DNA of 64,000 bases from Candidatus Saccharimonadales bacterium (GTDB lineage: Bacteria > Patescibacteriota > Saccharimonadia > Saccharimonadales > OMJO01): the NCBI GenBank assembly GCA_038216175.1, contig JBBQQG010000003.1:450-64449 (forward strand), written 5' to 3'. Below are positions 1 to 64,000 of this stretch, in pieces. Each line of letters begins with the position of its first letter. The stretch's first letter is position 1. A model generated the notes under the pieces. It searched no databases, was not told the DNA's origin, and saw only the letters and a program-made list of their open reading frames with translations. The position numbers were made by a program, and so were the translations under genes.

Positions 1-394
1 GATATTAGCCTTATTAACAGTAGTTAGCTCAATTGCAGTTTTTTTTCTGACGAAAGACTTTATATCAACTGCAATGGTTGTCTTAATTGGAGTTGCTTTT
101 GGAGTCTTTGCTTCCAGAAAACCACGAGTTCTTGATTATTCAATTGGTGAAGACGGAGTTACTATAGGGCAAAAATTATTCCAATTTGAAGAGTTCAAGT
201 CATTTTCTGCGACAGAAGAAGGCGAAATATTTTCAGCCGTACTATTGCCACTTAAAAGATTTATGCCTCAGGTAAACTTATGTTATTCTCCTTCCGACGA
301 TGACCGTATTATAGATTTACTAAGTAATTATTTACCTTACGAAGAGCATAAACGCGACCTGTTAGACCGAGCAATGCGAAAAATACGTTTTTAA
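1..394 (+). CDS. Membrane-anchored hypothetical protein, 5'-truncated by window edge (DUF5673-like CPR family)
   Basis: Frame is open from position 2 through the 74..394 ORF; two hydrophobic segments then a soluble domain. Confidence 0.7.
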   Translation, partial: ILALLTVVSSIAVFFLTKDFISTAMVVLIGVAFGVFASRKPRVLDYSIGEDGVTIGQKLFQFEEFKSFSATEEGEIFSAVLLPLKRFMPQVNLCYSPSDDDRIIDLLSNYLPYEEHKRDLLDRAMRKIRF

Positions 395-428
395 CTGTTA
401 TAAATTATAATTTCAGATAGCCATAATT

Positions 429-572
429 GATGATGTTGAACATTCATCGTTTTCACTCTAAGATCGTTGCTTGATTAAGTATGCTAACAAACAAAAAGTT
501 TTACCTGTCTGGACTTTTGATAAAAAACTTGTACGCCAAGGCAATGGAAGAGCAAAAAAGCTGATTTCTTAA
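429..572 (+). pseudogene. Remnant of PIN-domain (VapC-like) gene C-terminus
   Basis: In-frame translation DDVEHSSFSL*DRCLIKYANKQKVLPVWTFDKKLVRQGNGRAKKLIS*; resembles PIN C-terminal 'S..D..L...A.....L.TFDKKL'; internal TAA at 459-461, no start codon. Confidence 0.55.
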
Positions 573-589
573 TAAACGTGACTTTAAGA

Positions 590-666
590 TGGTGCACCCG
601 ACAGGATTCGAACCTACGACCTTTGGCTCCGCAAGCCAACGCTCTATCCAGCTGAGCTACGGGTGC
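590..666 (-). tRNA. tRNA-Arg, anticodon GCG
   Basis: Reverse complement GCACCCGTAGCTCAGCTGGATAGAGCG-TTGGC-TTGCGGA-GCCAA-AGGTCGTAGGTTCGAATCCTGTCGGGTGCACCA; cloverleaf, encoded CCA. Confidence 0.95.
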
Positions 667-783
667 ATATACAACAGGGGTAATCCTAACATATTACAAT
701 GGCATTTAACAGATCAATAAAAATAGAGTACATAATACGCGAGTCACACATTTTTAATTAGCCTGCTAAAATAACTCCTATAA

Positions 784-874
784 GGAGAGGTCGCATAGTT
801 GGTCTAGTGCGCTGCACTCGAAATGCAGTATGGATTAATCTTCATCGAGGGTTCGAATCCCTCCCTCTCCGCCA
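784..874 (+). tRNA. tRNA-Ser, anticodon CGA
   Basis: GGAGAGG acceptor stem, anticodon arm CTGCA-CTCGAAA-TGCAG, long variable arm, GGTTCGAATCC T-arm, terminal GCCA. Confidence 0.95.
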
Positions 875-1090
875 ATCAATACTTTATGTCCCTTATTCGA
901 ACTCTGATATGTCATTACGAAGCTGAATCACAAGATACGTTTCCGCTTAAATATATTAAGTGTACAACGCCCACCTTAAGTAAATATCGGATCTTATGCA
1001 CTGATTATTCTAACCATAACAGTTAATAGTTTTACTTTAGTTATTATTTGGTATTTAATTATGCTAAAGCATTATTGAAAGGTCTACCTA

Positions 1091-2962
1091 GTGCCGTCAA
1101 AAACATCATCTAAAAAGCGTAAATCCACAAAAAAATCGAACAGACTAGAAAAGCTGCTTCGAAATATTATTAACAGCAGACCGTTAATGGCAATAACAGT
1201 TATGATAATCTTTGCCGTTTTAGGAGGTGTTTACTTATTATTTTCAAAAGCTGCTACTAACCGAATACCTATAAATCCGGGCACCTACGCCGTCAGCGTT
1301 TTACCGGCTGGAAGTACATCTGACTACTGGATAGTGGCCAGTGATGGCGGCGTATTTTCTATGGGAACTAATATCAAATTTTTCGGATCAATGGCAGGTA
1401 AGCCTTTAGTACAGAGAATTACTTCATCGACCGCACGGCCACAACACGACGGATATTGGATGTTAGGTGGTGATGGTGGGATTTTCTCTTTTGGAAATGC
1501 TAAGTATCTGAGTGGCCCGACAAAAACGGCAACTTCTGGGTACTACAGAGCTATAGTAGGCACCCCAAGTGGAAATGGGTATTGGGTAATAACTAAGCTG
1601 GGAAGTATTTCGCCTTTTGGCGACGCTGCAACAACTTATTGGGCAGGAATAAACGCCAGCTACAAGAGATTCAATACTAATCCTTTAAATGCTTTACCAG
1701 GATTACCAGTTAACGGAATCGTAAGCGCCGCCAGAACTGTGTCGGGTAAGGGATTAATACTGCTGGCCGAAAACGGTGCAACCTACGGTTACGGGGACGC
1801 ACCTTATCATGGGAATGTACCGATAAATTATGCTGGTGGGCAAAGAGCAACTTCAATTACAGTTGATAATAAAAACGGATATATTGTAGCTGCAAATAAC
1901 GGTGCAACCTACGGGTTGGGCGGAACATACCGTGGCGGTGCTAACACCGCTGGACAGTTAGCTGGACCAATAATTTCAATTGCTTCGACATCTGATAGCG
2001 GTGGCTATTGGGAGCTGGGTCAGGACGGTGGAATATTCGCATACGGCAACGCTTTATTTAAAGGCTCTGTCGTTACTACGACGCCGCTGCCTGCTTCTAC
2101 GCCAACCCTGACAACTGTAATTACCCCTCAACCGATAACTACACCGGCACCAAGTATTCAGATAGGCAGTTCAATTACGGTTGCAGCTGTTGCGGCAAAC
2201 CCATGCTCGGCTGATCTACAGAATAATATTACGGTTCTCCAGGAGTGTTTAAATAGTCGTGGAGCAAATCCTAAACTAACTGTTGACGGAGTACTAGGTC
2301 CCTTAACTAGACAAACATGCTCAAGTATATTGGGTGCATTTTGCCCGTATCCTGTTCAAAGATCTGGTGGTGGAAACACCGTTGGTGCAGCAGTTATACC
2401 CGTTTCATCCGGTGCAGTATCGCAACTTCAAAAAGATATTGGAGTATCAGTTGACGGTCAAGTTGGCAATCAGACTTTATTTGCCTGCAATGCAAACTGG
2501 CAGCGGTTATCAAAGCAGGACCAGTATGTTTGTGCGCTACACGGTGGTGGACCTGGTGGAAAAGCTAACAATGGGCTAAATACTAATAAATTAGCTAACA
2601 GCTTCGCAGCCGGATCATTTGGTCTTAACTCTGATATCCCTTCTACTAGTTATAATTTAGTAGTCCAAGGATCAAACCATCTTAAAGACGGAAATTATAA
2701 TTTATGCGTATTTCTCGACCACACTAATTACCTATCAGTTGATGCATCAGTTTCGGGCCATTGGGAAGACTGGTTTAATAGTGGAGAAAAAGTGATTGCA
2801 GACGAGAAAATTCCACCAGGGACTTCTGTAAAATGCTGGTATTTTTCGTGGAATAGTACTGACAAGTATATTAACTGGTGGTTTCATAACCCTGACGGTG
2901 CGACGATTGGTAATATTCAGTACGTAACAATTGACGGAAATGTACAGACTAATGTTCGGTAG
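1091..2962 (+). CDS. Membrane-anchored/secreted surface protein with YW..xxDGGIFxFG repeats and two peptidoglycan-binding (PG_binding_1-like) motifs
   Basis: Basic N-terminus plus TM; repeats YWIVASDGGVFSMG, YWMLGGDGGIFSFG, YWELGQDGGIFAYG; Pro/Thr linker; LQECLN..VDGVLGPLT and LQKDIGVSVDGQVGNQT. Confidence 0.75.
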   Translation: MPSKTSSKKRKSTKKSNRLEKLLRNIINSRPLMAITVMIIFAVLGGVYLLFSKAATNRIPINPGTYAVSVLPAGSTSDYWIVASDGGVFSMGTNIKFFGSMAGKPLVQRITSSTARPQHDGYWMLGGDGGIFSFGNAKYLSGPTKTATSGYYRAIVGTPSGNGYWVITKLGSISPFGDAATTYWAGINASYKRFNTNPLNALPGLPVNGIVSAARTVSGKGLILLAENGATYGYGDAPYHGNVPINYAGGQRATSITVDNKNGYIVAANNGATYGLGGTYRGGANTAGQLAGPIISIASTSDSGGYWELGQDGGIFAYGNALFKGSVVTTTPLPASTPTLTTVITPQPITTPAPSIQIGSSITVAAVAANPCSADLQNNITVLQECLNSRGANPKLTVDGVLGPLTRQTCSSILGAFCPYPVQRSGGGNTVGAAVIPVSSGAVSQLQKDIGVSVDGQVGNQTLFACNANWQRLSKQDQYVCALHGGGPGGKANNGLNTNKLANSFAAGSFGLNSDIPSTSYNLVVQGSNHLKDGNYNLCVFLDHTNYLSVDASVSGHWEDWFNSGEKVIADEKIPPGTSVKCWYFSWNSTDKYINWWFHNPDGATIGNIQYVTIDGNVQTNVR

Positions 2963-2971
2963 GAGTTAAAA

Positions 2972-3379
2972 ATGAAGAAAAAATTATTAATAGCAATACC
3001 TATTGTTGTACTAGTTTTAGTCGCAACCGTAGTGTCTTTTAAGTTTGGTGATTTAATGAATATCAGATCAAAACCAGTTGCTAAAAGTTTCACTAATGCC
3101 ATTATGACTGGACAAAACCATATAGCTTATTCCCTACTCTCCCCAAGTTTCCAGCAAAATATTACAGAGAGCGCATTCGATAATAGTCTACAAAAAGAAT
3201 TCCCAAATTACAGAAAATCGGTCGTCACAACCGATAGTGTGATCGGTACCGACGGACGGCTGGCATACGTTTCTAATTTTTTGGTTACAGATGGTAAAAC
3301 TCCATCAAAGAAAGTCATTATGAAAATGGTTGAAGTCGACCGCAAATGGTACGTTGGAGCAATAAAAGTTTCTACTTAA
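2972..3379 (+). CDS. Small exported protein (possible NTF2-like fold)
   Basis: GGAG RBS, N-terminal hydrophobic signal, AYSLLSPSFQ and KWYV motifs; directly follows the surface protein gene. Confidence 0.6.
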   Translation: MKKKLLIAIPIVVLVLVATVVSFKFGDLMNIRSKPVAKSFTNAIMTGQNHIAYSLLSPSFQQNITESAFDNSLQKEFPNYRKSVVTTDSVIGTDGRLAYVSNFLVTDGKTPSKKVIMKMVEVDRKWYVGAIKVST

Positions 3380-3396
3380 AGGAAGTAGTTTCAAGT

Positions 3397-4464
3397 TTAA
3401 GTCTGCACCGGCGGTTGAGTATTAATTTGACTTTCCAAGGGTGCTGGCTCTTTTGGTTTTCTAGTAAGTAGTAGGACTAGAAGCATTAAACCTCCAATAA
3501 TCGTATATGCCAAGCCAAATTTAATTATGTAGCCGTTAATAATCTGGGTAATAGAATCAAGAATGTGAGTCAGAGTTGAGTTAAATCCGTTAGTGTTTAG
3601 CGATCTTGAAATATTCCCATTTGGTTTCGATGCATTTTTAAAAATCCAAATTGCTACGAGACTACTGGCGGTAAGAAAAATGCCTGTACTAGCAAATGCA
3701 AACCCCACTCTTTTAACACCGGTCCTTTTAGAATCATTTAATAATATTACAGAAATTCCAAGCAAACCGATGATAACGAATAACAGATAGGGGGATAAAT
3801 TTAACCAGCTGTAGACTTGAGGTACATAGCTGTATTGTTGATAAAAAGCCCTGCCCTGACTATTCTTAGGGATAGAACTGACTGTAAAAACGGTGGTACT
3901 AAGAAAACTTTTGCTATTTATTAAGCTATCTACCACCGGCTGTTTCTGTGCAGCGACATTTATGTTCGCTGGTTTGCAGGGGATGCTAAATGGCTGAATC
4001 TCGGCATTAAGCAGCGCTAGCTGCTGTTTTGTACATACAGGCAAAACATTTAGCCTAGCAACAGCGTAATCGCCGACTGAATTCGCGAATTTTGCTTTAG
4101 GCAGAGATAAGTCTACCTTAAAGTCCGGTTGATTCGATTTGCCCGTTAACCAATGATAAAAACCGTCTACTACATTTTCGGTGCTGGATTGTAAAAACTG
4201 CGGAGAAAAGGAATCTTTAGCAGCTTTTTGAATTACCGGGTCGGTTAACGGCAGATTATTGCTGGACTGATTTACCGACGACTGAGTTTGTTTTAGGACA
4301 TTGTCTACAAATGTTGAATAAATATCACTTTCTTTTAGAACTTTTTTAATTGTTGATGGTGTCCCGAAAACTAATACCATTGTTGTAACTAATACTGAGC
4401 TAAATAGCAGAAACCGAAATAAGGCACTGGTGCACCAAAGTACCAATTTTCGAAAGATATGCAT
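3397..4464 (-). CDS. Multi-pass membrane hypothetical protein
   Basis: ORF of about 355 aa, one N-terminal and three C-terminal TM segments; start chosen at ATG 6 nt after TACAAT. Confidence 0.7.
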   Translation of the reverse strand: MHIFRKLVLWCTSALFRFLLFSSVLVTTMVLVFGTPSTIKKVLKESDIYSTFVDNVLKQTQSSVNQSSNNLPLTDPVIQKAAKDSFSPQFLQSSTENVVDGFYHWLTGKSNQPDFKVDLSLPKAKFANSVGDYAVARLNVLPVCTKQQLALLNAEIQPFSIPCKPANINVAAQKQPVVDSLINSKSFLSTTVFTVSSIPKNSQGRAFYQQYSYVPQVYSWLNLSPYLLFVIIGLLGISVILLNDSKRTGVKRVGFAFASTGIFLTASSLVAIWIFKNASKPNGNISRSLNTNGFNSTLTHILDSITQIINGYIIKFGLAYTIIGGLMLLVLLLTRKPKEPAPLESQINTQPPVQT

Positions 4465-4529
4465 GAGCACATTGTACGCCCAACTATGTTGCTTGCAAGG
4501 CAGATTACCGGGTGTAAACTTGTTAGTAT

Positions 4530-4922
4530 ATGCAGGACAGTATCTTTACCAAAATCATTAATGGTGAGATTCCAAGTTTCAAAATATATGAAGACGATAA
4601 AACAGTAGCCTTTTTAGATATTCACCCAATTCAACCCGGTCATGTCCTAGTCGTGCCTAAAACTCAAGTTGATGAATTTCAGGATTTGGAGCTTGAAGAC
4701 TACGACGCACTTTGGCGAACAGTCAGGAAAGTAGCCCGAAGAATAAAAAAAGTAGTTGGTAGGTCGCGGGTCGGGATCCACGTCGTCGGTCTTGACGTGC
4801 CTCATGTCCATGTCCATGTCTTCCCTTTTGACAACATCGAACAGTACCACGCAGTAGCCAACATGTCAGTCGAACCGAATCAAGTTGAATTAGCTGAGAT
4901 GGCAAACAGACTTAAGTTTTGA
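4530..4922 (+). CDS. HIT family nucleotide hydrolase
   Basis: SIFTKIINGEIP N-terminus, HVHVH histidine triad. Confidence 0.92.
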   Translation: MQDSIFTKIINGEIPSFKIYEDDKTVAFLDIHPIQPGHVLVVPKTQVDEFQDLELEDYDALWRTVRKVARRIKKVVGRSRVGIHVVGLDVPHVHVHVFPFDNIEQYHAVANMSVEPNQVELAEMANRLKF

Positions 4923-4939
4923 CGTGTTAAGATTAGCTC

Positions 4940-5116
4940 ATGTTTTCTAATGCGTTTATAGCCTTAATTATCGGCATAGGTCTTGGTGTTTGGGTGTATT
5001 CAAAAGCTATGAAACAAACTGGAAATAACACCAAAAACTCAGTTATAGTAGCAGTAATCTGCGGCGGAGTAGTATTTCTTATAGTAATTACACTGATTGG
5101 GATGTTTATAAAATAA
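4940..5116 (+). CDS. Small two-TM membrane protein (58 aa, absent from ORF track)
   Basis: Own translation MFSNAFIALIIGIGLGVWVYSKAMKQTGNNTKNSVIVAVICGGVVFLIVITLIGMFIK*; fills gap between two + strand genes. Confidence 0.7.
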   Translation: MFSNAFIALIIGIGLGVWVYSKAMKQTGNNTKNSVIVAVICGGVVFLIVITLIGMFIK

Positions 5117-5183
5117 ATTGTGACTAGCCATTTAGTGCTAGTTTTACTTTGAATTGTACCCATAAATTGGTACCATATGGTCA

Positions 5184-6032
5184 ATGGACGAGGTGGGCTT
5201 AGGCCAAAGATTACAAGATGCCCGCAAAAAAGCGGGACTGACGCAGCAGGAACTCTGCCAATTAGCCGGCCTAAGTTACTCGACACTTGCAAAAATTGAA
5301 CGAGGGGCTATCAAAGCCCCATCAATCTTCACTATTCAGAGCATCGCTGGGGCGCTAAACTCGAGCTTAAGCGATTTAATGGGAGATGTTCCCCGCTTTG
5401 AGTCTAAAGTCGCTAAAAAACGCTCTAAAAGCGGGATCAGATTCGTCTATTTTGATATAAATGGTTGTCTGGTTAGGTTTTTCCACCGGGCATTCACTAA
5501 ACTTGCCCATGAAACAGGCGCACCGGCCGATATTATCGAGTCGACTTTTTGGCATTACAATGACATTGTTTGCCGTGGTGAACTTAGTTTGGATGAATTT
5601 AATAAAATATTTTCAAGGAAAATAGGTGTTGAAAACGTTGACTGGCAAAGCTATTACCTAGATGCGATTGACCCTATTATTGAAATGCAATCAGTCGTCA
5701 CTTGGGCCTCCGAAAACTACTATGTCGGATTATTAAGTAATATTATGCCTGGTTTTATAGAATCAATGCTGGCAAGAGAACTAATTCCAAATGTTGCCTA
5801 TACCACGATTATCGATTCGTCTAAAGTAGGGGCAATTAAACCCGAACCGGAAGTCTATGAAATTGCCCAGAATAAATCTGGAGTTAAACCGACCGAAATA
5901 TTATTAGTTGACGATTCACGGGCAAATCTAATGGCAGCCGAAAAAATGGGCTGGCATGTGCTCTGGTTCGATGATTACCGCCCAGATGAATCAGTTGAAC
6001 GTGTCCGTCAGTCACTTGAACCAGAAGATTAA
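5184..6032 (+). CDS. XRE-family HTH fused to HAD-superfamily hydrolase
   Basis: RKKAGLTQQEL...LAKIERG HTH; HAD motifs FDINGC, LLSN, KPEP, VDD. Confidence 0.85.
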   Translation: MDEVGLGQRLQDARKKAGLTQQELCQLAGLSYSTLAKIERGAIKAPSIFTIQSIAGALNSSLSDLMGDVPRFESKVAKKRSKSGIRFVYFDINGCLVRFFHRAFTKLAHETGAPADIIESTFWHYNDIVCRGELSLDEFNKIFSRKIGVENVDWQSYYLDAIDPIIEMQSVVTWASENYYVGLLSNIMPGFIESMLARELIPNVAYTTIIDSSKVGAIKPEPEVYEIAQNKSGVKPTEILLVDDSRANLMAAEKMGWHVLWFDDYRPDESVERVRQSLEPED

Positions 6033-8602
6033 ATAGCACTGCCAAATCGATCATATTCAGATACGGTCTTTTGTAGCAGTTCTTCAGCTTGGTTCAGCTG
6101 CTGCTTTGTCTCATCTATAACACTTTTAGGTGCGTTATTTATATATGCGGTATTTTCCAACCTAGCCTTTAAGCGTTCGACAGCTTTTTCCTGCTCAGAA
6201 TGTTTCAGTTTTAGCTTTGATAAAAATTCCGTGGCAGCATTCTTATCTAGATCAAGCCAACCATTATGATTTGTTGCAGTTAAGTGCAAACCCGAGCCGG
6301 ACTTAACGGACTCGACACTGGCAACTTTCGATAATGTCTTTATAAGACCGCCGTTTTCTAGTAAAAATGGATCGTCGCTATGGTAGAGATTAAATTGGCG
6401 GTATTTTACTGTCGCACTGATAAATCTAATTTCTTCAACAATCGCTTTTATTTCTTCAAAAACTTTGTACCCGTCGTATTTGTCATTTTTTATCTCTGGC
6501 CACGGCTGGCTTACTAACATGCTGGAATCGTCTTCCCCTGTCAGTGTCTGCCAAATAGTTTCGGTTAGAAATGGAGCGAACGGATGGGCTAATTTTAATA
6601 TTGTCTCGAGAGCGAAGCTAAGTACGCTAGGGTTCATATCGGCTTTTGAAGCTTCTATATACCAATCTGCTAAGTCGTCCCAGACTAAATGATAAATATG
6701 ATCGTATGCTTCAGCATAGCGATAATCATCTAAAAGTCGACTAACTTCTCTGTTAGATTGTTGTAATATTGTAAGAATCCAGTCGTCTGCGATCGTTTTT
6801 GGCATCGGCTTTTCAGCTAAATTGAAATTACCTTCCAGCTTGTCTTCGATAAACCTGGCAACATTCCACAGTTTATTACAAAAATTCCTAGCGTCTTCTA
6901 TTTTACGATTATCATAACCTCTGTTAACAGCTGGCACTCGACCGGCAATAATACCCATCCTTAGAGCATCGGAACCATACTTTTTAACAGCTTCCATTGG
7001 ATTTACGACATTGCCAAGCGACTTGCTCATTTTTGCACCGTCCGATGCTAGTACGTAGCCATGAATATAGACAGCTTCGAACGGAAGTTTTTTGGTTACG
7101 TAAAGCCCCATCATAATCATGCGGCTTACCCACGGATATAATATTTCACCGCCAGTTTCCATGAGATTGAGTGGATAGAACTCTTTAAAATCATCATTTT
7201 CAGGGAATCCCATTGTTGCATATGGCCAGCTGGCACTTGAAAACCAGGTATCAAACACATCTGGGTCGCGGTGGTACGTCTTGCCGTCTATTTCGATTAT
7301 TTCCTGCCCTACCCTGGTATCAAATATCCAGTCGTCGCTATCGTCGACATTCTGAAAAGCCGGAATCGGTATCCCCCAAGCTATTTGACGGCTAATATTC
7401 CAATCGCGTAATCCTTCCAGATATTTTATTAGCTGCAGTCGTTTTGAATCAGGATAAAATTTAATCTTCTTATCTTTAAGTGCTCTAATTGCGGGCTTTG
7501 ACAGCGGGTCCATGTTAACGAACCACTGGTCCATTAACATTGGCTCAATCACCGTGTCGCATTTATAACAGTGCCCTACCCTGTTTTTATATTTTGTATC
7601 TACTTTTAGTAGCAGATTCTTTTGTTTCATAGCATCGACGACTGCTTGTCTAGCTTCCATAATCGTCATGCCGCTAAATTTACCAGCTTCATGATTTAGA
7701 GTTCCGTCATGATCAATAACCCGCTTTGCCGGCAGATTGTGCCTTTTAGATACTTCCCAGTCATTAAAATCATGTGCCGGAGTAATTTTAACTACTCCTG
7801 TCCCAAAATCTGGGTCGACCATTTCGTCGGCTATAACCTGTAGTTCAAAAGGTCCGTTTACACCTTCAACTGTCACTACTTTGCCAACCCACTGTTTGTA
7901 CCTATCATCACTTGGATTTACTGCAACTGCCGTGTCGCCAAATTTTGTTTCCGGACGGGTAGTCGCTACTGTAAAAGGCCCGTATTTCATGTAGTAAAGC
8001 GGAGTCACTGAATCCCTATAAACTACTTCAATATCAGCAAATCCAGTTCGATGGAAAGTACAGTAATTTACCAGTCTTTCACCCCTGTAAATTAATTTTT
8101 CGTCCCACATATTTTTAAAAGTTTTATAAGCTAAATCTATTATTTTTTGATCGAGCGTAAAAGTAAACCTAGACCAGTCAACGCTGGCTCCTAATGCCCT
8201 GAACTGATCTTCAAAAGTCTGGCGATTACCTACAACGAATTCATAAATTTGACCGTATAGCTCTTCCCTGCTTAAATCGAATCTACTTTTGCCAATTTTT
8301 GCTAATTGTTTTTCATATACAACCTGAGTTTCGAAACCAGCATGATCAGCGCCAGGCAACCATAAAGTTTTCTCGCCTTTCATTCTGTGATACCTGGCTG
8401 CTATATCTTCTAAGGCTACGAATAGCGCATGGCCGCTATGTAATGGCGCGTTAGCGTTCGGTGGAGGCATTACCAAGCTGTAAGTTTTAATGCCATCTAC
8501 TGGCTTAAAAGCGCCACTTTGCTCCCAGAGACTATAGATATCTGTTTCGTAAAGGGCAGGTTCGTAAACTTTTGATAATTTCATTGGCTCAGTTTCATCC
8601 AT
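6029..8602 (-). CDS. valS: Valine--tRNA ligase
   Basis: PPPNAN..LHSGH, DWNISRQIAWG, DTWFSS, KMSKS, C-terminal coiled coil. Confidence 0.97.
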   Translation of the reverse strand: MDETEPMKLSKVYEPALYETDIYSLWEQSGAFKPVDGIKTYSLVMPPPNANAPLHSGHALFVALEDIAARYHRMKGEKTLWLPGADHAGFETQVVYEKQLAKIGKSRFDLSREELYGQIYEFVVGNRQTFEDQFRALGASVDWSRFTFTLDQKIIDLAYKTFKNMWDEKLIYRGERLVNYCTFHRTGFADIEVVYRDSVTPLYYMKYGPFTVATTRPETKFGDTAVAVNPSDDRYKQWVGKVVTVEGVNGPFELQVIADEMVDPDFGTGVVKITPAHDFNDWEVSKRHNLPAKRVIDHDGTLNHEAGKFSGMTIMEARQAVVDAMKQKNLLLKVDTKYKNRVGHCYKCDTVIEPMLMDQWFVNMDPLSKPAIRALKDKKIKFYPDSKRLQLIKYLEGLRDWNISRQIAWGIPIPAFQNVDDSDDWIFDTRVGQEIIEIDGKTYHRDPDVFDTWFSSASWPYATMGFPENDDFKEFYPLNLMETGGEILYPWVSRMIMMGLYVTKKLPFEAVYIHGYVLASDGAKMSKSLGNVVNPMEAVKKYGSDALRMGIIAGRVPAVNRGYDNRKIEDARNFCNKLWNVARFIEDKLEGNFNLAEKPMPKTIADDWILTILQQSNREVSRLLDDYRYAEAYDHIYHLVWDDLADWYIEASKADMNPSVLSFALETILKLAHPFAPFLTETIWQTLTGEDDSSMLVSQPWPEIKNDKYDGYKVFEEIKAIVEEIRFISATVKYRQFNLYHSDDPFLLENGGLIKTLSKVASVESVKSGSGLHLTATNHNGWLDLDKNAATEFLSKLKLKHSEQEKAVERLKARLENTAYINNAPKSVIDETKQQLNQAEELLQKTVSEYDRFGSAI

Positions 8603-8842
8603 AATCTATCAGCCATGATAACACCTCTGATATTAAATCTCTACACCTTGGAATTTGTTTCATGTGAAAAAAACAAAAATAACACAAGGTTCTCATTAAA
8701 CCCTCTGCAATTTCGTTTTAACTGGCTTTATGTTCAATGTGCGGCTACGTTGGTTACCGTAGAAGTTCCAATAGTTTTTGTTTTATGATTATAAGCATAA
8801 CAAATAAATAACTGGGGTGCAATACCTTATTCCCAATCGCAT

Positions 8843-9904
8843 CTACATCGATAAATTAGGAGCAATGTCTAAGCGGTATGCATCTGCAGGTTTTTGCTTT
8901 AGGCTAGCCTTAAAACAGCCAAGTGCTGCTGTCATTGCGGCATTGTCGGTACAAAGCTTTGGATCGGGATAAGTTACTTTTAAGGGAAGGCGGCTCTGCA
9001 ACTGTTTTCTAAGTTCAGTGCTGCTGGCAACACCGCCTCCGACAATAACATTTTTTGGACCATACTCGTTGTATGCAGTAACAGTCTTGTCGACGATAGT
9101 TTCAATTGCTGTTCGCTCAAAACTGGCTGCAATATCGGCTTTCTGCGTCTCTGTAAGGAGTTTTGACAGTCCAGAAGACGGAAACTGGTAATTATTGCCT
9201 GTTTCAGCTTGGGCAAGCCTTAGAACAGCTGTTTTTAATCCTGAAAACGAAAAGTCATATTTCCCGCTGAGTTTTGATTTTGGCAATTTGTATCTCTTGC
9301 TGTCGCCATCAATTGCTTTTTTGCTGATACTTGGTCCACCAGGGTAGGCAAGCCCCAATATTTTGGCTACTTTATCGAAAGCTTCACCTATAGCATCGTC
9401 CTGTGTCTGACCAAGAAGTTGATAATCGAAGTGGTTTTTAAAATAGACAAGCTGACTATGGCCGCCGCTGACAATTAGACCAAGCAGAGGAAATTCAGGC
9501 TGTTTAACTGGCATATTATAGCCGGGAAGGGAAGTCTCGATTAAAAAGTTGGCATAGAGGTGAGCTTCGACATGGTTAATTGCATATAGCGGTTTATTTT
9601 TTATAATCGATAATGTCCGGGCAGTCATTACTCCAATTAACAAGCTGCCACTAAGTCCTGCTCCGTAAGTCACGGCTATCGCATCAATATTATCCCAAGA
9701 ACATTCAGCATCTTTTAGAGCTTGGTTTATCACTGGCATAATAGATTCAATATGGCTTCTAGCGGCTATTTCAGGTACGACACCTCCATATTCGGCATGT
9801 AGAGCCATAGAACTTGCGACTGAATTGCTAAGCAGTGTTTTCCCGTTTTCTACGACTGCAGCAGCGGTTTCATCGCAGCTAGATTCTATTCCGAGTATTT
9901 TCAT
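8843..9904 (-). CDS. tsaD: tRNA threonylcarbamoyladenosine transferase TsaD
   Basis: ILGIESSCDET, GGVVPEIAARSH, NHVEAH, VSGGH, TDNAAM. Confidence 0.97.
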   Translation of the reverse strand: MKILGIESSCDETAAAVVENGKTLLSNSVASSMALHAEYGGVVPEIAARSHIESIMPVINQALKDAECSWDNIDAIAVTYGAGLSGSLLIGVMTARTLSIIKNKPLYAINHVEAHLYANFLIETSLPGYNMPVKQPEFPLLGLIVSGGHSQLVYFKNHFDYQLLGQTQDDAIGEAFDKVAKILGLAYPGGPSISKKAIDGDSKRYKLPKSKLSGKYDFSFSGLKTAVLRLAQAETGNNYQFPSSGLSKLLTETQKADIAASFERTAIETIVDKTVTAYNEYGPKNVIVGGGVASSTELRKQLQSRLPLKVTYPDPKLCTDNAAMTAALGCFKASLKQKPADAYRLDIAPNLSM

Positions 9905-9971
9905 GATATGTTACTAGCATAACATCCATAACACCTTAAGCACATTGTTATTTATAGTGCTAATGCAAGTA

Positions 9972-10000
9972 TTGACAAAATGTCAAACATTTGATAATAT
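9972..10000 (+). promoter_or_regulatory. Sigma70-type promoter with palindrome over -35
   Basis: TTGACA-17 bp-TAATAT; TTGACA-AAA-TGTCAA inverted repeat. Confidence 0.55.
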
Positions 10001-10068
10001 AAGCAAGTTATAAAACAAAACATAAACATTTAAAAAAGATTAAATAATAAGTATTAAGGATAATTTCA

Positions 10069-11676
10069 ATGAGTGAATCACAAGCTTTCGATCCAATGGC
10101 AGCTGCACAAGCAGACGCGCAGATAAGTAAACAAATATATCAGGACTTCATGCATGAAGATGAAGCTGGTTCTGTACATGATCGAGCTAAAGCCGGTCAG
10201 GACATGGTTGATTACTTGAATTCTCGTCCAACGAGTGAGTATGATGTTCAAATTGACAATTATGGTGCAAATGAACCGAAAGCCTACAGCGACCGCAGTC
10301 TTAAAGAACTTACTAAAGGCTGGGCTGAAGCTGAAGATTCAAACGACAAAACTATCTCTAAAGATATCGAACAAGCTATATTTGATAAAATATGGAACCG
10401 AATCGGTACCGAATACGAAGATTCAAAAAATGTAGAAGGCGGATTAATAGTAAATGGCCTAACAGAAGAACACGCCCAGGCGTTGCTTGATCGTATTAAA
10501 GCAAATAAGGATGCCATAAGAGCTAAAAATGCCGAAAAGCTTGGCAAAGATTCTACTAAAGAATCTGACGGAAAAGATGAAAAAATTAGTGAAAGTGATA
10601 TCGATATCAGTACAAATATAAAAGATAACGATGTCGAATCTGATGATAAAAGCGACAAGTCTGTTAAAAAAGGCGATGCTTTAATATCTGAAATTAAAAA
10701 CGCTTTCGACCGTGCAAAAGATGCAAAAGCAGCCGGCGATGCCAAGGCATACGAAAAAGCTTTAGCTGAACTAAATAAGTCTAGCAAATCACTAAAAAGC
10801 TTTACTGGAAAATCGCTTGACGATTATATGCCTGGAGCAAGTGATGAAATCAATAACAGATTAGCAAGTGCCCCTGGGTCGTTCGAAGTTATTGACGATT
10901 CACAGAACGATGGAACTGCTGAAGAAGAAGGCGAACAAAAACCTAAACTATTATTGTCTGATCTTATCGATAAAAGTTCACAAGACGAAGCATCTAAAGC
11001 CGAACTAGAAGAAATAAATGATGGCGAAATTGTACCTTTAGAAGCAATTTATGTAAACGACGACGAAAATGTAAATACCCGAAAAGGCCTAAAAGAACGA
11101 CTTCAAAATGGCATGCGAAGAGCATATCTAATGTTTCATGGCGGTCGTGATAAAGTCGCAAATAGCAATTTTGTATCAATAGAAAATTCAGAAACTCACG
11201 AACGCGAACCTCGTAAAGTTGCCGGTTATATCGGAGCTGCAGTACTTGGTGCAGCCGCAGTCATATTATATAAGCACCTAGGTGATCACCCGAGTGCTCA
11301 TGAAACAGCTGAGAAAATAGCCACTGCCACAGCTAAGAATGCAGCCAAGAACGCGCATCACTTAGCACCTGTACATCACAGTGTAGATAAAGTTGTCCAC
11401 CATGTTAAGCCTGTAGCTAATGCTGTACACCACGCTAAGCCTAGTCCACATCACTTTAACACTGATGCTATGCCTTGGGATAACGCCCATCAAGCAAGCC
11501 CAGGTCACGAAGTAAATTTTATGCAAAAAGGTCTTGATGCATTTAATAAGAAAAAAGGCACGAATTTTAAGCTAACACCTATTAATGGTACGACTGAAGT
11601 CGTCAATGGATCTCATATAATGAGCCGGGCTGAACTTCGTGAGTATAATACGGTTTTAGATAATATAATCGCATAA
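10069..11676 (+). CDS. Orphan acidic/coiled-coil protein with single TM and His-rich distal region
   Basis: 535-aa ORF, AAGGA RBS, hydrophobic stretch VAGYIGAAVLGAAAVILY, HH-repeat region. Confidence 0.75.
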   Translation: MSESQAFDPMAAAQADAQISKQIYQDFMHEDEAGSVHDRAKAGQDMVDYLNSRPTSEYDVQIDNYGANEPKAYSDRSLKELTKGWAEAEDSNDKTISKDIEQAIFDKIWNRIGTEYEDSKNVEGGLIVNGLTEEHAQALLDRIKANKDAIRAKNAEKLGKDSTKESDGKDEKISESDIDISTNIKDNDVESDDKSDKSVKKGDALISEIKNAFDRAKDAKAAGDAKAYEKALAELNKSSKSLKSFTGKSLDDYMPGASDEINNRLASAPGSFEVIDDSQNDGTAEEEGEQKPKLLLSDLIDKSSQDEASKAELEEINDGEIVPLEAIYVNDDENVNTRKGLKERLQNGMRRAYLMFHGGRDKVANSNFVSIENSETHEREPRKVAGYIGAAVLGAAAVILYKHLGDHPSAHETAEKIATATAKNAAKNAHHLAPVHHSVDKVVHHVKPVANAVHHAKPSPHHFNTDAMPWDNAHQASPGHEVNFMQKGLDAFNKKKGTNFKLTPINGTTEVVNGSHIMSRAELREYNTVLDNIIA

Positions 11677-11695
11677 GAATAATCTCTTATTTACG

Positions 11696-11732
11696 AAACT
11701 AACAACTCACTGTAATGGTGAGTTGTTAGTTT
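11696..11732. terminator. Perfect 15-bp inverted repeat, probable intrinsic terminator
   Basis: AAACTAACAACTCAC-tgtaatg-GTGAGTTGTTAGTTT right after the 10069 ORF. Confidence 0.7.
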
Positions 11733-11747
11733 ATACTTAAAGTTATT

Positions 11748-13103
11748 ATGAGTTTTAGATCAATTATTAAACGGGTTATCCCAGTTAATCTGTTTAAAAA
11801 AATTGAACCTCTTGGCCATTTATTAGAAGCCATTTTTATTAACCTTATTAATGGATTTCCTACTCATAATATTAAGGTTATAGGCGTCACGGGAACAAAC
11901 GGCAAAACCAGTACTAGTTTTATGATCCATCGAATGCTACATGAAGCCGGATATAAGGTTGGTTTAATGACAACTGTAGCAAGCGGCGTCGGAAATGACA
12001 TAAAACCTCAGGTGGCTCATATGACGAGCGTAGGAGTACCGGAATTAATGAGTAGAGTAAAGCAAATGAAAAAGCAGGGCATGGAGTGGCTAGTATTAGA
12101 AACTACTTCCCATGCGCTAGCGCAGCACCGTGTCTGGGGGGTGCCATATACAATATCGGTAATGACGAATATAACTCATGAACATCTCGATTATCATGGA
12201 ACATTCGAAAAATATCGCGATGCAAAGCGACTTATGTTTTCGCAGTGCGATAAAAACAAAAAAGGGTTAAGACTTGGAGTCATAAATGCTGATGATGATA
12301 ATTTTAGTCTGTTCGCGGGTGACATAAAGAACTCAATCAGTTACGGAATAAATAACGGGGATTTAAAAGCCGCCAACATTAAGCTTACGCCGACCGGATC
12401 GCAATACATTGTTAAAGTTTCCGATGATGAATATAAAATATCTTGTAACATGCCGGGCACGTTTAATATTTATAATTCACTAGCGGCAGTGTCCGTAGGC
12501 AGAGCACTCAACTTGAGTAAATTACAAATAGAGCAGGGGATAGCTAAATTAGAAGGTGTTGAGGGCCGGATGATGCGTATTGATGAAGGTCAAAACTTCG
12601 ATGTCATTATAGATTACGCCCATACTCCCGACAGCTTTGAAAAACTATTTAAAGATTTTCGCCCAGTAGTTAAGGGCAAGCTAATAGTTTTATTCGGATC
12701 GGCCGGCAGAAGGGACGAATCAAAGCGGTTTTCACAGGGAGCTCTGGCTGGATTATATGCAGATGAGGTAGTTGTAACTGAAGAAGATGACCGTGACATT
12801 GATGGTATGGGAATACTCGATCAAATTGCCAAAGGTGCAGAAAGCAGAGGTAAAATACGAGATAAAGATTTATTTTTAATTCATGACCGAAAGCAGGCAA
12901 TTAATTTTGCACTCAACAGGGCAAACGAAGGTGATACGGTACTGCTTCTTGGCAAAGGCCATGAAAAAGATATATTAAGAAACGGTCCGAAAGCGGCAAT
13001 GCTTCGCCATATGCAGCAAGATGATCATAACTCCGACAGAGTAATAGAAATACCCTGGAATGAAGTTGAAGTGACTAAAGAATTACTTGTAAAAATGACA
13101 TAA
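11748..13103 (+). CDS. murE: UDP-N-acetylmuramyl-tripeptide synthetase MurE
   Basis: GVTGTNGKTS, LETTSH, TNITHEHLDYH, DYAHTPD, LLGKGHE; EDDR in place of the DAP-specific DNPR. Confidence 0.92.
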   Translation: MSFRSIIKRVIPVNLFKKIEPLGHLLEAIFINLINGFPTHNIKVIGVTGTNGKTSTSFMIHRMLHEAGYKVGLMTTVASGVGNDIKPQVAHMTSVGVPELMSRVKQMKKQGMEWLVLETTSHALAQHRVWGVPYTISVMTNITHEHLDYHGTFEKYRDAKRLMFSQCDKNKKGLRLGVINADDDNFSLFAGDIKNSISYGINNGDLKAANIKLTPTGSQYIVKVSDDEYKISCNMPGTFNIYNSLAAVSVGRALNLSKLQIEQGIAKLEGVEGRMMRIDEGQNFDVIIDYAHTPDSFEKLFKDFRPVVKGKLIVLFGSAGRRDESKRFSQGALAGLYADEVVVTEEDDRDIDGMGILDQIAKGAESRGKIRDKDLFLIHDRKQAINFALNRANEGDTVLLLGKGHEKDILRNGPKAAMLRHMQQDDHNSDRVIEIPWNEVEVTKELLVKMT

Positions 13104-13125
13104 ATCGGTTATTATATATTTTCTA

Positions 13126-13413
13126 ATGATGAATGATAGCTCAGGTGAATCGAAATCGATACCGTTAAGTGATCTGGCAGATTTTTTTAATGAACAATCT
13201 AAGGAACACGATAGTTTAAAGAAAAGTGCTACGCTGATTATGAAGGGGATACTAAGCGATACATACAATAATGATGCTAAAGACGATGAAAATTTCGCGC
13301 TTGGTAGAGTAGCCGGATCGAACGAAAGATTAGTAGCTTTTGAAGCGTTCTTAAGAACTCATGCCGCCGATCTATCTGGCAACTTAAACCCTGATCAAGC
13401 AAAAGACCTATAA
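13126..13413 (+). CDS. Hypothetical protein
   Basis: 95-aa ORF filling the gap after murE. Confidence 0.55.
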   Translation: MMNDSSGESKSIPLSDLADFFNEQSKEHDSLKKSATLIMKGILSDTYNNDAKDDENFALGRVAGSNERLVAFEAFLRTHAADLSGNLNPDQAKDL

Positions 13414-13420
13414 ATAAAGA

Positions 13421-13449
13421 TTGACAAAAAGGCAAATATTTGTTAAGAT
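13421..13449 (+). promoter_or_regulatory. Sigma70-type promoter
   Basis: TTGACA-17 bp-TAAGAT upstream of ATG 13487. Confidence 0.6.
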
Positions 13450-13486
13450 AGTAGAGTTAATTAAAAAAATTAAAAAGGTTAATAAA

Positions 13487-13777
13487 ATGAATCCTAAAAC
13501 TAATGTACCGGCTCAAAAACAAGTGCTTGATTCGCTTAATAGCGAAGTTAAGAGCACAGAAGACAAAGCCGTACTAGATGGTGGGAAAGCCGAATATGAG
13601 ACTGAACGAGCCGAGATTGAACGAAGCAGACTTCAAACTGTTAATAATCTTGGCGCCAAAGCAGCAAAGTTTTATGTTCTAAATGACGGCGTAGTAGAAC
13701 CGGTTGAAAATCTAAAAGCAGCAATAGACGACGGACAAGACGTTACGCTGCACAATACCGCAGGCCGAAGTAATTAA
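13487..13777 (+). CDS. Hypothetical protein (96 aa)
   Basis: Start moved to ATG 13487 (AAGG RBS), since the TTG at 13421 is part of a -35 box. Confidence 0.6.
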   Translation: MNPKTNVPAQKQVLDSLNSEVKSTEDKAVLDGGKAEYETERAEIERSRLQTVNNLGAKAAKFYVLNDGVVEPVENLKAAIDDGQDVTLHNTAGRSN

Positions 13778-14652
13778 ATATTATCTAGGGTAAGCGTAGT
13801 ACATCGGATATATCCGCCACCCTTGCCAAGTTCTGATATTTCAGGAGTAATTGTTTTTAAGCCTTCGGCTTCAATAGCTTTTTTTAACTTCGGAGCTTGT
13901 GAACTCATAACTACAGTTTTGCCGGTCGATACTAAATTACAGGCAAAACCATTTTTTGCTTCTTTAATATCTACGATTATCTTTCTTACTGGAAGCGATG
14001 CTATTTTATTACGGCTTTTAGGTATAAATGCTTCAGGACAATATGCGATTAAATCTGGCGATAACACTGATAAAGCCAGGTCTATGTCGTAAAAGAAACT
14101 GTCCGGCCATTTAGTAATTGGGTTAATATAACGGCTGCCTAAACCCCAAAAAGTTCTTTTTGGAACAGTCTGCAAACTTATTACTTCGTAACCTAGCATC
14201 TCGTTTATATATTTATGAGCTATTTCGTCAGTCCGGTACTGCGATCCGACAAATAATAAATTCCCACAGGGGAGAGCATCGCCCTGTCCGCTGAATCTTA
14301 TTTCTTTAGGTAGTCTTAGTATGTTTTTACCCAGTGCTTTTAAAACAGATTCTGCATAAGGTGTTTCTGGTTGCCTTTTATTTGGTAGGGCTGACAGCAG
14401 TGCCTTATTGCCTCGGCATAGCGCCCAATTGGCGGTATATACACCGTCTTGGCAGTCTTTTGGAGCATCTACCTTAATAATTTTAATACCGGCTTGTTTC
14501 AAAGAGTTACTAATTGCTGAATGTTCAGCCAATGCTTTACTTACATCTACCGGCTGACTGCTATCCATATAGGCATTAATTGCAAACTGGTCGCTGAAAT
14601 AATCAGCTCCGGACATTAGAACGGTTCTATTTATTGGCTCTGGTATATTCAA
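13774..14652 (-). CDS. Amidinotransferase/dimethylarginase (pentein) family protein
   Basis: INAYM, DGVYTAN, FSGQGD, FACNLV, ELGKGGGYIRCTTL. Confidence 0.85.
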   Translation of the reverse strand: MNIPEPINRTVLMSGADYFSDQFAINAYMDSSQPVDVSKALAEHSAISNSLKQAGIKIIKVDAPKDCQDGVYTANWALCRGNKALLSALPNKRQPETPYAESVLKALGKNILRLPKEIRFSGQGDALPCGNLLFVGSQYRTDEIAHKYINEMLGYEVISLQTVPKRTFWGLGSRYINPITKWPDSFFYDIDLALSVLSPDLIAYCPEAFIPKSRNKIASLPVRKIIVDIKEAKNGFACNLVSTGKTVVMSSQAPKLKKAIEAEGLKTITPEISELGKGGGYIRCTTLTLDNI

Positions 14653-14706
14653 CCTGTTTTAATATTCCTGCAGTTTATTTTTTAATCTAATAAAAAAAGG
14701 GAGAAA

Positions 14707-14840
14707 GGCGGACTTGGTAAGTGATTAATGGGGTGAGTGTTGTAGAGGCAAATTTGCCTTCGATACAGCAGTCTACTCCACTTAATTCCGACCAAGTCCG
14801 GCCACCTACGGGTGTGACACTTCCGTGTGTCACTTTCCCG
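14707..14840. ncRNA. Structured RNA element: ~97-nt interrupted hairpin plus second hairpin; identity unknown
   Basis: CGGACTTGGT(14709-18)/ACCAAGTCCG(14791-800), ATTAA/TTAAT, TGGGGT/ACTCCA, TGTTGTA/TACAGCA, apical AGGCAAATTTGCCT; GTGACAC(14814-20)/GTGTCAC(14827-33). Confidence 0.5.
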
Positions 14841-14859
14841 TTCGGTGTTCAGCCGGTTA

Positions 14860-15141
14860 TTACCTTGACCTAGCTACGTGTCCGTAGCGCTGCTTCACGA
14901 TCAGTGTGTCGATCGCTTCGTTGATCTTGTTGAGCGCGGCGCGCCTGTCGTCGGGTTCGAGATTGCCGAGATCAACGGTGATGATGAGGTTTCCTTTCTG
15001 GGAAATGTGCGGTCGCTGATGGCGGTTTGTGCGAACTTCTGCGAGATGCTGTACTTCGTGCAGTACTCGGTTCTGGTGCTCGCTTGGCAGGTGCTCGAGT
15101 TTGAATTGCAACTCGACGATGCCATTTGACTTGCCGCTCAT
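14860..15141 (-). CDS. GC-rich orphan protein (93 aa)
   Basis: GGGGG RBS before ATG; minus-strand promoter TTGTCA-17 bp-TATAAT upstream. Confidence 0.65.
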   Translation of the reverse strand: MSGKSNGIVELQFKLEHLPSEHQNRVLHEVQHLAEVRTNRHQRPHISQKGNLIITVDLGNLEPDDRRAALNKINEAIDTLIVKQRYGHVARSR

Positions 15142-15188
15142 GTGATTACCCCCGATAGGTGTGGGTTTTGTTCCGGCTGGAACTTAAG

Positions 15189-15240
15189 TATTATACATCT
15201 GATAACAAACATTGACAATAGGTAAGTGACGTGATTTAAT
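15189..15240. promoter_or_regulatory. Overlapping divergent sigma70 promoters
   Basis: Minus strand TTGTCA-17-TATAAT; plus strand TTGACA (15212-17)-17-TTTAAT; the -35 boxes overlap on opposite strands. Confidence 0.55.
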
Positions 15241-15250
15241 ATACTAATAA

Positions 15251-15892
15251 ATGGAACGTTCATTCGACAATATTACAGAGGAAGTCAGACAGGAATTAGA
15301 TCATTCTATTCAATTTGACGCTGAGCGTACTGCTTTTAATATTCGAAACAATTTAATATCGACTGCAATTAAGTCAGTTAACAACTATTTAAATATAGTT
15401 GACCGAAAAAGCGATCAACTATTAGATGACGGTGAATTTCCGTTAAACGAGCCGTTTCCGATATATGTACTTAAACATACGACCGCTATACATTATGAAG
15501 ACAATCAACCGATTTCTACGAGATCGATTTTATTTAAACGATCATTAGCTTCCGGCCAAGAAGGAAACGATCAATTAGAGATACATGTGCCTTGTGATGA
15601 AAATGGCAACCCAATAGAAAATTCAAATCGAATATTCTATAAACGAGTTGACGATACGGGCAATATCCGAGCTTACTGCATTGCCAAGGATATGTTTTAT
15701 GAGTTTGAATCGGGGTATGACGCCGATGATGGTAAGCATAAGGTCGGAATTATCGACCAATCACGTTTACTTTTACCACTTGATTCAAATATTTCCGATC
15801 TAGGGCAACTTTATGACGACATGAGAAATATGAAAGTCTTTCCTCAAAGGCTAATACGATTAGACGAAATTTCCAGCGACGTCGATAGTTGA
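15251..15892 (+). CDS. Hypothetical acidic protein
   Basis: 213-aa ORF with upstream promoter. Confidence 0.7.
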   Translation: MERSFDNITEEVRQELDHSIQFDAERTAFNIRNNLISTAIKSVNNYLNIVDRKSDQLLDDGEFPLNEPFPIYVLKHTTAIHYEDNQPISTRSILFKRSLASGQEGNDQLEIHVPCDENGNPIENSNRIFYKRVDDTGNIRAYCIAKDMFYEFESGYDADDGKHKVGIIDQSRLLLPLDSNISDLGQLYDDMRNMKVFPQRLIRLDEISSDVDS

Positions 15893-15900
15893 CAAGTAAA

Positions 15901-15927
15901 TTAGCACTCGCGTATTATGAGTGCTAA
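15901..15927 (+). promoter_or_regulatory. CIRCE element (HrcA operator)
   Basis: Perfect TTAGCACTC-N9-GAGTGCTAA overlapping promoter TTGACA(15889)..TATTAT(15913), upstream of groES. Confidence 0.95.
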
Positions 15928-15985
15928 TGGGTTGAGGTAATTTGCGAGATATCTTAACCCCTTTTAACATTAATGGAGGAAACAA

Positions 15986-16255
15986 ATGGCTGTAAACATT
16001 CAACCACAGGCTGAGTATGTTGTAGCACAACATAAGACGGCAGAATCTAAGACTGTAAGTGGTTTTTATCTTCCTGACGGAGCAAAAGAAAAACCTAAAG
16101 AAGCTATTGTTGTTGCCGTTGGAAAAGATATCGAAGGTGTAAAACTAGGCGACAAGATTATTTATAAAAACAGTTACGAAGCAACTGAGCTAAAACAGGG
16201 CAAAGAAGAATACGTGATTATCTTCAGAAAAAATATTATCGCTACTATTAAATAA
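15986..16255 (+). CDS. groES: Co-chaperonin GroES
   Basis: KTVSGFYLPDGAKEKP, VVAVG; GGAGG RBS; upstream of groEL. Confidence 0.93.
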   Translation: MAVNIQPQAEYVVAQHKTAESKTVSGFYLPDGAKEKPKEAIVVAVGKDIEGVKLGDKIIYKNSYEATELKQGKEEYVIIFRKNIIATIK

Positions 16256-16270
16256 TTTAGGGGATCAATT

Positions 16271-17923
16271 ATGTCAAAAAAAGTTTTTTATGATGACGAT
16301 GCTCGTCGGCGGGTACTTGGTGGAGCGCAAATTCTATATGATGCAGTTAAGACGACTATGGGACCAAAAGGGCGAAATGTAATTCTTAGTAAAAGCTACG
16401 GCAACCCGACAGTAACTCATGACGGTGTAACTGTTGCAAAAGGTGTTGAACTGGCAGATGTCGATGATGAAACTCTCGGGTTTAAAGTCGGTGCCGAACT
16501 TATTAAACAAGCAGCTAGCAAGATGAACGATGTTGCAGGCGATGGGACAACGACCGTTACAGTTCTTACTTATCACATTTTAAGTGAAGCAAATAAACTG
16601 ATTGCTGCTGGACATAGTCCTATGCTGCTTCGGAAAGGCTTAGAAGCAGCCGCACATGATGTAATAACTCAGTTAACAAGTATCAGCGAAGATATAAAAA
16701 GCAATAAACAGCGTGTCGCCGAAGTTGCAACAATCTCAGCCGGCGATAATGAAATCGGCCAGCTTATAGCAAATGTGATTGATAAAGTCGGGAAAGACGG
16801 AGTTGTTACAGTTGAAGAAGGCCAGGGTTTAAATTTGGAAAGCGAAGTTGTAGAAGGCTATACTTTCGACCGCGGTTTTGTCAGTCCGTATATGGTCACT
16901 GATGCAGCTCGAATGGAAGCAGTTTATGATAAACCGTCGATATTAATTACCGATAAGAAAATATCTTCGATCCAGGAATTTTTACCAATTCTAGAAAAAC
17001 TTGCTCAAGCAGGTAAAAAAGATCTAGTGTTAATCGCCGAAGACGTTGAAGGCGAAGCTCTTGGTGCTTTGATTCTTAATAAATTAAAAGGCGTATTTAA
17101 TACTATCGCGATAAAGGCTCCAGCTTTTGGCGATCGCAGGAAAGATATACTGAATGATATCGCTATATTAACCGGTGCAACTGTTATTAGCGAAGATACT
17201 GGATACACTTTCGAAAATATAGAACTCGATATGGTTGGTACAGCGAGGAAGGTCATCGTTACAAAAGACGAGACTACTATTATAGAAGGAGCCGGGTTGA
17301 ATGTTGAAGTTTCAGCCAGAATAAAACAAATTTCGGCACAGGAAATAGCCGCAACCAGCGAATACGACAAGGAAAATCTCGAAAAACGACGGGCAGCATT
17401 ACAGGGGAAAGTTGCAGTCATAAAGGTCGGTGGTGCTACAGAAACAGAGATCGAAGAAAAGAAATTCAGGGTTGACGATGCAGTCCATGCTGTAAAAGCA
17501 GCACTTGACGAAGGAATTGTAGCTGGCGGTGGAGTCACTTTAATTAATTTGATGGGAACAGTTGCTTCATCAGATGATGACGATGATGCAGTTACAGCCG
17601 GAAAGCAGCTACTTAAAAAGGCTCTTGAACAGCCGTTTAGAATTTTACTTAGCAATGCCGGACTAAATGCTGACGAGTGGTTGCCTAAAGTAAAAGCCGC
17701 AAAAGCCGGACAGGGTATAAATGTTAATAACCCGTTGAAATTAGTTGACCTGAAATCAAACGGTGTAGTCGATCCGACTAGAGTTACTAAAGAAGCGATC
17801 CAAAATGCAGTTTCTATTGCTGGTACAGCAATGACTATGGGTGCACTTGTAGTTGAAGTACCAGAGCCAAAATCTGCTGCTCCTGATATGAGTGGCATGG
17901 GTGGTATGGGCGGAATGATGTAA
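16271..17923 (+). CDS. groEL: Chaperonin GroEL
   Basis: TMGPKGRNV, AGDGTTT, GGMGGMM tail. Confidence 0.98.
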   Translation: MSKKVFYDDDARRRVLGGAQILYDAVKTTMGPKGRNVILSKSYGNPTVTHDGVTVAKGVELADVDDETLGFKVGAELIKQAASKMNDVAGDGTTTVTVLTYHILSEANKLIAAGHSPMLLRKGLEAAAHDVITQLTSISEDIKSNKQRVAEVATISAGDNEIGQLIANVIDKVGKDGVVTVEEGQGLNLESEVVEGYTFDRGFVSPYMVTDAARMEAVYDKPSILITDKKISSIQEFLPILEKLAQAGKKDLVLIAEDVEGEALGALILNKLKGVFNTIAIKAPAFGDRRKDILNDIAILTGATVISEDTGYTFENIELDMVGTARKVIVTKDETTIIEGAGLNVEVSARIKQISAQEIAATSEYDKENLEKRRAALQGKVAVIKVGGATETEIEEKKFRVDDAVHAVKAALDEGIVAGGGVTLINLMGTVASSDDDDDAVTAGKQLLKKALEQPFRILLSNAGLNADEWLPKVKAAKAGQGINVNNPLKLVDLKSNGVVDPTRVTKEAIQNAVSIAGTAMTMGALVVEVPEPKSAAPDMSGMGGMGGMM

Positions 17924-18042
17924 AAGTAGGCTGGGCTACAGCCATTATAGTATCTTTTAGAAATCATCTTAAGAGTTAAATCAACATATTGCGTAAAATA
18001 CCATTTTGTAGTATGGTAAATATGAAAATATGGAGTTAACTA

Positions 18043-18450
18043 ATGTGGCCATTTAAGCGAAAAAAAGATAATCCTAATGGTATTTTACCTGAGGTAGATC
18101 AGTACTATCAATCGGAACGCAGAGAAAAAACTGGCATTGCATGGCTATTGGCTTTAGCAACTTTAGTTACTACAATAATACTAGCGACCGGGATCTTTTT
18201 TGGCGGAAGGTGGGCCTACCGTGCAGTTACTAAAAATAATAAGTCTGTAAAAACAGCTAATAATACTAAAACGGCTACTACAGTAAATAACAGTCCAAAA
18301 ACTAGTCCATCGATAACTTCTAATAATTCTTCGAATGGTCACGTAAGTGATAATGCGGCCAGTACAACTGCTCCGGCTCCAACGTCATCAAAAGCAACTG
18401 TAACCCCGTCGCCTCATTTACCAAACACCGGACCGACAGGCGACGATTAA
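18043..18450 (+). CDS. Single-TM protein with Ser/Thr/Asn-rich stalk ending in LPNTG
   Basis: TM GIAWLLALATLVTTIILATGIFFGG; C-terminal LPNTGPTGDD. Confidence 0.7.
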   Translation: MWPFKRKKDNPNGILPEVDQYYQSERREKTGIAWLLALATLVTTIILATGIFFGGRWAYRAVTKNNKSVKTANNTKTATTVNNSPKTSPSITSNNSSNGHVSDNAASTTAPAPTSSKATVTPSPHLPNTGPTGDD

Positions 18451-18469
18451 GTTTTTTTATTAATTGCGC

Positions 18470-18898
18470 CTAGTCTTTATTTGTGTGCTGCTGTGTAAAA
18501 TAATTTATCTCGTTAACTATATCTAAAAGTGCTTGGGCTCGAGCTTTCTCATCGGTAATTAGTTTAGCAGCTGCATAGGCATCTTTGATAAGCGATTGAT
18601 CATCAGCCGCCTGGATCATCATCATAGTTGTTTTAAATTTCTCTTCGGCAGATTGGTCTAAATGGCTAACAAGTGGTGATAATTGCTGTAGAGCCTCTTG
18701 CTTTATACTGAGTAAATTGTCGTCGGAATCAACTACCTGTGCTGGCAGATTTATAGCGACATGACCGTCATCGTTTGCATCGGCTGCTGTCGGTTGATCT
18801 GACTGGGCTGCAGGTAGATTAAATGGCTGGCCAAATACTGGCGCTCCCGCCGCTGGTGCGCTCTGGTCATTATTAATGTCATCATCGAACATTTCCAC
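18470..18898 (-). CDS. Hypothetical protein with helical C-terminal domain
   Basis: 142-aa ORF; acidic low-complexity N-terminus; C-terminal AQALLDIVNEINYF. Confidence 0.7.
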   Translation of the reverse strand: MEMFDDDINNDQSAPAAGAPVFGQPFNLPAAQSDQPTAADANDDGHVAINLPAQVVDSDDNLLSIKQEALQQLSPLVSHLDQSAEEKFKTTMMMIQAADDQSLIKDAYAAAKLITDEKARAQALLDIVNEINYFTQQHTNKD

Positions 18899-19021
18899 CC
18901 CCTGATTTGTAATATAAAAGTTTATATGTAGTATATAGTAAATAAAACTAAAGCAATAGCGTTTTACTATTATTAAACAAGCGATGTATCTTATACTTAA
19001 CTTGATGATAATAAAATAGGA

Positions 19022-20068
19022 GTGTTAATGCTCGATGATCTTAAATATATACACCAACATGATGTAAGTGATGCACTTGGCTTGGCAGAGAAACAAACTG
19101 AGCAATATAACTATAGTTTTAACTTTATTTGGTCAGAACCAAAAGATATTGTTAATGTCGTTATTGCAGGTATGGGCGGTTCCGGATTAGCCGCAAAAGC
19201 TTTTCATAGTTGGCCGGGTCTGAGTGTACCTTTTGAAGTAATTCAAAGTTATGATCTTCCGTCGTATGTAAATAATAATTCGCTTTTTATCGCTTCCAGC
19301 TATTCCGGCAACACCGAAGAAACCGTTAATGTGCTAAATGTAGCGCTTTCTAAAGATGAAAATTCTCGTCCGATGATAATAGTTATCGCAGCCGGCGGAA
19401 AACTAGAAGAAGTAGCTGTAAATAATCAGCTGCCGTTTATTAAATTACCTTCAGGTTTCCAGCCAAGAATGACTTTTGGCTACCAATTGAGAGCTTTATG
19501 CGAATTATTTGATCAGACTAAACTGACAAACAATACAGTCTCACAGTTGCAAAACGCGGCCACCGGTCTTAAAAACGAAATAGCCAAGTGGGTATCAACC
19601 GTGCCGACTAGCAATAACGATGCCAAGAAGCTGGCGCTTGAGATTATCGGTAAATCGCCGGTAGTTTATGCTGGTAATATGCTATACCCAGCAGCCTATA
19701 AATGGAAAATTAGCTTTAATGAAAATGCTAAAAATGTTGCTTGGTGCAATGTCCTGCCAGAGTTTAACCATAATGAAATGCTAGGCTGGACATCTCACCC
19801 CATAGATAAGCCTTACGTAGTAATAGAGCTGAGATCAAATCTTGAAAACGAAAGAATCCAAAAAAGATTCGCTGTATCTGAAAAACTATTATCAGGTCTG
19901 AGACCTCAACCACATGTTATAAATCTCCCTGGCGATACTATTCTTGATCAAATGATCTGGGCAATAGCCCTTGGTGATTTTGTAAGTCTGTATGTCGCAC
20001 TATTAAACGGTCTCGATCCAACACCTGTAATATTAATTGAAAAATTTAAGACTGCGCTAGATCAGTAG
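19022..20068 (+). CDS. Bifunctional phosphoglucose/phosphomannose isomerase (SIS)
   Basis: GMGGSG, SYSGNTEET, QPR, NENAK, PEFNHNE. Confidence 0.92.
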   Translation: MLMLDDLKYIHQHDVSDALGLAEKQTEQYNYSFNFIWSEPKDIVNVVIAGMGGSGLAAKAFHSWPGLSVPFEVIQSYDLPSYVNNNSLFIASSYSGNTEETVNVLNVALSKDENSRPMIIVIAAGGKLEEVAVNNQLPFIKLPSGFQPRMTFGYQLRALCELFDQTKLTNNTVSQLQNAATGLKNEIAKWVSTVPTSNNDAKKLALEIIGKSPVVYAGNMLYPAAYKWKISFNENAKNVAWCNVLPEFNHNEMLGWTSHPIDKPYVVIELRSNLENERIQKRFAVSEKLLSGLRPQPHVINLPGDTILDQMIWAIALGDFVSLYVALLNGLDPTPVILIEKFKTALDQ

Positions 20069-20096
20069 TATTATAAGAAAAGGAGCAGCAATTAAT

Positions 20097-20678
20097 ATGA
20101 ATAGCCAGGATTTATTCTCGAACATTATAAAAATAGTTGATCAGTGCATTAGGCAAGTTAGTAATGATCAGCTTACAAATAAGACCCCTTGTAAAGATTG
20201 GGATCTAAGAGAACTACTCAGGCATATAGTCTACGAACTACTTTGGGTCAGCGAATTAATTAATGGCAAGACTGTTGAAGAAGTTGGTGATCGATTTGAC
20301 GGAGATATTTTAGGAAGCGATATACAAGGAGCATGGGAACGTGCCAGTCACTTAGCGCTTAGCTCAGTTCAAACGGCCCAGCTGGATTCTATAGTTCATT
20401 TGTCATATGCCGATGTATCGGCCGAAAAATATATTAGAGAAATTGCCGGCGACGTCTTAATCCATGGCTGGGACGTTGATCAGAGCATTATGTGTAATAT
20501 GTTAATCCCCGACGATATTGCACAAGCAGTATATAATGACATTTTTCCGCGAAAACAGGAATTTGCTGACAGCGGATTATTTGGAACAGAGATAATTGTT
20601 GACAGTGATTCATCAATTCAATCAAAACTACTTGGACTGGTGGGGAGAAAAGTAACGTATAAAATTAACGATGACTAG
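20097..20678 (+). CDS. TIGR03086-type metal-binding protein (MDMPI/DinB superfamily)
   Basis: TPCKDWDLRELLRH, IHGWDV, LLGLVGR. Confidence 0.85.
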   Translation: MNSQDLFSNIIKIVDQCIRQVSNDQLTNKTPCKDWDLRELLRHIVYELLWVSELINGKTVEEVGDRFDGDILGSDIQGAWERASHLALSSVQTAQLDSIVHLSYADVSAEKYIREIAGDVLIHGWDVDQSIMCNMLIPDDIAQAVYNDIFPRKQEFADSGLFGTEIIVDSDSSIQSKLLGLVGRKVTYKINDD

Positions 20679-21396
20679 GATTGTCTGTGCCGAAGACATA
20701 AAAAAATTGGGCACAATACTTTCAATCTGGGCTCATCCAGATGATGAATCATTCAGTTGTGCTGGAATAATGTCGGCAGCTATATCTAATGGCCAGAAAG
20801 TAATTTGTGTTACTGCAACAAAAGGTGAGCTTGGAGTGCAAGATGAATCCCGTTGGCCAGCTGATAAACTAGGCGACATTCGTACATTGGAGCTGGAAGC
20901 AGCATTAGTTAAGTTAGGCATCGCCGAACATATTTGGCTGAAATATGAAGATGGCAACTGTTGCAATGCTAATTTTGATCAGGCTATAAGCCAGATCAGA
21001 GAAATTATTGAACAGTATAAGCCAGATACAATCTTAACGTTTGGACCAGATGGGATGACAGGACATTTAGATCATCAAACTGTATCGAAATGGGTCGATG
21101 TTGCAGCTGGAGATAGCGATATAAATATATACCACGCCGTCGAAGAAGAAGAAAGATACCTAAACGTTATGCTGGAAGCCGATAAAAAATTCAACATCTA
21201 TTTTAATATTGATAAGCCACCGACGCTGCCGAAAGATAAATGTGATATTGCAATAATACTTGAAGGCGAACTTCTCAAAAATAAAATAGAATCATTGAAA
21301 TTAATGCCGTCGCAAACAGAAAGAATGTTTAATACCACTCCAGCTGAAACAATGGCTGAAATTTTAGGTCAAGAGTATTTCATTTTAGTTAAATAG
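20671..21396 (+). CDS. PIG-L/LmbE family deacetylase
   Basis: AHPDDE, ATKGELG, TFGPDGMTGHLDH. Confidence 0.88.
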   Translation: MTRIVCAEDIKKLGTILSIWAHPDDESFSCAGIMSAAISNGQKVICVTATKGELGVQDESRWPADKLGDIRTLELEAALVKLGIAEHIWLKYEDGNCCNANFDQAISQIREIIEQYKPDTILTFGPDGMTGHLDHQTVSKWVDVAAGDSDINIYHAVEEEERYLNVMLEADKKFNIYFNIDKPPTLPKDKCDIAIILEGELLKNKIESLKLMPSQTERMFNTTPAETMAEILGQEYFILVK

Positions 21397-21937
21397 GTTT
21401 ATCTTTAAAACCGATTAAAAAGCCTACATAGCTTAGTAATAAATGAAGGCCGAAGTAGATTACGAAAATCATTAATATTGTTTGCAGCCGCAGGTGTATT
21501 AATATCAGTAAAAATGCCAGGCCTCCGATAATATAGTCGATCTGATCAAAAGGGAACCAACTATTTCCAGAAGTTATGCCGATTCTTCTTTTAAAAAAAC
21601 TCTCTACAGCATCGCCTAGCAGTGCACCAAAACCAATTAGCCCTCCCGCCAAAAAGCTGATCAATATGCCGTGAGTCGTAAACGTTCTTCCACTTAGATA
21701 TGCAACTTCTAAAAAACAAGTCAGCGCCGCTGCGCCCACCCCGAAAACCAGACCGCGCCAAGTCTTATGGTCTCCTAAAATACGTTTTCCTCCGATTGTT
21801 TTTTTTAGATCTATAGGTGTTGTCCAGCGATTTAAAATAGGTATTTTGTTGGCTATAGGAGGGGCCATATTTGCAATCCCAGCTGGCAAAAATATCCAAA
21901 AAGCTAAGTAGACATCGTTATATGTCAGCCAGTTCAT
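21389..21937 (-). CDS. CarS-like CDP-archaeol/CDP-diglyceride synthase family membrane protein
   Basis: ANMAP, PID, GDHKTWRG, GDAVESFFKRR, FPFDQIDY. Confidence 0.85.
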   Translation of the reverse strand: MNWLTYNDVYLAFWIFLPAGIANMAPPIANKIPILNRWTTPIDLKKTIGGKRILGDHKTWRGLVFGVGAAALTCFLEVAYLSGRTFTTHGILISFLAGGLIGFGALLGDAVESFFKRRIGITSGNSWFPFDQIDYIIGGLAFLLILIHLRLQTILMIFVIYFGLHLLLSYVGFLIGFKDKPI

Positions 21938-22587
21938 CTTATTTTCCCTATTTTTTTTCTTAACCTGTGATATTTAGGATAAAGTAGCGATCTTACTGTT
22001 GGACGGGTTGCTATTGGCGTACCCGTGTTCAATTGATCGATAAGCGTGTTTCGATTTGGCATTTCTTTAGTCTGCGTATATGACTTACCTAAACCATGAA
22101 TACCATGAGCGTCGCTGCTTGATACTCCAGTTTTACGATTAAGTTTTGACCAGACAACTGCTGGCGCGCTCTTGTTCTGAGCAAATGCTCGACCGTTATA
22201 AATTTCTATTATATCTATGTGGTCGGATATCTCTTCTAAAATACTAGGATGCAATCCTTTTCTAATTGTCTCGAATGGATGGGGGATATATACTAGCCCG
22301 TCTTGAGCATTTATTTGTAAGACTGTTTCGATTGGACTTAAACCAGCTGAGATGGCTTTCGTCAGATATAAACCGATAATTTCGCCGGCAGCAGTCATTA
22401 TTTCCTCTCCAACGATTATATGATCACCTAATTCCTTTTGAAGGCGCGTCGCAAAATCTATCGTGTTATGATCGGTTATTGCAATAAGATCAAGTTCTCC
22501 TCGGTCTATAATATTTCTATATTGCTCGGTGTTAATCCCGCCATCGGCCGATAATTCAGAATGAGTATGCAGATCAACCTTATACAT
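21934..22587 (-). CDS. PHP-domain phosphoesterase
   Basis: DLHTHS, ITDHN, GEEI, PHPF, SSDAH. Confidence 0.88.
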   Translation of the reverse strand: MYKVDLHTHSELSADGGINTEQYRNIIDRGELDLIAITDHNTIDFATRLQKELGDHIIVGEEIMTAAGEIIGLYLTKAISAGLSPIETVLQINAQDGLVYIPHPFETIRKGLHPSILEEISDHIDIIEIYNGRAFAQNKSAPAVVWSKLNRKTGVSSSDAHGIHGLGKSYTQTKEMPNRNTLIDQLNTGTPIATRPTVRSLLYPKYHRLRKKIGKIR

Positions 22588-23206
22588 TTTTTAATTTACT
22601 AGTTATAGTAATTAATCTTTGAAGGGCAGTTAGACTTGCTGTTAAAGCTATAAATACAACTGCTATCATTAAACGATTAAATATGAGCCCAACTATTAGT
22701 ACAACCATACGAACTTCAAATCGCATTATGCCGTCTTGAAACAACCGGTTTACTTCTGAAGTTGTTAAGCTGCTTTTAGCAACCGCCGTTTCCCCTTTGG
22801 CTTTAACGTAGCTTACTGATAAGCTGGCACCGCAAGCTACAACCGCCCATACAGCCAGAAGCGGCCTAGAGCTGTTAATAATTGCGAAGGCCGCACCTGA
22901 ATAAAGCATTACTTCTTTAAATCTATCTGTACTGGCATCGAGAAGCATTCCAATTGGACTATCACGTTTTTGCAACCGGGCTAGTTCGCCGTCTAAGCTG
23001 TCAAATAGGCCGAATATAATTAGTAGGATTGCAGCCACAATATTATTTTTGTATGCAATTAATACAGCGATAGGTATGTGAGCCAGTAAACCGACAATTG
23101 TTACGCTGTTAGGAGTGATTTTTCCACCGCTAATTTTATTTAAGATTTTGGCTATTCGCCCCATTATTCGACGGACAAAACTTCTGATTGCGTCGGGTAG
23201 AGTCAT
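22580..23206 (-). CDS. CDP-alcohol phosphatidyltransferase
   Basis: TPNSVT and signature DSLDGELAR..G.LLDASTDR. Confidence 0.9.
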   Translation of the reverse strand: MTLPDAIRSFVRRIMGRIAKILNKISGGKITPNSVTIVGLLAHIPIAVLIAYKNNIVAAILLIIFGLFDSLDGELARLQKRDSPIGMLLDASTDRFKEVMLYSGAAFAIINSSRPLLAVWAVVACGASLSVSYVKAKGETAVAKSSLTTSEVNRLFQDGIMRFEVRMVVLIVGLIFNRLMIAVVFIALTASLTALQRLITITSKLKNV

Positions 23207-23266
23207 AAAAACATTATACGGTGTTTTTATTATTTTGGATTAGTCATTAAATTTCGAAGTGAAACA

Positions 23267-23980
23267 ATGTTAGCGCCGCTAATATATACTTTATATATTA
23301 TGGTCAGTATTCCATTGTTCCTGCGTGGTCGGTACTCGGGAGTAATTAAAGCATTAGTGCTATCAAACTTCATGAGTCTAGTTTTGCTTATTATAAAGAT
23401 GATAAGCACTCATTCTTGGGTTTACCTATATTTGTCATGGAATATATTTTTAGCCTGGCTGTGCCTGCTTTTTGCTTACGGATTGACGGTACATTTAAAA
23501 AATGGCTTATGGAGAAGTTGGCAGGCAGTAGCACTTTGCATACTTTGGTTAGGTTTTTTACCCAACAGTTTTTACCTGAGCACTGATTTAATGCACCTTC
23601 GAAATTCAACTGCTTCGACCGTGCTATTTGATGTCACACTTTTTGTACTATTTATGTTTAATGGCTTCGTTAGCGGTATATGGAGTACATTTCTGGTACA
23701 CTCGGCGCTTCTAAAAAGATTTAAAAGTATTTATTGCCATATTTTTATAGTATTAGTCCTGATTAGTTGCAGCTTTGGAATATTTCTCGGTCGCAGTCTG
23801 CGCTGGAACACATGGGACGTAATTATCAACCCGGCCGGATTATTGTTCGATATTTCTGATAGCTTTATAAATCCGTCGGCCCACCCACAGGCTTTTGTTA
23901 CTACGACTACCTTTTTTATATTAATTGGCAGTGTATATTATGTCGTTTGGAAGCTTGTTAAAGCCCTGCAGTCCAACTAG
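23267..23980 (+). CDS. DUF1361-family membrane protein
   Basis: WNIFLAW, WLGFLPNSFYLSTDLMHL, GRSLRWNTWD. Confidence 0.8.
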   Translation: MLAPLIYTLYIMVSIPLFLRGRYSGVIKALVLSNFMSLVLLIIKMISTHSWVYLYLSWNIFLAWLCLLFAYGLTVHLKNGLWRSWQAVALCILWLGFLPNSFYLSTDLMHLRNSTASTVLFDVTLFVLFMFNGFVSGIWSTFLVHSALLKRFKSIYCHIFIVLVLISCSFGIFLGRSLRWNTWDVIINPAGLLFDISDSFINPSAHPQAFVTTTTFFILIGSVYYVVWKLVKALQSN

Positions 23981-24003
23981 TTATATCTGTTATACTGATA
24001 TTA

Positions 24004-25665
24004 ATGATTCAAATTCTTGAACACGCTATAAATGAAATTTGCTTAGAATTGTTCAGCCAGCGAGTAGAAGCAAGACTGACTAGGACGAATGAACAATTTG
24101 GCGATTACTCGACTAATATCGCGCTATATTTAGCTGGAAAAATAAATAAAAATTCAATAGATATCGCCAATCAAATAGTTGCCAAGCTGGAAAACCATCG
24201 ACTGCTCGCATTCAAGCCTGCGGTGGCCGGACTAGGATTCATAAATTTACATTTTAGCGACCAGGCTATTTGGGATATGACAAAACTAACCGTCGACAGA
24301 AACCTTGAAGATAAATCAATAATAGTCGAATATTTAGACCCGAATCCTTTTAAAGAAATACATATCGGACATGCTTATAGTGGTACAATCGGCGATGCCA
24401 TAGCCAGTTTATTCGAACTTAGAGGTGCGAATGTGCACCGCGTAACTTATCAGGGCGATGTTGGGCTTCACGTAGCAAAAGCACTTTACGGGATATTATT
24501 AAAAACAGATAATGATGTAACAAAATTAAGTAGAATTAGTAATAACGATAAATCTAACTTCTTAGGTAGTGCCTATGTCTTAGGTTCAACTGCTTACGAT
24601 AACGATCAAACGGCTAATAAACGTATAGTTGAAATTAATATAAAAGTTTATGATCGATCAGATAAGCTCCAGAATCAAGTTTATGAAATCTGCAAAGCTT
24701 GGAGCCTAGAGTATTTTGACGATGTATACAAAAAACTGGGGTTTAATTTATTTGAAAAAAATTATATGGAAAGCGAAGTTGCTGAAGAGGGCAAGCAGCT
24801 AGTGTTAAGCAATATAAAGAACGGCATTTTCCAAGAAAGCGAAGGCGCAGTAATATTCGACGGCGATAAATTTGGACTACATAAGCGCGTTTTTATAAAT
24901 AGCAAAGGACTGCCAACTTATGAGGCAAAAGACTTAGGCAATGCAGCCAAGAAATGGCGCGACTTTCATTATTATAAATCTGTCGTAATAACTGGACACG
25001 AGCAAGCCGAGTATTTCAAAGTAATGTTAAAAGCGCTTGAACAATTTGAGCCCGATCAAGCAAAATCTACTACCCATATTGCCCACGGAATGGTCAAACT
25101 TAGCTCTGGCAAAATGAGTAGTCGAAAGGGTAATGTTGTTAAAGCACTAGATGTGTTAGAAGTCGTGAAGCAATCAGCAAAACTGTCAGCTGACGAGGAT
25201 GCCGACGACGTAAAAATAAACGATGTTTCGCTCGCCGCTATGAAGTATGCTTTTCTTAAAAACCGTATAGGCAGCGACGTAGCATTCGATATCAATGAAT
25301 CAGTCGCGGTAGAAGGCAACAGCGGGCCTTATTTGCAGTATGCACATGCCAGAGCCCGCAGTATACTTGCAAAAACGGGCGACGAAAATGTTGAATCCTT
25401 AGAACTACAACCGGCTGAACGCAGTTTGCTACGAAAAATCGGTGAATTTACAGAAGTCGTTAATAATGCTTCTGAACAGTTGATGCCGCATTTAATTTGC
25501 ACGTATCTGTATGAACTTGCCCAGGTATTTAATCGTTTTTATGAGTCAAACCGAGTTATTGGCCACGAAAGGCAAGCTTTGAGAAAAAAACTTGTGCACT
25601 GCTACGCGGACGTTCTTAAAAAAGGGCTCCAAGTTCTTAATATCCCAGCGCCGGAACGAATATAG
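24004..25665 (+). CDS. argS: Arginine--tRNA ligase
   Basis: FGDYSTN, PNPFKEIHIGH, KMSSRKG, GPYLQYAHAR. Confidence 0.96.
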   Translation: MIQILEHAINEICLELFSQRVEARLTRTNEQFGDYSTNIALYLAGKINKNSIDIANQIVAKLENHRLLAFKPAVAGLGFINLHFSDQAIWDMTKLTVDRNLEDKSIIVEYLDPNPFKEIHIGHAYSGTIGDAIASLFELRGANVHRVTYQGDVGLHVAKALYGILLKTDNDVTKLSRISNNDKSNFLGSAYVLGSTAYDNDQTANKRIVEINIKVYDRSDKLQNQVYEICKAWSLEYFDDVYKKLGFNLFEKNYMESEVAEEGKQLVLSNIKNGIFQESEGAVIFDGDKFGLHKRVFINSKGLPTYEAKDLGNAAKKWRDFHYYKSVVITGHEQAEYFKVMLKALEQFEPDQAKSTTHIAHGMVKLSSGKMSSRKGNVVKALDVLEVVKQSAKLSADEDADDVKINDVSLAAMKYAFLKNRIGSDVAFDINESVAVEGNSGPYLQYAHARARSILAKTGDENVESLELQPAERSLLRKIGEFTEVVNNASEQLMPHLICTYLYELAQVFNRFYESNRVIGHERQALRKKLVHCYADVLKKGLQVLNIPAPERI

Positions 25666-25749
25666 TTTTAGCAGTAATTTCTAATAATACTGAATAAATA
25701 CAATAATTTAATTACTAAATTTACGAAGTAAAGGTATAAAAATTTTAAT

Positions 25750-26463
25750 ATGGCTTCGCTCGAACAGATTAAATCCGAGATTAGTGCAGCTTCAAATTCG
25801 AAATATGCACTTCGTAGCATCAGGTTCTTCAAAACCGGTCCGGGCAATTACGGCGAAGGCGATAAATTTTTAGGGATAAATGTACCTACTCAGCGTACTA
25901 TCGCTAAAAAATACTTCCGAACATTATCGTTGGACGCAGTTAGTGATCTGCTTACAAGCCCCTGGCACGAAGAAAGACTAATTGCGCTTTTCATTCTCGT
26001 GCTAGACTATAATTCCTCCAATGATTTGGTAAAAGACCAGATTGCCGGGCTCTATCTTGCAAATACCAAGTATATAAACAATTGGGATCTTGTTGATAGT
26101 TCAGCCTATCAAATCCTTGGACGTCATCTAATTGACAGTCCGTATAAGATGAAAATTCTTAAAAATTTAGCTCGCTCGAGCGACTTGTGGCAAAGAAGAA
26201 TAGCAGTTGTAAGTACCTTTTATTACATTAAGAGAGGCAGTTCGACGGAAGCATTAGACATAATTGAAATACTTAAATATGACAAACACGATTTAATACA
26301 AAAAGCCAGTGGCTGGATGCTTAGAGAAATTGGCAAACAAATAGATCCAGAAATTCTGATAACTTTTTTGGATAAAGAAGCACAGACACTCCCCAGAATT
26401 ACATTAAGATACGCAATTGAGCGACTTAGTGAAACATCGCGGAGCTATTATATGAAAAAGTAA
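25750..26463 (+). CDS. DNA alkylation repair protein (AlkD-like)
   Basis: FFKTGPG.YGEGD.FLG, NNWDLVD, KASGWMLREIGK, LRYAIE. Confidence 0.88.
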   Translation: MASLEQIKSEISAASNSKYALRSIRFFKTGPGNYGEGDKFLGINVPTQRTIAKKYFRTLSLDAVSDLLTSPWHEERLIALFILVLDYNSSNDLVKDQIAGLYLANTKYINNWDLVDSSAYQILGRHLIDSPYKMKILKNLARSSDLWQRRIAVVSTFYYIKRGSSTEALDIIEILKYDKHDLIQKASGWMLREIGKQIDPEILITFLDKEAQTLPRITLRYAIERLSETSRSYYMKK

Positions 26464-26508
26464 ATATTCTACAAACGCGGCCGCTACGGTACAATAGCCG
26501 TAAGAACT

Positions 26509-27996
26509 ATGAAAAAAGTGCTCATTCTGTATCCTAATCAATTATTTCCAGCCGGAGATTTGCCACAAGTAGATCATATATTTTTAGTTGAGGAACCGTT
26601 GTTTTTCGGACGTGATACCGAGCAACCAAAACAATTGCACAAACAGAAATTAATTCTTCATAGAGCGAGTATGCGCAGATATGTTGAAGAAGTTTTATGG
26701 CCAGCTGGTTATGAAGTCGATTATATTGATTTAGACGTTTTATACGATACCGGTGATATATTTTCGAAATTAAAACATGTTGAACAAATATATGTATTTG
26801 ACCCCGTAGACAATTTGCTGGCGTCCCGATTATTGCAAGCCAGGCGTAATAATTCAAATTCTCTGGCCGTCGAGTTTCTACCAAATCCTAATTACTATTT
26901 ATTAGACCAAGAAATACGCCAATATTTTACTGATCGTCATAAACATCCTTTTCCCGAGTTTTACCAATGGCAAAGAGAGAGGTTTAACATTCTAATTGGC
27001 GAAGACTACAAACCTATCGGCGGTAAATGGATTTATGAAGTTACTCCTAAAACAATTGAACCGAGCTCAAACCTGCCTAGCTTCGAAGTTTTTGGCGATA
27101 ATAAGTTTGTCAAAGATGCTGTCGAATATGTAAACAAGCATTTTCCAGATAACCCTGGAAGTACGGATTTTATTTGGCCGACTAATCATAACGAAGCTAA
27201 AAAATGGCTGACAAATTTTCTTGAAGAGAGGATAGACCATTACTCTGAATATGAAAATTCATTAGATGGTCAAGCTGCTTGGTTATTCCATAGTGCACTT
27301 GCTTCTAGTCTAAATACCGGACTGTTAAGTCCAAAGCAAATAATAGACGAAACTTTAGCCAGACATCAAAAAAAAGAGATACCGATCAACAGTCTAGAAT
27401 CATTTGTTCGGCAAATTTTAGGCTGGAGAGAATTTGTGCGCGGGAGTTATTTGCTACGTCACAATCAAATGAAATCGAGTAATATTTTTAAACATCAGCG
27501 TAAATTAACGCGAGCATGGTATGACGGGACTACTGGTATACCACCATTTGATGATCTAGTAGTGAAAATAATAGCCAGAGGTTATGCTCATAATAGCGAA
27601 CGCCAATTAATAGCCGGAAATTTAATGGTACTTTGCGAAATTCAACCTGACGATATGCTCAAATGGTTTTCTGAATTGTTTGTTGATTCATATGATTGGG
27701 TAACAATACCAAATGTATTTATGGTCAGCCAGTTTACCGATAGTAGCAATTTCAATCTCGAACCTTCGATTTGTCCGTCAACTTATATATTACAGCTTAG
27801 CAACTATCAGCGAGATGTCTGGTGTGATATCTGGGACGGGCTGTACTGGCGTTTTATTAATAAACATCGGGACGAACTAAACCATAACGCTCGAATGAGA
27901 ACAATGTTGCAAAGATTGGACCGTTTAGATCCCGACCGGCAGCGAATTATCAATTACAGAGCCGAAGACTTTTTAAATAAATTCACGGTTATTTAA
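26509..27996 (+). CDS. Cryptochrome/photolyase-related protein (PhrB/CryB-like, DPRP domain)
   Basis: YPNQLF, HKQKLILHRASM, FYQWQR, PIGGKW, RQILGWREF, FVDSYDWV. Confidence 0.85.
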   Translation: MKKVLILYPNQLFPAGDLPQVDHIFLVEEPLFFGRDTEQPKQLHKQKLILHRASMRRYVEEVLWPAGYEVDYIDLDVLYDTGDIFSKLKHVEQIYVFDPVDNLLASRLLQARRNNSNSLAVEFLPNPNYYLLDQEIRQYFTDRHKHPFPEFYQWQRERFNILIGEDYKPIGGKWIYEVTPKTIEPSSNLPSFEVFGDNKFVKDAVEYVNKHFPDNPGSTDFIWPTNHNEAKKWLTNFLEERIDHYSEYENSLDGQAAWLFHSALASSLNTGLLSPKQIIDETLARHQKKEIPINSLESFVRQILGWREFVRGSYLLRHNQMKSSNIFKHQRKLTRAWYDGTTGIPPFDDLVVKIIARGYAHNSERQLIAGNLMVLCEIQPDDMLKWFSELFVDSYDWVTIPNVFMVSQFTDSSNFNLEPSICPSTYILQLSNYQRDVWCDIWDGLYWRFINKHRDELNHNARMRTMLQRLDRLDPDRQRIINYRAEDFLNKFTVI

Positions 27997-28061
27997 AATT
28001 CTTATGACTCGATCTTCTTATCTTTTACAGTGCTATACTATGAATGATCAAGGAGTAGAAT

Positions 28062-28472
28062 ATGGCAACCGAAAATGAAAATAATCATAAAACCAAACTA
28101 ATAGAAAAAAAAGAAGTAATAGTAGCGTTTCCGGTGATTAAAGCTCCGGACTGGTTACAGGGATTTGTTGATTTTATCAGGGAACAAGGCGTCGTCGGCC
28201 TGGCAGTCGGTTTAGTGCTAGGTGTAGCTGCTAAAAGTGTTGTTGATTCATTAGTAAATAATATTTTCAATCCTGTTGTTGGTCTGGCTGCCGGTGGTGG
28301 TGAACTTGGTTCAAAATACGTCTGCTTAAAAACCGTAGGCAGCGCGTGCACTAACAAACTTGGTTATGGGCGGTTACTCAGCGACCTCATAAGTTTTGTT
28401 ATTGTAGCTTTTATAGTTTATTTTGTTGTCAAAGGGTTAAAATTAGATAAACTCGACATTAAAAAACCCTAA
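28062..28472 (+). CDS. mscL: Large-conductance mechanosensitive channel
   Basis: FIREQGVVGLAVGLVLG, LVNNIFNP, YGRLLSDLISF. Confidence 0.85.
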   Translation: MATENENNHKTKLIEKKEVIVAFPVIKAPDWLQGFVDFIREQGVVGLAVGLVLGVAAKSVVDSLVNNIFNPVVGLAAGGGELGSKYVCLKTVGSACTNKLGYGRLLSDLISFVIVAFIVYFVVKGLKLDKLDIKKP

Positions 28473-28476
28473 AATT

Positions 28477-29901
28477 ATGGATGGATCTCGATTAAAAAAT
28501 AGATCGTATAACGATTATACCCCTCCAGGATACCGTCCTATCAAAACTACAAAGCCGGTTGAACAAATTCAGAAATCAGATGACGCAGAATTATTCTCTA
28601 ATATTTCTCGCCCAAAAGTAAAGCGAAAAAGATCTAAAAAACTGCTCCTGATTTTTTCTACGTTAATTTTAATAATAATATTAGTTCCATCATCGGCATA
28701 TGGATATTACTGGTATAAACACCATAATCAAGTTGGTGGAGCTCGCTCTCCGTTTGAATTCGTTAAAGGTACTCCTAATCCGCCCGGTGATTTCGTGCCA
28801 GGCGTAGGCAATGTTGGAGCTCAAACAACTACTACAACCAGTAAATCACTTAGATTAGTTGCAACTGGCGATATGATACCTCACAGCGCAATATTACAAG
28901 CTGCAAATAGCGGGGGAAAATATAATTTTGATCCGATGCTGTCTAATATGAAGCAGTATTTCACAAAATCAGATGTACGATTTTGCAATCAAGCCACACC
29001 AGCCGGAGGACCGGCATTTGGAATAACCGGTTATCCGGTATTTAATGCGCCTCTAGAATGGCCAAGAGCACTCGAAAATGTAGGATGCAATCTTATAAAT
29101 CTAGGAACAAATCACACTAACGATAAAGGCCAGCCTTTAATCGACGCCACTGCTGCTGCTTGGGATAACAGACCAAATATACTTGCGTCAGCCGGCGCTA
29201 ACCGATCGGCTGATGAACAAACGAAAGTACATTACTTTACGGTTAAGAATATCAAGTTCGCATTTTTAACTTATACTACATATACCAATAACAAATCGGT
29301 TTCGCCTTATGGTATAAATACATACTCAGACGGATTGGTTACTGCTCAAATGCAAGAAGCTAGAACAAAAGCAGATTTTGTGATTGTCAGCATGAGATGG
29401 GGAACTGAGTATTCTGCCGATATTAATCCTGAGCAAGATAAAGATGCCCAACAGTTATCTGATTTGGGCGCTGACGTTATTATCGGGAGTGGTCCTCACT
29501 TCCTAGAACCGGTGAAGAAACTAAAATCGAAAGACGGTCGAGATACATTAGCATGGTTTTCGATAGGTAATTTTTTAAACGCGCAGCTAGAAACAGAATC
29601 GTTAATTGGTGGTTTCGCAACAATGGATATCAATCTTTCGAGTAAAAAGATTACTAGTATTGGCTTTATGCCTGTATATATGCACTATGAGTGGACGCCG
29701 GCTCAAGCGAAAGCGCAGGATCTGTTAGCTAGGCATAATTTTTCAATGTATCCTTTAGACGAAGCTGCCGCGCAAATGGCTAATTCCCAGATAAATACAA
29801 CTGTTGATACGCAACATGCCAGGGTAAACGATCTACTTAACAAATACACTGCCGTACCGATACTTACCGGGAAAGCATTTCTTGACTCTTCACCCGACTA
29901 G
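28477..29901 (+). CDS. CapA-family (PGA_cap) metallophosphoesterase, membrane anchored
   Basis: ATGDMIPH, LGTNHTND, MRWGTEY, GSGPH, SIGNF. Confidence 0.85.
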   Translation: MDGSRLKNRSYNDYTPPGYRPIKTTKPVEQIQKSDDAELFSNISRPKVKRKRSKKLLLIFSTLILIIILVPSSAYGYYWYKHHNQVGGARSPFEFVKGTPNPPGDFVPGVGNVGAQTTTTTSKSLRLVATGDMIPHSAILQAANSGGKYNFDPMLSNMKQYFTKSDVRFCNQATPAGGPAFGITGYPVFNAPLEWPRALENVGCNLINLGTNHTNDKGQPLIDATAAAWDNRPNILASAGANRSADEQTKVHYFTVKNIKFAFLTYTTYTNNKSVSPYGINTYSDGLVTAQMQEARTKADFVIVSMRWGTEYSADINPEQDKDAQQLSDLGADVIIGSGPHFLEPVKKLKSKDGRDTLAWFSIGNFLNAQLETESLIGGFATMDINLSSKKITSIGFMPVYMHYEWTPAQAKAQDLLARHNFSMYPLDEAAAQMANSQINTTVDTQHARVNDLLNKYTAVPILTGKAFLDSSPD

Positions 29902-29904
29902 TAG

Positions 29905-30669
29905 CTAATTTAAACCAAAAAATTCTTCCATTGTCAGCCCATTTTTATGAAGCTCAGCTGCTAAATCGGTTCCGACATATCTTAAATGCCACGGCTCATA
30001 TTCATATGTTGTGATTGTTTCCTTACCTTGGGTATATCTAATAATAAAACCATACTCATAAGCATGCGTGGCCAACCAGATGCCTTCCGGTGTAGATCCA
30101 AAACATTGATCAAGTTCACACTTATGGTCGACTCTTCCGACATCTAGCGCAAATCCAGTTTGGTGTTCGCTAGTCCCAGGTATAGCACTATATTTATCGG
30201 CAGCCGTTTGGCCGTCTTTTGCTACGTATCCGTCATATAGCTGTTTTTGATAAGCTACCGATCTGTAGCCACTAGCCAGCATTAATTTATATCCCTGCAC
30301 ACTTGCTGCATCAAACATCTGTTTTAGTGGTCCAGCAATGGTCGACGATAAATGCATCTGCTCGGCGCTTTTATCCAAGCGTAGTGCTACGTCAGGCACT
30401 ATTAAATTATTTGGGACATAATTACTTGGCAACGGCCGTTTTTTATTTACTATCCACCAAATACTGCCAGGGGAGTCTATCGAATATTTTGTTTTATCAA
30501 ACGAAGCTGGCTTTACGGTTGTGATGACACTGCTACTTTTTGGAATAGCAGGGGCAAGAGTTTTTTTCTTGAAAATTAATATTGATCCGGCGCCAACAAT
30601 AATAACAAAAGCAACTAAACTATAAAATATTTTCACAATATTTATTATAGCTGAGCTGGGAGTTAACAC
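29905..30669 (-). CDS. M15B (VanY/LdcB-like) peptidoglycan carboxypeptidase
   Basis: SGYRS, PGTSEHQTGFALD, YEPWHLRYVG; N-terminal TM. Confidence 0.9.
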   Translation of the reverse strand: MLTPSSAIINIVKIFYSLVAFVIIVGAGSILIFKKKTLAPAIPKSSSVITTVKPASFDKTKYSIDSPGSIWWIVNKKRPLPSNYVPNNLIVPDVALRLDKSAEQMHLSSTIAGPLKQMFDAASVQGYKLMLASGYRSVAYQKQLYDGYVAKDGQTAADKYSAIPGTSEHQTGFALDVGRVDHKCELDQCFGSTPEGIWLATHAYEYGFIIRYTQGKETITTYEYEPWHLRYVGTDLAAELHKNGLTMEEFFGLN

Positions 30670-30685
30670 GAGTACAATATAATTA

Positions 30686-31900
30686 ATGATCAGAATAATA
30701 TCCGGGAAAAGACTGATGTTATTTTGCGTTTTAATAGCCGCCGCCGCTATAACTCTTCTTGGATATTATTACTACGGCTTTCATAGTAAACCCCATTCTA
30801 TACAAATGAAGGCGAGCATCAATAATGTCAGCCCGGTACCTAAAAACAATTACATTTCAGTTGAGGGGCGGTATCTTCTAAACGGTACTATTACATGGGC
30901 CAGAGCAGTTGAGAAAGACGCCAGAAACAAAGATGGATCTTATAATTACGACCAGCCGTTTAGCCAACTTGATAGTTTTAACCGTTCAGCATATGATGCC
31001 TGGTCTACGGATTTTGAATGCCCGATCACTAACAACATCGTACCTTATCAGACACAGGTCGATAATTTAATATTCAATTGCCGCCCAGAGTTTTTACCAT
31101 TTGCCGCCAAGTATTTTAACCTTTATGATCTGGCGAACAACCATACAGATAATCAGGGCGGTCAAATTGGCTTAACCGAAACTAGACAACATCTTGATAA
31201 AACCCCTGGAGTACAATATTTTGGTAGTTTTGACCCCAGCGTATTGAAAGATATATGCGAAGTAATATCTTTACCAATTAGGATTCAAAAAAGCGATAAT
31301 ACTGAATTAAATTCAGCACTGCCTGTGGCATTTTGTGCATGGCACTACTTTTATAGAAAGCCACTCCCCAGTGAAATCGAAACAATGCAACGCTATGCGA
31401 AAATTATGCCAGTCTTCGCGTTTGTCGAAATGGGTGTCGAATATCATTCAACTGCCGATAGTACACAAGTAGATATTGCGCACAAAATAATTGATCAGGG
31501 ACCGGAGTTTCTGATAGCCAATAATCCACACTGGGTTCAAAATACAGAGGTTTATAAAAATAAATTGATAGTTTATTCGACTGGTAATTTTATATTCGAT
31601 CAGATCGATAAAGAAACTAAGCGTAGCGCCAGTATCGATGTCAAAGCAACTTTAAAATATGACGATAACATAGCAAAATGGATAGCGCTGGCACCGAGTT
31701 GCACTTCGTTTCATGATACTTGTCTTGAACAAGCCGAATCACAGGGATTAACCAAACCGACAATCCATCTCAGTTTTGCTGTTGTCGCAGGCGAAGGTGG
31801 GGCAGGTAAAATTACTCATAAAGCAGACGCGCTGACTCAGACTGAGGTTGAACAGCGTTTAAACTGGGCAGATTCTATGAATAAGTTAAACCAGCCTTAA
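30686..31900 (+). CDS. CapA-family protein (divergent second copy)
   Basis: DFECP, LANNHTDN, MGVEY, NNPHWVQ, YSTGNFIFDQ. Confidence 0.8.
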   Translation: MIRIISGKRLMLFCVLIAAAAITLLGYYYYGFHSKPHSIQMKASINNVSPVPKNNYISVEGRYLLNGTITWARAVEKDARNKDGSYNYDQPFSQLDSFNRSAYDAWSTDFECPITNNIVPYQTQVDNLIFNCRPEFLPFAAKYFNLYDLANNHTDNQGGQIGLTETRQHLDKTPGVQYFGSFDPSVLKDICEVISLPIRIQKSDNTELNSALPVAFCAWHYFYRKPLPSEIETMQRYAKIMPVFAFVEMGVEYHSTADSTQVDIAHKIIDQGPEFLIANNPHWVQNTEVYKNKLIVYSTGNFIFDQIDKETKRSASIDVKATLKYDDNIAKWIALAPSCTSFHDTCLEQAESQGLTKPTIHLSFAVVAGEGGAGKITHKADALTQTEVEQRLNWADSMNKLNQP

Positions 31901-31931
31901 TCTTTGTCGAGCTGAGGTATACTAACTAATA

Positions 31932-32486
31932 ATGACAGAATCTGATAAAAATATAGTCCCAACTAAACTGTTGTGGGTAGACCTCGAAATGACAGGTCTT
32001 GAGCCCGATAAAGACGTTATATTAGAAATAGCAGCCGAGATTACTGATTTTAACTTTAAAACACTAGATAGCTACGAAGCAAGAATCAAGCATGATCCCG
32101 AGCTGATTGCGCAGCGTATGCAAAAAAATATCTGGTGGCGTGACTATCCCGCAAATCGCGACGAGTTTCTAAATAAATTAGATCAGGGAATAGCTATTAC
32201 TGAAGCAGAGCAGGAGATGGTAGAATTTGTATCAAAAAATTTCGGACAAGAACCCGCGATTTTATCAGGTAACTCGATTCATAATGACAGGTTGTTTATT
32301 AAGCAATGGATGCCAGCGTTTGATCTCAAACTACATTACCGAATGCTCGACGTTTCATCTTGGAAAATCATTATGATGGCAAAATATGGAGTAAATTTTG
32401 AAAAAAAAGGAGCTCATCGAGCATTTGATGACATTCAGGCTAGTATCGCCGAACTTCAGCATTATATTGAATGGTTTAAATCGTAG
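31932..32486 (+). CDS. orn: Oligoribonuclease
   Basis: WVDLEMTGL, GNSIHNDR, HYRMLDVSS, HRAFDDI. Confidence 0.92.
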   Translation: MTESDKNIVPTKLLWVDLEMTGLEPDKDVILEIAAEITDFNFKTLDSYEARIKHDPELIAQRMQKNIWWRDYPANRDEFLNKLDQGIAITEAEQEMVEFVSKNFGQEPAILSGNSIHNDRLFIKQWMPAFDLKLHYRMLDVSSWKIIMMAKYGVNFEKKGAHRAFDDIQASIAELQHYIEWFKS

Positions 32487-32490
32487 TTAA

Positions 32491-32835
32491 ATGGATCATC
32501 GAACTGTTGAAGATTATGTGCTAAGTATGCCTAATGCCATTTTAGAATACCCGTTTGGCGAGGATGTTGCAGTCTATAAGACCGACAATAAAATGTTCGC
32601 TTTAATAGCAGAAAAATCTAATCCAGTTAGAATCAGCCTAAAATGTGATCCTCTTTTAGCAAGCATTTTAAGGCAAAAATATGAAACTGTTATGGCTGGC
32701 TACCATTTAAATAAGAAGCATTGGAATACGATAATACTCAGTGGTCAGTTGCCTTGGGATGAAATTCAGGGACTAATTAGACATAGCTATGACCTTGTAA
32801 TGGGGAATAAAAACGCTGTGCCAACCGTAAAATAA
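32491..32835 (+). CDS. MmcQ/YjbR family protein
   Basis: YPFG, KMFAL, LKCDP, GYHLNKKHWNT. Confidence 0.9.
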   Translation: MDHRTVEDYVLSMPNAILEYPFGEDVAVYKTDNKMFALIAEKSNPVRISLKCDPLLASILRQKYETVMAGYHLNKKHWNTIILSGQLPWDEIQGLIRHSYDLVMGNKNAVPTVK

Positions 32836-32842
32836 CCAAAAA

Positions 32843-33538
32843 TTATTGTTGATTTGACAGAATTTTCCCTACGTTTTGCAAAGATGAAACTAGGGCTAAT
32901 TTGGTCTTTGTTGAATTCGTTTCATCGTATGCTTTCTTAACCGCCGTTTGATATGAGCCTAGTGATCCGATCAATGTTTGGTTAAAGACATCGTCGAAAT
33001 TGTTATCTTGGTCAGCCAGTGTAAGTTTGGCATCTGTAGAGGTATTTTTTCCTAGCACCAACTGACTTTTACTTACGTCGATACCTGATTTTTTCATTGC
33101 GACAAGTAGCGGTGCTTGATCAGATAAGATGCTAAGCTCAGCTGTCAGAGCAAGATTTTTCGTCGATTTATCCCGGGCTTTGGTGTATCCAATATTTGTT
33201 ACTCTTATTATTTCAGTTTGTTTTTGTGCCACAACTAGCAGATCATCCGAAGCGGATTTCCCAGAACTACCGAGAAGCGATAAGATGATCGATCCAGCCA
33301 CAAATATAATTATTATAATTACTACAACAATAATAATTCGCTGTTTTGTTGAATTGCCGCTTGGCAAAAAGCTTTTCGACTTCTTCGGTTTGTCTAATAA
33401 AAAGTCGTATGGATTTAAACCAGGATTATTGGGCGAATGCATTGGCGGTGGAGCCGGAGGATATTGATTTGGCTGCATAAGCATAATGGTACAGCTTAAA
33501 TATATTAGCGTAAAGAGATATATAAAATACAAAATCAA
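32843..33538 (-). CDS. Single-TM hypothetical protein (true start probably about 33478)
   Basis: Pro-rich N-terminus, NPYDFL, TM, helical ectodomain. Confidence 0.65.
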   Translation of the reverse strand: MILYFIYLFTLIYLSCTIMLMQPNQYPPAPPPMHSPNNPGLNPYDFLLDKPKKSKSFLPSGNSTKQRIIIVVVIIIIIFVAGSIILSLLGSSGKSASDDLLVVAQKQTEIIRVTNIGYTKARDKSTKNLALTAELSILSDQAPLLVAMKKSGIDVSKSQLVLGKNTSTDAKLTLADQDNNFDDVFNQTLIGSLGSYQTAVKKAYDETNSTKTKLALVSSLQNVGKILSNQQ

Positions 33539-33590
33539 ACTAAGTGTAAGGTTTTAATAATTAGTGCTGTCACAGTTATACTGATGACAT

Positions 33591-35333
33591 ATGGACGCAG
33601 TTGAGGATACAAAAGCCAGACTTTCGGTCGAGGATGTTATCGGAGAATATATCCAGCTAAAACGTGCCGGCAGCAATTACAGAGGACTTAGTCCTTTTTC
33701 AAATGAAAAAACTCCTAGTCTAATGGTTAGCCCTCAAAAACAGATATGGCATGATTTTAGCAGCGGCAAAGGTGGCAACATGTTCAGCTTCGTTATGGAA
33801 GTAGAAGGATTAGAATTTAAAGCTGCTTTGGAGCTACTAGCTAGAAAAGCAGGTATCGATTTAAGTAAATATCAGACTAGTAGAAACGCAAAGAATTCTC
33901 AAGATAAAGAACGGCTATTTTCAGCAAATGATTTGGCTGCTAAATTCTATCAGGCACATTTTTCAAAAAATCAGGATGCTATAGATTATATTTTTAAAAA
34001 TCGCCGATTCTCTAAAGACATGGCTTTAACTTTCCGACTTGGTTATTCTCCGCAAAGCGGCAGTGCGCTTAACAATTTTATGAAAAAAAATGGATATTCG
34101 GAGAAAGAATTAAAACATGCGGGTTTGCTATCTCAAAATTATAAATCCGGAGACATGTTTCGCGGTCGTATAATGGTGCCGCTTATGGATGTCCAGGGGA
34201 GAGTAATCGGATTTACGGCTCGCATTCTCTTTAGCGATCCAAATGCTCCAAAATATATTAATACTCCGCAGACGTTAATTTACGATAAAAGTCGCCATGT
34301 CTTCGGCCTAAATCTTGCTAAAGAAGGTATTCGTAAGGCTAAATTTACAGTTGTAGTAGAGGGAAACCTAGATGTCATTGCAAGCCATCAGGTTGGCATT
34401 TCTCAGGTAGTAGCGACTGCCGGGACCGCTCTTACAGAAATGCATCTAAAAGCTTTAAGTCGCTTTACCAGCGATGTTAGACTAGCATTCGATCAGGATG
34501 CAGCTGGAATAGCTGCTACCGAAAGAGCAATACCAATAGCTTATAAAACCGGGGTTAACTTAAGTATTATTGATATTCCAACCGGGAAAGATCCCGATGA
34601 ACTTATTAAAAAAGACCCCTCGCTATGGGAACAGGCAATTAACAATCATATCGACGCCCAAGACTGGTTGATTTCGCAATATGAAGAAAGGGCAGACCTT
34701 AGCAGTTTTGCTGGCCGCGATCAGTTTAAGCAAGCAGTACTCGCTTCAGTAAAACGCCTGGAAAGTGCTGGAGAGCAGGGGCTATACGCTAAAAAAGTGG
34801 CCAATATTCTCGGCTATAGCGAAGAAGCTGTCAAAGACGAACTTAGACTATTAAAAGAAGGTAGAAGCACATATAAAATTGCTCGTAAAATCGAGCCGAG
34901 CATTGATAAATCTCGTTTGGAAATAAAAAAAGCCCAGGACCATTTAATGGCTATCTGTCTAGTAAACCAGCCGCTTAGGTATTATCTAAACCATATAATG
35001 CCTGATATGCTATCAGATAACCACGCCCGATCACTGCTTAAGTTTTTAATCGAAAATCCTGATTATAGTTTCGATAGAGGCACCAGTCAGGAATTGCAAA
35101 CTATTGCCGATTATGTTAACATACTTAGTCTACAGTATGAAGAACTTTATCAGGACCTCGGGTTATTAGAGCTTCGTAACGAAGCTTCCCGGTTGCAGGT
35201 ACGTCTGATAGAAAGATATGTCAAAACTAAAAAGAAATTAATAACAGAAGCTCTGAAAACAACTACTGAAACTAAGACTGATGAGCTGTTAAAAGAGGCA
35301 AGAGCCCTCGATGAACTATTAAAGACTCACTAA
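33591..35333 (+). CDS. dnaG: DNA primase
   Basis: [43 protein letters not shown]; Zn-finger Cys residues replaced. Confidence 0.96.
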
Positions 35334-35343
35334 AGGAGATTTT

Positions 35344-36477
35344 ATGGCAGAAGATGAAGTAGCAACACATGATGACCCGACAATTGACCCGGCTGTTTTA
35401 CAAGCTAAAACCGATATTGTCGCAAAAGCAAAAAAAGACGGCAAAGTCGATCAGCGAGATATTTTCTTAGCGATTCCCGACACACCGGAAAATATTGATA
35501 TTTTGGACCAGCTTTATACCGAACTTGCCGATGCAAGTATAGAAATATCCAGTACTACTGAGCCGACGGCAGAAGTATTCTCAGACGCCTGGGTAGCCGA
35601 AGATGAAGAAGAGGCAGTAGTTGAAACGCCGGTATATTTAGATGATATTTCAGATGACTCAGTCAGGCTTTACTTACGTGAAATCGGAAAAATTCCTCTT
35701 TTAAACGCCCAAGAAGAACTTGCACTCGCTCAGAGAGTTGTTGCTGGCGACAGAGACGCTAAAGATAAAATGGCAGAAGCTAACATGAGGTTAGTAGTAT
35801 CGATTGCAAAGCGATATGTTGGTAGGGGTTTGGATCTGCTCGACTTGATTCAAGAAGGTAATACTGGTCTGCTTAGGGCCGTTGAAAAATTTGATCCGGA
35901 CAAAGGATTTAAATTTTCAACATATGCGACTTGGTGGATAAGACAGGCAATTACACGTGCAATTGCAGATCAGGCCAGAACAATTAGAATCCCAGTTCAT
36001 ATGGTTGAAACTATAAATAAGCTATTAAGAACCCAGCGCAGACTAACCCAGGAACTAAATCGTGAACCATCTAATGAAGAAATAGCTAAGGCTATGGAAA
36101 TAGATGTTGAAAAAGTAGAACACATAATGAAAATCAAGCAGGATATTTCTAGTTTAGATGCTAGCGTCCGTGATGACGAAGAAGATTCAGTTCTTGCAGA
36201 TTTTATAGAGGATGAGGACACTATCAGCCCGGAAGAATCAGCAACTGGGCAACTTCTAAAAGAGCACGTAAAAGATATGCTCGGCGCATTGACCGAAAGA
36301 GAACAAAAAATTCTAAAGCTTCGTTTTGGCCTAGAAGACGGTAAAAGCCATACTCTAGAAGAAGTTGGCCAAGAATTTAGCGTTACTCGAGAACGAATCC
36401 GACAGATTGAAGCTAAAGCACTTGCAAAGCTTAGAAAACACAAAGACGCCAAAAAATTACACGACTATATAAAATAA
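35344..36477 (+). CDS. rpoD: Primary RNA polymerase sigma factor
   Basis: [44 protein letters not shown]. Confidence 0.98.
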
Positions 36478-36488
36478 TAGCTGGGAAA

Positions 36489-37055
36489 TTATAGTCCTAT
36501 TTGCTTAAGTATTTGATCTAATTTTACTTTTAAGTTTTCAGCTGTGCCATCATTGATTATCGTATAGTCGGCATAGGCGATTGGACCGCCTTTTTCTAAG
36601 TTCTCAATTTCAGCAATTTCTCTGTCGATTAATTGATCTAAAGTATAGCGCCTATGACTGTCTTTTCTATCTAAAACTCTTTGCCTGCGTATATTTTTAG
36701 GCGCAGCTATAGCGATTACTGTCATGTTTTTAGAATATATTCCATCAAGGTATTTATATTCGCTCCAGCTATAAAGGCCGTCAAGTAAAGTTACTTTACT
36801 GCCTTTTTGAAAGTATTCGTTCGCTTTATTTACAGCGTGGACTGCCATAACAGCCGGTCCTTCTTGACGTCGCATATCTTCTCTAACTTCAACTTCATGT
36901 TTGATATTATCTAAGCCTCTTTTTTTGACTTCTTCGTATACCATATTGCCGAAATGCACTATCGGCCAGTCGTATTTTTGATTAAGAAAATCTGTGCATG
37001 TGCCTTTACCTGAGCCGGGCATACCGACGAATGCAATTACTTTTTTGTCGTCCAT
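36489..37055 (-). CDS. P-loop nucleotide kinase (UPF0200/archaeal dephospho-CoA kinase-like)
   Basis: GMPGSGKGT, DGLYSWSE, IAYADYTIIND. Confidence 0.75.
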   Translation of the reverse strand: MDDKKVIAFVGMPGSGKGTCTDFLNQKYDWPIVHFGNMVYEEVKKRGLDNIKHEVEVREDMRRQEGPAVMAVHAVNKANEYFQKGSKVTLLDGLYSWSEYKYLDGIYSKNMTVIAIAAPKNIRRQRVLDRKDSHRRYTLDQLIDREIAEIENLEKGGPIAYADYTIINDGTAENLKVKLDQILKQIGL

Positions 37056-37097
37056 GGGGCATAGCTTAACAGATAAAAAATGTAATTCACAATTATT

Positions 37098-39905
37098 TTA
37101 TTTAGTTTCGCCGATAAGGTTTAAAACGTGTTCACGGGTATTAAATGTATTCGCATGGCGCTGGAGCTCTCTTATAAATACGAATAGTGCGGCTGCGCCT
37201 ATCGCAAATAGCCAATCGGTTAATGATAACGGACCAGCCCCGAAATACGGCGCGACAATCGGGCTATAGATTATTACACCAACGCAAAACAAAGATGCGA
37301 TTAAAGCTATGCCTAGCTGTTTGTTATGGAATTGATATTTCGTAAATAAACCTTTTGAACTTCTTCTTTGGAGTATATTAATCAACTGACAAAGTACGAT
37401 AGTTAAGTATGTCAGGGCGGTTGCCTTACTATGGATCAATGAATTGCTGCTAATTGAACTAATCGATACTCCATGACGCCAAAAGAATAAGATATAATTT
37501 ACAAACGCAAAAAAACCAATTAAAAATCCACACCACAGGATATCTGGTATCGATCGATTATTGAGAATATGATCACGCGGGTTTCGAGGCATGTCGTTCA
37601 TTACTTCACTATCAGCTTGATCCCAGCCGAGGGCTGCAATCGGGAACAATTCGGCAATTAAGTCTATTGCTAGAATTTCCATTACGCTCAGTGCAAGCGG
37701 AACACCTAAAGCTATTACCGCAGCCAAGCTTGTTAGCGTAACGACTAGTTCAGCAGCATTTCCAGTAAATACGCACAGTGCCGCTTTTTTAATATTTTGA
37801 AATATTACCCGTCCTTGTTGGATAGCACCAACCAAAGTATCAAAACTGTCGTCTAGTAGAATAATCTCAGCTGATTGTTTAGCGACATCGGTTCCGGTTT
37901 TACCCATAGCCACCCCTATATCAGCTCTTTTTAGTGCCGGAGCATCGTTTATGCCATCGCCAGTTACAGCAACGACAGTGCCACTGTCTTTTACGATACC
38001 GACTATCCTCAGCTTGTCTTCTGGACTAACACGGCTGAAAATGATACCTCCGTGTCTAACCAGCTGTAATATTCTGGCGTCATCTAGCTCGCGAAGCTCT
38101 TCGCCGCTGACTACAATAATATCTTGCTGCTTTTCTGCCAAGCCGGCTTTAACAGCTATTGCTCTGGCAGTCGGTGCAAAATCGCCAGTTACGATTGATA
38201 CTTTAATATGTGCATCGCGGGTAGCTTGCATTGCTTTTGCTACATCGCTTCTTACCGGATCGATCATGCTGACAAGACCAAGAAGTGTCATTCCTTTTTC
38301 TACGTTTTCCATCTTTAATTTTTTAATGTCAGTCCCCGATGGGAGCACCTTATAGGCAAATGCTAAATTTCTCATTGCATCAGCCGCCCACACACTATTT
38401 TGGTTGGAGATGTTTTGTCGGTCAGTACTATTTATCTGCCTAATATGGCCATGGTCCCAAATATCAGTAGATTTTTCCAAAACGCTTTCAGGCGCACCTT
38501 TCATAAATACATATATCTGCCCATGCGCACCATATTTTCTGATTGAACTCATTCTTTTCCTGGCTGAGTCAAAAGCGAACTCCCTTATTTCGGGGAAGTG
38601 ATCGCTAATAGCTTTAGTTTTAATGCCTGCTTTGTTAGCAAGGGTAACTAGTGATCCCTCAGTCGGATCACCTAGGCAGTACCAGTTAGCATGCTCACTA
38701 TCTGGCGGGCTGATTTCTGCATTAGATGCAAATACTCCAGTAATAAAGAAAAGTTCCAAGTTTTTTAATTCCTCGGCGTTTAATTTTTTAGAACCATCAA
38801 GAACTGTACCGTTAGACTCATATCCGGTTCCGGAAATCTGATAGATTTTTTTGCCGATTAAAATTGTTTCGACGGTCATCTGATTTTTAGTCAGAGTACC
38901 GGTTTTATCGGTACAAATTACGCTGGTTGATCCAAGAGTTTCTACAGCCGATAGTTTTTTAACGAGTGCCCTTGTACTTGCAAGTTTGTTTGCTGCTTGG
39001 GCAAGTGCAGTGTTAATTTCAGCAGGCAGACCCTGGGGAATGATAGAACTAGCAATACCGATCGCAAACAGCAGCGCTATTTTAAAAGGCTGATGGCCGT
39101 AGCGCATAGAAATTGGAAGTAATATCGCGCATAAAATAATAGTACCTTGGGTAACTCTTCCGGCAATATGGTTCATTTCTTTCTGAAGTGGACTGCTCTC
39201 TGTAGATGTCTGAGCACTCAAGCTCGCGATGCGTCCTAGTTCAGTTTGCATACCAGTAGCTATTACGACGCCGTGGCCCTGTCCAGAAGCCACTGTAGTA
39301 CCCATAAATAATAAGTTGTGACGATTAGACAGTTCGACATTTGCTTCAATAGCATGCGTAAATTTTCGACTTGGGTTGCTTTCTCCGGTCAAAGCAAAAT
39401 CGTTGGTTGCCAATTCGGTTTCTGTAATCAGCCTAAGATCTGCCGGTATACTGTCACCAGCTTCTATATAGACTATATCCCCGAGCACTAATTCAGTTGA
39501 ACTGACTTCTTTAATTTTATTATCTCGGATCACTCTTGCGACAGGAACTACCAGTCTTTCCAAACTTTCCATAAGTCGCTCAGCCTTATACTCCTGAGAA
39601 AATCCAATCAATGTATTAAAAAGTACAAGTATTGTTAATACTAGCGCCGTTCTGACATCACTAGTTACTAATGATAATATTGCACAGCCGATCAGCAACA
39701 AAATCATCAAATCTTTGAACTGGCGTAAATATTTATGCAACCAAGATTCTTTATGTACAGCTACAAGCTGATTGAACCCATTTTTTGTCAGACGACCAGC
39801 CGCTGCCTTATCATCAAGACCGCTTTCGTTTGATTCTAACTCTTCTAAAACCTTCTGGATATCAAGCCTGTAATAGGCAAGCTGTTTTTGTTCGCCACCG
39901 CTCAT
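37098..39905 (-). CDS. P-type cation-transporting ATPase (type II, Ca2+-like)
   Basis: TGES, DKTGTLT, KGAPE, TGDGINDAPAL; PQGL in place of PEGL. Confidence 0.93.
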   Translation of the reverse strand: MSGGEQKQLAYYRLDIQKVLEELESNESGLDDKAAAGRLTKNGFNQLVAVHKESWLHKYLRQFKDLMILLLIGCAILSLVTSDVRTALVLTILVLFNTLIGFSQEYKAERLMESLERLVVPVARVIRDNKIKEVSSTELVLGDIVYIEAGDSIPADLRLITETELATNDFALTGESNPSRKFTHAIEANVELSNRHNLLFMGTTVASGQGHGVVIATGMQTELGRIASLSAQTSTESSPLQKEMNHIAGRVTQGTIILCAILLPISMRYGHQPFKIALLFAIGIASSIIPQGLPAEINTALAQAANKLASTRALVKKLSAVETLGSTSVICTDKTGTLTKNQMTVETILIGKKIYQISGTGYESNGTVLDGSKKLNAEELKNLELFFITGVFASNAEISPPDSEHANWYCLGDPTEGSLVTLANKAGIKTKAISDHFPEIREFAFDSARKRMSSIRKYGAHGQIYVFMKGAPESVLEKSTDIWDHGHIRQINSTDRQNISNQNSVWAADAMRNLAFAYKVLPSGTDIKKLKMENVEKGMTLLGLVSMIDPVRSDVAKAMQATRDAHIKVSIVTGDFAPTARAIAVKAGLAEKQQDIIVVSGEELRELDDARILQLVRHGGIIFSRVSPEDKLRIVGIVKDSGTVVAVTGDGINDAPALKRADIGVAMGKTGTDVAKQSAEIILLDDSFDTLVGAIQQGRVIFQNIKKAALCVFTGNAAELVVTLTSLAAVIALGVPLALSVMEILAIDLIAELFPIAALGWDQADSEVMNDMPRNPRDHILNNRSIPDILWCGFLIGFFAFVNYILFFWRHGVSISSISSNSLIHSKATALTYLTIVLCQLINILQRRSSKGLFTKYQFHNKQLGIALIASLFCVGVIIYSPIVAPYFGAGPLSLTDWLFAIGAAALFVFIRELQRHANTFNTREHVLNLIGETK

Positions 39906-40019
39906 TAATATAGAGTATAGCACCGAGCAAAGTTAGGGTGTATTTATCTGTCATTAAAGTTAACAAGATCAGCAAAGATGTTTAAAGCTTAAATAACAGA
40001 TAGCGTATACTTAATAAAT

Positions 40020-42674
40020 ATGAACCAAGTTACGCCTAAAAAACTTGCAATTATCGACGGCAAGTCGGTATTTTACCGGGGATATTATGCAATGCCGAAT
40101 CTGAGCACAAAAGATGGTGTGCCGACCGGCGGCGTGTTTGGTTTCGCAACTATGGCCTTAGAAGTATTAAAAAAACTTAAACCGGATTATGTCTGTGTAG
40201 CCTGGGACAAGCCTAAAACAAATATCAGAAAACGACTAGAACTGTATCCTCTATATAAGGCTGGACGACGCAAGCCACCTCCGGATTTTTACGTCCAAAT
40301 TCCAATATTGCATGAACTTCTTGGTGCTTTCGGTTGGCCTTTATACGAGTTAGATGATTATGAAGCCGACGATATTATGGGTGCGCTAGCGGTACAGGCG
40401 ACTGAAAAAGGGATAGATACCCAGTTAATAACATCAGATTTAGACATGCTTCAATTAGTAAATAAAAACGTACATGTCTACGCACTCAAAAAAGGACTCA
40501 GCAATATTGAATTATTCCGACCGGAAACGTTCATTCTAAAATATGGTATTACTCCAGATCAATTCTTAGATCTAAAGTCGCTAAAAGGCGACAGTTCAGA
40601 CAATATACCTGGTGTACCAGGGATTGGTGAAAAGGGCGCAATTGACCTTCTAAAACAATTCAAAACTTTGGACGGAGTTTATGAAAACTTGGATTTAATA
40701 AAAGATAGTCTTCGGCAGAAACTTGAGAAAGGGAAAGAATCAGCCGAACTAAGCAAGAAATTAGCTGCAATTTGGACCGACGCACCGATCAAGCTCAATT
40801 TAGAAGAAGTAGACGGCAGCAAATGCCAGCCTGAAAAAGTAAGGGATGTACTCCAGAAGTTAGAATTTAGAAGTTTGGTCCGGCAGCTGCCTGATGTGAT
40901 GAGAGTACCTAAGCATACAGATGATATCTCAAGTGCTATGTATGAGCATGAAACTGATAAAAAAAGTACTTTAATTAGCACAGCCAAGCAATTAAAAGAT
41001 ATAGATATGTCGGAGTCTAGCCATTTATTTGTTCATAGCCGGAGTGCTGGAAAGCACGGCAAAGACCCGCAGTATTTTATTATTAGTGACGGAAAGATTT
41101 TTTATGTTCTCGACCTTAAAGTTTTACCAAGAGATCAAACAAAAAGTTTACTCGAAAAACTGCTATTTAATAAAAAATTAATCGGCTACGACGTTAAGTC
41201 AACTATTAAGATGGGTTATAATCTTGGATTAAAACTAGAAAATGTTGGACATGATATTTTAATTGGTGCCTTTCTTCTTAATAGTTTGAGAAGAGAACAA
41301 ACTCTTACTGAACTGGCATTTTCTGATCTGGGCTATGATGGCTCAAATGTAGAAGAGCTAACTAGTGACGAGTTTATTTCAAGAGCACCGGAGATAATTT
41401 CAATTATCCAAGCTTTGTATTTAAAACAAGACGAAGATTTGCAGACTATGCCGAAACTTGCCAAATTAGCTGAAGAAATTGAATGGCCAGTTATTCCAGT
41501 TCTTGCCAGTATGGAATATGAAGGTATCCGCCTTGATACAGGATATTTAGAAATTATGGGCGAACAACTAACAGATCAGATTAGCGATATAGAGCAACAG
41601 ATTTATGGCCATGCCGACCAAGAATTTAATATCAGTAGTCCAGCTCAGCTTGCCGATATTTTATTCAATCATTTAAAGCTTCCGACTGCGTTTATTAAAA
41701 AAGGTAAAACCGGATTTTCTACAGCCGCTAGTGAACTTGATAAACTTCGTGAGTCCCATCCGATAATAAACTTAATTACACTTTATAGGGAATACACAAA
41801 ACTTAAAAATACTTATGTCGATACATTGCCAACGATGGTAGATGACCGATCGAGAGTCCATACTACGTATAACTTAACAATAGCTCAGACTGGCAGGCTC
41901 AGCAGCACAGATCCTAACTTGCAGAATATCCCGGTTAGAACAGAATTAGGCAAACAAATACGAACTGCATTCGTAGCATCGCCAGGCAAAGTTCTAGTAA
42001 GTGCAGATTACAGTCAATTTGAGCTTAGGCTTGCAGCATATTTAGCGGTTGATGAAGAACTAATGGAAATGTTTAATGGAGGTGCCGATGTCCATACTAT
42101 GACGGCGGCCCAGGTTTATGGTCGAGATCCGGACGAAGTGACTAAACAGATGCGACGAGATGCTAAGGTTATTAATTTTGGTGTACTTTATGGTATGAGT
42201 CCACATGGTTTAAGCGTTGCAACTGGTATGACCCAGAATGCCGCTAAAACGTTTATTGATAAATATTTTGAGCTTCGCAAACCGTTGCTTGAATATATGA
42301 ATGGACTACGCGAGAAAGCCAGGAATGACGGCTACGTTGAAACTTTATTTGGTCGTCGCAGACCGACGCCCGATATTCACTCCAGCAATTTTGTCGTGCG
42401 TTCGGCAGCCGAAAGAGCTGCAATTAATATGCCGATTCAGGGCACCGAAGCCGATTTGATGAAGATGGCTATGATAGCTGTTCAGTCCGAGTTAAAAGCT
42501 AGGCAAGACTGCAAACTACTTCTCCAAATTCATGATTCTTTAATCATTGAATGCCCAGAAGAAAAAGCTAGCGAGATCGAGGAATTATTAAAAAATATAA
42601 TGGAAAATATTTACAAGTTGCCAGTGAGATTAGACGTAGATGTAACCAAAGGTAGAAACTGGGGTGAATTATAG
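40020..42674 (+). CDS. polA: DNA polymerase I
   Basis: 5'-3' exonuclease YEADD and GDSSDNIPG; polymerase TGRLSS.PNLQNIP, DYSQFELR, QIHD. Confidence 0.97.
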   Translation: MNQVTPKKLAIIDGKSVFYRGYYAMPNLSTKDGVPTGGVFGFATMALEVLKKLKPDYVCVAWDKPKTNIRKRLELYPLYKAGRRKPPPDFYVQIPILHELLGAFGWPLYELDDYEADDIMGALAVQATEKGIDTQLITSDLDMLQLVNKNVHVYALKKGLSNIELFRPETFILKYGITPDQFLDLKSLKGDSSDNIPGVPGIGEKGAIDLLKQFKTLDGVYENLDLIKDSLRQKLEKGKESAELSKKLAAIWTDAPIKLNLEEVDGSKCQPEKVRDVLQKLEFRSLVRQLPDVMRVPKHTDDISSAMYEHETDKKSTLISTAKQLKDIDMSESSHLFVHSRSAGKHGKDPQYFIISDGKIFYVLDLKVLPRDQTKSLLEKLLFNKKLIGYDVKSTIKMGYNLGLKLENVGHDILIGAFLLNSLRREQTLTELAFSDLGYDGSNVEELTSDEFISRAPEIISIIQALYLKQDEDLQTMPKLAKLAEEIEWPVIPVLASMEYEGIRLDTGYLEIMGEQLTDQISDIEQQIYGHADQEFNISSPAQLADILFNHLKLPTAFIKKGKTGFSTAASELDKLRESHPIINLITLYREYTKLKNTYVDTLPTMVDDRSRVHTTYNLTIAQTGRLSSTDPNLQNIPVRTELGKQIRTAFVASPGKVLVSADYSQFELRLAAYLAVDEELMEMFNGGADVHTMTAAQVYGRDPDEVTKQMRRDAKVINFGVLYGMSPHGLSVATGMTQNAAKTFIDKYFELRKPLLEYMNGLREKARNDGYVETLFGRRRPTPDIHSSNFVVRSAAERAAINMPIQGTEADLMKMAMIAVQSELKARQDCKLLLQIHDSLIIECPEEKASEIEELLKNIMENIYKLPVRLDVDVTKGRNWGEL

Positions 42675-42923
42675 CTAATTCGCTATTGCCATTGCCTCAG
42701 TCCTAGCTTTTCTAATAGCTAGTTTTTCATTTCTTTGATCAATAGTTTGGTCTAGCTTTCTTAGATTTTCAAAAAGAGTATCACGGTCTTTTTGAGCCTT
42801 ATCGTCTAAGCCCTCAATATTTTCTATATCCCAATGTTCAAGTATTGGATCAACCACTTTTTCTTTAAATATTCCAAGGCTGTAAATACCTTTCAATGCA
42901 ATACGGGCACTATGGCGGTCATA
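42675..42923 (-). pseudogene. C-terminal fragment resembling acyl-ACP desaturase (DesA-like)
   Basis: YDRHSARIALKGIYSLGIFKEKVVDPILEHWDIENIEGLDDKAQKDRDTL resembles recalled DesA C-terminus (IA..G.Y.L......V..P.L..W); no ATG, upstream in-frame TAA. Confidence 0.5.
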
Positions 42924-42981
42924 TAATCTCCGTTACAATATAATTATAGCTGTTAAATCGTCATTCTACTAGTAGTCTTAA

Positions 42982-43008
42982 CGAGACTATACCCTAACGC
43001 CATGTAAA
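42982..43008 (+). repeat. Left terminal inverted repeat
   Basis: CGAGACTATACCCTAACGCCATGTAAA. Confidence 0.85.
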
Positions 43009-43261
43009 TGGAATGCTAATCATTATTGCTTCTTCGCCCTACTCCCCTAGGGCAATATTACTCATGGTTTACCGAATAAGTTGTGGAATAATTCGTGGTA
43101 CCTACCCTTACAAGTAATACGGGTAGGAGGGTTTGGCAAATGAAAGTAATAACTAGCAGACAAAAAAGAAAACGAAGAATAATAAACCTTAAGACACTAA
43201 AGAAAACTAATCATGAAAACTAAATCCAAAAGAACTAACTAACCTACATAACTATCTATCA

Positions 43262-44122
43262 ATGAAACTACCTAAGCTAACGAAGAAACAACAAGAAATA
43301 CTAAAGCTCCTATATAGCTATAGATTCTTAAACAGAATACAGATACAAGCTTTAATGGGTCACAAGGACTATAAAACTATTAACCTATGGCTTAGAGATT
43401 TAAGACAAAAACAGTACACTGAGTGGATCTACTCAACACACTATGCTGAGCGGACTAAACCAGCAGTCTACTACTTAGGCATCAATGGTATTCGGTATCT
43501 TAAAACGCTAAATAGAGATGGCCATGATGATGAAAAAGACAGTCCCACTTATCCCTTAGAAGAACTTCGTAAACGCTACCGCGAGTCGTCACGGAGCAAA
43601 ACCTACATTGATCGCTGCCTATTGATGGCAGATTGTTGCATCACGCTAAAACGTGAGTCTACTGAGAATGAACCTTATTACTATGAAACTGAAGCTTACA
43701 TGCGAGCTGGTGGTTACTACCAGTTCTTGGTAGACAGTGAGCTAGTCCAACCTGATTTATGCTTCTCAGAAGATACCTATGATGCCAAGACCAAAGAAAC
43801 TAAAACCGTAAAGTGTTATCTGTTGGAGGTATTTGACGCTACTTTACCAAGATACAGGATCAAAAAACGGCTCAATAACTATGTGGAGTATCTAGATAGT
43901 AGTGACTGGGTAGATGAAACTGACAATGATGACTTACCGACTATCTTATTAGTCTGTCCAAGAACTAGTGATTTAATCTACGCAAAGCGAAGAACTAGAG
44001 GGCTTATAGCTGACACATGGGAATACGACGATGAAGGAAGAGAGAATATACATATACAGTTTGCGACCGTAGATGAATTAAAGAAGCATGGAGTTTTAGG
44101 AGAGGTATGGGAGGAGGCGTAG
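43262..44122 (+). CDS. Replication-relaxation (Replic_Relax-like) family protein
   Basis: wHTH start IL.LLYSYRFLNRIQIQ..WLRDL, VYYLGINGI, then QPDL..YLLEV..RL..Y nuclease-like core. Confidence 0.75.
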   Translation: MKLPKLTKKQQEILKLLYSYRFLNRIQIQALMGHKDYKTINLWLRDLRQKQYTEWIYSTHYAERTKPAVYYLGINGIRYLKTLNRDGHDDEKDSPTYPLEELRKRYRESSRSKTYIDRCLLMADCCITLKRESTENEPYYYETEAYMRAGGYYQFLVDSELVQPDLCFSEDTYDAKTKETKTVKCYLLEVFDATLPRYRIKKRLNNYVEYLDSSDWVDETDNDDLPTILLVCPRTSDLIYAKRRTRGLIADTWEYDDEGRENIHIQFATVDELKKHGVLGEVWEEA

Positions 44123-44188
44123 GACACCATCTAACTCGAGCCTAGTGAAACGAGCGCTGATAACTACATGCGAATAGCTATGTAACTT

Positions 44189-44944
44189 CTATTTCGATAA
44201 CTGGCTTTTGAAGTACTCCGTAGTTGAGGAGAACAACTTTTCAGCAGCGCCATCTTCCGTAAATGGATGGCTAGAGTCTGGGATTATGATCTGCGATGTG
44301 TCGGCATCAATGCTGTCTACATAGTTTTTGCCATATCGCTGTTGTTCTTTGCTCCAGCTAGCATTTAAGACACAGGTATTGATCTTAAACTTTGCAGCTG
44401 TCTCTTGGCTTTTGGGATAATCATTATCAAACACAGTCTTTGCATATACATAACCAGAGCCTAGCCCTGATACATAGGCGTTTAAATCTTTAACGAGTGT
44501 AAAATCCTCTGCTAAGTTCTTTTTATTCTGTGGCTCGTCATACCCGTCAGTATGAGTTGGATCCCATAGGGCAGCAGCATTAAATGATTGCTGTTTTGAA
44601 TAGACGGTAGCCATACCACTATAGCTGTGGCCAGCTACACCAATCCATTTTGTACCTTTATCTTTAGCAAAAGCTACGACATCATCAATATCAGCAGCGT
44701 GTGTCATCACATCACTATCTGTTATGTTTCGTGACTTCTCCCCACCACCGTACATACTAAGTCTTAGGGTCGAAAAACCTTCTTTTTCAAAATACCTAGC
44801 CGCATTGTACAAGAGCATTTCATGCATCCAGCCACCATAGCCATGGCACAGAACGATCAGGGGATGCTCATAGTCTCCCCTTAGCGTGCCATACATGAAT
44901 AGATTGCTAGCCGAAAGCGGTATCTTGACTTCTTTTTCTTTCAT
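44189..44944 (-). CDS. Alpha/beta hydrolase
   Basis: LCHGYGG, GHSYSG nucleophile elbow, SSHPF. Confidence 0.85.
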   Translation of the reverse strand: MKEKEVKIPLSASNLFMYGTLRGDYEHPLIVLCHGYGGWMHEMLLYNAARYFEKEGFSTLRLSMYGGGEKSRNITDSDVMTHAADIDDVVAFAKDKGTKWIGVAGHSYSGMATVYSKQQSFNAAALWDPTHTDGYDEPQNKKNLAEDFTLVKDLNAYVSGLGSGYVYAKTVFDNDYPKSQETAAKFKINTCVLNASWSKEQQRYGKNYVDSIDADTSQIIIPDSSHPFTEDGAAEKLFSSTTEYFKSQLSK

Positions 44945-44968
44945 TCCCTAATGATAGCAAAACTAATC

Positions 44969-44995
44969 AAAAAAGACCTCCTTTTACAGAGGTCT
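44969..44995 (-). terminator. Intrinsic terminator downstream of peptidase E gene
   Basis: AGACCTC/GAGGTCT stem followed on the minus strand by a T run. Confidence 0.55.
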
Positions 44996-45127
44996 AAGCA
45001 TAAGCTGTTTGCTAACTGAGCTAGCGTCGAAATGGAACCAAATAAAACGAGAACTTATAGCAATGTGGGAGATTGTCAATGACGTGCGGAAAGAAACTAC
45101 TGTTAGGCTTTAGGTGGCAGGAGTTAA

Positions 45128-45763
45128 TCAGGCTGGCTGTTTGTTGTCAAAAATTAAAACTTCAGCATCTGAAATAGCTTTATACTTAATGCCATGATCC
45201 TCACAGTATTCAATTCCGCGATCAATCGCAGCACTTTCTGGATGGTCAGAATGCCAGTGAGGCATAAAAGCAAAATCAACCAGACCCAAGCCCTCCCATA
45301 TAACTTCATCAAGTTCTTCATAAGGAGTGATTGTGGCATCACCTACCACTTGATATGGCTTTAAAGAGGGCGCCAATACACAACCAGCCGCGCTATAACC
45401 AGAATATAGAAAGCTAGGATCAGAATTGAGATTAATGAGTGTTTCGTCTAAACCACTTAGCTTCATTGCTTGGCGTAGGACAAACACATTTCCACCCATA
45501 ACAAATACCGAACCTTTAGCTTCTATGACTGCTTTCAACTTATTTTTATTACCAAAGTAATCTTTTAGATCTACGACTTCTGCGTTCAAGCCGATCTCTC
45601 CTAAACGCATAACCTTGTTTTCTAGGCTTTCTGCGGTGCGTTGGCTGTCTGCTCCTCTAAAGTCCAAGGCATTAGGGATGATTGCAATTTCATCAGTGGG
45701 AGCAAGCTCTTTTAGCTGGTTCTTCTGGTTACCAAATTTAAATGATGATAGATAAAACTTCAT
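45128..45763 (-). CDS. Peptidase S51 (peptidase E) family
   Basis: IIPNALD, MGGNVFVLR, GYSAAG, GLGLV, MPHW. Confidence 0.85.
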   Translation of the reverse strand: MKFYLSSFKFGNQKNQLKELAPTDEIAIIPNALDFRGADSQRTAESLENKVMRLGEIGLNAEVVDLKDYFGNKNKLKAVIEAKGSVFVMGGNVFVLRQAMKLSGLDETLINLNSDPSFLYSGYSAAGCVLAPSLKPYQVVGDATITPYEELDEVIWEGLGLVDFAFMPHWHSDHPESAAIDRGIEYCEDHGIKYKAISDAEVLIFDNKQPA

Positions 45764-45787
45764 GGTTACATCATACCAAAAGCAAAT

Positions 45788-46291
45788 TTAACTGACTGGT
45801 ACGGCTGGTCTATAAGCGTCGCTTAGGGCGGCCGTGTGAACTGTTAGACTTGTAGTATCCGCTCTCTCGGCAGGAATTGGCAGGCCTAAAGTTTCGGCTC
45901 TCTCTGTTAGAGTATCGTATAGCTGTTCATTCATGCCATGACGCAAGTCTATCCACTTTTTAAAACCAAAGGGATGTATTTGGAAATTATGAGGAGCATT
46001 GTCACCAATCGCTATAGGATAAGTTGGTTCATAGACTACAGCAAGTTGAGGTACTTTACTGATTTCGTCTGAACGGTAGCCTCGCATCGGTTTAGGGGCA
46101 GCCAGCAAAACTACCCTTTCTGTAACGGGTTCGGTTACTGGAGGTAATTTAGACCACATAGCATGAACTATTCTTGCCGCACGGTTTTTGCGAGCTTCAT
46201 CAACAAGACCATCTATATACTCAGCATCAAACATACTATGAGCATATACTTCAGGCGTAAATCTTTCATAACCTTTGCTTGTGCTTGTCAT
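45788..46291 (-). CDS. Hypothetical protein (transposon passenger)
   Basis: ORF with ATG start MTSTSK. Confidence 0.6.
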   Translation of the reverse strand: MTSTSKGYERFTPEVYAHSMFDAEYIDGLVDEARKNRAARIVHAMWSKLPPVTEPVTERVVLLAAPKPMRGYRSDEISKVPQLAVVYEPTYPIAIGDNAPHNFQIHPFGFKKWIDLRHGMNEQLYDTLTERAETLGLPIPAERADTTSLTVHTAALSDAYRPAVPVS

Positions 46292-46453
46292 AAAGTATAT
46301 ATTAACATAATCGTAATAAATAATCAATAGAACTACAGGAGTTTCTGTATCGCACTATAATTGCTACATGACAGTAATTAACATTGGCAATGACTCTTTG
46401 GTAGCGAAGGCAGTGCTCGAACTAATTCTTAGTCACAATGCTAAACTAAACAC

Positions 46454-46669
46454 ATGACTCAATCTAAGAAAAAGCCCTTAACCGACGAACAGCGCCAAGT
46501 CTTTGTAGATAACTTGCCACCAGATCAAGTTAATCCTGATGCCAAAGAAACCTTTGAAGAGGCTATTGAACTCGCCGCGAAGCAGAAGCAATCAAAACCG
46601 GAAACACTGGCTGCTGACGATGGTTATAACGATACACAAACTCATTCACATAAGACTGAAGATACTTAG
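46454..46669 (+). CDS. Small acidic protein convergent with and overlapping the transposase 3' end
   Basis: 71-aa ORF with ATG and natural composition; 107-bp overlap. Confidence 0.5.
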   Translation: MTQSKKKPLTDEQRQVFVDNLPPDQVNPDAKETFEEAIELAAKQKQSKPETLAADDGYNDTQTHSHKTEDT

Positions 46670-47417
46670 GGCTAACACAGTGATACGTTCCATCAATAGA
46701 GCGCTTTAACTGTCCCCAAAATCCTTCAATAGTGTTGGTATGAACCACACCTCGGCCATATTCACCAATACTGTGATTAATGCTGTCGTGCACATAGCCC
46801 AGTCGTTTAAGGGTACTGTAGACTCTGGCTTGGTCACTATAGACAGTTGTACCAACAGCTACACTATTTCTCAGCCTTGGGAGTAAAACTCTAGAGCCAG
46901 CGCTTTTAACATGAGCGGCTTTAACTTTACCGCCTCGCTCCACCATACCAAAGACAATCGCTTTATCCTGAAATGTAATGTCTTTACCTCGTTTATAGCC
47001 ACCAATATATGTTTCATCAGTTTCAATAACACCAGTTAGAGCATCAGTGCCTTGTTGCATTAGCTCTCGGACTTGCTTAGCAATCCGCCAAGCACACTTA
47101 TATGTCACCCCTAGATGTCTTTCTACTTCTTTAGCTGAGACACCATTTTTAGCCACCGAGAAGAGGTATATGATATAAAACCAACTACGCAGTGAAGTAG
47201 CTGATTTATGAAAGATAGTCCCAGACAATGGGTATATCTGATTACCGCAATCCTTACACTCAAAGCACTTCCGGCCACGCACCCTGTAATAGCTTGGGTT
47301 TACTATTCCACACTTTGGACAAGCCGGTATAGTGCCATAGGACTGCTCAAACATATAATCCAGACAACTATTGTCATCCGGGAACGTTTCATTAAAGGTT
47401 TTTATTGTGTATCTCAT
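46563..47417 (-). CDS. IS1595-family DDE transposase
   Basis: Zn ribbon CPKCG..CKDCG, GTIFHKS, ETDETYIGG, YSD, HTNTIEGFW, YVNEFVYRYNHR. Confidence 0.95.
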   Translation of the reverse strand: MRYTIKTFNETFPDDNSCLDYMFEQSYGTIPACPKCGIVNPSYYRVRGRKCFECKDCGNQIYPLSGTIFHKSATSLRSWFYIIYLFSVAKNGVSAKEVERHLGVTYKCAWRIAKQVRELMQQGTDALTGVIETDETYIGGYKRGKDITFQDKAIVFGMVERGGKVKAAHVKSAGSRVLLPRLRNSVAVGTTVYSDQARVYSTLKRLGYVHDSINHSIGEYGRGVVHTNTIEGFWGQLKRSIDGTYHCVSPKYLQSYVNEFVYRYNHRQQPVFPVLIASASRRVQ

Positions 47418-47439
47418 CTGTTTGTAGTGTACACCACTG

Positions 47440-47466
47440 TTTACATGCTGTCAAGGGATAGTCTCG
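47440..47466 (-). repeat. Right terminal inverted repeat
   Basis: Reverse complement CGAGACTATCCCTTGACAGCATGTAAA. Confidence 0.85.
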
Positions 47467-47515
47467 AGTCTTAAGTATTGTAAAACATGCAATAATATGT
47501 TACTATACGTAAAGT

Positions 47516-48076
47516 ATGAAATACTTACTGGGAGTCGCGGCGGTAGTAGTAATTGCGGTACTTGCAATTATCTTTATTTCTTCACCCAAAAAATCTGCAA
47601 ATAATGCAAAAACATCTTCCTCAGCAATTAAATTAACTGATTACATACAAAAAAACAGCCAGGTATCTTTTACTACTCAGGGAAGAATAGTCGGTGATGA
47701 CCAGTATCGTGAACTAAAAATAACAGTCTCACCAAATGAACGAGTAATCGAAGTGCTAGACGGATATAATGAAACTACTGACAGAAATTTAAGTTACGCA
47801 AATAACCGGGCAGCTTATGATGTATTTATTCACTCAATCGACAACGCCGGTTATTTAACAAAACGAAGTACCAGCTTAACTAGTGAAAAAGGTGTCTGCG
47901 CACTAGGGAATCGATACATCTTTGATCTTTCCAGTGACAGTAAACAAATAGTTCGAAGATGGTCAACAAACTGCGGTGGTCAGGGAAGTTTTGGTGGTAG
48001 TTCGTCTACTATTCGTGAACTGTTTCAGGCACAGATAACTGATTATAATAATTTTATAAGTGGCGTGAGCCTTTAA
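47516..48076 (+). CDS. Exported hypothetical protein
   Basis: N-terminal hydrophobic anchor, paired Cys (GVCALG, WSTNCG). Confidence 0.7.
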   Translation: MKYLLGVAAVVVIAVLAIIFISSPKKSANNAKTSSSAIKLTDYIQKNSQVSFTTQGRIVGDDQYRELKITVSPNERVIEVLDGYNETTDRNLSYANNRAAYDVFIHSIDNAGYLTKRSTSLTSEKGVCALGNRYIFDLSSDSKQIVRRWSTNCGGQGSFGGSSSTIRELFQAQITDYNNFISGVSL

Positions 48077-48103
48077 CTTAAGTAATCTGATAGAGTTAAA
48101 GGT

Positions 48104-48682
48104 GTGATAAAAGCGATTATTTTTGATTGTTTCGGTGTAATTTATCCAGATACTTTGTCTTTGATTTCTCGGCACTTTAAAGTCCCCGTCGATAAGAAAC
48201 TAGAAATTAGAAATCTTAGAATACTAAGCGATCAAGGCAATATAAATCGAAACGAGTTCTGGGATGGTATAGCTAAAATAGTCGGCAAATCTAGACATGA
48301 TATTGAAAATGAACTTAATAATTTTAGTGGCGCAGATTGGGAACTTCTTGAATATATAAAATTACTAAAAAAATCTTATAAAACCGGAATATTGTCGAAT
48401 GTTGGTAGCGGTTTCCTTGATCGTATCTTTGATGATAAGCATATTAAACAGGATTATTTCGATGCCGTTATGGCGAGCGCAGAAATAGGCTATATGAAAC
48501 CTGAAATAAACGCATATCTAATCTCGGCAAATAGGCTAGCTACCAAACCAGGTGAGTGCGTTATGATAGATGATCAGAAAAGACACGTTGACGGTGCGAT
48601 ATCAGCCGGTATGAAAGCAATTATCTATCAGAACTTTGACCAGATGAAGCTGGAACTGGCAAAAACCTTAGCTGTCAGTTGA
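48104..48682 (+). CDS. HAD-superfamily phosphatase
   Basis: IIFDCFGV, LSN, MKPE, MIDD. Confidence 0.88.
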   Translation: MIKAIIFDCFGVIYPDTLSLISRHFKVPVDKKLEIRNLRILSDQGNINRNEFWDGIAKIVGKSRHDIENELNNFSGADWELLEYIKLLKKSYKTGILSNVGSGFLDRIFDDKHIKQDYFDAVMASAEIGYMKPEINAYLISANRLATKPGECVMIDDQKRHVDGAISAGMKAIIYQNFDQMKLELAKTLAVS

Positions 48683-48732
48683 CGTAAGAGTTATAATTAA
48701 TAGTACTAAGTACAAAACTAATACAAACAAGG

Positions 48733-48927
48733 ATGATAATTATGGCTTTACAGCAAATCAGTTTAGATGTTAGGCAAGAGAACTATGATCAGTTCCCGTT
48801 AATCGTAGGTGGTCTAGAAAACATGAGTGACTCGCATCTACCTCTCGATCACGAAAGGGATGGTTTTATAATTCACGTTCACCCGGCATTAGCATCAAGT
48901 GTCGAAATTGTACCGGTAGAGTTTTAA
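48733..48927 (+). CDS. Small hypothetical protein
   Basis: 64-aa ORF with AAGGA and upstream TTGACG promoter-like box. Confidence 0.45.
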   Translation: MIIMALQQISLDVRQENYDQFPLIVGGLENMSDSHLPLDHERDGFIIHVHPALASSVEIVPVEF

Positions 48928-48928
48928 T

Positions 48929-49168
48929 TTAATCACCGATTCGTATTAGAAACTTCTTTTTTGTATTACATAGTTTTTGTAATTCAAATAACTTAGGCCT
49001 TAAACTACCGGCAAGAGCCGCGCTATTAACAATTATTACCACCTGGTTGTCTTTAACCAGAACCTTGACAGCTATATCATAAGTTTTCAATACAAAATCT
49101 TTAATTATCGAAATTTCAGGAGGTTCAGTGAATCTTGTATTTGAAAATAAGTTACTTATATTATCCAT
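48929..49168 (-). CDS. Small protein, possibly DciA/DUF721-like
   Basis: VVIIVNSAALAGSLR resembles the DciA KH-like core. Confidence 0.5.
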   Translation of the reverse strand: MDNISNLFSNTRFTEPPEISIIKDFVLKTYDIAVKVLVKDNQVVIIVNSAALAGSLRPKLFELQKLCNTKKKFLIRIGD

Positions 49169-49240
49169 TATTGTATTGTAGCTTAAGCTCGGCAGAGAGT
49201 TAGTAATTTTTACACTTTCACTTTAGGTTACAATAAAGTA

Positions 49241-50116
49241 ATGCCAGAATTACCAGAGGTAGAAACAGTTAGAAGAGGCTTACAGTCACGAATTGTAGGC
49301 AAATCAATAACGGCTGTAAATTATAATTGGCCTAAAAGTTTTCCTAATTCAAATGATAATGTCGATAAGTTTTTAATTAATAGTAAAATTCTCGGTGTAA
49401 CTCGCCGAGCAAAAGTACTGTTAATTGAGCTAGATACTGAATACAGTTTGATGATACATTTAAAAATGACAGGGCAGCTAGTCTTTCGATCGAAAGCAGA
49501 TAATTTTGGAGCCGGTCATCCTTCAGATTCACTGATTGGCGAACTTCCCGACAAATCGACTCGTGTAATATTAGATTTTTCAGATGGCAGTATATTATTT
49601 TTTAACGATCAAAGAAAGTTTGGGTGGGTACAATTAATACCTACAATTGAAATAATCAATGTTGATTTTTTTAAGAAAGTTGGGCCTGAGCCACTAGCTA
49701 CTGATTTTACTTCAAAAGAGTTTATAACTCGGCTTAAAAGAAAGAAAAACAGTGCGATTAAAGCTGCGATATTAGATCAAACAGTGATAGCTGGTATTGG
49801 CAATATATACGCTGACGAAACCTTGTGGGGAGCAAAAATACACCCATCAACTATCGTTTCTAACATCTCACAGAAAAAATTGAATACATTATTTAACGAA
49901 ATTAGAGTCGTATTGGAGCTAGCTATAGAAAAGGGAGGATCGACTGATAAAAATTATGTAAATGCCGATGGTAAAAAAGGAAATTATTTAAACTTTGCTC
50001 GCGTCTTTCGCCGAGAGGGCCAAGCTTGTCCGCGATGTTCGACACAAATTATTAAAATTAGAGTCGCAAATCGAGGAACACACGTATGTCCTAATTGCCA
50101 AAAGGTAAAAACATGA
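49241..50116 (+). CDS. mutM: Formamidopyrimidine-DNA glycosylase
   Basis: MPELPEVET, HLKMTG, GIGNIYADE, C-terminal Zn finger. Confidence 0.97.
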   Translation: MPELPEVETVRRGLQSRIVGKSITAVNYNWPKSFPNSNDNVDKFLINSKILGVTRRAKVLLIELDTEYSLMIHLKMTGQLVFRSKADNFGAGHPSDSLIGELPDKSTRVILDFSDGSILFFNDQRKFGWVQLIPTIEIINVDFFKKVGPEPLATDFTSKEFITRLKRKKNSAIKAAILDQTVIAGIGNIYADETLWGAKIHPSTIVSNISQKKLNTLFNEIRVVLELAIEKGGSTDKNYVNADGKKGNYLNFARVFRREGQACPRCSTQIIKIRVANRGTHVCPNCQKVKT

Positions 50117-51036
50117 TAACCACGTTAGCCGGCTCAAATAGTTTTTTAATTTCTCAAAATATTATTTCATTAGAGACTGAATTTTTAAAAGACAATGATA
50201 TTTTTGGACTAGAAAAAATAGATGCCGAATCTTTAACAGTAGATCAGATACAGTCGAATATCGAAAGTTTGCCTTTTTTAACAGAAAAAAAATTAGTTAT
50301 CATAAAGAATCTCGGGCTTAACAAAAAATTCTTAGAAAAATACGAGAGTTTGATAGAAAAACTTCCACAATCTGTAGATTTAATTTTAATTGAGAATAAA
50401 CTCGATAAAAGGTCTACTTACTTTAAATATCTTAAGAAGAATACCAGATTCTTAGACTGTACCGAGCTTGATTCAAGACAATTGCCAGTCTGGCTTATCG
50501 AGCAGGCTAAATTAAATGATGCCAGTATTTCCATTTCAGACGCTCGTTACTTGGTAGAGAGAGTAGCCGGCTCGCAGCTGCTTTTATATAATGAGTTGCA
50601 GAAGTTAATAGACTATAAAAAAAATATAAGCCGATCATCAATTGAACTTTTGACGGAGTTAACTCCAAATAGTACAGTCTTTCAGCTGCTTGATGCAGCA
50701 TTTGCTTCGAATACCGCTAGGGCACTTAAAATTTACGATGAGCAGAGGAGTCAAAAGGTTGATCCAATGCTAATTTTAAGCATGATTGTTTGGCAGCTGC
50801 ATATAGTTGCTTTAATTAAAGCTGCAGGTACTAAGCCAACAAGCGATATATCAAACGATACTAATGTTAATTTATTCGTTCTTCAGAAAAGCAGTGCTAT
50901 AGCCGCAAAACTGACGATGCAAAAGCTAAAAAAACTTATCCGTAAAGTTTCGATACTAGAATTTAAGATCAAGAGTCTTTCAATAGATACAGATGATGCA
51001 TTATGTCAGCTGATAATTGATATTTCTAATCTATAA
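50113..51036 (+). CDS. holA: DNA polymerase III delta subunit
   Basis: LPFLTEKKLVII, LDKRS, NELQKL, VFQLLDA; ATG overlaps mutM stop. Confidence 0.85.
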   Translation: MITTLAGSNSFLISQNIISLETEFLKDNDIFGLEKIDAESLTVDQIQSNIESLPFLTEKKLVIIKNLGLNKKFLEKYESLIEKLPQSVDLILIENKLDKRSTYFKYLKKNTRFLDCTELDSRQLPVWLIEQAKLNDASISISDARYLVERVAGSQLLLYNELQKLIDYKKNISRSSIELLTELTPNSTVFQLLDAAFASNTARALKIYDEQRSQKVDPMLILSMIVWQLHIVALIKAAGTKPTSDISNDTNVNLFVLQKSSAIAAKLTMQKLKKLIRKVSILEFKIKSLSIDTDDALCQLIIDISNL

Positions 51037-51039
51037 ATT

Positions 51040-51396
51040 TTATTTTTTTGTAGTTTTCTTAGCCGGTGCTTTTTTTGTAACTTTTTTTACAGCTACTTTC
51101 TTTTTCGGGGCAACCTTCTTAGCAGTGGTTTTTTTAACTGATTTAGTTGATTTAGCACCGGCTGCCTTAGCTTTAGCTGCTAATTGACGCTGCTTTCTGG
51201 CAACTTTATTCTTATGCATTACTTTTTTCTTGCCGGCCTTATCTAAGGCACTTTGTGCTTTTTTATGATTAGCACCTGTAACGGCAGCGTGAAAAAGTTT
51301 GATAGCTGCTTTTAGGCTACGCTTTGTTTTTACGTTTCTGGCGGTTGCTTTTCTTGTAACGCGCACTCGTTTTTTAGCTGATTTAATAATTGGCAT
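51040..51396 (-). CDS. rpsT: 30S ribosomal protein S20 with Lys/Ala-rich tail
   Basis: MPIIKSAKKR, LDKAGKK..HKNKVARK. Confidence 0.92.
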   Translation of the reverse strand: MPIIKSAKKRVRVTRKATARNVKTKRSLKAAIKLFHAAVTGANHKKAQSALDKAGKKKVMHKNKVARKQRQLAAKAKAAGAKSTKSVKKTTAKKVAPKKKVAVKKVTKKAPAKKTTKK

Positions 51397-51593
51397 AGCT
51401 TAAATTCCTTTTTGCTTATGTTAACTTTAAGTGTCGAGATTGAATATAACCTATAATTACAACGGTTGTAAAGTGTTTGAGACTATAGACTTGTTTATTT
51501 GGTATTAAATCATTCAATAGCCTGTGGAAAGGTAGTGGACAAGCTTGTGCTTAATATGATAAGCTCACCCCTAGAGGTTTCAAAAAATAAAAA

Positions 51594-53450
51594 ATGGAAA
51601 ATCAAAAAGTTAAGATAGTTCAGAGTATTAAAGACGCAAGTAACGTCTTAGTTACTGTTAGTTCTAACCCTTCAGTAGATCAATTATCATCGGCAATCGG
51701 GCTGACTCTTATTCTTAATAAAATGGGCAAGCATGCGACTGCAGTATTTAGTGGGCAAATACCGTCTACTATAGAATTCCTAGAGCCTGATAAAACACTT
51801 GAAAAAAACACCGATAGTCTAAGAGATTTTATTATCTCGCTAGACAAGTCAAAAGCCGATAAGCTACGTTATAAAGTCGAAGATACGATGGTGAAAATAT
51901 TTATAACACCGTATCGAACGTCAATCGGTCAGTCCGATTTGGATTTTAGCCAGGGTGATTTTAATGTCGATGCAGTCATCGCACTAGGCGTAAAGCAAAG
52001 AGAACAACTAGACGAGGCAATAGTCACTAACGGACGGATACTGCACGATGCCGTAGTTATATCTTTAAATATTGACGGCTCGAGCGAGCTTGGCACAGAA
52101 AACTGGCTCGATTCAAGTGCTAGCAGCTTGTCGGAAATGGTTATGTCGCTTGTCAGTGAGTTAAATGCAGATGCAATGTTAGATTCTCAGATCGCTACTG
52201 CTTTTTTGACCGGTATTGTTGCCGAAACTCAAAGATTTAGCAATGAAAAAACATCATCACTAACTATGACGACAAGTGCAAAATTAATGTCTGCAGGTGC
52301 AAATCAGCAGTTAATTGCAACAAAACTTAATGAACATCCCAAAGTACAAGATAAAAAGGCAGATTTTGATCCACAAAAACTCGATGATCTGGCTTCAGAC
52401 AAAGCCGAATCAAAAAAGAAAGACGGATCACTTCAAATTGACCACGAAGCTAAACTAGATAGCCATACAGAAAACGACGATGATAAAAACAACAGCGACA
52501 AACCTGAAAATGTAACTATAGATGAATTCGGGGTTCTAAACGACTCGGCAGAAGAAAATAAGCATCGAAATGCCGCTGTCAGCGAACAAAAATTGTCTGA
52601 ACCGACAACCAGTTTGCTGACAAGCCCGCCGACTTTAGGGGGTACTCTGACTGCCAACAGTCGTCCTGAAAATTTAGATCCAAGTACTGATCCGTTAACT
52701 TTGCCCCCTGTAAATAGTCCGCTTTTAACTCATAATAACGGCGATGCTGAACTTCCGCCAGAGCAACCGAAAGTAGAAGATATATTGTCGGCTACAGAAA
52801 AAAATGAAGATCCCAGATTACCGACGCTTGTGCCAGCTATCAATAATGTATCCGACTTAAATATAAAAAGTACAGATTCGCCGGATAATAATGTAAAAAC
52901 CGGAGATACTACTTACCATGAGGAGAAGCAGACGCTGGCAGATCTTGAAAAATATGTAGGCAGTCCGCACTATACTCAGACCGATACAAGCCCGCCCGAA
53001 AAACAAGAAGCCGAGTCAGAAGGCTTATCAAGCGAAATTGCACCGGAACGGGTAGATGCGGCACGTGATGCAGTTAATCAGGCAGTTACCAGTAGTCCAC
53101 AAAACACTCTAGAGCCGATAGCAGCATTAAATGCAAATCCACTGGGACTTAATATTGATCATAAACCAGATTCTGAACCTGTCTCGCCGATAACTGCCGA
53201 CGATTTAATAGACCTTGCCGACCAGCCGCCAGAGCTCCCTCAGTTAAGTGTTGACGATAACACTGGTATACCAAAATTTAATCTGCCTTCCAATTTAGTC
53301 CCAACCTCAACACCAGTAGATAATACTGCTGGTCCGTCTCAAATAGGATCTCCTCCGCCAGTACCGCCACCTATGATGCCACCAGGATTTGGCGTATCAT
53401 CTAACGGAGAGCCAGACCTCGGTCAAAAAATGCCTCCGCCAATTTTGTAG
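51594..53450 (+). CDS. Degenerate DHH/NrnA-like domain with long acidic Pro-rich tail
   Basis: NPSVDQLSSA, SSLSEMV, IATAFLTGIVAETQRF; DHH motif absent. Confidence 0.75.
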   Translation: MENQKVKIVQSIKDASNVLVTVSSNPSVDQLSSAIGLTLILNKMGKHATAVFSGQIPSTIEFLEPDKTLEKNTDSLRDFIISLDKSKADKLRYKVEDTMVKIFITPYRTSIGQSDLDFSQGDFNVDAVIALGVKQREQLDEAIVTNGRILHDAVVISLNIDGSSELGTENWLDSSASSLSEMVMSLVSELNADAMLDSQIATAFLTGIVAETQRFSNEKTSSLTMTTSAKLMSAGANQQLIATKLNEHPKVQDKKADFDPQKLDDLASDKAESKKKDGSLQIDHEAKLDSHTENDDDKNNSDKPENVTIDEFGVLNDSAEENKHRNAAVSEQKLSEPTTSLLTSPPTLGGTLTANSRPENLDPSTDPLTLPPVNSPLLTHNNGDAELPPEQPKVEDILSATEKNEDPRLPTLVPAINNVSDLNIKSTDSPDNNVKTGDTTYHEEKQTLADLEKYVGSPHYTQTDTSPPEKQEAESEGLSSEIAPERVDAARDAVNQAVTSSPQNTLEPIAALNANPLGLNIDHKPDSEPVSPITADDLIDLADQPPELPQLSVDDNTGIPKFNLPSNLVPTSTPVDNTAGPSQIGSPPPVPPPMMPPGFGVSSNGEPDLGQKMPPPIL

Positions 53451-53485
53451 CCAACCGGTGTTATTTCCTGTATTTTATAGTAATC

Positions 53486-54184
53486 ATGGACGGAATTTTA
53501 TTAGTCGATAAGCCAATTGAATGGACAAGTTTTGATGCCGTAAACCGCGTTCGCAGTATAGTCCAAAATTCTGGCTTAGCTGACAGCTCAAAAAAGAGAT
53601 TCCCAGTAGGTCACTGCGGAACGCTTGATCCACTGGCATCAGGACTGCTCGTTCTGCTACTTGGCGACTACACAAAAAAAGCGGCTATGCTAACTATGCT
53701 CGATAAAATTTATATTTCTTCGGCAAAACTAGGTCAAACCAGCACTACTGGGGACGATGAAGGTGAAAAAACGATTGTAAGCGGAAGTATTCCAGGTAGA
53801 AATGAACTTGATATGGCAATAAAAAATTTTGAAGGTGATATAGAACAGATTCCACCTATATATTCGGCAATCAAGATTAATGGCAAACGTGCATATCAGC
53901 TAGCGCGGAGCGGTGTAACAGTAGAAATGAAACCACGTAAATCCCATATTGAATATATAAAACTACTTAAATATGATTACCCGTTGTTTAAAATAGAAAC
54001 TAAAGTATCAAGCGGAACTTATATTAGAAGCTTAGTTGAAGATATTGGAGCAAGTCTCGGTACCGGTGCATATATAACCGATTTAAGAAGAACTAAAGTT
54101 GGTCGATATGACGTGTCGGACGCAGTAAAAATGCCCAATCTCAGTGCTGAAACAGTGTATAACCATCTACTAAAACTTGATTAA
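53486..54184 (+). CDS. truB: tRNA pseudouridine(55) synthase
   Basis: VDKP, GHCGTLDPLASG, PPIYSAIKING, GTYIRSL. Confidence 0.96.
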   Translation: MDGILLVDKPIEWTSFDAVNRVRSIVQNSGLADSSKKRFPVGHCGTLDPLASGLLVLLLGDYTKKAAMLTMLDKIYISSAKLGQTSTTGDDEGEKTIVSGSIPGRNELDMAIKNFEGDIEQIPPIYSAIKINGKRAYQLARSGVTVEMKPRKSHIEYIKLLKYDYPLFKIETKVSSGTYIRSLVEDIGASLGTGAYITDLRRTKVGRYDVSDAVKMPNLSAETVYNHLLKLD

Positions 54185-54215
54185 CAGGTTAAACAATGCT
54201 ATTATCTGTCTAAAT

Positions 54216-54482
54216 ATGATAACGAGTGAGAAGAAACAGGCAGTTATTGCCGAATTAGCTAGCGCGAAGAACGATACTGGATCACCGGCAGTTCAAGTAG
54301 GAATTCTGACCAGGAGAATCGAAGAAATAACAGCGCATCTTAAAATCAATAAGCATGATTTCATGGCTCGTCGTGGGTTGCTACAAATGGTAGGCAATCG
54401 TAAGCGATTACTCAAGTACTTAGCTGACAAAGATTCAAAGATGTACCTAGAAGTAGTAAAAAAACTCGGTCTTCGTAAATAG
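54216..54482 (+). CDS. rpsO: 30S ribosomal protein S15
   Basis: DTGSPAVQV, HD..ARRGLLQMVG.RKRLL, LGLRK. Confidence 0.96.
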   Translation: MITSEKKQAVIAELASAKNDTGSPAVQVGILTRRIEEITAHLKINKHDFMARRGLLQMVGNRKRLLKYLADKDSKMYLEVVKKLGLRK

Positions 54483-54665
54483 TAATTTGCATAAACTATA
54501 GCCCTGCAAATAGTCAATTAGCAGAGTAAGCTTGTGCACATTAAACTAAAGGTGAGATTATTCGCTGTAGAGACCAGATATATGGCTTGTCGATTAAATG
54601 CACAGGGTCAAGGCTATATATTTGCACCCTGCAGCGTAAGCTCTAGAAAGGCAATATTTTAATAT

Positions 54666-56801
54666 ATGGGACAAACGATAAACCCATTAGGGAAAAAAAT
54701 AATAAGCGTAACTGCCGACTTTTGCGGACGCCCGTTAACGCTAGAGGTAAACCGAGTTGGTTTTAGAACAAGCGCGGTAGTTATGGCCACTTACGGCGAT
54801 ACAGTTGTATTGGGTACGGCTATGATAAGCAATTCAGCCGTACACGGCTTCGATTATTTTCCGTTAAGTGTTGATTATGAAGAAAAAATGTATGCCGCTG
54901 GTAAAATTAGCGGCAGCCGATTTATTAAGAGAGAAGGTCGCCCTAGTGATGATGCTATTTTAATCGGTAGGTTAATAGATAGACCGATAAGACCATTATG
55001 GCCGAAAGGCTACCGCAACGAAGTACAGGGCGTAGCTACCGTTTTAAGCTTAGATCCAGATTTTAGGCCTGATGCCGTTGCTATGATCGCATTAAGCGCT
55101 GCCTTTATGCTGACTGGTGCGCCTTTTGAAGGTCCAGTTGCCGGAGTTCGGGTAGGCTACGATAACGGAAAATTGACAGCATTCGCTTCGCCGGAACAGT
55201 TGAAAAACGGTGGACTTGATTTAGTAGTCGCTGGAACAGAAGCTGGAATCATGATGGTTGAAGCAGGTGCCGACGAAGTAAGCGAAGAAAAAATAGTCGA
55301 AGCGCTTGAATTTGCACAAACTGCAATTCAACCTGCTATAAAGCTTCAGCATGAATTGGTCAAAAAAGTCGGTGTTACTGCTCAGCAATACGAACTAAAT
55401 CTGCCTAGCGTCGATATCCAAAAAGAGGTAGACGGCTATCTTAAAGGTAAGCTGGGTAAGAATATACGAACTAATTATCCGGACAGACACGAAAAAATGC
55501 ATGAAATCAGAAAAGATTTAATGGCTCATTTTGAAGAAAAACTTGGTGAAGAGTTTAGCAGTCTTAAGCGTGAATACGAAGATGCATTCGCCAACGTAGT
55601 TAATTATGACGTCAGAAAAGGCATTATAGAGGAAAATACGAGGCCAGATGGACGTAAGCTTAATGAAGTCAGGCAACTTTCTAGTGAAGTTGGAATTTTA
55701 CCGCGAGTTCACGGCTCAAGCTTATTTACGAGAGGTATGACACAAGCTCTAAACATCGTGACTTTGGCTCCGTTATCATACGCCCAGATGGTAGATACTA
55801 TGGAAAGAGAAGGCGAAAGGCGTTATATGCATCACTATAATGCACCCGGCTATACTGTTGGTGAGATAAAGCGCCTTGGCAGCCCCGGCCGAAGAGAAAT
55901 CGGACATGGCTTTTTAGCAGAACGGGCGCTGAGTTCAGTACTGCCTGCTGAAGCCGATTTTCCATACACCATAAGAAGTGTTACAGAAATTATGAGCCAG
56001 CACGGATCTACTTCTATGGCAGCCACCTGTTCCAGCTGTTTGGCATTAATGGATGCCGGTGTGCCAATAAAACGTCCGGTCAGTGGGATAGCTATGGGAC
56101 TAATGAAAGACAAAGACAAAATATTTATCTTAACCGATATTGCCGATGCTGAAGATTTTGCCGGAGATATGGACTTTAAAGTTGCCGGCACTGAACAAGG
56201 TATTACAGCTCTTCAAATGGATATGAAAGTCCACGGTCTTAGTGTCGACGTCTTAAAAAAGGCGCTTGACGAGGGCAAAATTGGCCGAGCCCATATACTT
56301 AGTAGCATGCTTCAAACTTTAGCCGAGCCCAGAAAAGAGATGAGCAAGTATGCACCTAGAGTTGAATCGATAACAATCAATCCTGACAAGATTAGGGAAG
56401 TAATCGGTAAGGGTGGAGAAATGATAAATAAGATCATTGCCGACACTGGTGCCGAAATAGACATTAAAGAAGACGGGACTGTATTTATTTCTAGTCCAAA
56501 TAAAGTATCGATCGATGGCGCCAAACAGTGGATTAGAAATATTACCGACGATCCTGAAATTGGCAAGATATATGAAAACTGCCGGGTTGTCAGCGTATTA
56601 GATTTTGGCGCGTTTGTCGAAATACTCCCAGGCAAGGAAGGCTTAGTGCATGTCAGTGAGCTTAGCGAAGAAAGAGTCAATAAACCTAGTGATGTCGTAA
56701 AAGAAGGCGATAAAGTTACAGTCAAGCTTGTCGCGATCGACGACCGGGGCAGGCTCCAGTTAAGTATCAAAGCAGCAAATAGGGAAAAAAAGGATGTCTA
56801 A
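54666..56801 (+). CDS. pnp: Polyribonucleotide nucleotidyltransferase
   Basis: RLIDRPIRP, RREIGHG, DMDFKVAG, KH and S1 domains. Confidence 0.97.
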   Translation: MGQTINPLGKKIISVTADFCGRPLTLEVNRVGFRTSAVVMATYGDTVVLGTAMISNSAVHGFDYFPLSVDYEEKMYAAGKISGSRFIKREGRPSDDAILIGRLIDRPIRPLWPKGYRNEVQGVATVLSLDPDFRPDAVAMIALSAAFMLTGAPFEGPVAGVRVGYDNGKLTAFASPEQLKNGGLDLVVAGTEAGIMMVEAGADEVSEEKIVEALEFAQTAIQPAIKLQHELVKKVGVTAQQYELNLPSVDIQKEVDGYLKGKLGKNIRTNYPDRHEKMHEIRKDLMAHFEEKLGEEFSSLKREYEDAFANVVNYDVRKGIIEENTRPDGRKLNEVRQLSSEVGILPRVHGSSLFTRGMTQALNIVTLAPLSYAQMVDTMEREGERRYMHHYNAPGYTVGEIKRLGSPGRREIGHGFLAERALSSVLPAEADFPYTIRSVTEIMSQHGSTSMAATCSSCLALMDAGVPIKRPVSGIAMGLMKDKDKIFILTDIADAEDFAGDMDFKVAGTEQGITALQMDMKVHGLSVDVLKKALDEGKIGRAHILSSMLQTLAEPRKEMSKYAPRVESITINPDKIREVIGKGGEMINKIIADTGAEIDIKEDGTVFISSPNKVSIDGAKQWIRNITDDPEIGKIYENCRVVSVLDFGAFVEILPGKEGLVHVSELSEERVNKPSDVVKEGDKVTVKLVAIDDRGRLQLSIKAANREKKDV

Positions 56802-57003
56802 GCTATATAGCGAAGTTGCTAAAAAACCACTGACAATGATTGCATTTAGTATAATCGGGTTTCTTCTTGCCTACTTGCTTTTTACCAGGGCAGTCGATAC
56901 AGGAAGTTTGGGACAGTATGGGCTAATGATTTTAATAGCCGGAATGAGCATATACTTAATTGTAAAGGCAATCCGAATGCGGAATAATGGCAGTAAAGTC
57001 TAA
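56794..57003 (+). CDS. Small two-TM membrane protein
   Basis: Overlaps pnp and udg ends; RAVDTGSLGQY loop between TMs. Confidence 0.65.
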   Translation: MSKLYSEVAKKPLTMIAFSIIGFLLAYLLFTRAVDTGSLGQYGLMILIAGMSIYLIVKAIRMRNNGSKV

Positions 57004-57562
57004 GCAAACACGACTTGATCAGATTATGGCAGACATCATAAAATACAATGTCTGCCCAGACCTGGCCAAGACAGCTTCACAGCTGGTTTTCGGTATCGGC
57101 AATCCAGATGCAGAAATTGTATTCATAGGAGAAGCACCAGGAAAGAACGAAGATCTCAAAGGCTTGCCTTTTGTCGGATCGGCTGGAAAATTACTAGACG
57201 AGATGCTCGCAAGTATAAATGCCAAACGCCAGGATGTGTACATTACCAATATAGTTAAGTATCGACCACCAAATAACCGTGATCCGTTGCCTGAAGAAAA
57301 AGCAAATTTTTTGCCTTATCTCAGTCAACAGCTAGCAGTAATCAATCCGAAGCTAGTTATAACTCTAGGTCGGCACAGCATGAATTGTTTCTTGCCTGAG
57401 CTGCAGATCAGTCAGGTTCATGGACAAGCGAAGCGTCTAAATGGTCAGGTATATTTACCGCTTTATCATCCAGCTGCAGCGCTATACAATGGCGGTTTGA
57501 GAAAAATTTTATTTGAAGATTTTGCAAAAATACCAGAGATAATTAAATTAATTGAAAAATAA
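56987..57562 (+). CDS. Uracil-DNA glycosylase family 4
   Basis: [26 protein letters not shown]. Confidence 0.92.
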
Positions 57563-57596
57563 TATATCTTTTTTAGAAAAGAAAGGAAAGTAATAC

Positions 57597-59690
57597 ATGG
57601 ATAATAATAAACCAAAATCAGGACCAGCTAGACCTAATAACAGGCCGCCAAAACCTAATAATAATCAGCCTAATGGTAATGTGAATTCCCGTGGACCGAG
57701 TGCTAGCCGCGGAGCTGCAATTAGAGCACAGAAAAGAACCCAAGACGACGCTTTTAGAATCGCAAACCAGTATTTAGATGCTTCAGCTCCCCAATCTGAT
57801 GGCCAGCCCAGAGCAAATTTTATAGATGATAGTCCTAGACTTAAGATTATCGGACTTGGCGGTATGGACGGCGCTGGATCAAAAAACATGATATTGGTCG
57901 AATATTTAAACGATGCAATTATTATGGATTGTGGAAATGATTTAGGTGTCGATCTTCCTGGAATAAATTACGGTATTGCTGATACTGCATATATTGAAAC
58001 TATCAAACATAAGCTACGTGGATATATTATTACTCATGGACACCTTGATCATATTGGTGGTCTGCCACATATAGTGCCGAAAATACCGGCTCCGATATAT
58101 GGTAGTAAATTTAGCATAGGTAGAGTCGAAGAAATTTTTGATAATTTTGGACTACCTATGCCTGAAGGTTTTGAACTTCAAACAGTAGTAATGAATGAAA
58201 ATACTCATGAGCGGCTAAAAGTCGGATCTTTTTTCGTTGAGCTTGTCAGAATTACACACTCGATTCCAGGAAGTACCTGTATTGTGCTTGATACACCAGT
58301 TGGACGAATTATTAACAGTGGTGATTTTAGGCTTGATCCAAATCCACTTGATCATGAAAGAACTGATGTCGAGAGGCTAACAGAACTAGGTAATGAAGGG
58401 GTACTAGCATTATTAAGCGAGAGTACGACAATTGAAAGACCCGGTAGAACTCCAAGTGAAAGTACAATCGAACAAAGTTTCGTAGATATTATCGATCAGG
58501 CACCGGGAAGAATTTTCGTCGGTTTGTTCTCGACAAATATGAACCGGGTTCAGATGATAATAAATGCTTCTGTCCATCATGGTAGAAAAATTGCGATGGA
58601 TGGAAGAAGTATGGTTAGCACGCTTGAAATGGCTGTTCGACATGGCTTTATGAAAGTACCTAAAGGAACATTTGTTCCAATTGCTTCAGCCGCTACAATG
58701 AAAGACCACGAATTGGTTGTTGTATGTACTGGATCTCAGGGAGAGCCAAGCTCAGCTTTGCAAAGAATGGCGAACGGGGAGCATAGACACATTAAACTAA
58801 AAGAACAAGATACTGTGATTCTTAGCTCTACACCAATACCTGAGTCAGGAAACGACAAATTAGTCGGTGACATGGTAGACAACCTTGTTAAGCGGGGAGT
58901 ACACGTCTTTGAGCATCGTAATCATGAAATTGACGGTATCGGTCCGCTTCACGTATCAGGCCATGCATCAAGAGATGAATACGCCGACATGATTAATATG
59001 ACAAAACCAAAGTTTTTTGTGCCGATATATGGACCATTTCGCTCAAAAGCCCGGCATATTGATCTGGCAGTAGAACAGGGAATACCAAGAGTTAATACTA
59101 TGAATGCTGATAATGGTGACGTGATCGCCCTAACTTCGGATAAGATGGAAATCATCGGAAAAATACCTCATGGAACAGTGTTAGTCGATCAAACTGGTGC
59201 AATTGTAAGCAATGTAGTAATTAAGGATAGGTTAATGCTGGCAGAAGAAGGACTTGTTGCAGTTGTGCTTACTGTCGATAAAAAAACTGGAATGCTTCTG
59301 ACGAGCCCCGATATAATAACCAGAGGGTTTATCTATATTAGAGATTCCGAAGAGCTTATGAATGCCTTTAGAACCGAACTTAGACGAGCAGTCGGCCAGA
59401 GATTTAAACGTATCGAATTAGATCGATTTAAAGCCGAACTAAAAGATCATATGACACACTTTTTATTTGAACAAACAGGGCGAAGTCCAATCGTTATACC
59501 AGTTGTAAATATAATCGGTGGCAGCAAGACTGCTGGAGATAAACAACTTAACCGATCAAATGGTAGACCTCAGGGGAATGTCAACGAGACTCCCGAAGAA
59601 CCGACACTAGAGCAAATGGCTGTTGATCAGCAGCGACATTTCCAGGAACTTCGCGCTAAACTACTTGGACAAGATGCTAGGACCGATTAG
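57597..59690 (+). CDS. rnj: Ribonuclease J
   Basis: THGHLDHIGG, THSIP, TGSQGEP, HVSGH. Confidence 0.95.
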   Translation: MDNNKPKSGPARPNNRPPKPNNNQPNGNVNSRGPSASRGAAIRAQKRTQDDAFRIANQYLDASAPQSDGQPRANFIDDSPRLKIIGLGGMDGAGSKNMILVEYLNDAIIMDCGNDLGVDLPGINYGIADTAYIETIKHKLRGYIITHGHLDHIGGLPHIVPKIPAPIYGSKFSIGRVEEIFDNFGLPMPEGFELQTVVMNENTHERLKVGSFFVELVRITHSIPGSTCIVLDTPVGRIINSGDFRLDPNPLDHERTDVERLTELGNEGVLALLSESTTIERPGRTPSESTIEQSFVDIIDQAPGRIFVGLFSTNMNRVQMIINASVHHGRKIAMDGRSMVSTLEMAVRHGFMKVPKGTFVPIASAATMKDHELVVVCTGSQGEPSSALQRMANGEHRHIKLKEQDTVILSSTPIPESGNDKLVGDMVDNLVKRGVHVFEHRNHEIDGIGPLHVSGHASRDEYADMINMTKPKFFVPIYGPFRSKARHIDLAVEQGIPRVNTMNADNGDVIALTSDKMEIIGKIPHGTVLVDQTGAIVSNVVIKDRLMLAEEGLVAVVLTVDKKTGMLLTSPDIITRGFIYIRDSEELMNAFRTELRRAVGQRFKRIELDRFKAELKDHMTHFLFEQTGRSPIVIPVVNIIGGSKTAGDKQLNRSNGRPQGNVNETPEEPTLEQMAVDQQRHFQELRAKLLGQDARTD

Positions 59691-59800
59691 TACAGTTAAA
59701 AAGTCAAAACTGTTTATATCTGATTGACTTTTATCGAAAAGTCCAGTATAAAATAAGGCGTTAATTCAAAAATAAAATTAATTAAAGAAAGAGGTTTATT

Positions 59801-60130
59801 ATGAACCCAAACGAACCATTTAACCCAGGACAACCTTCAGTTGATCCGCCCGCTGCACCGTCAGATCCAAGCATTGAGCAGCCAGTAAGCAGCCCACCAG
59901 CAATGTCATCTGACCCTGTTATTTCACCACAACCAGAACCGGAGCAGGAGCCAGTTGTAAACTCATCTGAAAATTTACCGGTAGTAGATAATGAGCCGGC
60001 TAGTCAAGTTACGCCGCAAGTACAAAGCGAACCACCGCAAGATGACTCTAGCCAAAATGTAGTTACGCCTCCTCAAGTCGAGCAGGATCAAAACTCTACG
60101 GCTCCTGAAGTAAACGATCAAGCTTTATAG
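59801..60130 (+). CDS. Pro/Gln/Ser-rich disordered small protein
   Basis: GAGG RBS; upstream TTGACT..TATAAAAT promoter-like sequence. Confidence 0.65.
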   Translation: MNPNEPFNPGQPSVDPPAAPSDPSIEQPVSSPPAMSSDPVISPQPEPEQEPVVNSSENLPVVDNEPASQVTPQVQSEPPQDDSSQNVVTPPQVEQDQNSTAPEVNDQAL

Positions 60131-60300
60131 TTAAAACGTTAGGCTTATCTGATTTCGCCGTTTTTTAATAGCATGGTCTATTTATTGACAAACGTTGTAA
60201 ATATTGCTATAGTAAATTTATGATTATTTTAAGTTTTATACAAAAAAGCAATTAAGTACTGCAGCAAGAATAAGTTTATTAATAGTATAATAAATAAACC

Positions 60301-62499
60301 ATGGCCAAAAAGAAAAAACGTTCAAAATCAAGAAAGAAAATAGATGTAGTCGACGCTGGAGAGCGTTCTGCTTTTTGGCCTTTATCAGGCGCAATTCTTA
60401 TGATCGTGCTAGCACTTTTTTTACTGCTAGGCGGTTTTGGCACAGGCGGCCCGTTGCCAAAGAAAATGTTTGCCGGTACTTATTGGGCACTAGGGTGGGC
60501 AGCCTATCTGGTTCCGATAGCACTTGTATATTTCGGAATACATAAGTTTAAAAGCGAAGATCGAAAAATTCCACTAGGTAAATTTTTTAGTATGTTAGCG
60601 CTACTTCTGTTAGCAGGTAGCTGGTCCCAAGTAGCTTTTGTAAATAAACAGTCAGACGTTTTCATCGGTGGACATGGTGGCACAATCGGTAAACTAGTCG
60701 GAGGTATAGTTCTTGGAGCGTTAGACAAAATTCCAGCTTCAATATTATTTTTTGTTCTCATGATCCTGGCTTTTTTCTTAACTTTTGGTATTTCGCCTAA
60801 AGTTTTGTTAAAAGTCTTTCAGATATTTAGACGAGAACGACCGGAAGACACAGATCTTGCCGACTTAAAAGCTGGAGCTAGCGAAAATGGCTTTAAACTT
60901 AATGAAGGGGTACCAGTTGAACATTACTCTGAGCGTGATAAAGCAAGGCTTAGTAGTTTTCGAAACAGTGCTCAGAAACTTACAACAGCTGATAATCATG
61001 TTGCACTAACTACCGCTAGTGATCCGGATTGGAAATTTCCAGAAGTAAACTTGCTTGATCAGAAACAGGATAAAGCTGATGCCGGAGACGTCGAAGGGAA
61101 TGCTGAAGCTATCAAAGAAACTTTCGCAAATTTCAATATTGATGTTGAAATGGAGGGTGCAAATATCGGTCCGCGGGTGACACAGTACACGCTTAAACCG
61201 CCGACCGGAGTTAAACTGACTAAAATAACTGCATTAGAAAATAATTTATCATTAGATCTAGCCGCGCACTCTATTCGAATGGAGGCTCCTATACCAGGCA
61301 AGAGACTTGTCGGAATTGAGGTTCCTAACGTCAAGCCGGCAATAGTCAGAATCAGTTCGCTACTTCAAAGCCACGACTGGCAACAACTAACAAACAGTCC
61401 CTTAGGGTTTGTAATAGGGAAGGATATAGCAGGTGCTCCAGTAGTAGCTGACTTAGCAAAGATGCCCCATATTTTAATTGCCGGTCAAACTGGCTCGGGA
61501 AAGTCGATTATGATTAATACCATACTGACAAGCTTGCTTTATCATAATAGTCCGGCTGATTTAAAGTTGATTCTAGTTGATCCGAAACAGGTCGAACTGA
61601 CGCCTTACAACGATATCCCGCATCTATTAACGCCAGTGATACACGAACCTGAAAAATGTATCAGTGCACTTAAATGGGCGGTTGCAGAAATGGAAAGGCG
61701 GCTTCGGGCAATGGCGGAAGTCGGACGTCGAAATATCGCTGAGTATAATAACCTTAAAAAAGAAGAAGGCATGCCGTATATCGTTATTGTAATCGATGAG
61801 CTGGCAGATTTAATGATGATGGCCGCCAGAGATGTAGAGTCGCTGGTCGTAAGGCTGGCTCAAAAAGCTAGGGCGGCAGGTATCCATCTAGTGCTGGCTA
61901 CTCAAAGACCAAGTGTAGACGTAATAACTGGTCTTATTAAAGCAAACGTACCAGCCAGGATTGCATTTACTACAGCCCAGCAAGTAGATTCACGAACAAT
62001 CATAGATCAAATAGGAGCTGAAAAATTACTCGGTTCCGGCGATATGCTGCTACTGACAGCCGATATGCCAAAACCAAAACGTGTCCAAGGCGCATTTATT
62101 GCCGATGCTGAAACACTTAAAGTAAACGATTTCTTAAGAATGCAAAGGCCACCTCAGTACGATGATGAAATTATTAGCCAACCAGTCCAATTAAACGGTC
62201 GGGGCGGGATTGTTGCAGAAATAGACAGCAGCGATGAACCAATTTTCAGAGATGCGGTAAGAGTTGTCGTCGAAGCACATAAAGCAAGCACCAGCTTGCT
62301 TCAGCGAAGACTAAGGATAGGTTACGGTAAAGCTGCCAGACTTATCGAAAGTATGGAAGAACAAGGTATAGTCGGCCCAGCTGACGGCTCGCGACCAAGA
62401 GAAGTATTAGTAAGTTCGGTCGATGCTGTATTCGGTGGCGATAGCCATGAGCCTGATGTCTATGATGATATGCCGGACGAACCTGCAACGGACGAATAG
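60301..62499 (+). CDS. ftsK: DNA translocase FtsK
   Basis: N-terminal TMs, AGQTGSGKS, IDELADLM, ATQRPS, gamma domain LQRRLRIGY. Confidence 0.96.
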   Translation: MAKKKKRSKSRKKIDVVDAGERSAFWPLSGAILMIVLALFLLLGGFGTGGPLPKKMFAGTYWALGWAAYLVPIALVYFGIHKFKSEDRKIPLGKFFSMLALLLLAGSWSQVAFVNKQSDVFIGGHGGTIGKLVGGIVLGALDKIPASILFFVLMILAFFLTFGISPKVLLKVFQIFRRERPEDTDLADLKAGASENGFKLNEGVPVEHYSERDKARLSSFRNSAQKLTTADNHVALTTASDPDWKFPEVNLLDQKQDKADAGDVEGNAEAIKETFANFNIDVEMEGANIGPRVTQYTLKPPTGVKLTKITALENNLSLDLAAHSIRMEAPIPGKRLVGIEVPNVKPAIVRISSLLQSHDWQQLTNSPLGFVIGKDIAGAPVVADLAKMPHILIAGQTGSGKSIMINTILTSLLYHNSPADLKLILVDPKQVELTPYNDIPHLLTPVIHEPEKCISALKWAVAEMERRLRAMAEVGRRNIAEYNNLKKEEGMPYIVIVIDELADLMMMAARDVESLVVRLAQKARAAGIHLVLATQRPSVDVITGLIKANVPARIAFTTAQQVDSRTIIDQIGAEKLLGSGDMLLLTADMPKPKRVQGAFIADAETLKVNDFLRMQRPPQYDDEIISQPVQLNGRGGIVAEIDSSDEPIFRDAVRVVVEAHKASTSLLQRRLRIGYGKAARLIESMEEQGIVGPADGSRPREVLVSSVDAVFGGDSHEPDVYDDMPDEPATDE

Positions 62500-62573
62500 C
62501 TGCTAATACTTGAAGCACAAGCGTTGACTTGATATAGTTACCTCTGTTGGTACTAATGTATGGAATATAAAAA

Positions 62574-64000
62574 ATGACATCTGATAACCGGCCCAAATTA
62601 CCAAATTTTCGATTGATATGGAAATTGCAGGTATTGGCAGTAGTCGGTTTCGCAGTTTTTCTCGGAGTTTATTTTCAATTTAGCTCTAAAGCTTTCACTG
62701 GTCATCACGAGGCTTGTTTACAGCTCGCACCCAGTACTACTAATATCGCAGTAGGCGGGCAACTGGGCGCCGTAGTTCGGCTTTATAATAACGGTACAAG
62801 TACGTGGTCATCACAGTACGGCTTTTTTATGATCATACCTAATGATCCTAACAATCAGTGGAATATCAAAGGCAACACTATGGGAAATAACGTTATCGGA
62901 CCAGGCGGCACGATAACGTTTAATCTTACGTTGAATGCTCCGTCTTCACCTGGCAACTATCTGCTTGATGCCCAAATGGCAATCGTATTACAGGGCGGAT
63001 TAAATAATAAATGTTCAGCAGACGGCCAAGCAAAGACTATTCATGTATATGCTAAGCCAACGATATCGAATTTTACCGCAAGTCCAACTACTATTTATAG
63101 GGGGTCAACATCAACACTTTCGTGGGCAAGTAACACAAGCAGCTGCCATATAAATGGATCGGCATTTGGCGGATCAGGCAGTATTTCTGTTAAACCTTCA
63201 GTGACAACTAATTATTCATTGACATGCAGTAATGCCGTTGGTAATTCACAACCGAAAAATGTATCAGTAAGTGTAGTAACGCCGCCGCCGTCAGGTGGGA
63301 GCAATAGTCCTCCCCCAACTGGTGGGGGCAATAATCCTCCACCTTCTGGTGGCGGAAGCAAACCACCTTCCGGTAGTGGAGGTACTCAGTCATCGAATTC
63401 AAATAATGGTGGATCAAATTCATCGGATAATATTTCTAATTCAGCCCAACCTACGCAGGCCGATACTTCGCAGCCATCAGATCCGGCTTTGTTTACAGGA
63501 TCTATTAATGATACTGACAAATCAGTCCAACTAAGCTGGCAACCATCAACTGATAACGTTAGTGTCGCCGGTTACAGCCTAGAGAGGTCAACTGATCAGC
63601 AGAATTGGAATTCGGTGGATGCCCATATTACCGATATTACTTACAATGATGTCAGCGTAAGTTTTGACACTACTTATTACTATCGGTTAAGGGCTTATGA
63701 CGGCGCAAATAACTACTCTAACTACGTAACAACTGATATCGCAACAAGTAATTTTCAATCGAATGTTGATCCTACCAGCGACGGTAGCGTTTCTTCCGAT
63801 GATCAACTAGCAACAGTGACTATATCGGCTGGTACGTTTGATAATCCAGCATTTTGCATTATTAATTTGTCGAAGACCAAAGATCCTCCGACTGTTAAGA
63901 ACTATAAGCTAGTTAGCGGACCGTATGAACTGGTGTGCCGAGACAAGGACGGGAAGGTTGCCGATAGTTTTAACAAATCTCTCAGTCTAGATATCCAAAC
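62574..64000 (+). CDS. Secreted multi-domain surface protein (Ig-like domains, Pro/Gly linker, fibronectin type III), 3'-truncated
   Basis: Own translation from ATG 62574: TM, NGTSTW..APSSPGNY, FTASPTTI..STLSW, PPPSGG repeats, LSWQPSTDNV..YYYRLRAYD. Confidence 0.8.
   Translation, partial: MTSDNRPKLPNFRLIWKLQVLAVVGFAVFLGVYFQFSSKAFTGHHEACLQLAPSTTNIAVGGQLGAVVRLYNNGTSTWSSQYGFFMIIPNDPNNQWNIKGNTMGNNVIGPGGTITFNLTLNAPSSPGNYLLDAQMAIVLQGGLNNKCSADGQAKTIHVYAKPTISNFTASPTTIYRGSTSTLSWASNTSSCHINGSAFGGSGSISVKPSVTTNYSLTCSNAVGNSQPKNVSVSVVTPPPSGGSNSPPPTGGGNNPPPSGGGSKPPSGSGGTQSSNSNNGGSNSSDNISNSAQPTQADTSQPSDPALFTGSINDTDKSVQLSWQPSTDNVSVAGYSLERSTDQQNWNSVDAHITDITYNDVSVSFDTTYYYRLRAYDGANNYSNYVTTDIATSNFQSNVDPTSDGSVSSDDQLATVTISAGTFDNPAFCIINLSKTKDPPTVKNYKLVSGPYELVCRDKDGKVADSFNKSLSLDIQ

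Follow-up and report, generated by a model that had tools for sequence, protein, structure and literature searches.

The question raised by this locus is which membrane lipid its three overlapping genes serve to make, and which of them would carry out the last step. The window that we analyzed, the whole stretch of 64,000 nucleotides from a Saccharibacterium, contains at 21389-23206 on the minus strand three ORFs whose ends in the ORF listing are exactly those given in the initial annotation. The features are as follows.

23207..23266, minus strand: intergenic region 5' of PT, common to a divergent DUF1361 gene, with promoter-like hexamers
22580..23206, minus strand: PT, a CDP-alcohol phosphatidyltransferase of 208 aa, predicted phosphatidylinositol-phosphate (PIP) synthase of the AIP/PIP-synthase type
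21934..22587, minus strand: PHP, a stand-alone PHP/PHP_C phosphoesterase of 217 aa, predicted PIP (lipid head-group phosphate) phosphatase
21389..21937, minus strand: CarS-like (CDP-archaeol synthase family) integral-membrane cytidylyltransferase of 182 aa, predicted CTP:phosphatidate cytidylyltransferase

We think it rather likely that these genes form a translationally coupled operon by which the Saccharibacterium makes phosphatidylinositol (PI) from scavenged lipid. PT and PHP overlap by 8 bp (22580-22587, ATGTATAA), and PHP and the CarS-like gene overlap by 4 bp (ATGA, 21934-21937); the ORF limits and the junction sequence thus bear out the same-strand, overlapping arrangement described in the initial annotation, and Pfam matches and conserved residues, given below, do the same for its statement that all three genes carry intact family motifs. 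Tight coupling of these genes is recurrent in related loci and no one-off: by longest-ORF estimates, the PHP-to-CarS junctions are mostly overlaps of 8 or 4 nt and the PT-to-PHP junctions mostly fall between -8 and +3 nt. A promoter scan returned TCGAAA-17-AATAAT at 23257-23229 on the minus strand, 5' of PT. Because the promoter/terminator scan found 10 promoter-like sites where 12.9 were expected from shuffles, this call is weak and carries no weight. Inspection of the sequence showed a TATAAT at 23218-23213, 6 nt ahead of the PT ATG.

The first reading of this DNA had made the proposal depend on conservation of the PHP gene beside the lipid genes, and the synteny survey agrees with it. Public Patescibacteria sequences provided 79 loci in which the PHP ORF is whole, drawn from Saccharibacteria, Levybacteria, Doudnabacteria and Microgenomates MAGs. 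Of these, CarS lay downstream of PHP on the same strand in 75 (within 150 bp in 66), and PT lay upstream in 73, co-directional in 54 and divergent in 19. These loci are not independent of one another, and much of the synteny in Saccharimonadales may be inherited, since the GroEL, PGI, DUF1361 and ArgRS flanks are also conserved within that order. Of 401 genomes sampled evenly across the phylum, 9 contained a close PHP orthologue; PT adjoined it in all nine and CarS in eight, the ninth being at a contig end. Of the 73 genomes in the sample that have CarS, only some 8 carried this type of PHP, and most CarS and PT pairs in other Patescibacteria had no adjoining phosphatase. Nine loci had a gap between PHP and CarS, and in seven of them (two of the seven profile-scanned) the gap held a YegS/DAGK_cat lipid kinase. 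In another Patescibacterium, G205, a polyprenyl synthetase adjoins CarS.

The PHP protein matched PF02811 with 26.4 bits, exactly at the cut-off of 26.4, and PHP_C (PF13263) with 21.6 bits against a cut-off of 21.3. Residues H7, H9, D15, H40, E62, H103, D159 and H161 were invariant in 83 orthologues and E61 was kept in at least 90% of them; we take the invariant His/Asp/Glu residues to be the canonical PHP metal ligands. An AlphaFold2 model (pLDDT 95.9, pTM 0.92) submitted to Foldseek retrieved PHP folds only (E 1e-10), among them RNase AM (7ug9), TM0559 (2anu, TMq 0.69) and Cv1693 (2yb1). By profile, barrel fold and metal ligands, the protein is a PHP phosphoesterase. A hydropathy scan found no hydrophobic segment in it. 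Its C-terminal helix is basic, with a mean net charge of +5.8 over the last 22 residues across orthologues, and this basic amphipathic tail is conserved; it probably holds the otherwise soluble protein at the membrane. Searches of Pfam and NCBIfam gave no match to the PgpA, PAP2 or HAD families to which known head-group phosphatases belong. If PHP is a PIP phosphatase, it represents a further class unrelated to PgpA, PgpB/PAP2, PgpC and PgpP. In the ESM Atlas, clusters of 212-219 aa PHP+PHP_C proteins are labelled Verrucomicrobiota and Chloroflexota.

Other genomes carry a different protein at the phosphatase position. In G151, a genome of the same order whose PT is 52% identical, the operon reads HAD - PT - CarS - MIPS; the HAD protein is of the YqeG/PgpP type (TIGR01668, 79 bits; PF09419 'PGP phosphatase', 41 bits), and the MIPS, an inositol-phosphate synthase, matches TIGR03450 with 352 bits. 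This gene order recurred in all 7 metagenome loci from the G151 lineage, whose HAD relatives are 85-99% identical and therefore count as one lineage and not as independent support. In G118 the slot holds a calcineurin-like phosphoesterase. As judged from sequence, the phosphatase position is thus one of non-orthologous replacement, of PHP by a HAD (G151) or a calcineurin-like protein (G118). The report on PgpP, in the part available to us, describes it as an experimentally shown PGP phosphatase (PMC11804483). Together with the synteny, this replacement supports the proposal in the initial annotation that PHP is a candidate PGP/PIP phosphatase, PIP being now the favored substrate.

We consider it unlikely, though it is the strongest of the alternatives, that only the CarS-like protein and PT form a lipid module and that PHP does something else, with a PAP2 or another enzyme dephosphorylating PIP. 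PHP might then release inositol phosphate from a host phosphodiester or cyclic phosphate, remove a by-product such as PPi, CMP or a pAp-type compound, or be a nuclease like RNase AM with no tie to the pathway beyond its place in the operon. None of the solved PHP relatives has a lipid as its substrate, the nearest being RNase AM, a 5'-3' exoribonuclease, the pAp (nucleotide bisphosphate) phosphatase and uncharacterised proteins, and in the source annotation its homologues are labelled 'TrpH' or 'PHP domain-containing' and nothing more. Moreover, the source genome encodes two PAP2 phosphatases, and many operon genomes without MIPS need a source of inositol phosphate. However, PHP and MIPS occur in one cluster in Levybacteria-type loci, so that PHP is no substitute for MIPS; the protein that fills the slot in G151 belongs to a family with proven phosphatase activity on lipid head groups; more divergent PHP proteins in the phylum, some 270-290 aa long (G254, G387, G011), are on other contigs and unlinked to CarS or PT; and the basic tail is conserved. 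We therefore retain head-group dephosphorylation as the predicted role of PHP.

The identity of the lipid depends on the acceptor used by PT. PT matched PF01066 with 50.3 bits (cut-off 22) and carries the class I CAPT signature as D69 xx D72 G73 xx A76 R77 ... G86 xxx D90 xxx D94, in agreement with D1xxD2G1xxAR...G2xxxD3xxxD4 as set out in the consulted part of PMC4634129. Residues D69, D72, G73, G86, D90 and D94 were invariant among 76 orthologues, A76 was present in 75 and R77 in 71; by signature and Pfam, PT is a class I CDP-alcohol phosphatidyltransferase. A simple hydropathy scan gave 5 hydrophobic segments, the class I family having about six transmembrane helices. Among NCBIfam models, the best matches were AIP synthase (NF040950, 103.4 bits) and PIP synthase (NF045883, 85 bits), both below the equivalog cut-offs of 180 and 170, respectively, and about 5-fold higher than the 19.7 bits of pgsA; in Levybacteria-type PTs the AIP synthase score rose to as much as 149 bits. 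All of the best 7 solved relatives were AF2299 or inositol-phosphate-using enzymes; they include the PIP synthases of M. kansasii, R. salmoninarum and M. tuberculosis and a DIPP synthase, and no PgsA structure matched at E <= 0.01. In MtPgsA1, residues R94, S132, Y133, R155 and R195 bind the phosphate of inositol phosphate, according to the consulted parts of PMC4634129 and PMC6506517. HMMER alignments to PIPS chains place R95, S132, Y133, R166 and R197 of PT at these positions; R166 and R197 were invariant and the other three kept in at least 90% of the 76 orthologues, and the position matching Mt K135 was K, R or N. The phosphate-binding set (arginine pair plus S/K) is thus kept, as far as equivalence by alignment goes. 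A soluble route of the DIPP-synthase kind (CDP-inositol plus inositol phosphate) was rejected because the cytidylyltransferase is of the membrane CarS/CdsA type and the DIPPS model gave PT only 56 bits.

The distribution of MIPS also bears on the acceptor. Of 80 operon genomes, 22 had MIPS, compared with 11 of the 401 sampled from the phylum, an enrichment of about ten-fold, and MIPS lay inside 5 of the 80 PHP loci. It was not seen in the remaining 58 operon genomes (MAGs whose completeness is not given) or in the source genome. In seven genomes whose PHP-CarS pair has no adjoining PT, HMM searches of the MIPS regions found no PT or PHP near MIPS. This leaves the acceptor alcohol uncertain for the source genome, which would have to obtain inositol phosphate externally or make it with an enzyme that was not recognised as such.

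The same three-step logic could serve PG, with PT acting as a PGP synthase on glycerol-3-phosphate and PHP as a PGP phosphatase. This we regard as improbable. Glycerol-3-phosphate is always available, even to the source genome and the 58 operon genomes in which MIPS is missing; the phosphate-binding arginines would suit glycerol phosphate as well; PGP is the proven substrate of the PgpP/YqeG family that replaces PHP in G151; and any synthesis of PG would call for a PGP phosphatase, given that searches recovered PgpA from 0 of 5 operon genomes and nothing PgpP-like from the source genome. The pgsA score of PT is nevertheless far below those for AIP and PIP synthases, its solved relatives include no PgsA, MIPS is enriched in operon genomes and sits inside the operon of the G151 lineage and of 5 of the 80 loci, and the source genome has a separate, more pgsA-like PT (C18) whose best match is pgsA, at 39 bits. 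The acceptor of PT is most likely inositol phosphate, giving PI rather than, from glycerol phosphate, PG. The initial annotation had proposed three consecutive steps to PG or PI; the series of steps stands as a putative PI pathway, and the PG branch is no longer favored.

The CarS-like protein matched the CarS family profile over its whole length (PF01864, 100.2 bits, cut-off 22, profile positions 6-173 of 175) and the Aeropyrum CarS structure 5GUF with E 5.9e-14 over residues 21-181; it has 4 hydrophobic segments by hydropathy scan. Its score on the CarS equivalog NF003114, 131.4 bits, is under the cut-off of 148. Of the 264 positions of PF01148 it matched only 169-230, with 27.4 bits, and its score on NF008635 was 24.2 bits where the cut-off is 385, which is no full-length CdsA match. 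It may therefore work like CdsA, though it is no CdsA family member. The CarS-like gene is the sole PF01148 match in the source genome (completeness 96.65%), and PF01148 searches found no cdsA besides CarS in 6 of 6 genomes, this one and five related operon genomes; the earlier suggestion that an archaeal-type enzyme takes the place of CdsA is, on this sequence evidence, supported. Neither cdsA, PgpA, a PgpP-like gene nor PlsY was found in the source genome, PlsY was present in 0 of 5 genomes, and a PlsC-type acyltransferase was found in 1 of the 5 and not in the source genome. That canonical Pgp enzymes are missing held for PgpA in the five operon genomes and, by tblastn, for a PgpP-like HAD in the source genome, but not throughout: two PAP2-family proteins are encoded elsewhere in that genome, so that a PgpB-type lipid phosphatase is possible there, although their best matches were undecaprenyl-diphosphatases (54-64 bits) and PgpB gave 29-33 bits.

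Jain et al. in 2014 reportedly found that archaeal CarS prefers an ether-lipid substrate. That the cluster is an archaeal-type isoprenoid lipid module, in which CarS would make CDP-archaeol from an ether lipid taken from archaea or self-made and PT would make archaetidylinositol phosphate, is in our judgment very improbable: it would account for that selectivity, for the best scores of both enzymes on archaeal equivalogs (131 bits for CarS on NF003114, up to 149 for AIP synthase in Levybacteria-type PTs) and for the polyprenyl synthetase beside CarS in G205, but none of 5 operon genomes yielded a GGGP synthase (PcrB), which speaks against an endogenous ether-lipid substrate, a DAG/lipid kinase lies inside the cluster in 7 loci, and the known hosts of cultured Saccharibacteria are Actinobacteria, makers of diacyl PI. 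The CarS-like enzyme would accordingly be expected to use diacyl-PA.

Taken together, these data suggest the following route to PI. Phosphatidic acid would come from host lipid, with no de novo synthesis and possibly through a YegS/DagK-type kinase encoded elsewhere; the known hosts of cultured Saccharibacteria are given as Actinobacteria in the consulted parts of PMC6031116 and PMC11880426. The CarS-like membrane enzyme would use CTP to convert phosphatidic acid to CDP-diacylglycerol in place of the missing CdsA. PT, to judge from its context, would transfer this onto myo-inositol phosphate to give PIP and CMP, and the PHP metallo-phosphoesterase would strip the head-group phosphate to leave PI. 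MIPS-bearing lineages would make the inositol phosphate from glucose-6-phosphate. If this is true, the neighbouring PIG-L deacetylase might process PI into GlcN-PI or a PIM-like glycolipid.

PI synthesis in Saccharibacteria has been predicted before, and the PHP phosphatase was not found in the literature searched, a search outside of which lay supplementary gene tables (e.g. of PMC6031116 and PMC11804483). For a soil Saccharibacterium, PA-to-CDP-DAG-to-PI synthesis was predicted from annotation (PMC6031116); the main text of that report, as far as consulted, includes no phosphatase step, names no cytidylyltransferase family and uses 'archaeol' 0 times. Literature searches on CarS or CDP-archaeol synthase in Patescibacteria/CPR returned nothing describing the operon (the part seen of Villanueva 2020 speaks of no more than GGGPS/DGGGPS, for a Parcubacterium), those pairing the PHP domain with phosphatidylinositol phosphate returned none, and those on Patescibacteria phosphatidylinositol synthase returned none on the operon among the matches listed, judged by title and the start of the abstract. 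PIP dephosphorylation is the last step of prokaryotic PI synthesis, for which the sources, as far as consulted, know only the PgpA-type enzyme of Bacteroides; the PIP phosphatase of Actinobacteria and Archaea is described as unidentified in the consulted parts of PMC4634129, PMC6506517 and PMC9385802, and a further class of PGP phosphatase is explicitly expected in the part seen of a recent PgpP paper. If our reading is true, PHP is a concrete, testable candidate for that step: it is small, soluble, easily expressed and tied to a PIP synthase by an operon conserved in several Patescibacteria classes, with an unrelated phosphatase in its stead in other lineages. We are evenly divided on the broader claim that the 217-aa PHP subfamily is a new class of phospholipid head-group phosphatase (for PIP, perhaps PGP) and the first PHP to act on a membrane lipid, forming with CarS and an AIP-synthase-like PT a portable PI cassette for fatty-acid-less Patescibacteria that live on scavenged host lipid. 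The only CDP-lipid synthase that the searches found in these bacteria is of the CarS type, which is usually taken to mark archaea; this bears on the reading of 'archaeal' lipid genes in bacterial genomes, and the operon bears on host-lipid remodelling by lipid-auxotrophic epibionts.

Among known systems, the two-step bacterial PI pathway consists of a PIP synthase (M. tuberculosis PgsA1, Bacteroides BT_1523) and a PIP phosphatase (Bacteroides BT_1525, PgpA family). The proposed pathway shares with it the reactions from CDP-diacylglycerol and inositol phosphate through PIP to PI, a CAPT-class PT with its phosphate-binding residues, and gene clustering, sometimes with MIPS. It differs in that the phosphatase has a PHP fold instead of being a PgpA, the CDP-lipid synthase is of the CarS and not the CdsA type, and most operon carriers lack MIPS as well as fatty-acid or PA synthesis. 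With TrpH/RNase AM, the 3',5'-nucleotide bisphosphate phosphatase Cv1693, TM0559 and HisJ, PHP shares the fold and the His/Asp/Glu metal-ligand set, whereas at 217 aa it is shorter, has one domain only, ends in a basic helix and is strictly linked to membrane-lipid genes; none of the known PHP-family members acts on a lipid head group. In archaea, CarS and AIP synthase catalyze consecutive steps, and the CarS-like protein and PT both score best on these models, the former matching Aeropyrum CarS over its full length; here, however, the host is bacterial, no GGGP synthase was found, the substrate is likely diacyl and the scores are sub-equivalog. The archaeal AIP phosphatase is itself unidentified. 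The HAD-type enzymes PgpP (YqeG) and Gep4 are unrelated to PHP both in fold and in mechanism, an aspartyl-phosphate versus a metal cluster, and PHP has no HAD match, but they have the same predicted role, that of a soluble phosphatase acting after a CDP-alcohol transferase, and it is a PgpP-type gene that fills the PHP slot in the G151 lineage.

The three same-strand open reading frames proposed earlier as a lipid operon were recovered from the ORF listing on the minus strand, at 21389-23206 of the window, with limits identical to those in the initial annotation.

22580-23206, minus strand: CDP-alcohol phosphatidyltransferase (PT), 208 aa
21934-22587, minus strand: PHP-family phosphoesterase (PHP protein), 217 aa
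21389-21937, minus strand: CarS-like protein, a CDP-archaeol synthase-type cytidylyltransferase, 182 aa

All three family assignments were confirmed by Pfam, and the overlaps described between the genes are present: 8 bp, ATGTATAA, at the PT/PHP junction and 4 bp, ATGA, at the PHP/CarS junction. The Pfam score of the PHP protein, 26.4 bits, is exactly the gathering score and is supported by a PHP_C match (21.6 vs 21.3). Among NCBIfam profiles, PT was nearest to archaetidylinositol-phosphate synthase (103 bits) and phosphatidylinositol phosphate (PIP) synthase (85 bits), with pgsA at only 19.7 bits, and the CarS-like protein was nearest to CDP-archaeol synthase (131 bits), each score being under its equivalog cut-off. 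The substrates that we infer for the three enzymes would make up a short pathway. Starting from diacylglycerol or phosphatidic acid of host origin, the CarS-like protein would convert phosphatidic acid to CDP-diacylglycerol, PT would join CDP-diacylglycerol and inositol phosphate to give PIP, and the PHP protein would dephosphorylate PIP to phosphatidylinositol (PI).

The linkage of the three genes was examined across Patescibacteria. Among 401 genomes sampled evenly from the phylum, PHP-like proteins were found in 69, CarS-like proteins in 73 and PT-like proteins in 74. Close PHP orthologues (E <= 1e-46) occurred in nine genomes, each of a different family; PT adjoined PHP in all nine (five co-directional, four divergent), and CarS lay 3' of PHP in eight; the ninth PHP gene is on a 2.2-kb contig, with 36 bases between it and the contig end. 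The PHP proteins less similar to that of the window (about 270-290 aa) were unlinked: in G254, G387 and G011, CarS and PT were on other contigs. One-genome-per-species contigs were also scanned with an alignment of PHP orthologues; at least 600 stretches matched, 535 of them encoding relatives, and the best 80 loci were kept, including L090 from an unpublished genome (G443). The PHP ORF was whole in 79. In these counts, which take in related genomes, same-strand CarS was downstream of PHP in 75 of the 79 (66 within 150 bp, nine after a gap of ~1 kb), and PT was upstream in 73 (54 co-directional, 19 divergent). Four loci had no downstream CarS: L103 is rearranged, with CarS upstream, and three are truncated by contig ends. 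Absence of an upstream PT was genuine in five loci (L080, L085, L086, L092, L101) and due to a contig start in one. The position of PHP beside the lipid genes, first noticed in the window, recurs in both sets of genomes. The best 80 loci belong to MAGs titled Saccharibacteria, Levybacteria, Doudnabacteria and Microgenomates, with a few under other labels, and because the flanking genes are unlike between these groups, the trio has been maintained through rearrangement. The Saccharimonadales loci are not independent, since their GroEL, PGI, DUF1361 and ArgRS neighbourhood is conserved too.

Two neighbours of the operon were noted. A DUF1361 integral membrane protein with six hydrophobic segments (23267-23980, plus strand; no NCBIfam match) is divergent from PT; DUF1361 was upstream of PT in 31 of the 79 related loci from the best 80, and the protein may belong to the lipid system. 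On the other side, a PIG-L family deacetylase gene (20671-21396, plus strand; PF02585, 108 bits; weak BshB, MshB and Mca matches) is oriented towards the operon and shares 8 bp with the 3' end of CarS. Ahead of it lies a TIGR03086/MDMPI_N "mycothiol-dependent" type protein (20097-20678, plus strand). A PIG-L homologue was near CarS in 18 of the 79 loci. As PIG-L enzymes remove the acetyl group from GlcNAc-PI or GlcNAc-inositol, the gene beside the operon could serve a next step on PI or the salvage of inositol from host mycothiol.

A confident AlphaFold2 model of the PHP protein, built from 83 orthologues (pLDDT 95.9, pTM 0.92), matched only PHP folds in Foldseek, namely RNase AM, TM0559 (TMq 0.69), BVU_3505, PsfC and the nucleotide bisphosphate phosphatase Cv1693, and none of the matches was a lipid enzyme. 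The residues H7, H9, D15, H40, E62, H103, N131, R133, D159 and H161 are invariant. At E <= 1e-10, 2912 of 3348 candidate proteins were homologues, and their source names, where given, were only "TrpH" or "PHP domain-containing". A hydropathy scan of the protein found no hydrophobic segment. In the model its C-terminus is a helix (residues 203-216), and across orthologues the net charge of the final 22 residues averages +5.8, which would fit a putative peripheral membrane anchor.

The strongest argument for the role of the PHP protein came from variants of the cluster. G151 belongs to the same order, and its PT is 52% identical to that of the window; the arrangement there is HAD phosphatase - PT - CarS - inositol-phosphate synthase (MIPS), without PHP, and this arrangement was kept in all seven metagenome contigs of the lineage. 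The phosphatase of G151 is a YqeG/PgpP-type HAD protein (79 bits against TIGR01668, cut-off 89; 41 bits against the Pfam "PGP phosphatase" profile, cut-off 20), and the MIPS of the operon scored 352 bits against inositol-3-phosphate synthase. Experiments have shown PgpP/YqeG to be the PGP phosphatase of Firmicutes (PMC11804483). In G118, a calcineurin-like metallophosphoesterase (L045:3522-4190, minus strand; PF12850, 41 bits) lies between a divergent PT and CarS, a slot that PHP fills in other genomes, including G096 of the same family. Because three unrelated phosphoesterase folds occupy this slot beside the same two membrane enzymes, we argue that it holds the phosphatase of the pathway. 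In seven of the nine gap loci from the best 80, the gene between PHP and CarS encodes a homologous protein of ~305 aa; the two of these seven that were scanned are YegS/Rv2252/DAGK_cat lipid kinases, which would supply the phosphatidic acid used in the step that follows.

Other arrangements were seen. In eight loci of another Patescibacteria group (L030-L037, from G264, G133, G112, G171, G278, G153, G090 and G235), CarS-like and PT genes lie in a ribosomal-protein cluster, nusG - CarS - rplK - PT - rplA (NusG, L11 and L1 Pfam-confirmed in L030), and no phosphatase was seen beside them in these eight. In G205, CarS and rplK are separated by a polyprenyl synthetase gene (L044:4247-5293, minus strand; PF00348, 220 bits), a hint that CarS-like proteins may be linked to isoprenoid metabolism in some Patescibacteria. 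Directly upstream of the G151 operon, and divergent from it, is a bacteriorhodopsin-like gene (L027:7881-8615, plus strand; PF01036, 158 bits). PT-like domains within open frames of 468-493 aa (G215:C19:8700-9257, G230:C1:12518-13021, G061:C2:4388-4909, G183:C2:75142-75495) may be fused cytidylyltransferase-transferases of IPCT/DIPPS or CDP-inositol type.

Several lines point to inositol phosphate as the acceptor of PT. The best solved relatives are AF2299, three actinobacterial PIP synthases and DIPP synthase. In M. tuberculosis PgsA1, the phosphate of inositol phosphate is reported to be held by R94, S132, K135, R155 and R195 (PMC4634129, PMC6506517), and the counterparts in a sequence alignment with PT are R95, S132 (with Y133), K135, R166 and R197. 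All 76 orthologues compared have R166 and R197, and at least 90% of them retain each of R95, S132 and Y133. MIPS was found in 22 of the best 80 operon genomes (15/50 and 7/30) vs 11 of the 401 sampled genomes, which we read as a tendency and not as a test because relatives are not independent. It lay within the locus in five of the 80 (Pfam-confirmed in two of the five) and was present in all five genomes, from the same 80, whose PHP-CarS pair has no adjoining PT. Counting against this reading, MIPS was not found in most of the 80, nor in the genome of the window with PF07994, PF01658 or tblastn with the MIPS of a relative. Of the "PG or PI" suggested initially, PI is favored by the profile scores, solved relatives, phosphate-site residues and MIPS tendency, and PG is disfavored by the low pgsA score. 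In four genomes of the same order (G063, G218, G305, G318), MIPS was present and CarS-like, PT and PHP orthologues were not found with these queries.

We then considered the remainder of the genome (1.36 Mb, 162 contigs, 96.65% complete, 0.39% contaminated; the window is C3:450-64449), whose closest relatives by the PHP gene, among the matches listed, are MAGs titled Saccharibacteria or Saccharimonadales. CarS had been proposed to replace CdsA; PF01148 (CdsA) matched only inside the CarS-like gene, both here and in five of five relatives (G186, G087, G277, G233, G151). CdsA was likewise not found in five of five sister-family genomes without CarS. Absence of the pgp genes held in part: PgpA was not found in this genome or in four operon-carrying relatives, but two PAP2 genes are present here, with undecaprenyl-diphosphatases as best NCBIfam matches and PgpB weak. 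Across the same five genomes, PlsY and GGGP synthase were not found, a PlsC-type acyltransferase occurred in one (not this genome) and a DAGK_cat lipid kinase in four. On contig C19 (16807-17516; L005:1318-2723), a MamU/YegS-type lipid kinase gene and a PAP2 gene share a 4-bp overlap; the PAP2 phosphatase best matches the undecaprenyl-diphosphatase SepP, and the pair could interconvert diacylglycerol and phosphatidic acid to feed the operon. PF01066 matched two more PTs, on C18 and C14. On C14, the region L029:3192-5869 contains a divergent PT sequence (205 aa, 25.9 bits, no NCBIfam match) adjoined by a class II fructose-bisphosphate aldolase and a PfkB-family sugar kinase with weak IolC/ribokinase matches; the kinase is, speculatively, a candidate inositol-phosphate maker in this MIPS-less genome.

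The proposed chemistry is identical to that of the prokaryotic two-step PI route, whose phosphatase step is described as lacking an identified enzyme in Actinobacteria and Archaea (PMC4634129, PMC6506517, PMC9385802). From annotation, Starr et al. (2018) predicted a route from PA through CDP-DAG and PI to PI-mannosides in a soil Saccharibacterium; their account of the route gives no phosphatase step, and "archaeol" occurs 0 times in the main text (PMC6031116). Our literature search, which covered articles without their supplements, found no description of a PHP protein tied to PIP and none that assigns the role of CDP-lipid synthase in Patescibacteria to CarS. In Bacteroides, the phosphatase of the PI route is reported to be a PgpA-type protein (PMC9246714), whereas the candidate in the operon of the window has a PHP fold. 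Taken together, we rate the operon as probably encoding the known steps of the PI pathway, performed by non-orthologous enzymes.

Follow-up and report, generated by a model that had tools for sequence, protein, structure and literature searches.

An IS1595-family cargo transposon of Saccharimonadales that may be mobilizable through its own Replic_Relax gene

INTRODUCTION

What does a gene of the Replic_Relax family (PF13814), whose name refers to both replication of plasmids and relaxation (PMC3424549), do inside a transposon that encodes a single DDE transposase? The question is raised by a 64,000-nt stretch of a Candidatus Saccharimonadales genome (GCA_038216175.1, JBBQQG010000003.1:450-64449; hereafter the window), in which a sequence-only reading had recognized an intact IS1595 element and had taken its Replic_Relax gene to be unusual, perhaps a captured ICE fragment or a sign that the transposon can also replicate or be mobilized.

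STRUCTURE AND INSERTION SITE OF THE ELEMENT

Positions 42974-47474 of the window are an intact 4.5-kb IS1595-family cargo transposon (tIS) of a Saccharimonadales (Saccharibacteria) genome that has inserted with polA on one side and a conserved 186-aa gene on the other; we hold this with high confidence, a single judgment that covers the structural and the family claims jointly. Its ends are as follows.

42974..42981, unstranded: left TSD copy, 8 bp, AGTCTTAA, an exact direct repeat abutting the TIR
42982..43008, plus strand: transposase-distal TIR (IRd) with the family's distal signature ..TATACCCTAAC.., common to the distal TIRs of 15 relatives
47440..47466, minus strand: transposase-proximal TIR (IRp), signature ..TATCCCTTGAC.., from TIR comparison
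47467..47474, unstranded: right TSD copy, 8 bp, AGTCTTAA, an exact direct repeat abutting the TIR

The 27-nt TIRs are complementary at 22/27 positions (81%); when all 15,457 exact 8-mer pairs lying 0.7-10 kb apart within the window were scored for inward complementarity as an internal control, the next best score was 16/27, reached by six pairs. A zinc-ribbon DDE transposase, TIRs at both ends and an 8-bp TSD place the element in the IS1595 family, and the finding of a single transposase with a single TIR pair, in the window as in the genome, and of no second IS at the far end identifies it as a unit transposon rather than a composite. Only the two element ends were matched by a pattern search of the window and the whole genome, which revealed neither a closer left TIR downstream of the transposase nor the further TIR copies with different cargo that the sequence-only reading had suggested looking for; no inner TIR was found beside the transposase stop, and the genome holds one copy of the element.

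The proposal that the whole block is one transposable unit is borne out by its TIRs and TSD and by the like build of all 16 elements of our first comparison set. At the polA locus the cargo is absent from the 11 relatives examined, in two of which the 186-aa gene directly follows polA across a gap of ~110 bp. The perfect TSD makes a recent insertion plausible. No circle joint was found in the sample's sequencing runs, searched as contigs.

Transporter ISs, members of the IS1595 family that carry passenger genes, have reportedly been catalogued by Siguier et al. in 2009 and in ISfinder. Such elements have one zinc-ribbon DDE transposase, TIRs, an 8-bp TSD and passengers in the interval from the transposase to the far TIR, all of which the window's element matches; we know of no described subgroup of them with a conserved relaxase-class gene.

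GENES OF THE ELEMENT

Six ORFs lie between the TIRs.

43262..44122, plus strand: Replic_Relax/MOBC-like protein, 286 aa, reading inward from the distal end (PF13814 match, AF2 model)
44189..44944, minus strand: cargo, probable alpha/beta-fold hydrolase, 251 aa (weak match)
45128..45763, minus strand: cargo, peptidase family S51 protein, 211 aa (Peptidase_S51, E 5e-14)
45788..46327, minus strand: cargo, 179-aa ORF (Pfam and NCBIfam searched)
46454..46669, plus strand: conserved small ORF, 71 aa (homologues in related elements)
46563..47417, minus strand: IS1595-family DDE transposase, 284 aa, full length (profile matches, homologue alignment)

The transposase matches DDE_Tnp_IS1595 (PF12762, E 2.6e-38, model positions 2-153 of 153), Zn_ribbon_IS1595 (PF12760, E 2.6e-10) and NCBIfam transpos_IS1595 (NF033547, 188 bits against a cut-off of 75), and its C-terminus is intact because homologues 72-80% identical to it align over residues 1-284. 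The gene content given earlier stands, with some refinements. The hydrolase match is weak (Abhydrolase_1, 24.2 bits, slightly below the cut-off of 25.8), and this ORF had no DNA homologue among the retrieved elements; the supposed peptidase E is an S51 family member, the PepE equivalog having been rejected at 24.7 bits against a cut-off of 156. As for the two presumed orphans, the 179-aa ORF, whose true start may be an internal ATG 12 codons in, indeed matched no Pfam or NCBIfam family and gave weak TIR-domain leads (0.85-0.87), whereas the 71-aa ORF, likewise matching no Pfam or NCBIfam family, is a conserved gene: blastp clustering placed homologues in 6/16 elements, and it was seen in the DNA of L057, L070 and L072. 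It converges on the transposase gene, overlapping its 3' end by 107 nt, and conservation extends to the 36 N-terminal residues that lie beyond the overlap; by this conservation, the ~70-aa ORF is a third core gene of the element's own clade.

A FAMILY OF RELATED TRANSPOSONS

Twenty Saccharimonadales elements of 1.4-6.9 kb were delimited by TIR and TSD, comprising the first set of 16, the window's element included, and 4 added to it. In each first-set element the TIRs lie 2.1-6.9 kb from each other and are directly bordered by an exact 8-bp TSD, as had been expected of IS1595, compared with 13 of 3175 control trials with a random right end; in all 16 the distal TIR sits 1.1-6 kb past the transposase, and the TIR types of the window's element recur in its 15 first-set relatives. 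A Replic_Relax homologue is present in 14/16 first-set elements and in 16/20 once the second set is counted. Across 401 genomes of the order, the gene lies directly downstream (within 1.5 kb, same strand) of at least 53 of 118 near-full-length transposase matches, and the transposases so linked include ones 33-45% identical to that of the window. The arrangement with the transposase at one end and Replic_Relax reading inward from the other is shared by the window's element, L054, L121 and L134, whose transposases are 52-80% identical.

The cargo, by comparison, is diverse and includes Shedu, an MmeI-like R-M enzyme, a reverse transcriptase, toxin-antitoxin genes and transporters. Judged by recurrence, the conserved core is the DDE transposase and the Replic_Relax/MOBC-class protein, with the ~70-aa ORF added in this clade, and the remainder is interchangeable cargo; the gene that had looked out of place is instead a regular component. 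Since 4/20 complete TSD-flanked elements have no Replic_Relax gene, transposition does not require it in cis. Among the loci sampled, this large family is confined to Saccharibacteria-labelled genomes, and no Replic_Relax neighbor was present beside related IS1595 transposases in 53 loci titled as other taxa.

THE REPLIC_RELAX/MOBC-LIKE PROTEIN

The anticipated match of the 43262-44122 product to PF13814 was obtained (E 3.2e-9, 37.6 bits, cut-off 25.3, model positions 1-180 of 191), and 10/11 aligned element homologues pass this profile, the best at E 2e-14. At 37.6 bits, the match of the window's own protein is modest. An AF2 model (pLDDT 66) has a winged helix akin to the MarR/ArsR type followed by an alpha/beta domain, for which the best Foldseek matches, N.BspD6I nickase (E 0.016, probability 0.97), YaeQ and HamA, are weak (E 0.016, TMq 0.33). 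Of 161 family members, 153 retain P164, 133 D165, 144 D/E189 and 141 K/R203; the window's protein has D165 and E189. Retention of P164, D165 and D/E189 in 83-95% of members suggests an active site under selection, although the PD aspartate, D165, is replaced in 28/161 members and in 4/11 aligned element copies (by N, W, W and P). The N-terminal winged helix is clear; the C-terminal domain may be PD-(D/E)XK-like, by a weak fold match to a nickase and other PD-(D/E)XK proteins.

In the sources consulted, PF13814 forms the MOBC relaxase class of CONJscan (PMC5357655) and is placed in the PD-(D/E)XK superfamily and described as a predicted transcriptional regulator that usually carries a fused HTH (PMC3424549). 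Among studied MOBC relaxases, TraX of pAD1 is described as joining a winged helix to a catalytic domain of restriction-endonuclease-like type (PMC12857230), and the window's protein shares with TraX and with MobC of CloDF13 this predicted two-domain build and the Pfam/CONJscan class. The relation is distant, at profile level (37.6 bits to PF13814); unlike the TraX and MobC genes, the window's gene is chromosomal and sits in a transposon rather than on a plasmid. The proteins studied here have no BLAST-level similarity to plasmid-borne ones: tblastn of the window's protein against 72,556 plasmids found no match.

PAIRING WITH SERINE RECOMBINASES AND THE UPSTREAM REGION

Replic_Relax genes also occur apart from IS1595 transposases, and we sampled 23 such copies in 21 loci. 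A large serine recombinase adjoins 14/23 of them divergently, with Resolvase/Recombinase domains in 5/5 recombinase members scanned. A coupling-protein cluster is present in 3 of the 21 loci (the one member scanned has TrwB_AAD_bind, TraG-D_C and T4SS-DNA_transf), and at L106 the gene order is T4CP, Replic_Relax, serine recombinase. The protein tree mixes transposase-linked with recombinase-linked copies: it shows 10-11 label changes, no fewer than under shuffled labels, and the sister of the window's copy is recombinase-linked.

The region that precedes the gene is conserved as well.

43083..43261, plus strand: Replic_Relax upstream region, homologous in other family members (DNA alignment)

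Its DNA is 67% identical to that of the sister locus L100, beginning at 43083, and contains an RBS-like GGAGGG and an inverted repeat, CCTACCC (43101-43107)/GGGTAGG (43121-43127), that does not exceed chance (equalled in 4/30 shuffles). Positions 43157-43261 are A-rich and are replaced by 28 nt in a variant contig of the sample. We regard 43083-43261 as a candidate promoter, operator or oriT. In relatives, an AT-rich box, TATA[TA]A[CA]ATA[TA]AG, stands upstream of the gene in 14/23 and 8/11 cases, compared with 8/1944 control windows, and is a candidate cis site; at the stringency applied it is absent from the window's element and from L100.

A MOBILIZABLE TRANSPOSON?

Two kinds of known elements bear on function. 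MTnSag1 (tISSag10) of Streptococcus agalactiae and tISCpe8 of Clostridium perfringens are IS1595-family mobilizable transposons classed as IMEs, and a circular intermediate is reported for MTnSag1; like the window's element, they have an IS1595-type DDE transposase as sole integration enzyme, ~25-bp TIRs, an 8-bp target duplication, low target specificity and passenger gene(s) (PMC5704250). As described there, they measure 1.7-2.0 kb, carry only a lincosamide-resistance gene, encode no relaxase and have an oriT within the cargo gene that depends on the Tn916 relaxase (PMC5704250), whereas in the Saccharibacteria family a MOBC-like gene of its own and an additional small core ORF accompany 1-5 kb of varied cargo. 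Streptococcal class 8 IMEs, in turn, combine a VirD4 coupling protein, a MobC (PF13814) relaxase and a serine integrase (PMC5357655, PMC5704250). They share with the window's element the placement of a PF13814 relaxase-class gene beside an integration enzyme, and recombinase-linked relatives of the L106 type have their architecture (PMC5357655, PMC5704250); unlike them, the window's element has an IS1595 DDE transposase in place of the serine integrase and no coupling protein.

We posit that the element is a mobilizable transposon, an IME that integrates by an IS1595 enzyme and encodes a MOBC-like relaxase of its own, and put the probability of this reading at about 50%; it is the mobilization alternative of the sequence-only reading that we thus favor. 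An IME has its own integration and excision enzyme, and here the intact transposase, TIRs and TSD supply it. A relaxase or mobilization role for the Replic_Relax protein, taken by itself, comes close to an even bet. The transposase would excise or copy the element as a circle, by analogy with MTnSag1; the Replic_Relax protein would bind a cis site beside its own gene and nick there, as a MOBC-type relaxase; the circle would pass to another cell via a T4SS supplied in trans; and in the recipient the transposase would insert it, generating the 8-bp duplication. Against a relaxase stand the modest PF13814 score of 37.6 bits, the weak nuclease fold matches, the loss of the PD aspartate in some copies, the lack of an AT-rich box in the window's element, its single genomic copy and the failure to find VirB4; Steczkiewicz et al. 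termed the family a predicted transcriptional regulator.

ALTERNATIVE ROLES FOR THE GENE

The protein could instead be a DNA-binding regulator, in which a winged helix is joined to a nuclease-like domain that has degenerated, that binds the upstream box and controls integrase expression or serves as a directionality or immunity factor. We consider this unlikely, yet deserving of real weight, as its N-terminal domain is of a regulator type, the family is a predicted, usually HTH-fused transcriptional regulator (PMC3424549), a conserved box immediately precedes the gene, where an autoregulatory operator is expected, the gene adjoins an integrase gene in transposase and recombinase contexts alike, and the PD aspartate is gone in 4/11 element copies. 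The 83-95% retention of P164, D165 and D/E189 among 161 members, the MOBC assignment of the family, the coupling protein beside the gene in some loci and the experimental demonstration that TraX of pAD1, of the same build, is a relaxase (PMC12857230) speak for the relaxase. That the protein starts replication of an excised circle, its nick priming rolling-circle copying with no transfer between cells and so raising copy number or stabilizing the circle before reinsertion, strikes us as improbable. The Pfam family name covers plasmid replication (PMC3424549), IS1595-type MTnSag1 forms a circular intermediate (PMC5704250) and the gene accompanies two unrelated integrase kinds that both yield circles; however, none of the element ORFs scanned was recognized as a helicase, primase or other replication gene, tblastn matched none of 72,556 plasmids, and replication alone leaves 99% identical copies across taxonomic families unexplained.

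Two alternatives remain. In Tn7, the PD-(D/E)XK nuclease TnsA cuts the second strand for TnsB, and a TnsA-like accessory nuclease that partners the DDE transposase in cut-and-paste transposition would fit the weakly matched PD-(D/E)XK-like fold, the conserved acidic pair and the tight linkage directly downstream of at least 53/118 transposases. It is nonetheless very improbable: the same family lies equally beside large serine recombinases (14/23), which need no such nuclease, and intermixes with their copies on the tree; 4/20 complete TSD-flanked elements dispense with the gene; and related IS1595 transposases at the 53 loci titled non-Saccharibacteria have no such neighbor. Least credible, and already disfavored, is passive cargo, a role-less fragment captured from an ICE or plasmid. 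The position of the gene at the far end from the transposase amid unrelated cargo, its recombinase-linked closest sampled relative and the start of DNA homology to that sister locus 180 nt upstream of the gene are what one might expect of a captured fragment, but its presence in 16/20 delimited elements with otherwise unrelated cargo, its linkage to transposases of widely differing clades and the inward-reading distal layout recurring in four elements with transposases 52-80% identical are not.

TRANSFER MACHINERY AND SPREAD

Mobilization, the reading we prefer, would draw on machinery supplied from outside. The window's element neither contains nor adjoins a coupling-protein or T4SS gene; elsewhere in the genome, two ORFs pass the TraG-D_C cut-off, and a profile search of the genome did not find VirB4 (PF03135). 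According to a preprint (10.1101/2025.01.22.634366), an MPF_FATA-type T4SS is widespread in CPR, MOBC is the commonest relaxase class there (58/109, mostly away from virB4), and Saccharibacteria carry competence genes. CPR T4SS have been argued to be repurposed for non-conjugative roles, which counts against mobilization. Natural transformation could be an alternative route of horizontal spread.

A tentative extension, which we think rather unlikely, is that the Replic_Relax gene and its upstream box form a portable "relaxase + oriT" cassette for IS1595 transposons or serine-recombinase islands of Saccharibacteria. If so, the cassette would make any integrase-bearing Saccharibacteria element conjugatively mobilizable, small elements of this kind would supply the "missing" DNA substrates and relaxases for the widespread CPR T4SS, which would then still serve conjugation, and they would be a main route by which defense and metabolic genes pass between Saccharibacteria lineages. 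Indirect support for transfer comes from near-identical copies in different taxonomic families: the 5.7-5.8-kb elements of G351, G225 and G092, from three taxonomic families, are 99.3-99.5% identical and occupy different sites, with unrelated flanks and different TSDs, and two 3.2-kb elements from two other taxonomic families are 96.5% identical.

Boundaries and gene content of the element

The block at 42974-47474 is bounded by terminal inverted repeats (TIRs) of 27 nt (42982-43008 and 47440-47466), complementary at 22/27 positions (81%), and identical AGTCTTAA octamers abut the two arms externally (42974-42981 and 47467-47474). When every identical 8-mer pair lying 0.7-10 kb apart in the window (n=15,457) was taken as an internal control and its inner 27 nt scored, this pair reached 22 and the runner-up score, shared by six pairs, was 16. 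The TIRs, 8-bp duplication and single transposase match their description in the sequence-only reading. A pattern search of the window found no inner TIR beside the transposase stop. The C terminus of the transposase is intact, since its closest homologues among 401 genomes of the order (72-80% identity) align over residues 1-284. We regard these structural claims as firm. The element encodes:

43262-44122 (+): Replic_Relax protein, 286 aa (PF13814, 37.6 bits against a cut-off of 25.3)
44189-44944 (-): alpha/beta-hydrolase, a weak match slightly under cut-off
45128-45763 (-): Peptidase_S51
45788-46327 (-): ORF without a family match
46454-46669 (+): ORF of 71 aa without a family match
46563-47417 (-): full IS1595 transposase (PF12762, E 2.6e-38; PF12760, E 2.6e-10; NF033547, 188 bits)

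The PF13814 score lies above the cut-off, in keeping with the Replic_Relax likeness noticed at the outset. For the ORF at 45788-46327, an Atlas search returned weak TIR-domain leads as its sole output and no family; an Rfam scan of 42500-48000 gave no match at E <= 0.1, and no fetched locus held a DNA-level relative of the cargo.

A family of passenger-carrying transposons

Transposase homologues occur in 90/401 genomes sampled from the same order. Within 1.5-kb flanks most relatives had no TIR just past the transposase stop; within 10-kb flanks a clear partner TIR lay 1.1-6 kb downstream of the transposase in 15 loci, always with a distal signature (..TATACCCTAAC..) as opposed to the proximal one (..TATCCCTTGAC..), and the left TIR in the window has the distal form. 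An exact 8-bp direct repeat abuts both TIRs in 16/16 elements, including the window's, as against 13/3175 control trials with random right-hand ends. Hence the 4.5 kb form a single transposable unit, with the far TIR as the true partner, as had been proposed, in a family that normally carries passengers. A scan of named MAGs added four delimited elements (L120, L121, L132 and L134), and element lengths range from 1.4 to 6.9 kb. The target-site duplications of the window's element (TTAAGACT in transposase orientation) and of locus L061 (CTTAAGAC) have in common the 7-mer TTAAGAC adjoining the proximal TIR, which could reflect chance or a weak target preference; the remaining 14 have no sequence in common.

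Comparison of element types separates a core from its cargo: identity is 81-83% over the first ~1.9-2.3 kb, which hold transposase, small ORF and Replic_Relax gene, and the sequence beyond is unrelated. ORF clustering placed a Replic_Relax homologue in 14/16 elements (16/20 after addition of a second set), usually co-oriented with the transposase and 200-500 bp downstream of it; in the window's element and in L054, L121 and L134 the gene is distal and points inward. On the opposite strand, the 71-aa ORF overlaps the 3' end of the transposase gene; it has homologues in at least six elements, is conserved over the 36 N-terminal residues outside the overlap, and is a genuine gene of this clade. 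Cargo identified by Pfam includes a PfkB kinase, an MBL-fold hydrolase, an HTH-SocA/Panacea antitoxin, a beta-helix protein, a two-component system with a MacB-type ABC transporter, Shedu SduA, ArsR with an MFS transporter, a reverse transcriptase and an MmeI-like restriction-modification enzyme. The closest transposase (86% identity) belongs to a named MAG record, L110, which has a proximal TIR and the small-ORF region, with 78% DNA identity to 46464-47464; neither a Replic_Relax gene nor a distal TIR could be recognised in the next 8 kb downstream, and this element may be longer or decayed.

A search of the window's own genome (1.36 Mb, 162 contigs) for other TIR copies with different cargo, suggested in the initial reading, found the element's two TIRs and a single copy of its transposase. 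The same genome has a second IS1595 transposase, 39% identical, on a contig without a Replic_Relax gene, and a second Replic_Relax homologue on another contig, without a transposase.

The linkage is common within the order. A profile built from 11 Replic_Relax proteins matched relaxase-class (MOBC) proteins in 133/401 Saccharimonadales genomes. In a set of 1.84 billion representative proteins it hit 1976 clusters at E <= 0.001, 585 of them at E <= 1e-30. Of the 118 near-full-length transposase hits, at least 53 are followed on the same strand by a Replic_Relax gene no more than 1.5 kb away, and at least 62 have one within 8 kb; the linkage is kept for transposases sharing merely 33-45% identity with the window's. 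These order-wide tallies (90/401, 133/401 and the 118 hits) take in one unpublished genome, G280, which also supplies locus L044, and the 133/401 tally a further one, G042; no claim depends on these two alone. With the transposase as query across 185,579 species, 80 loci were found; the gene lies beside the transposase in 10, all titled Saccharibacteria or Saccharimonadales (21 such loci), and in 0/53 loci titled Chloroflexota, Acidobacteriota, Proteobacteria, Peregrinibacteria or other non-Saccharibacteria taxa. A tblastn search of a plasmid collection with the Replic_Relax protein gave no match.

The insertion site

In 40 relatives, which belong to other genera, flanking DNA aligned solely with polA's coding region and the first part of a HAD-like gene (64-91% identity), and the intergenic target was not alignable. 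The empty site was instead judged by gene order, which is conserved as polA, a 186-aa gene, a HAD-like hydrolase, a 79-aa gene and fpg. Two relatives (G003 and G020) have ~110 bp between polA and the 186-aa gene. The transposase and all cargo genes are absent from this locus in each of 11 relatives, so that cargo residing there independently of the transposon, which would have spoken against joint movement, was not seen. Across the window (42675-47515) and loci L074-L084 the gap ranges from ~110 bp to 7.7 kb (G006), and because its size varies so widely (0.1-7.7 kb) it seems to be a recurrent, insertion-tolerant site.

Between polA and the transposon lies a 73-aa ORF, 42675-42896(-), that matches FA_desaturase_2 (E 8e-7) over C-terminal positions 256-316 of 325 and nothing else; it was not found at the polA locus in the 11 relatives. 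Since the missing ~250 N-terminal codons do not lie beyond the other side of the element, the ORF looks like a gene remnant older than the insertion.

One run search identified X1 as the probable source sample, X2, which matches 17% of words, and also X3. Contigs of X1 and X2 contain no joint, empty site or circle junction and are neutral as to excision; those of X2 hold small pieces of the flanks and of the element at >=99%. The region upstream of the Replic_Relax gene (43049-43279) exists in a variant version on one contig of the probable source run, with 7 differences, 43157-43261 swapped for 28 other letters and divergence thereafter, and the 32-nt stretch 43047-43078 has doubled depth in that run; variant contig and depth suggest that a second related copy is present in the sample. 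The same region contains a 27-codon ORF (43141-43224) whose start coincides with the gene start of the L054 homologue.

Identity of the Replic_Relax protein

PF13814, passed by 10/11 aligned members, is the MOBC relaxase class in CONJscan (PMC5357655) and has been placed in the PD-(D/E)XK superfamily, mostly with an HTH fusion (PMC3424549). A studied member, TraX of pAD1, is described as a winged helix with a restriction-endonuclease-like active site, for which a covalent DNA intermediate was not seen (PMC12857230). A profile search of PDB sequences returned ArsR/MarR winged helices alone (residues ~10-85), as did whole-protein Foldseek for MarR-type winged helices, and in the AF2 model (pLDDT 70) an alpha/beta domain comes after the winged helix. 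For the C-terminal domain on its own (model pLDDT 66), the top Foldseek matches were the nickase N.BspD6I (E 0.016, prob 0.97), YaeQ and HamA; these matches are weak, and every one is a nuclease-fold protein. In an alignment of 161 sequences, P164 is conserved in 153, D165 in 133, D/E189 in 144 and K/R203 in 141. A catalytic tyrosine at Y70 is disfavored because F takes its place in 5 of these sequences; an obligatory nuclease role is likewise disfavored because 4/11 element copies have N, W or P instead of D165. A putative, unproven relaxase role is the best-supported inference.

A module shared with serine-recombinase elements

The protein also occurs apart from the transposase. Twenty loci with a profile match and no nearby transposase, together with the second copy in the window's genome, gave 23 Replic_Relax copies. 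Next to 14 of these, in divergent orientation, lies a protein of ~550-750 aa from a single cluster, and each of the five cluster members scanned is a large serine recombinase (Resolvase, Recombinase, Zn_ribbon_recom). Three recombinase loci have a protein of a second cluster, whose one scanned member is a coupling protein (TrwB_AAD_bind, TraG-D_C, T4SS-DNA_transf). The gene order of L106 (T4CP, Replic_Relax, serine recombinase) is the published layout of MobC-relaxase IMEs in streptococci (PMC5357655, PMC5704250). The recombinase-paired loci (L091, L094-L101 and L104-L106) probably represent small saccharibacterial IMEs that use serine recombinases; L091 has a recombinase broken into two ORFs. 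No convincing family TIR motif was found in the 21 transposase-free loci.

Transposase-linked copies are fully mixed with recombinase-linked ones in a maximum-likelihood tree built from 34 proteins, with 10-11 label changes, as many as after label shuffling. The sister of the window's protein is a recombinase-linked copy (support 96/89). A box, TATA[TA]A[CA]ATA[TA]AG, occurs in the 260 nt preceding the gene, with <=1 change, in 14/23 and 8/11 cases, as against 8/1944 control windows; the window's copy and its sister have no box at this threshold. We claim the sequence box and no hairpin, because inverted-repeat strength upstream of the gene is not above shuffles in most loci; the palindromy of the box is weak and at chance level. 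The protein moves together with a site upstream of its gene and partners either of two unrelated integrases, which is easier to reconcile with a module for transfer (or replication) of integrative elements than with an accessory to DDE chemistry. Downstream of 'solitary' copies we observed a CdiA_C-domain ORF and an HTH-SocA/Panacea protein (L093 7901-8281(+), L090 8002-8772(+)), kinds of cargo that the transposons carry as well.

Relation to known elements

Among described elements the closest are MTnSag1 and tISCpe8, IS1595-transposase elements with 25-bp TIRs, 8-bp repeats and a circular intermediate, which are mobilized by Tn916 and lack a relaxase of their own (PMC5704250). The window's element is of the same kind, but adds its own MOBC-class gene and belongs to another phylum and to a large family, extending the relaxase-free mobilizable transposons to a form with its own relaxase-class gene. 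Among the papers searched, none describes an IS1595 element with such a gene or transposons of this sort in Saccharibacteria. These compact vehicles combine a 2-2.3 kb core with cargo such as transporters, enzymes and defence systems (Shedu, an MmeI-like restriction-modification enzyme, reverse transcriptase, toxin-antitoxin genes), and might be used as natural genetic tools in those few Saccharibacteria that can be cultured and transformed.

Spread and transfer machinery

Elements from three taxonomic families (L065, L066 and L068, in G351, G225 and G092) encode a Fib_succ_major-domain protein along with a reverse transcriptase and show 99.3-99.5% identity across 5.7-5.8 kb, with unrelated flanks and different target-site duplications; two 3.2-kb elements from two further families are 96.5% identical. 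Given this near-identity in distinct families, amid unrelated flanks and different duplications, whole elements have recently moved between distant lineages. Such a distribution fits mobilization, and transformation could be an alternative route. Neither a coupling-protein gene nor a T4SS gene is present in the window's element; the genome around it encodes two large ORFs with TraG-D_C above cut-off, has no match to PF03135, and matches PF02534 and PF12846 below cut-off. Saccharibacteria and other CPR bacteria combine tiny genomes with a widespread type IV secretion system, reported as MPF_FATA-type; the same preprint counts 109 relaxase homologues in 103 CPR genomes, MOBC being commonest (58), and doubts a role of the CPR T4SS in DNA transfer because relaxases, few of them near virB4, rarely lie near T4SS genes (10.1101/2025.01.22.634366). 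Many of the relaxase-class genes in the order lie within minimal transposons or beside serine recombinases, and they offer a testable candidate for DNA movement between these organisms.

A weak PF12846 (AAA_10) match in the window was rejected as a T4SS ATPase, being housekeeping FtsK; 57597-62499 holds ordinary housekeeping genes for RNase J (697 aa) and FtsK (732 aa). At completeness 96.65% and contamination 0.39%, the window's genome is ~2x the size of ten same-family relatives (0.6-0.8 Mb).
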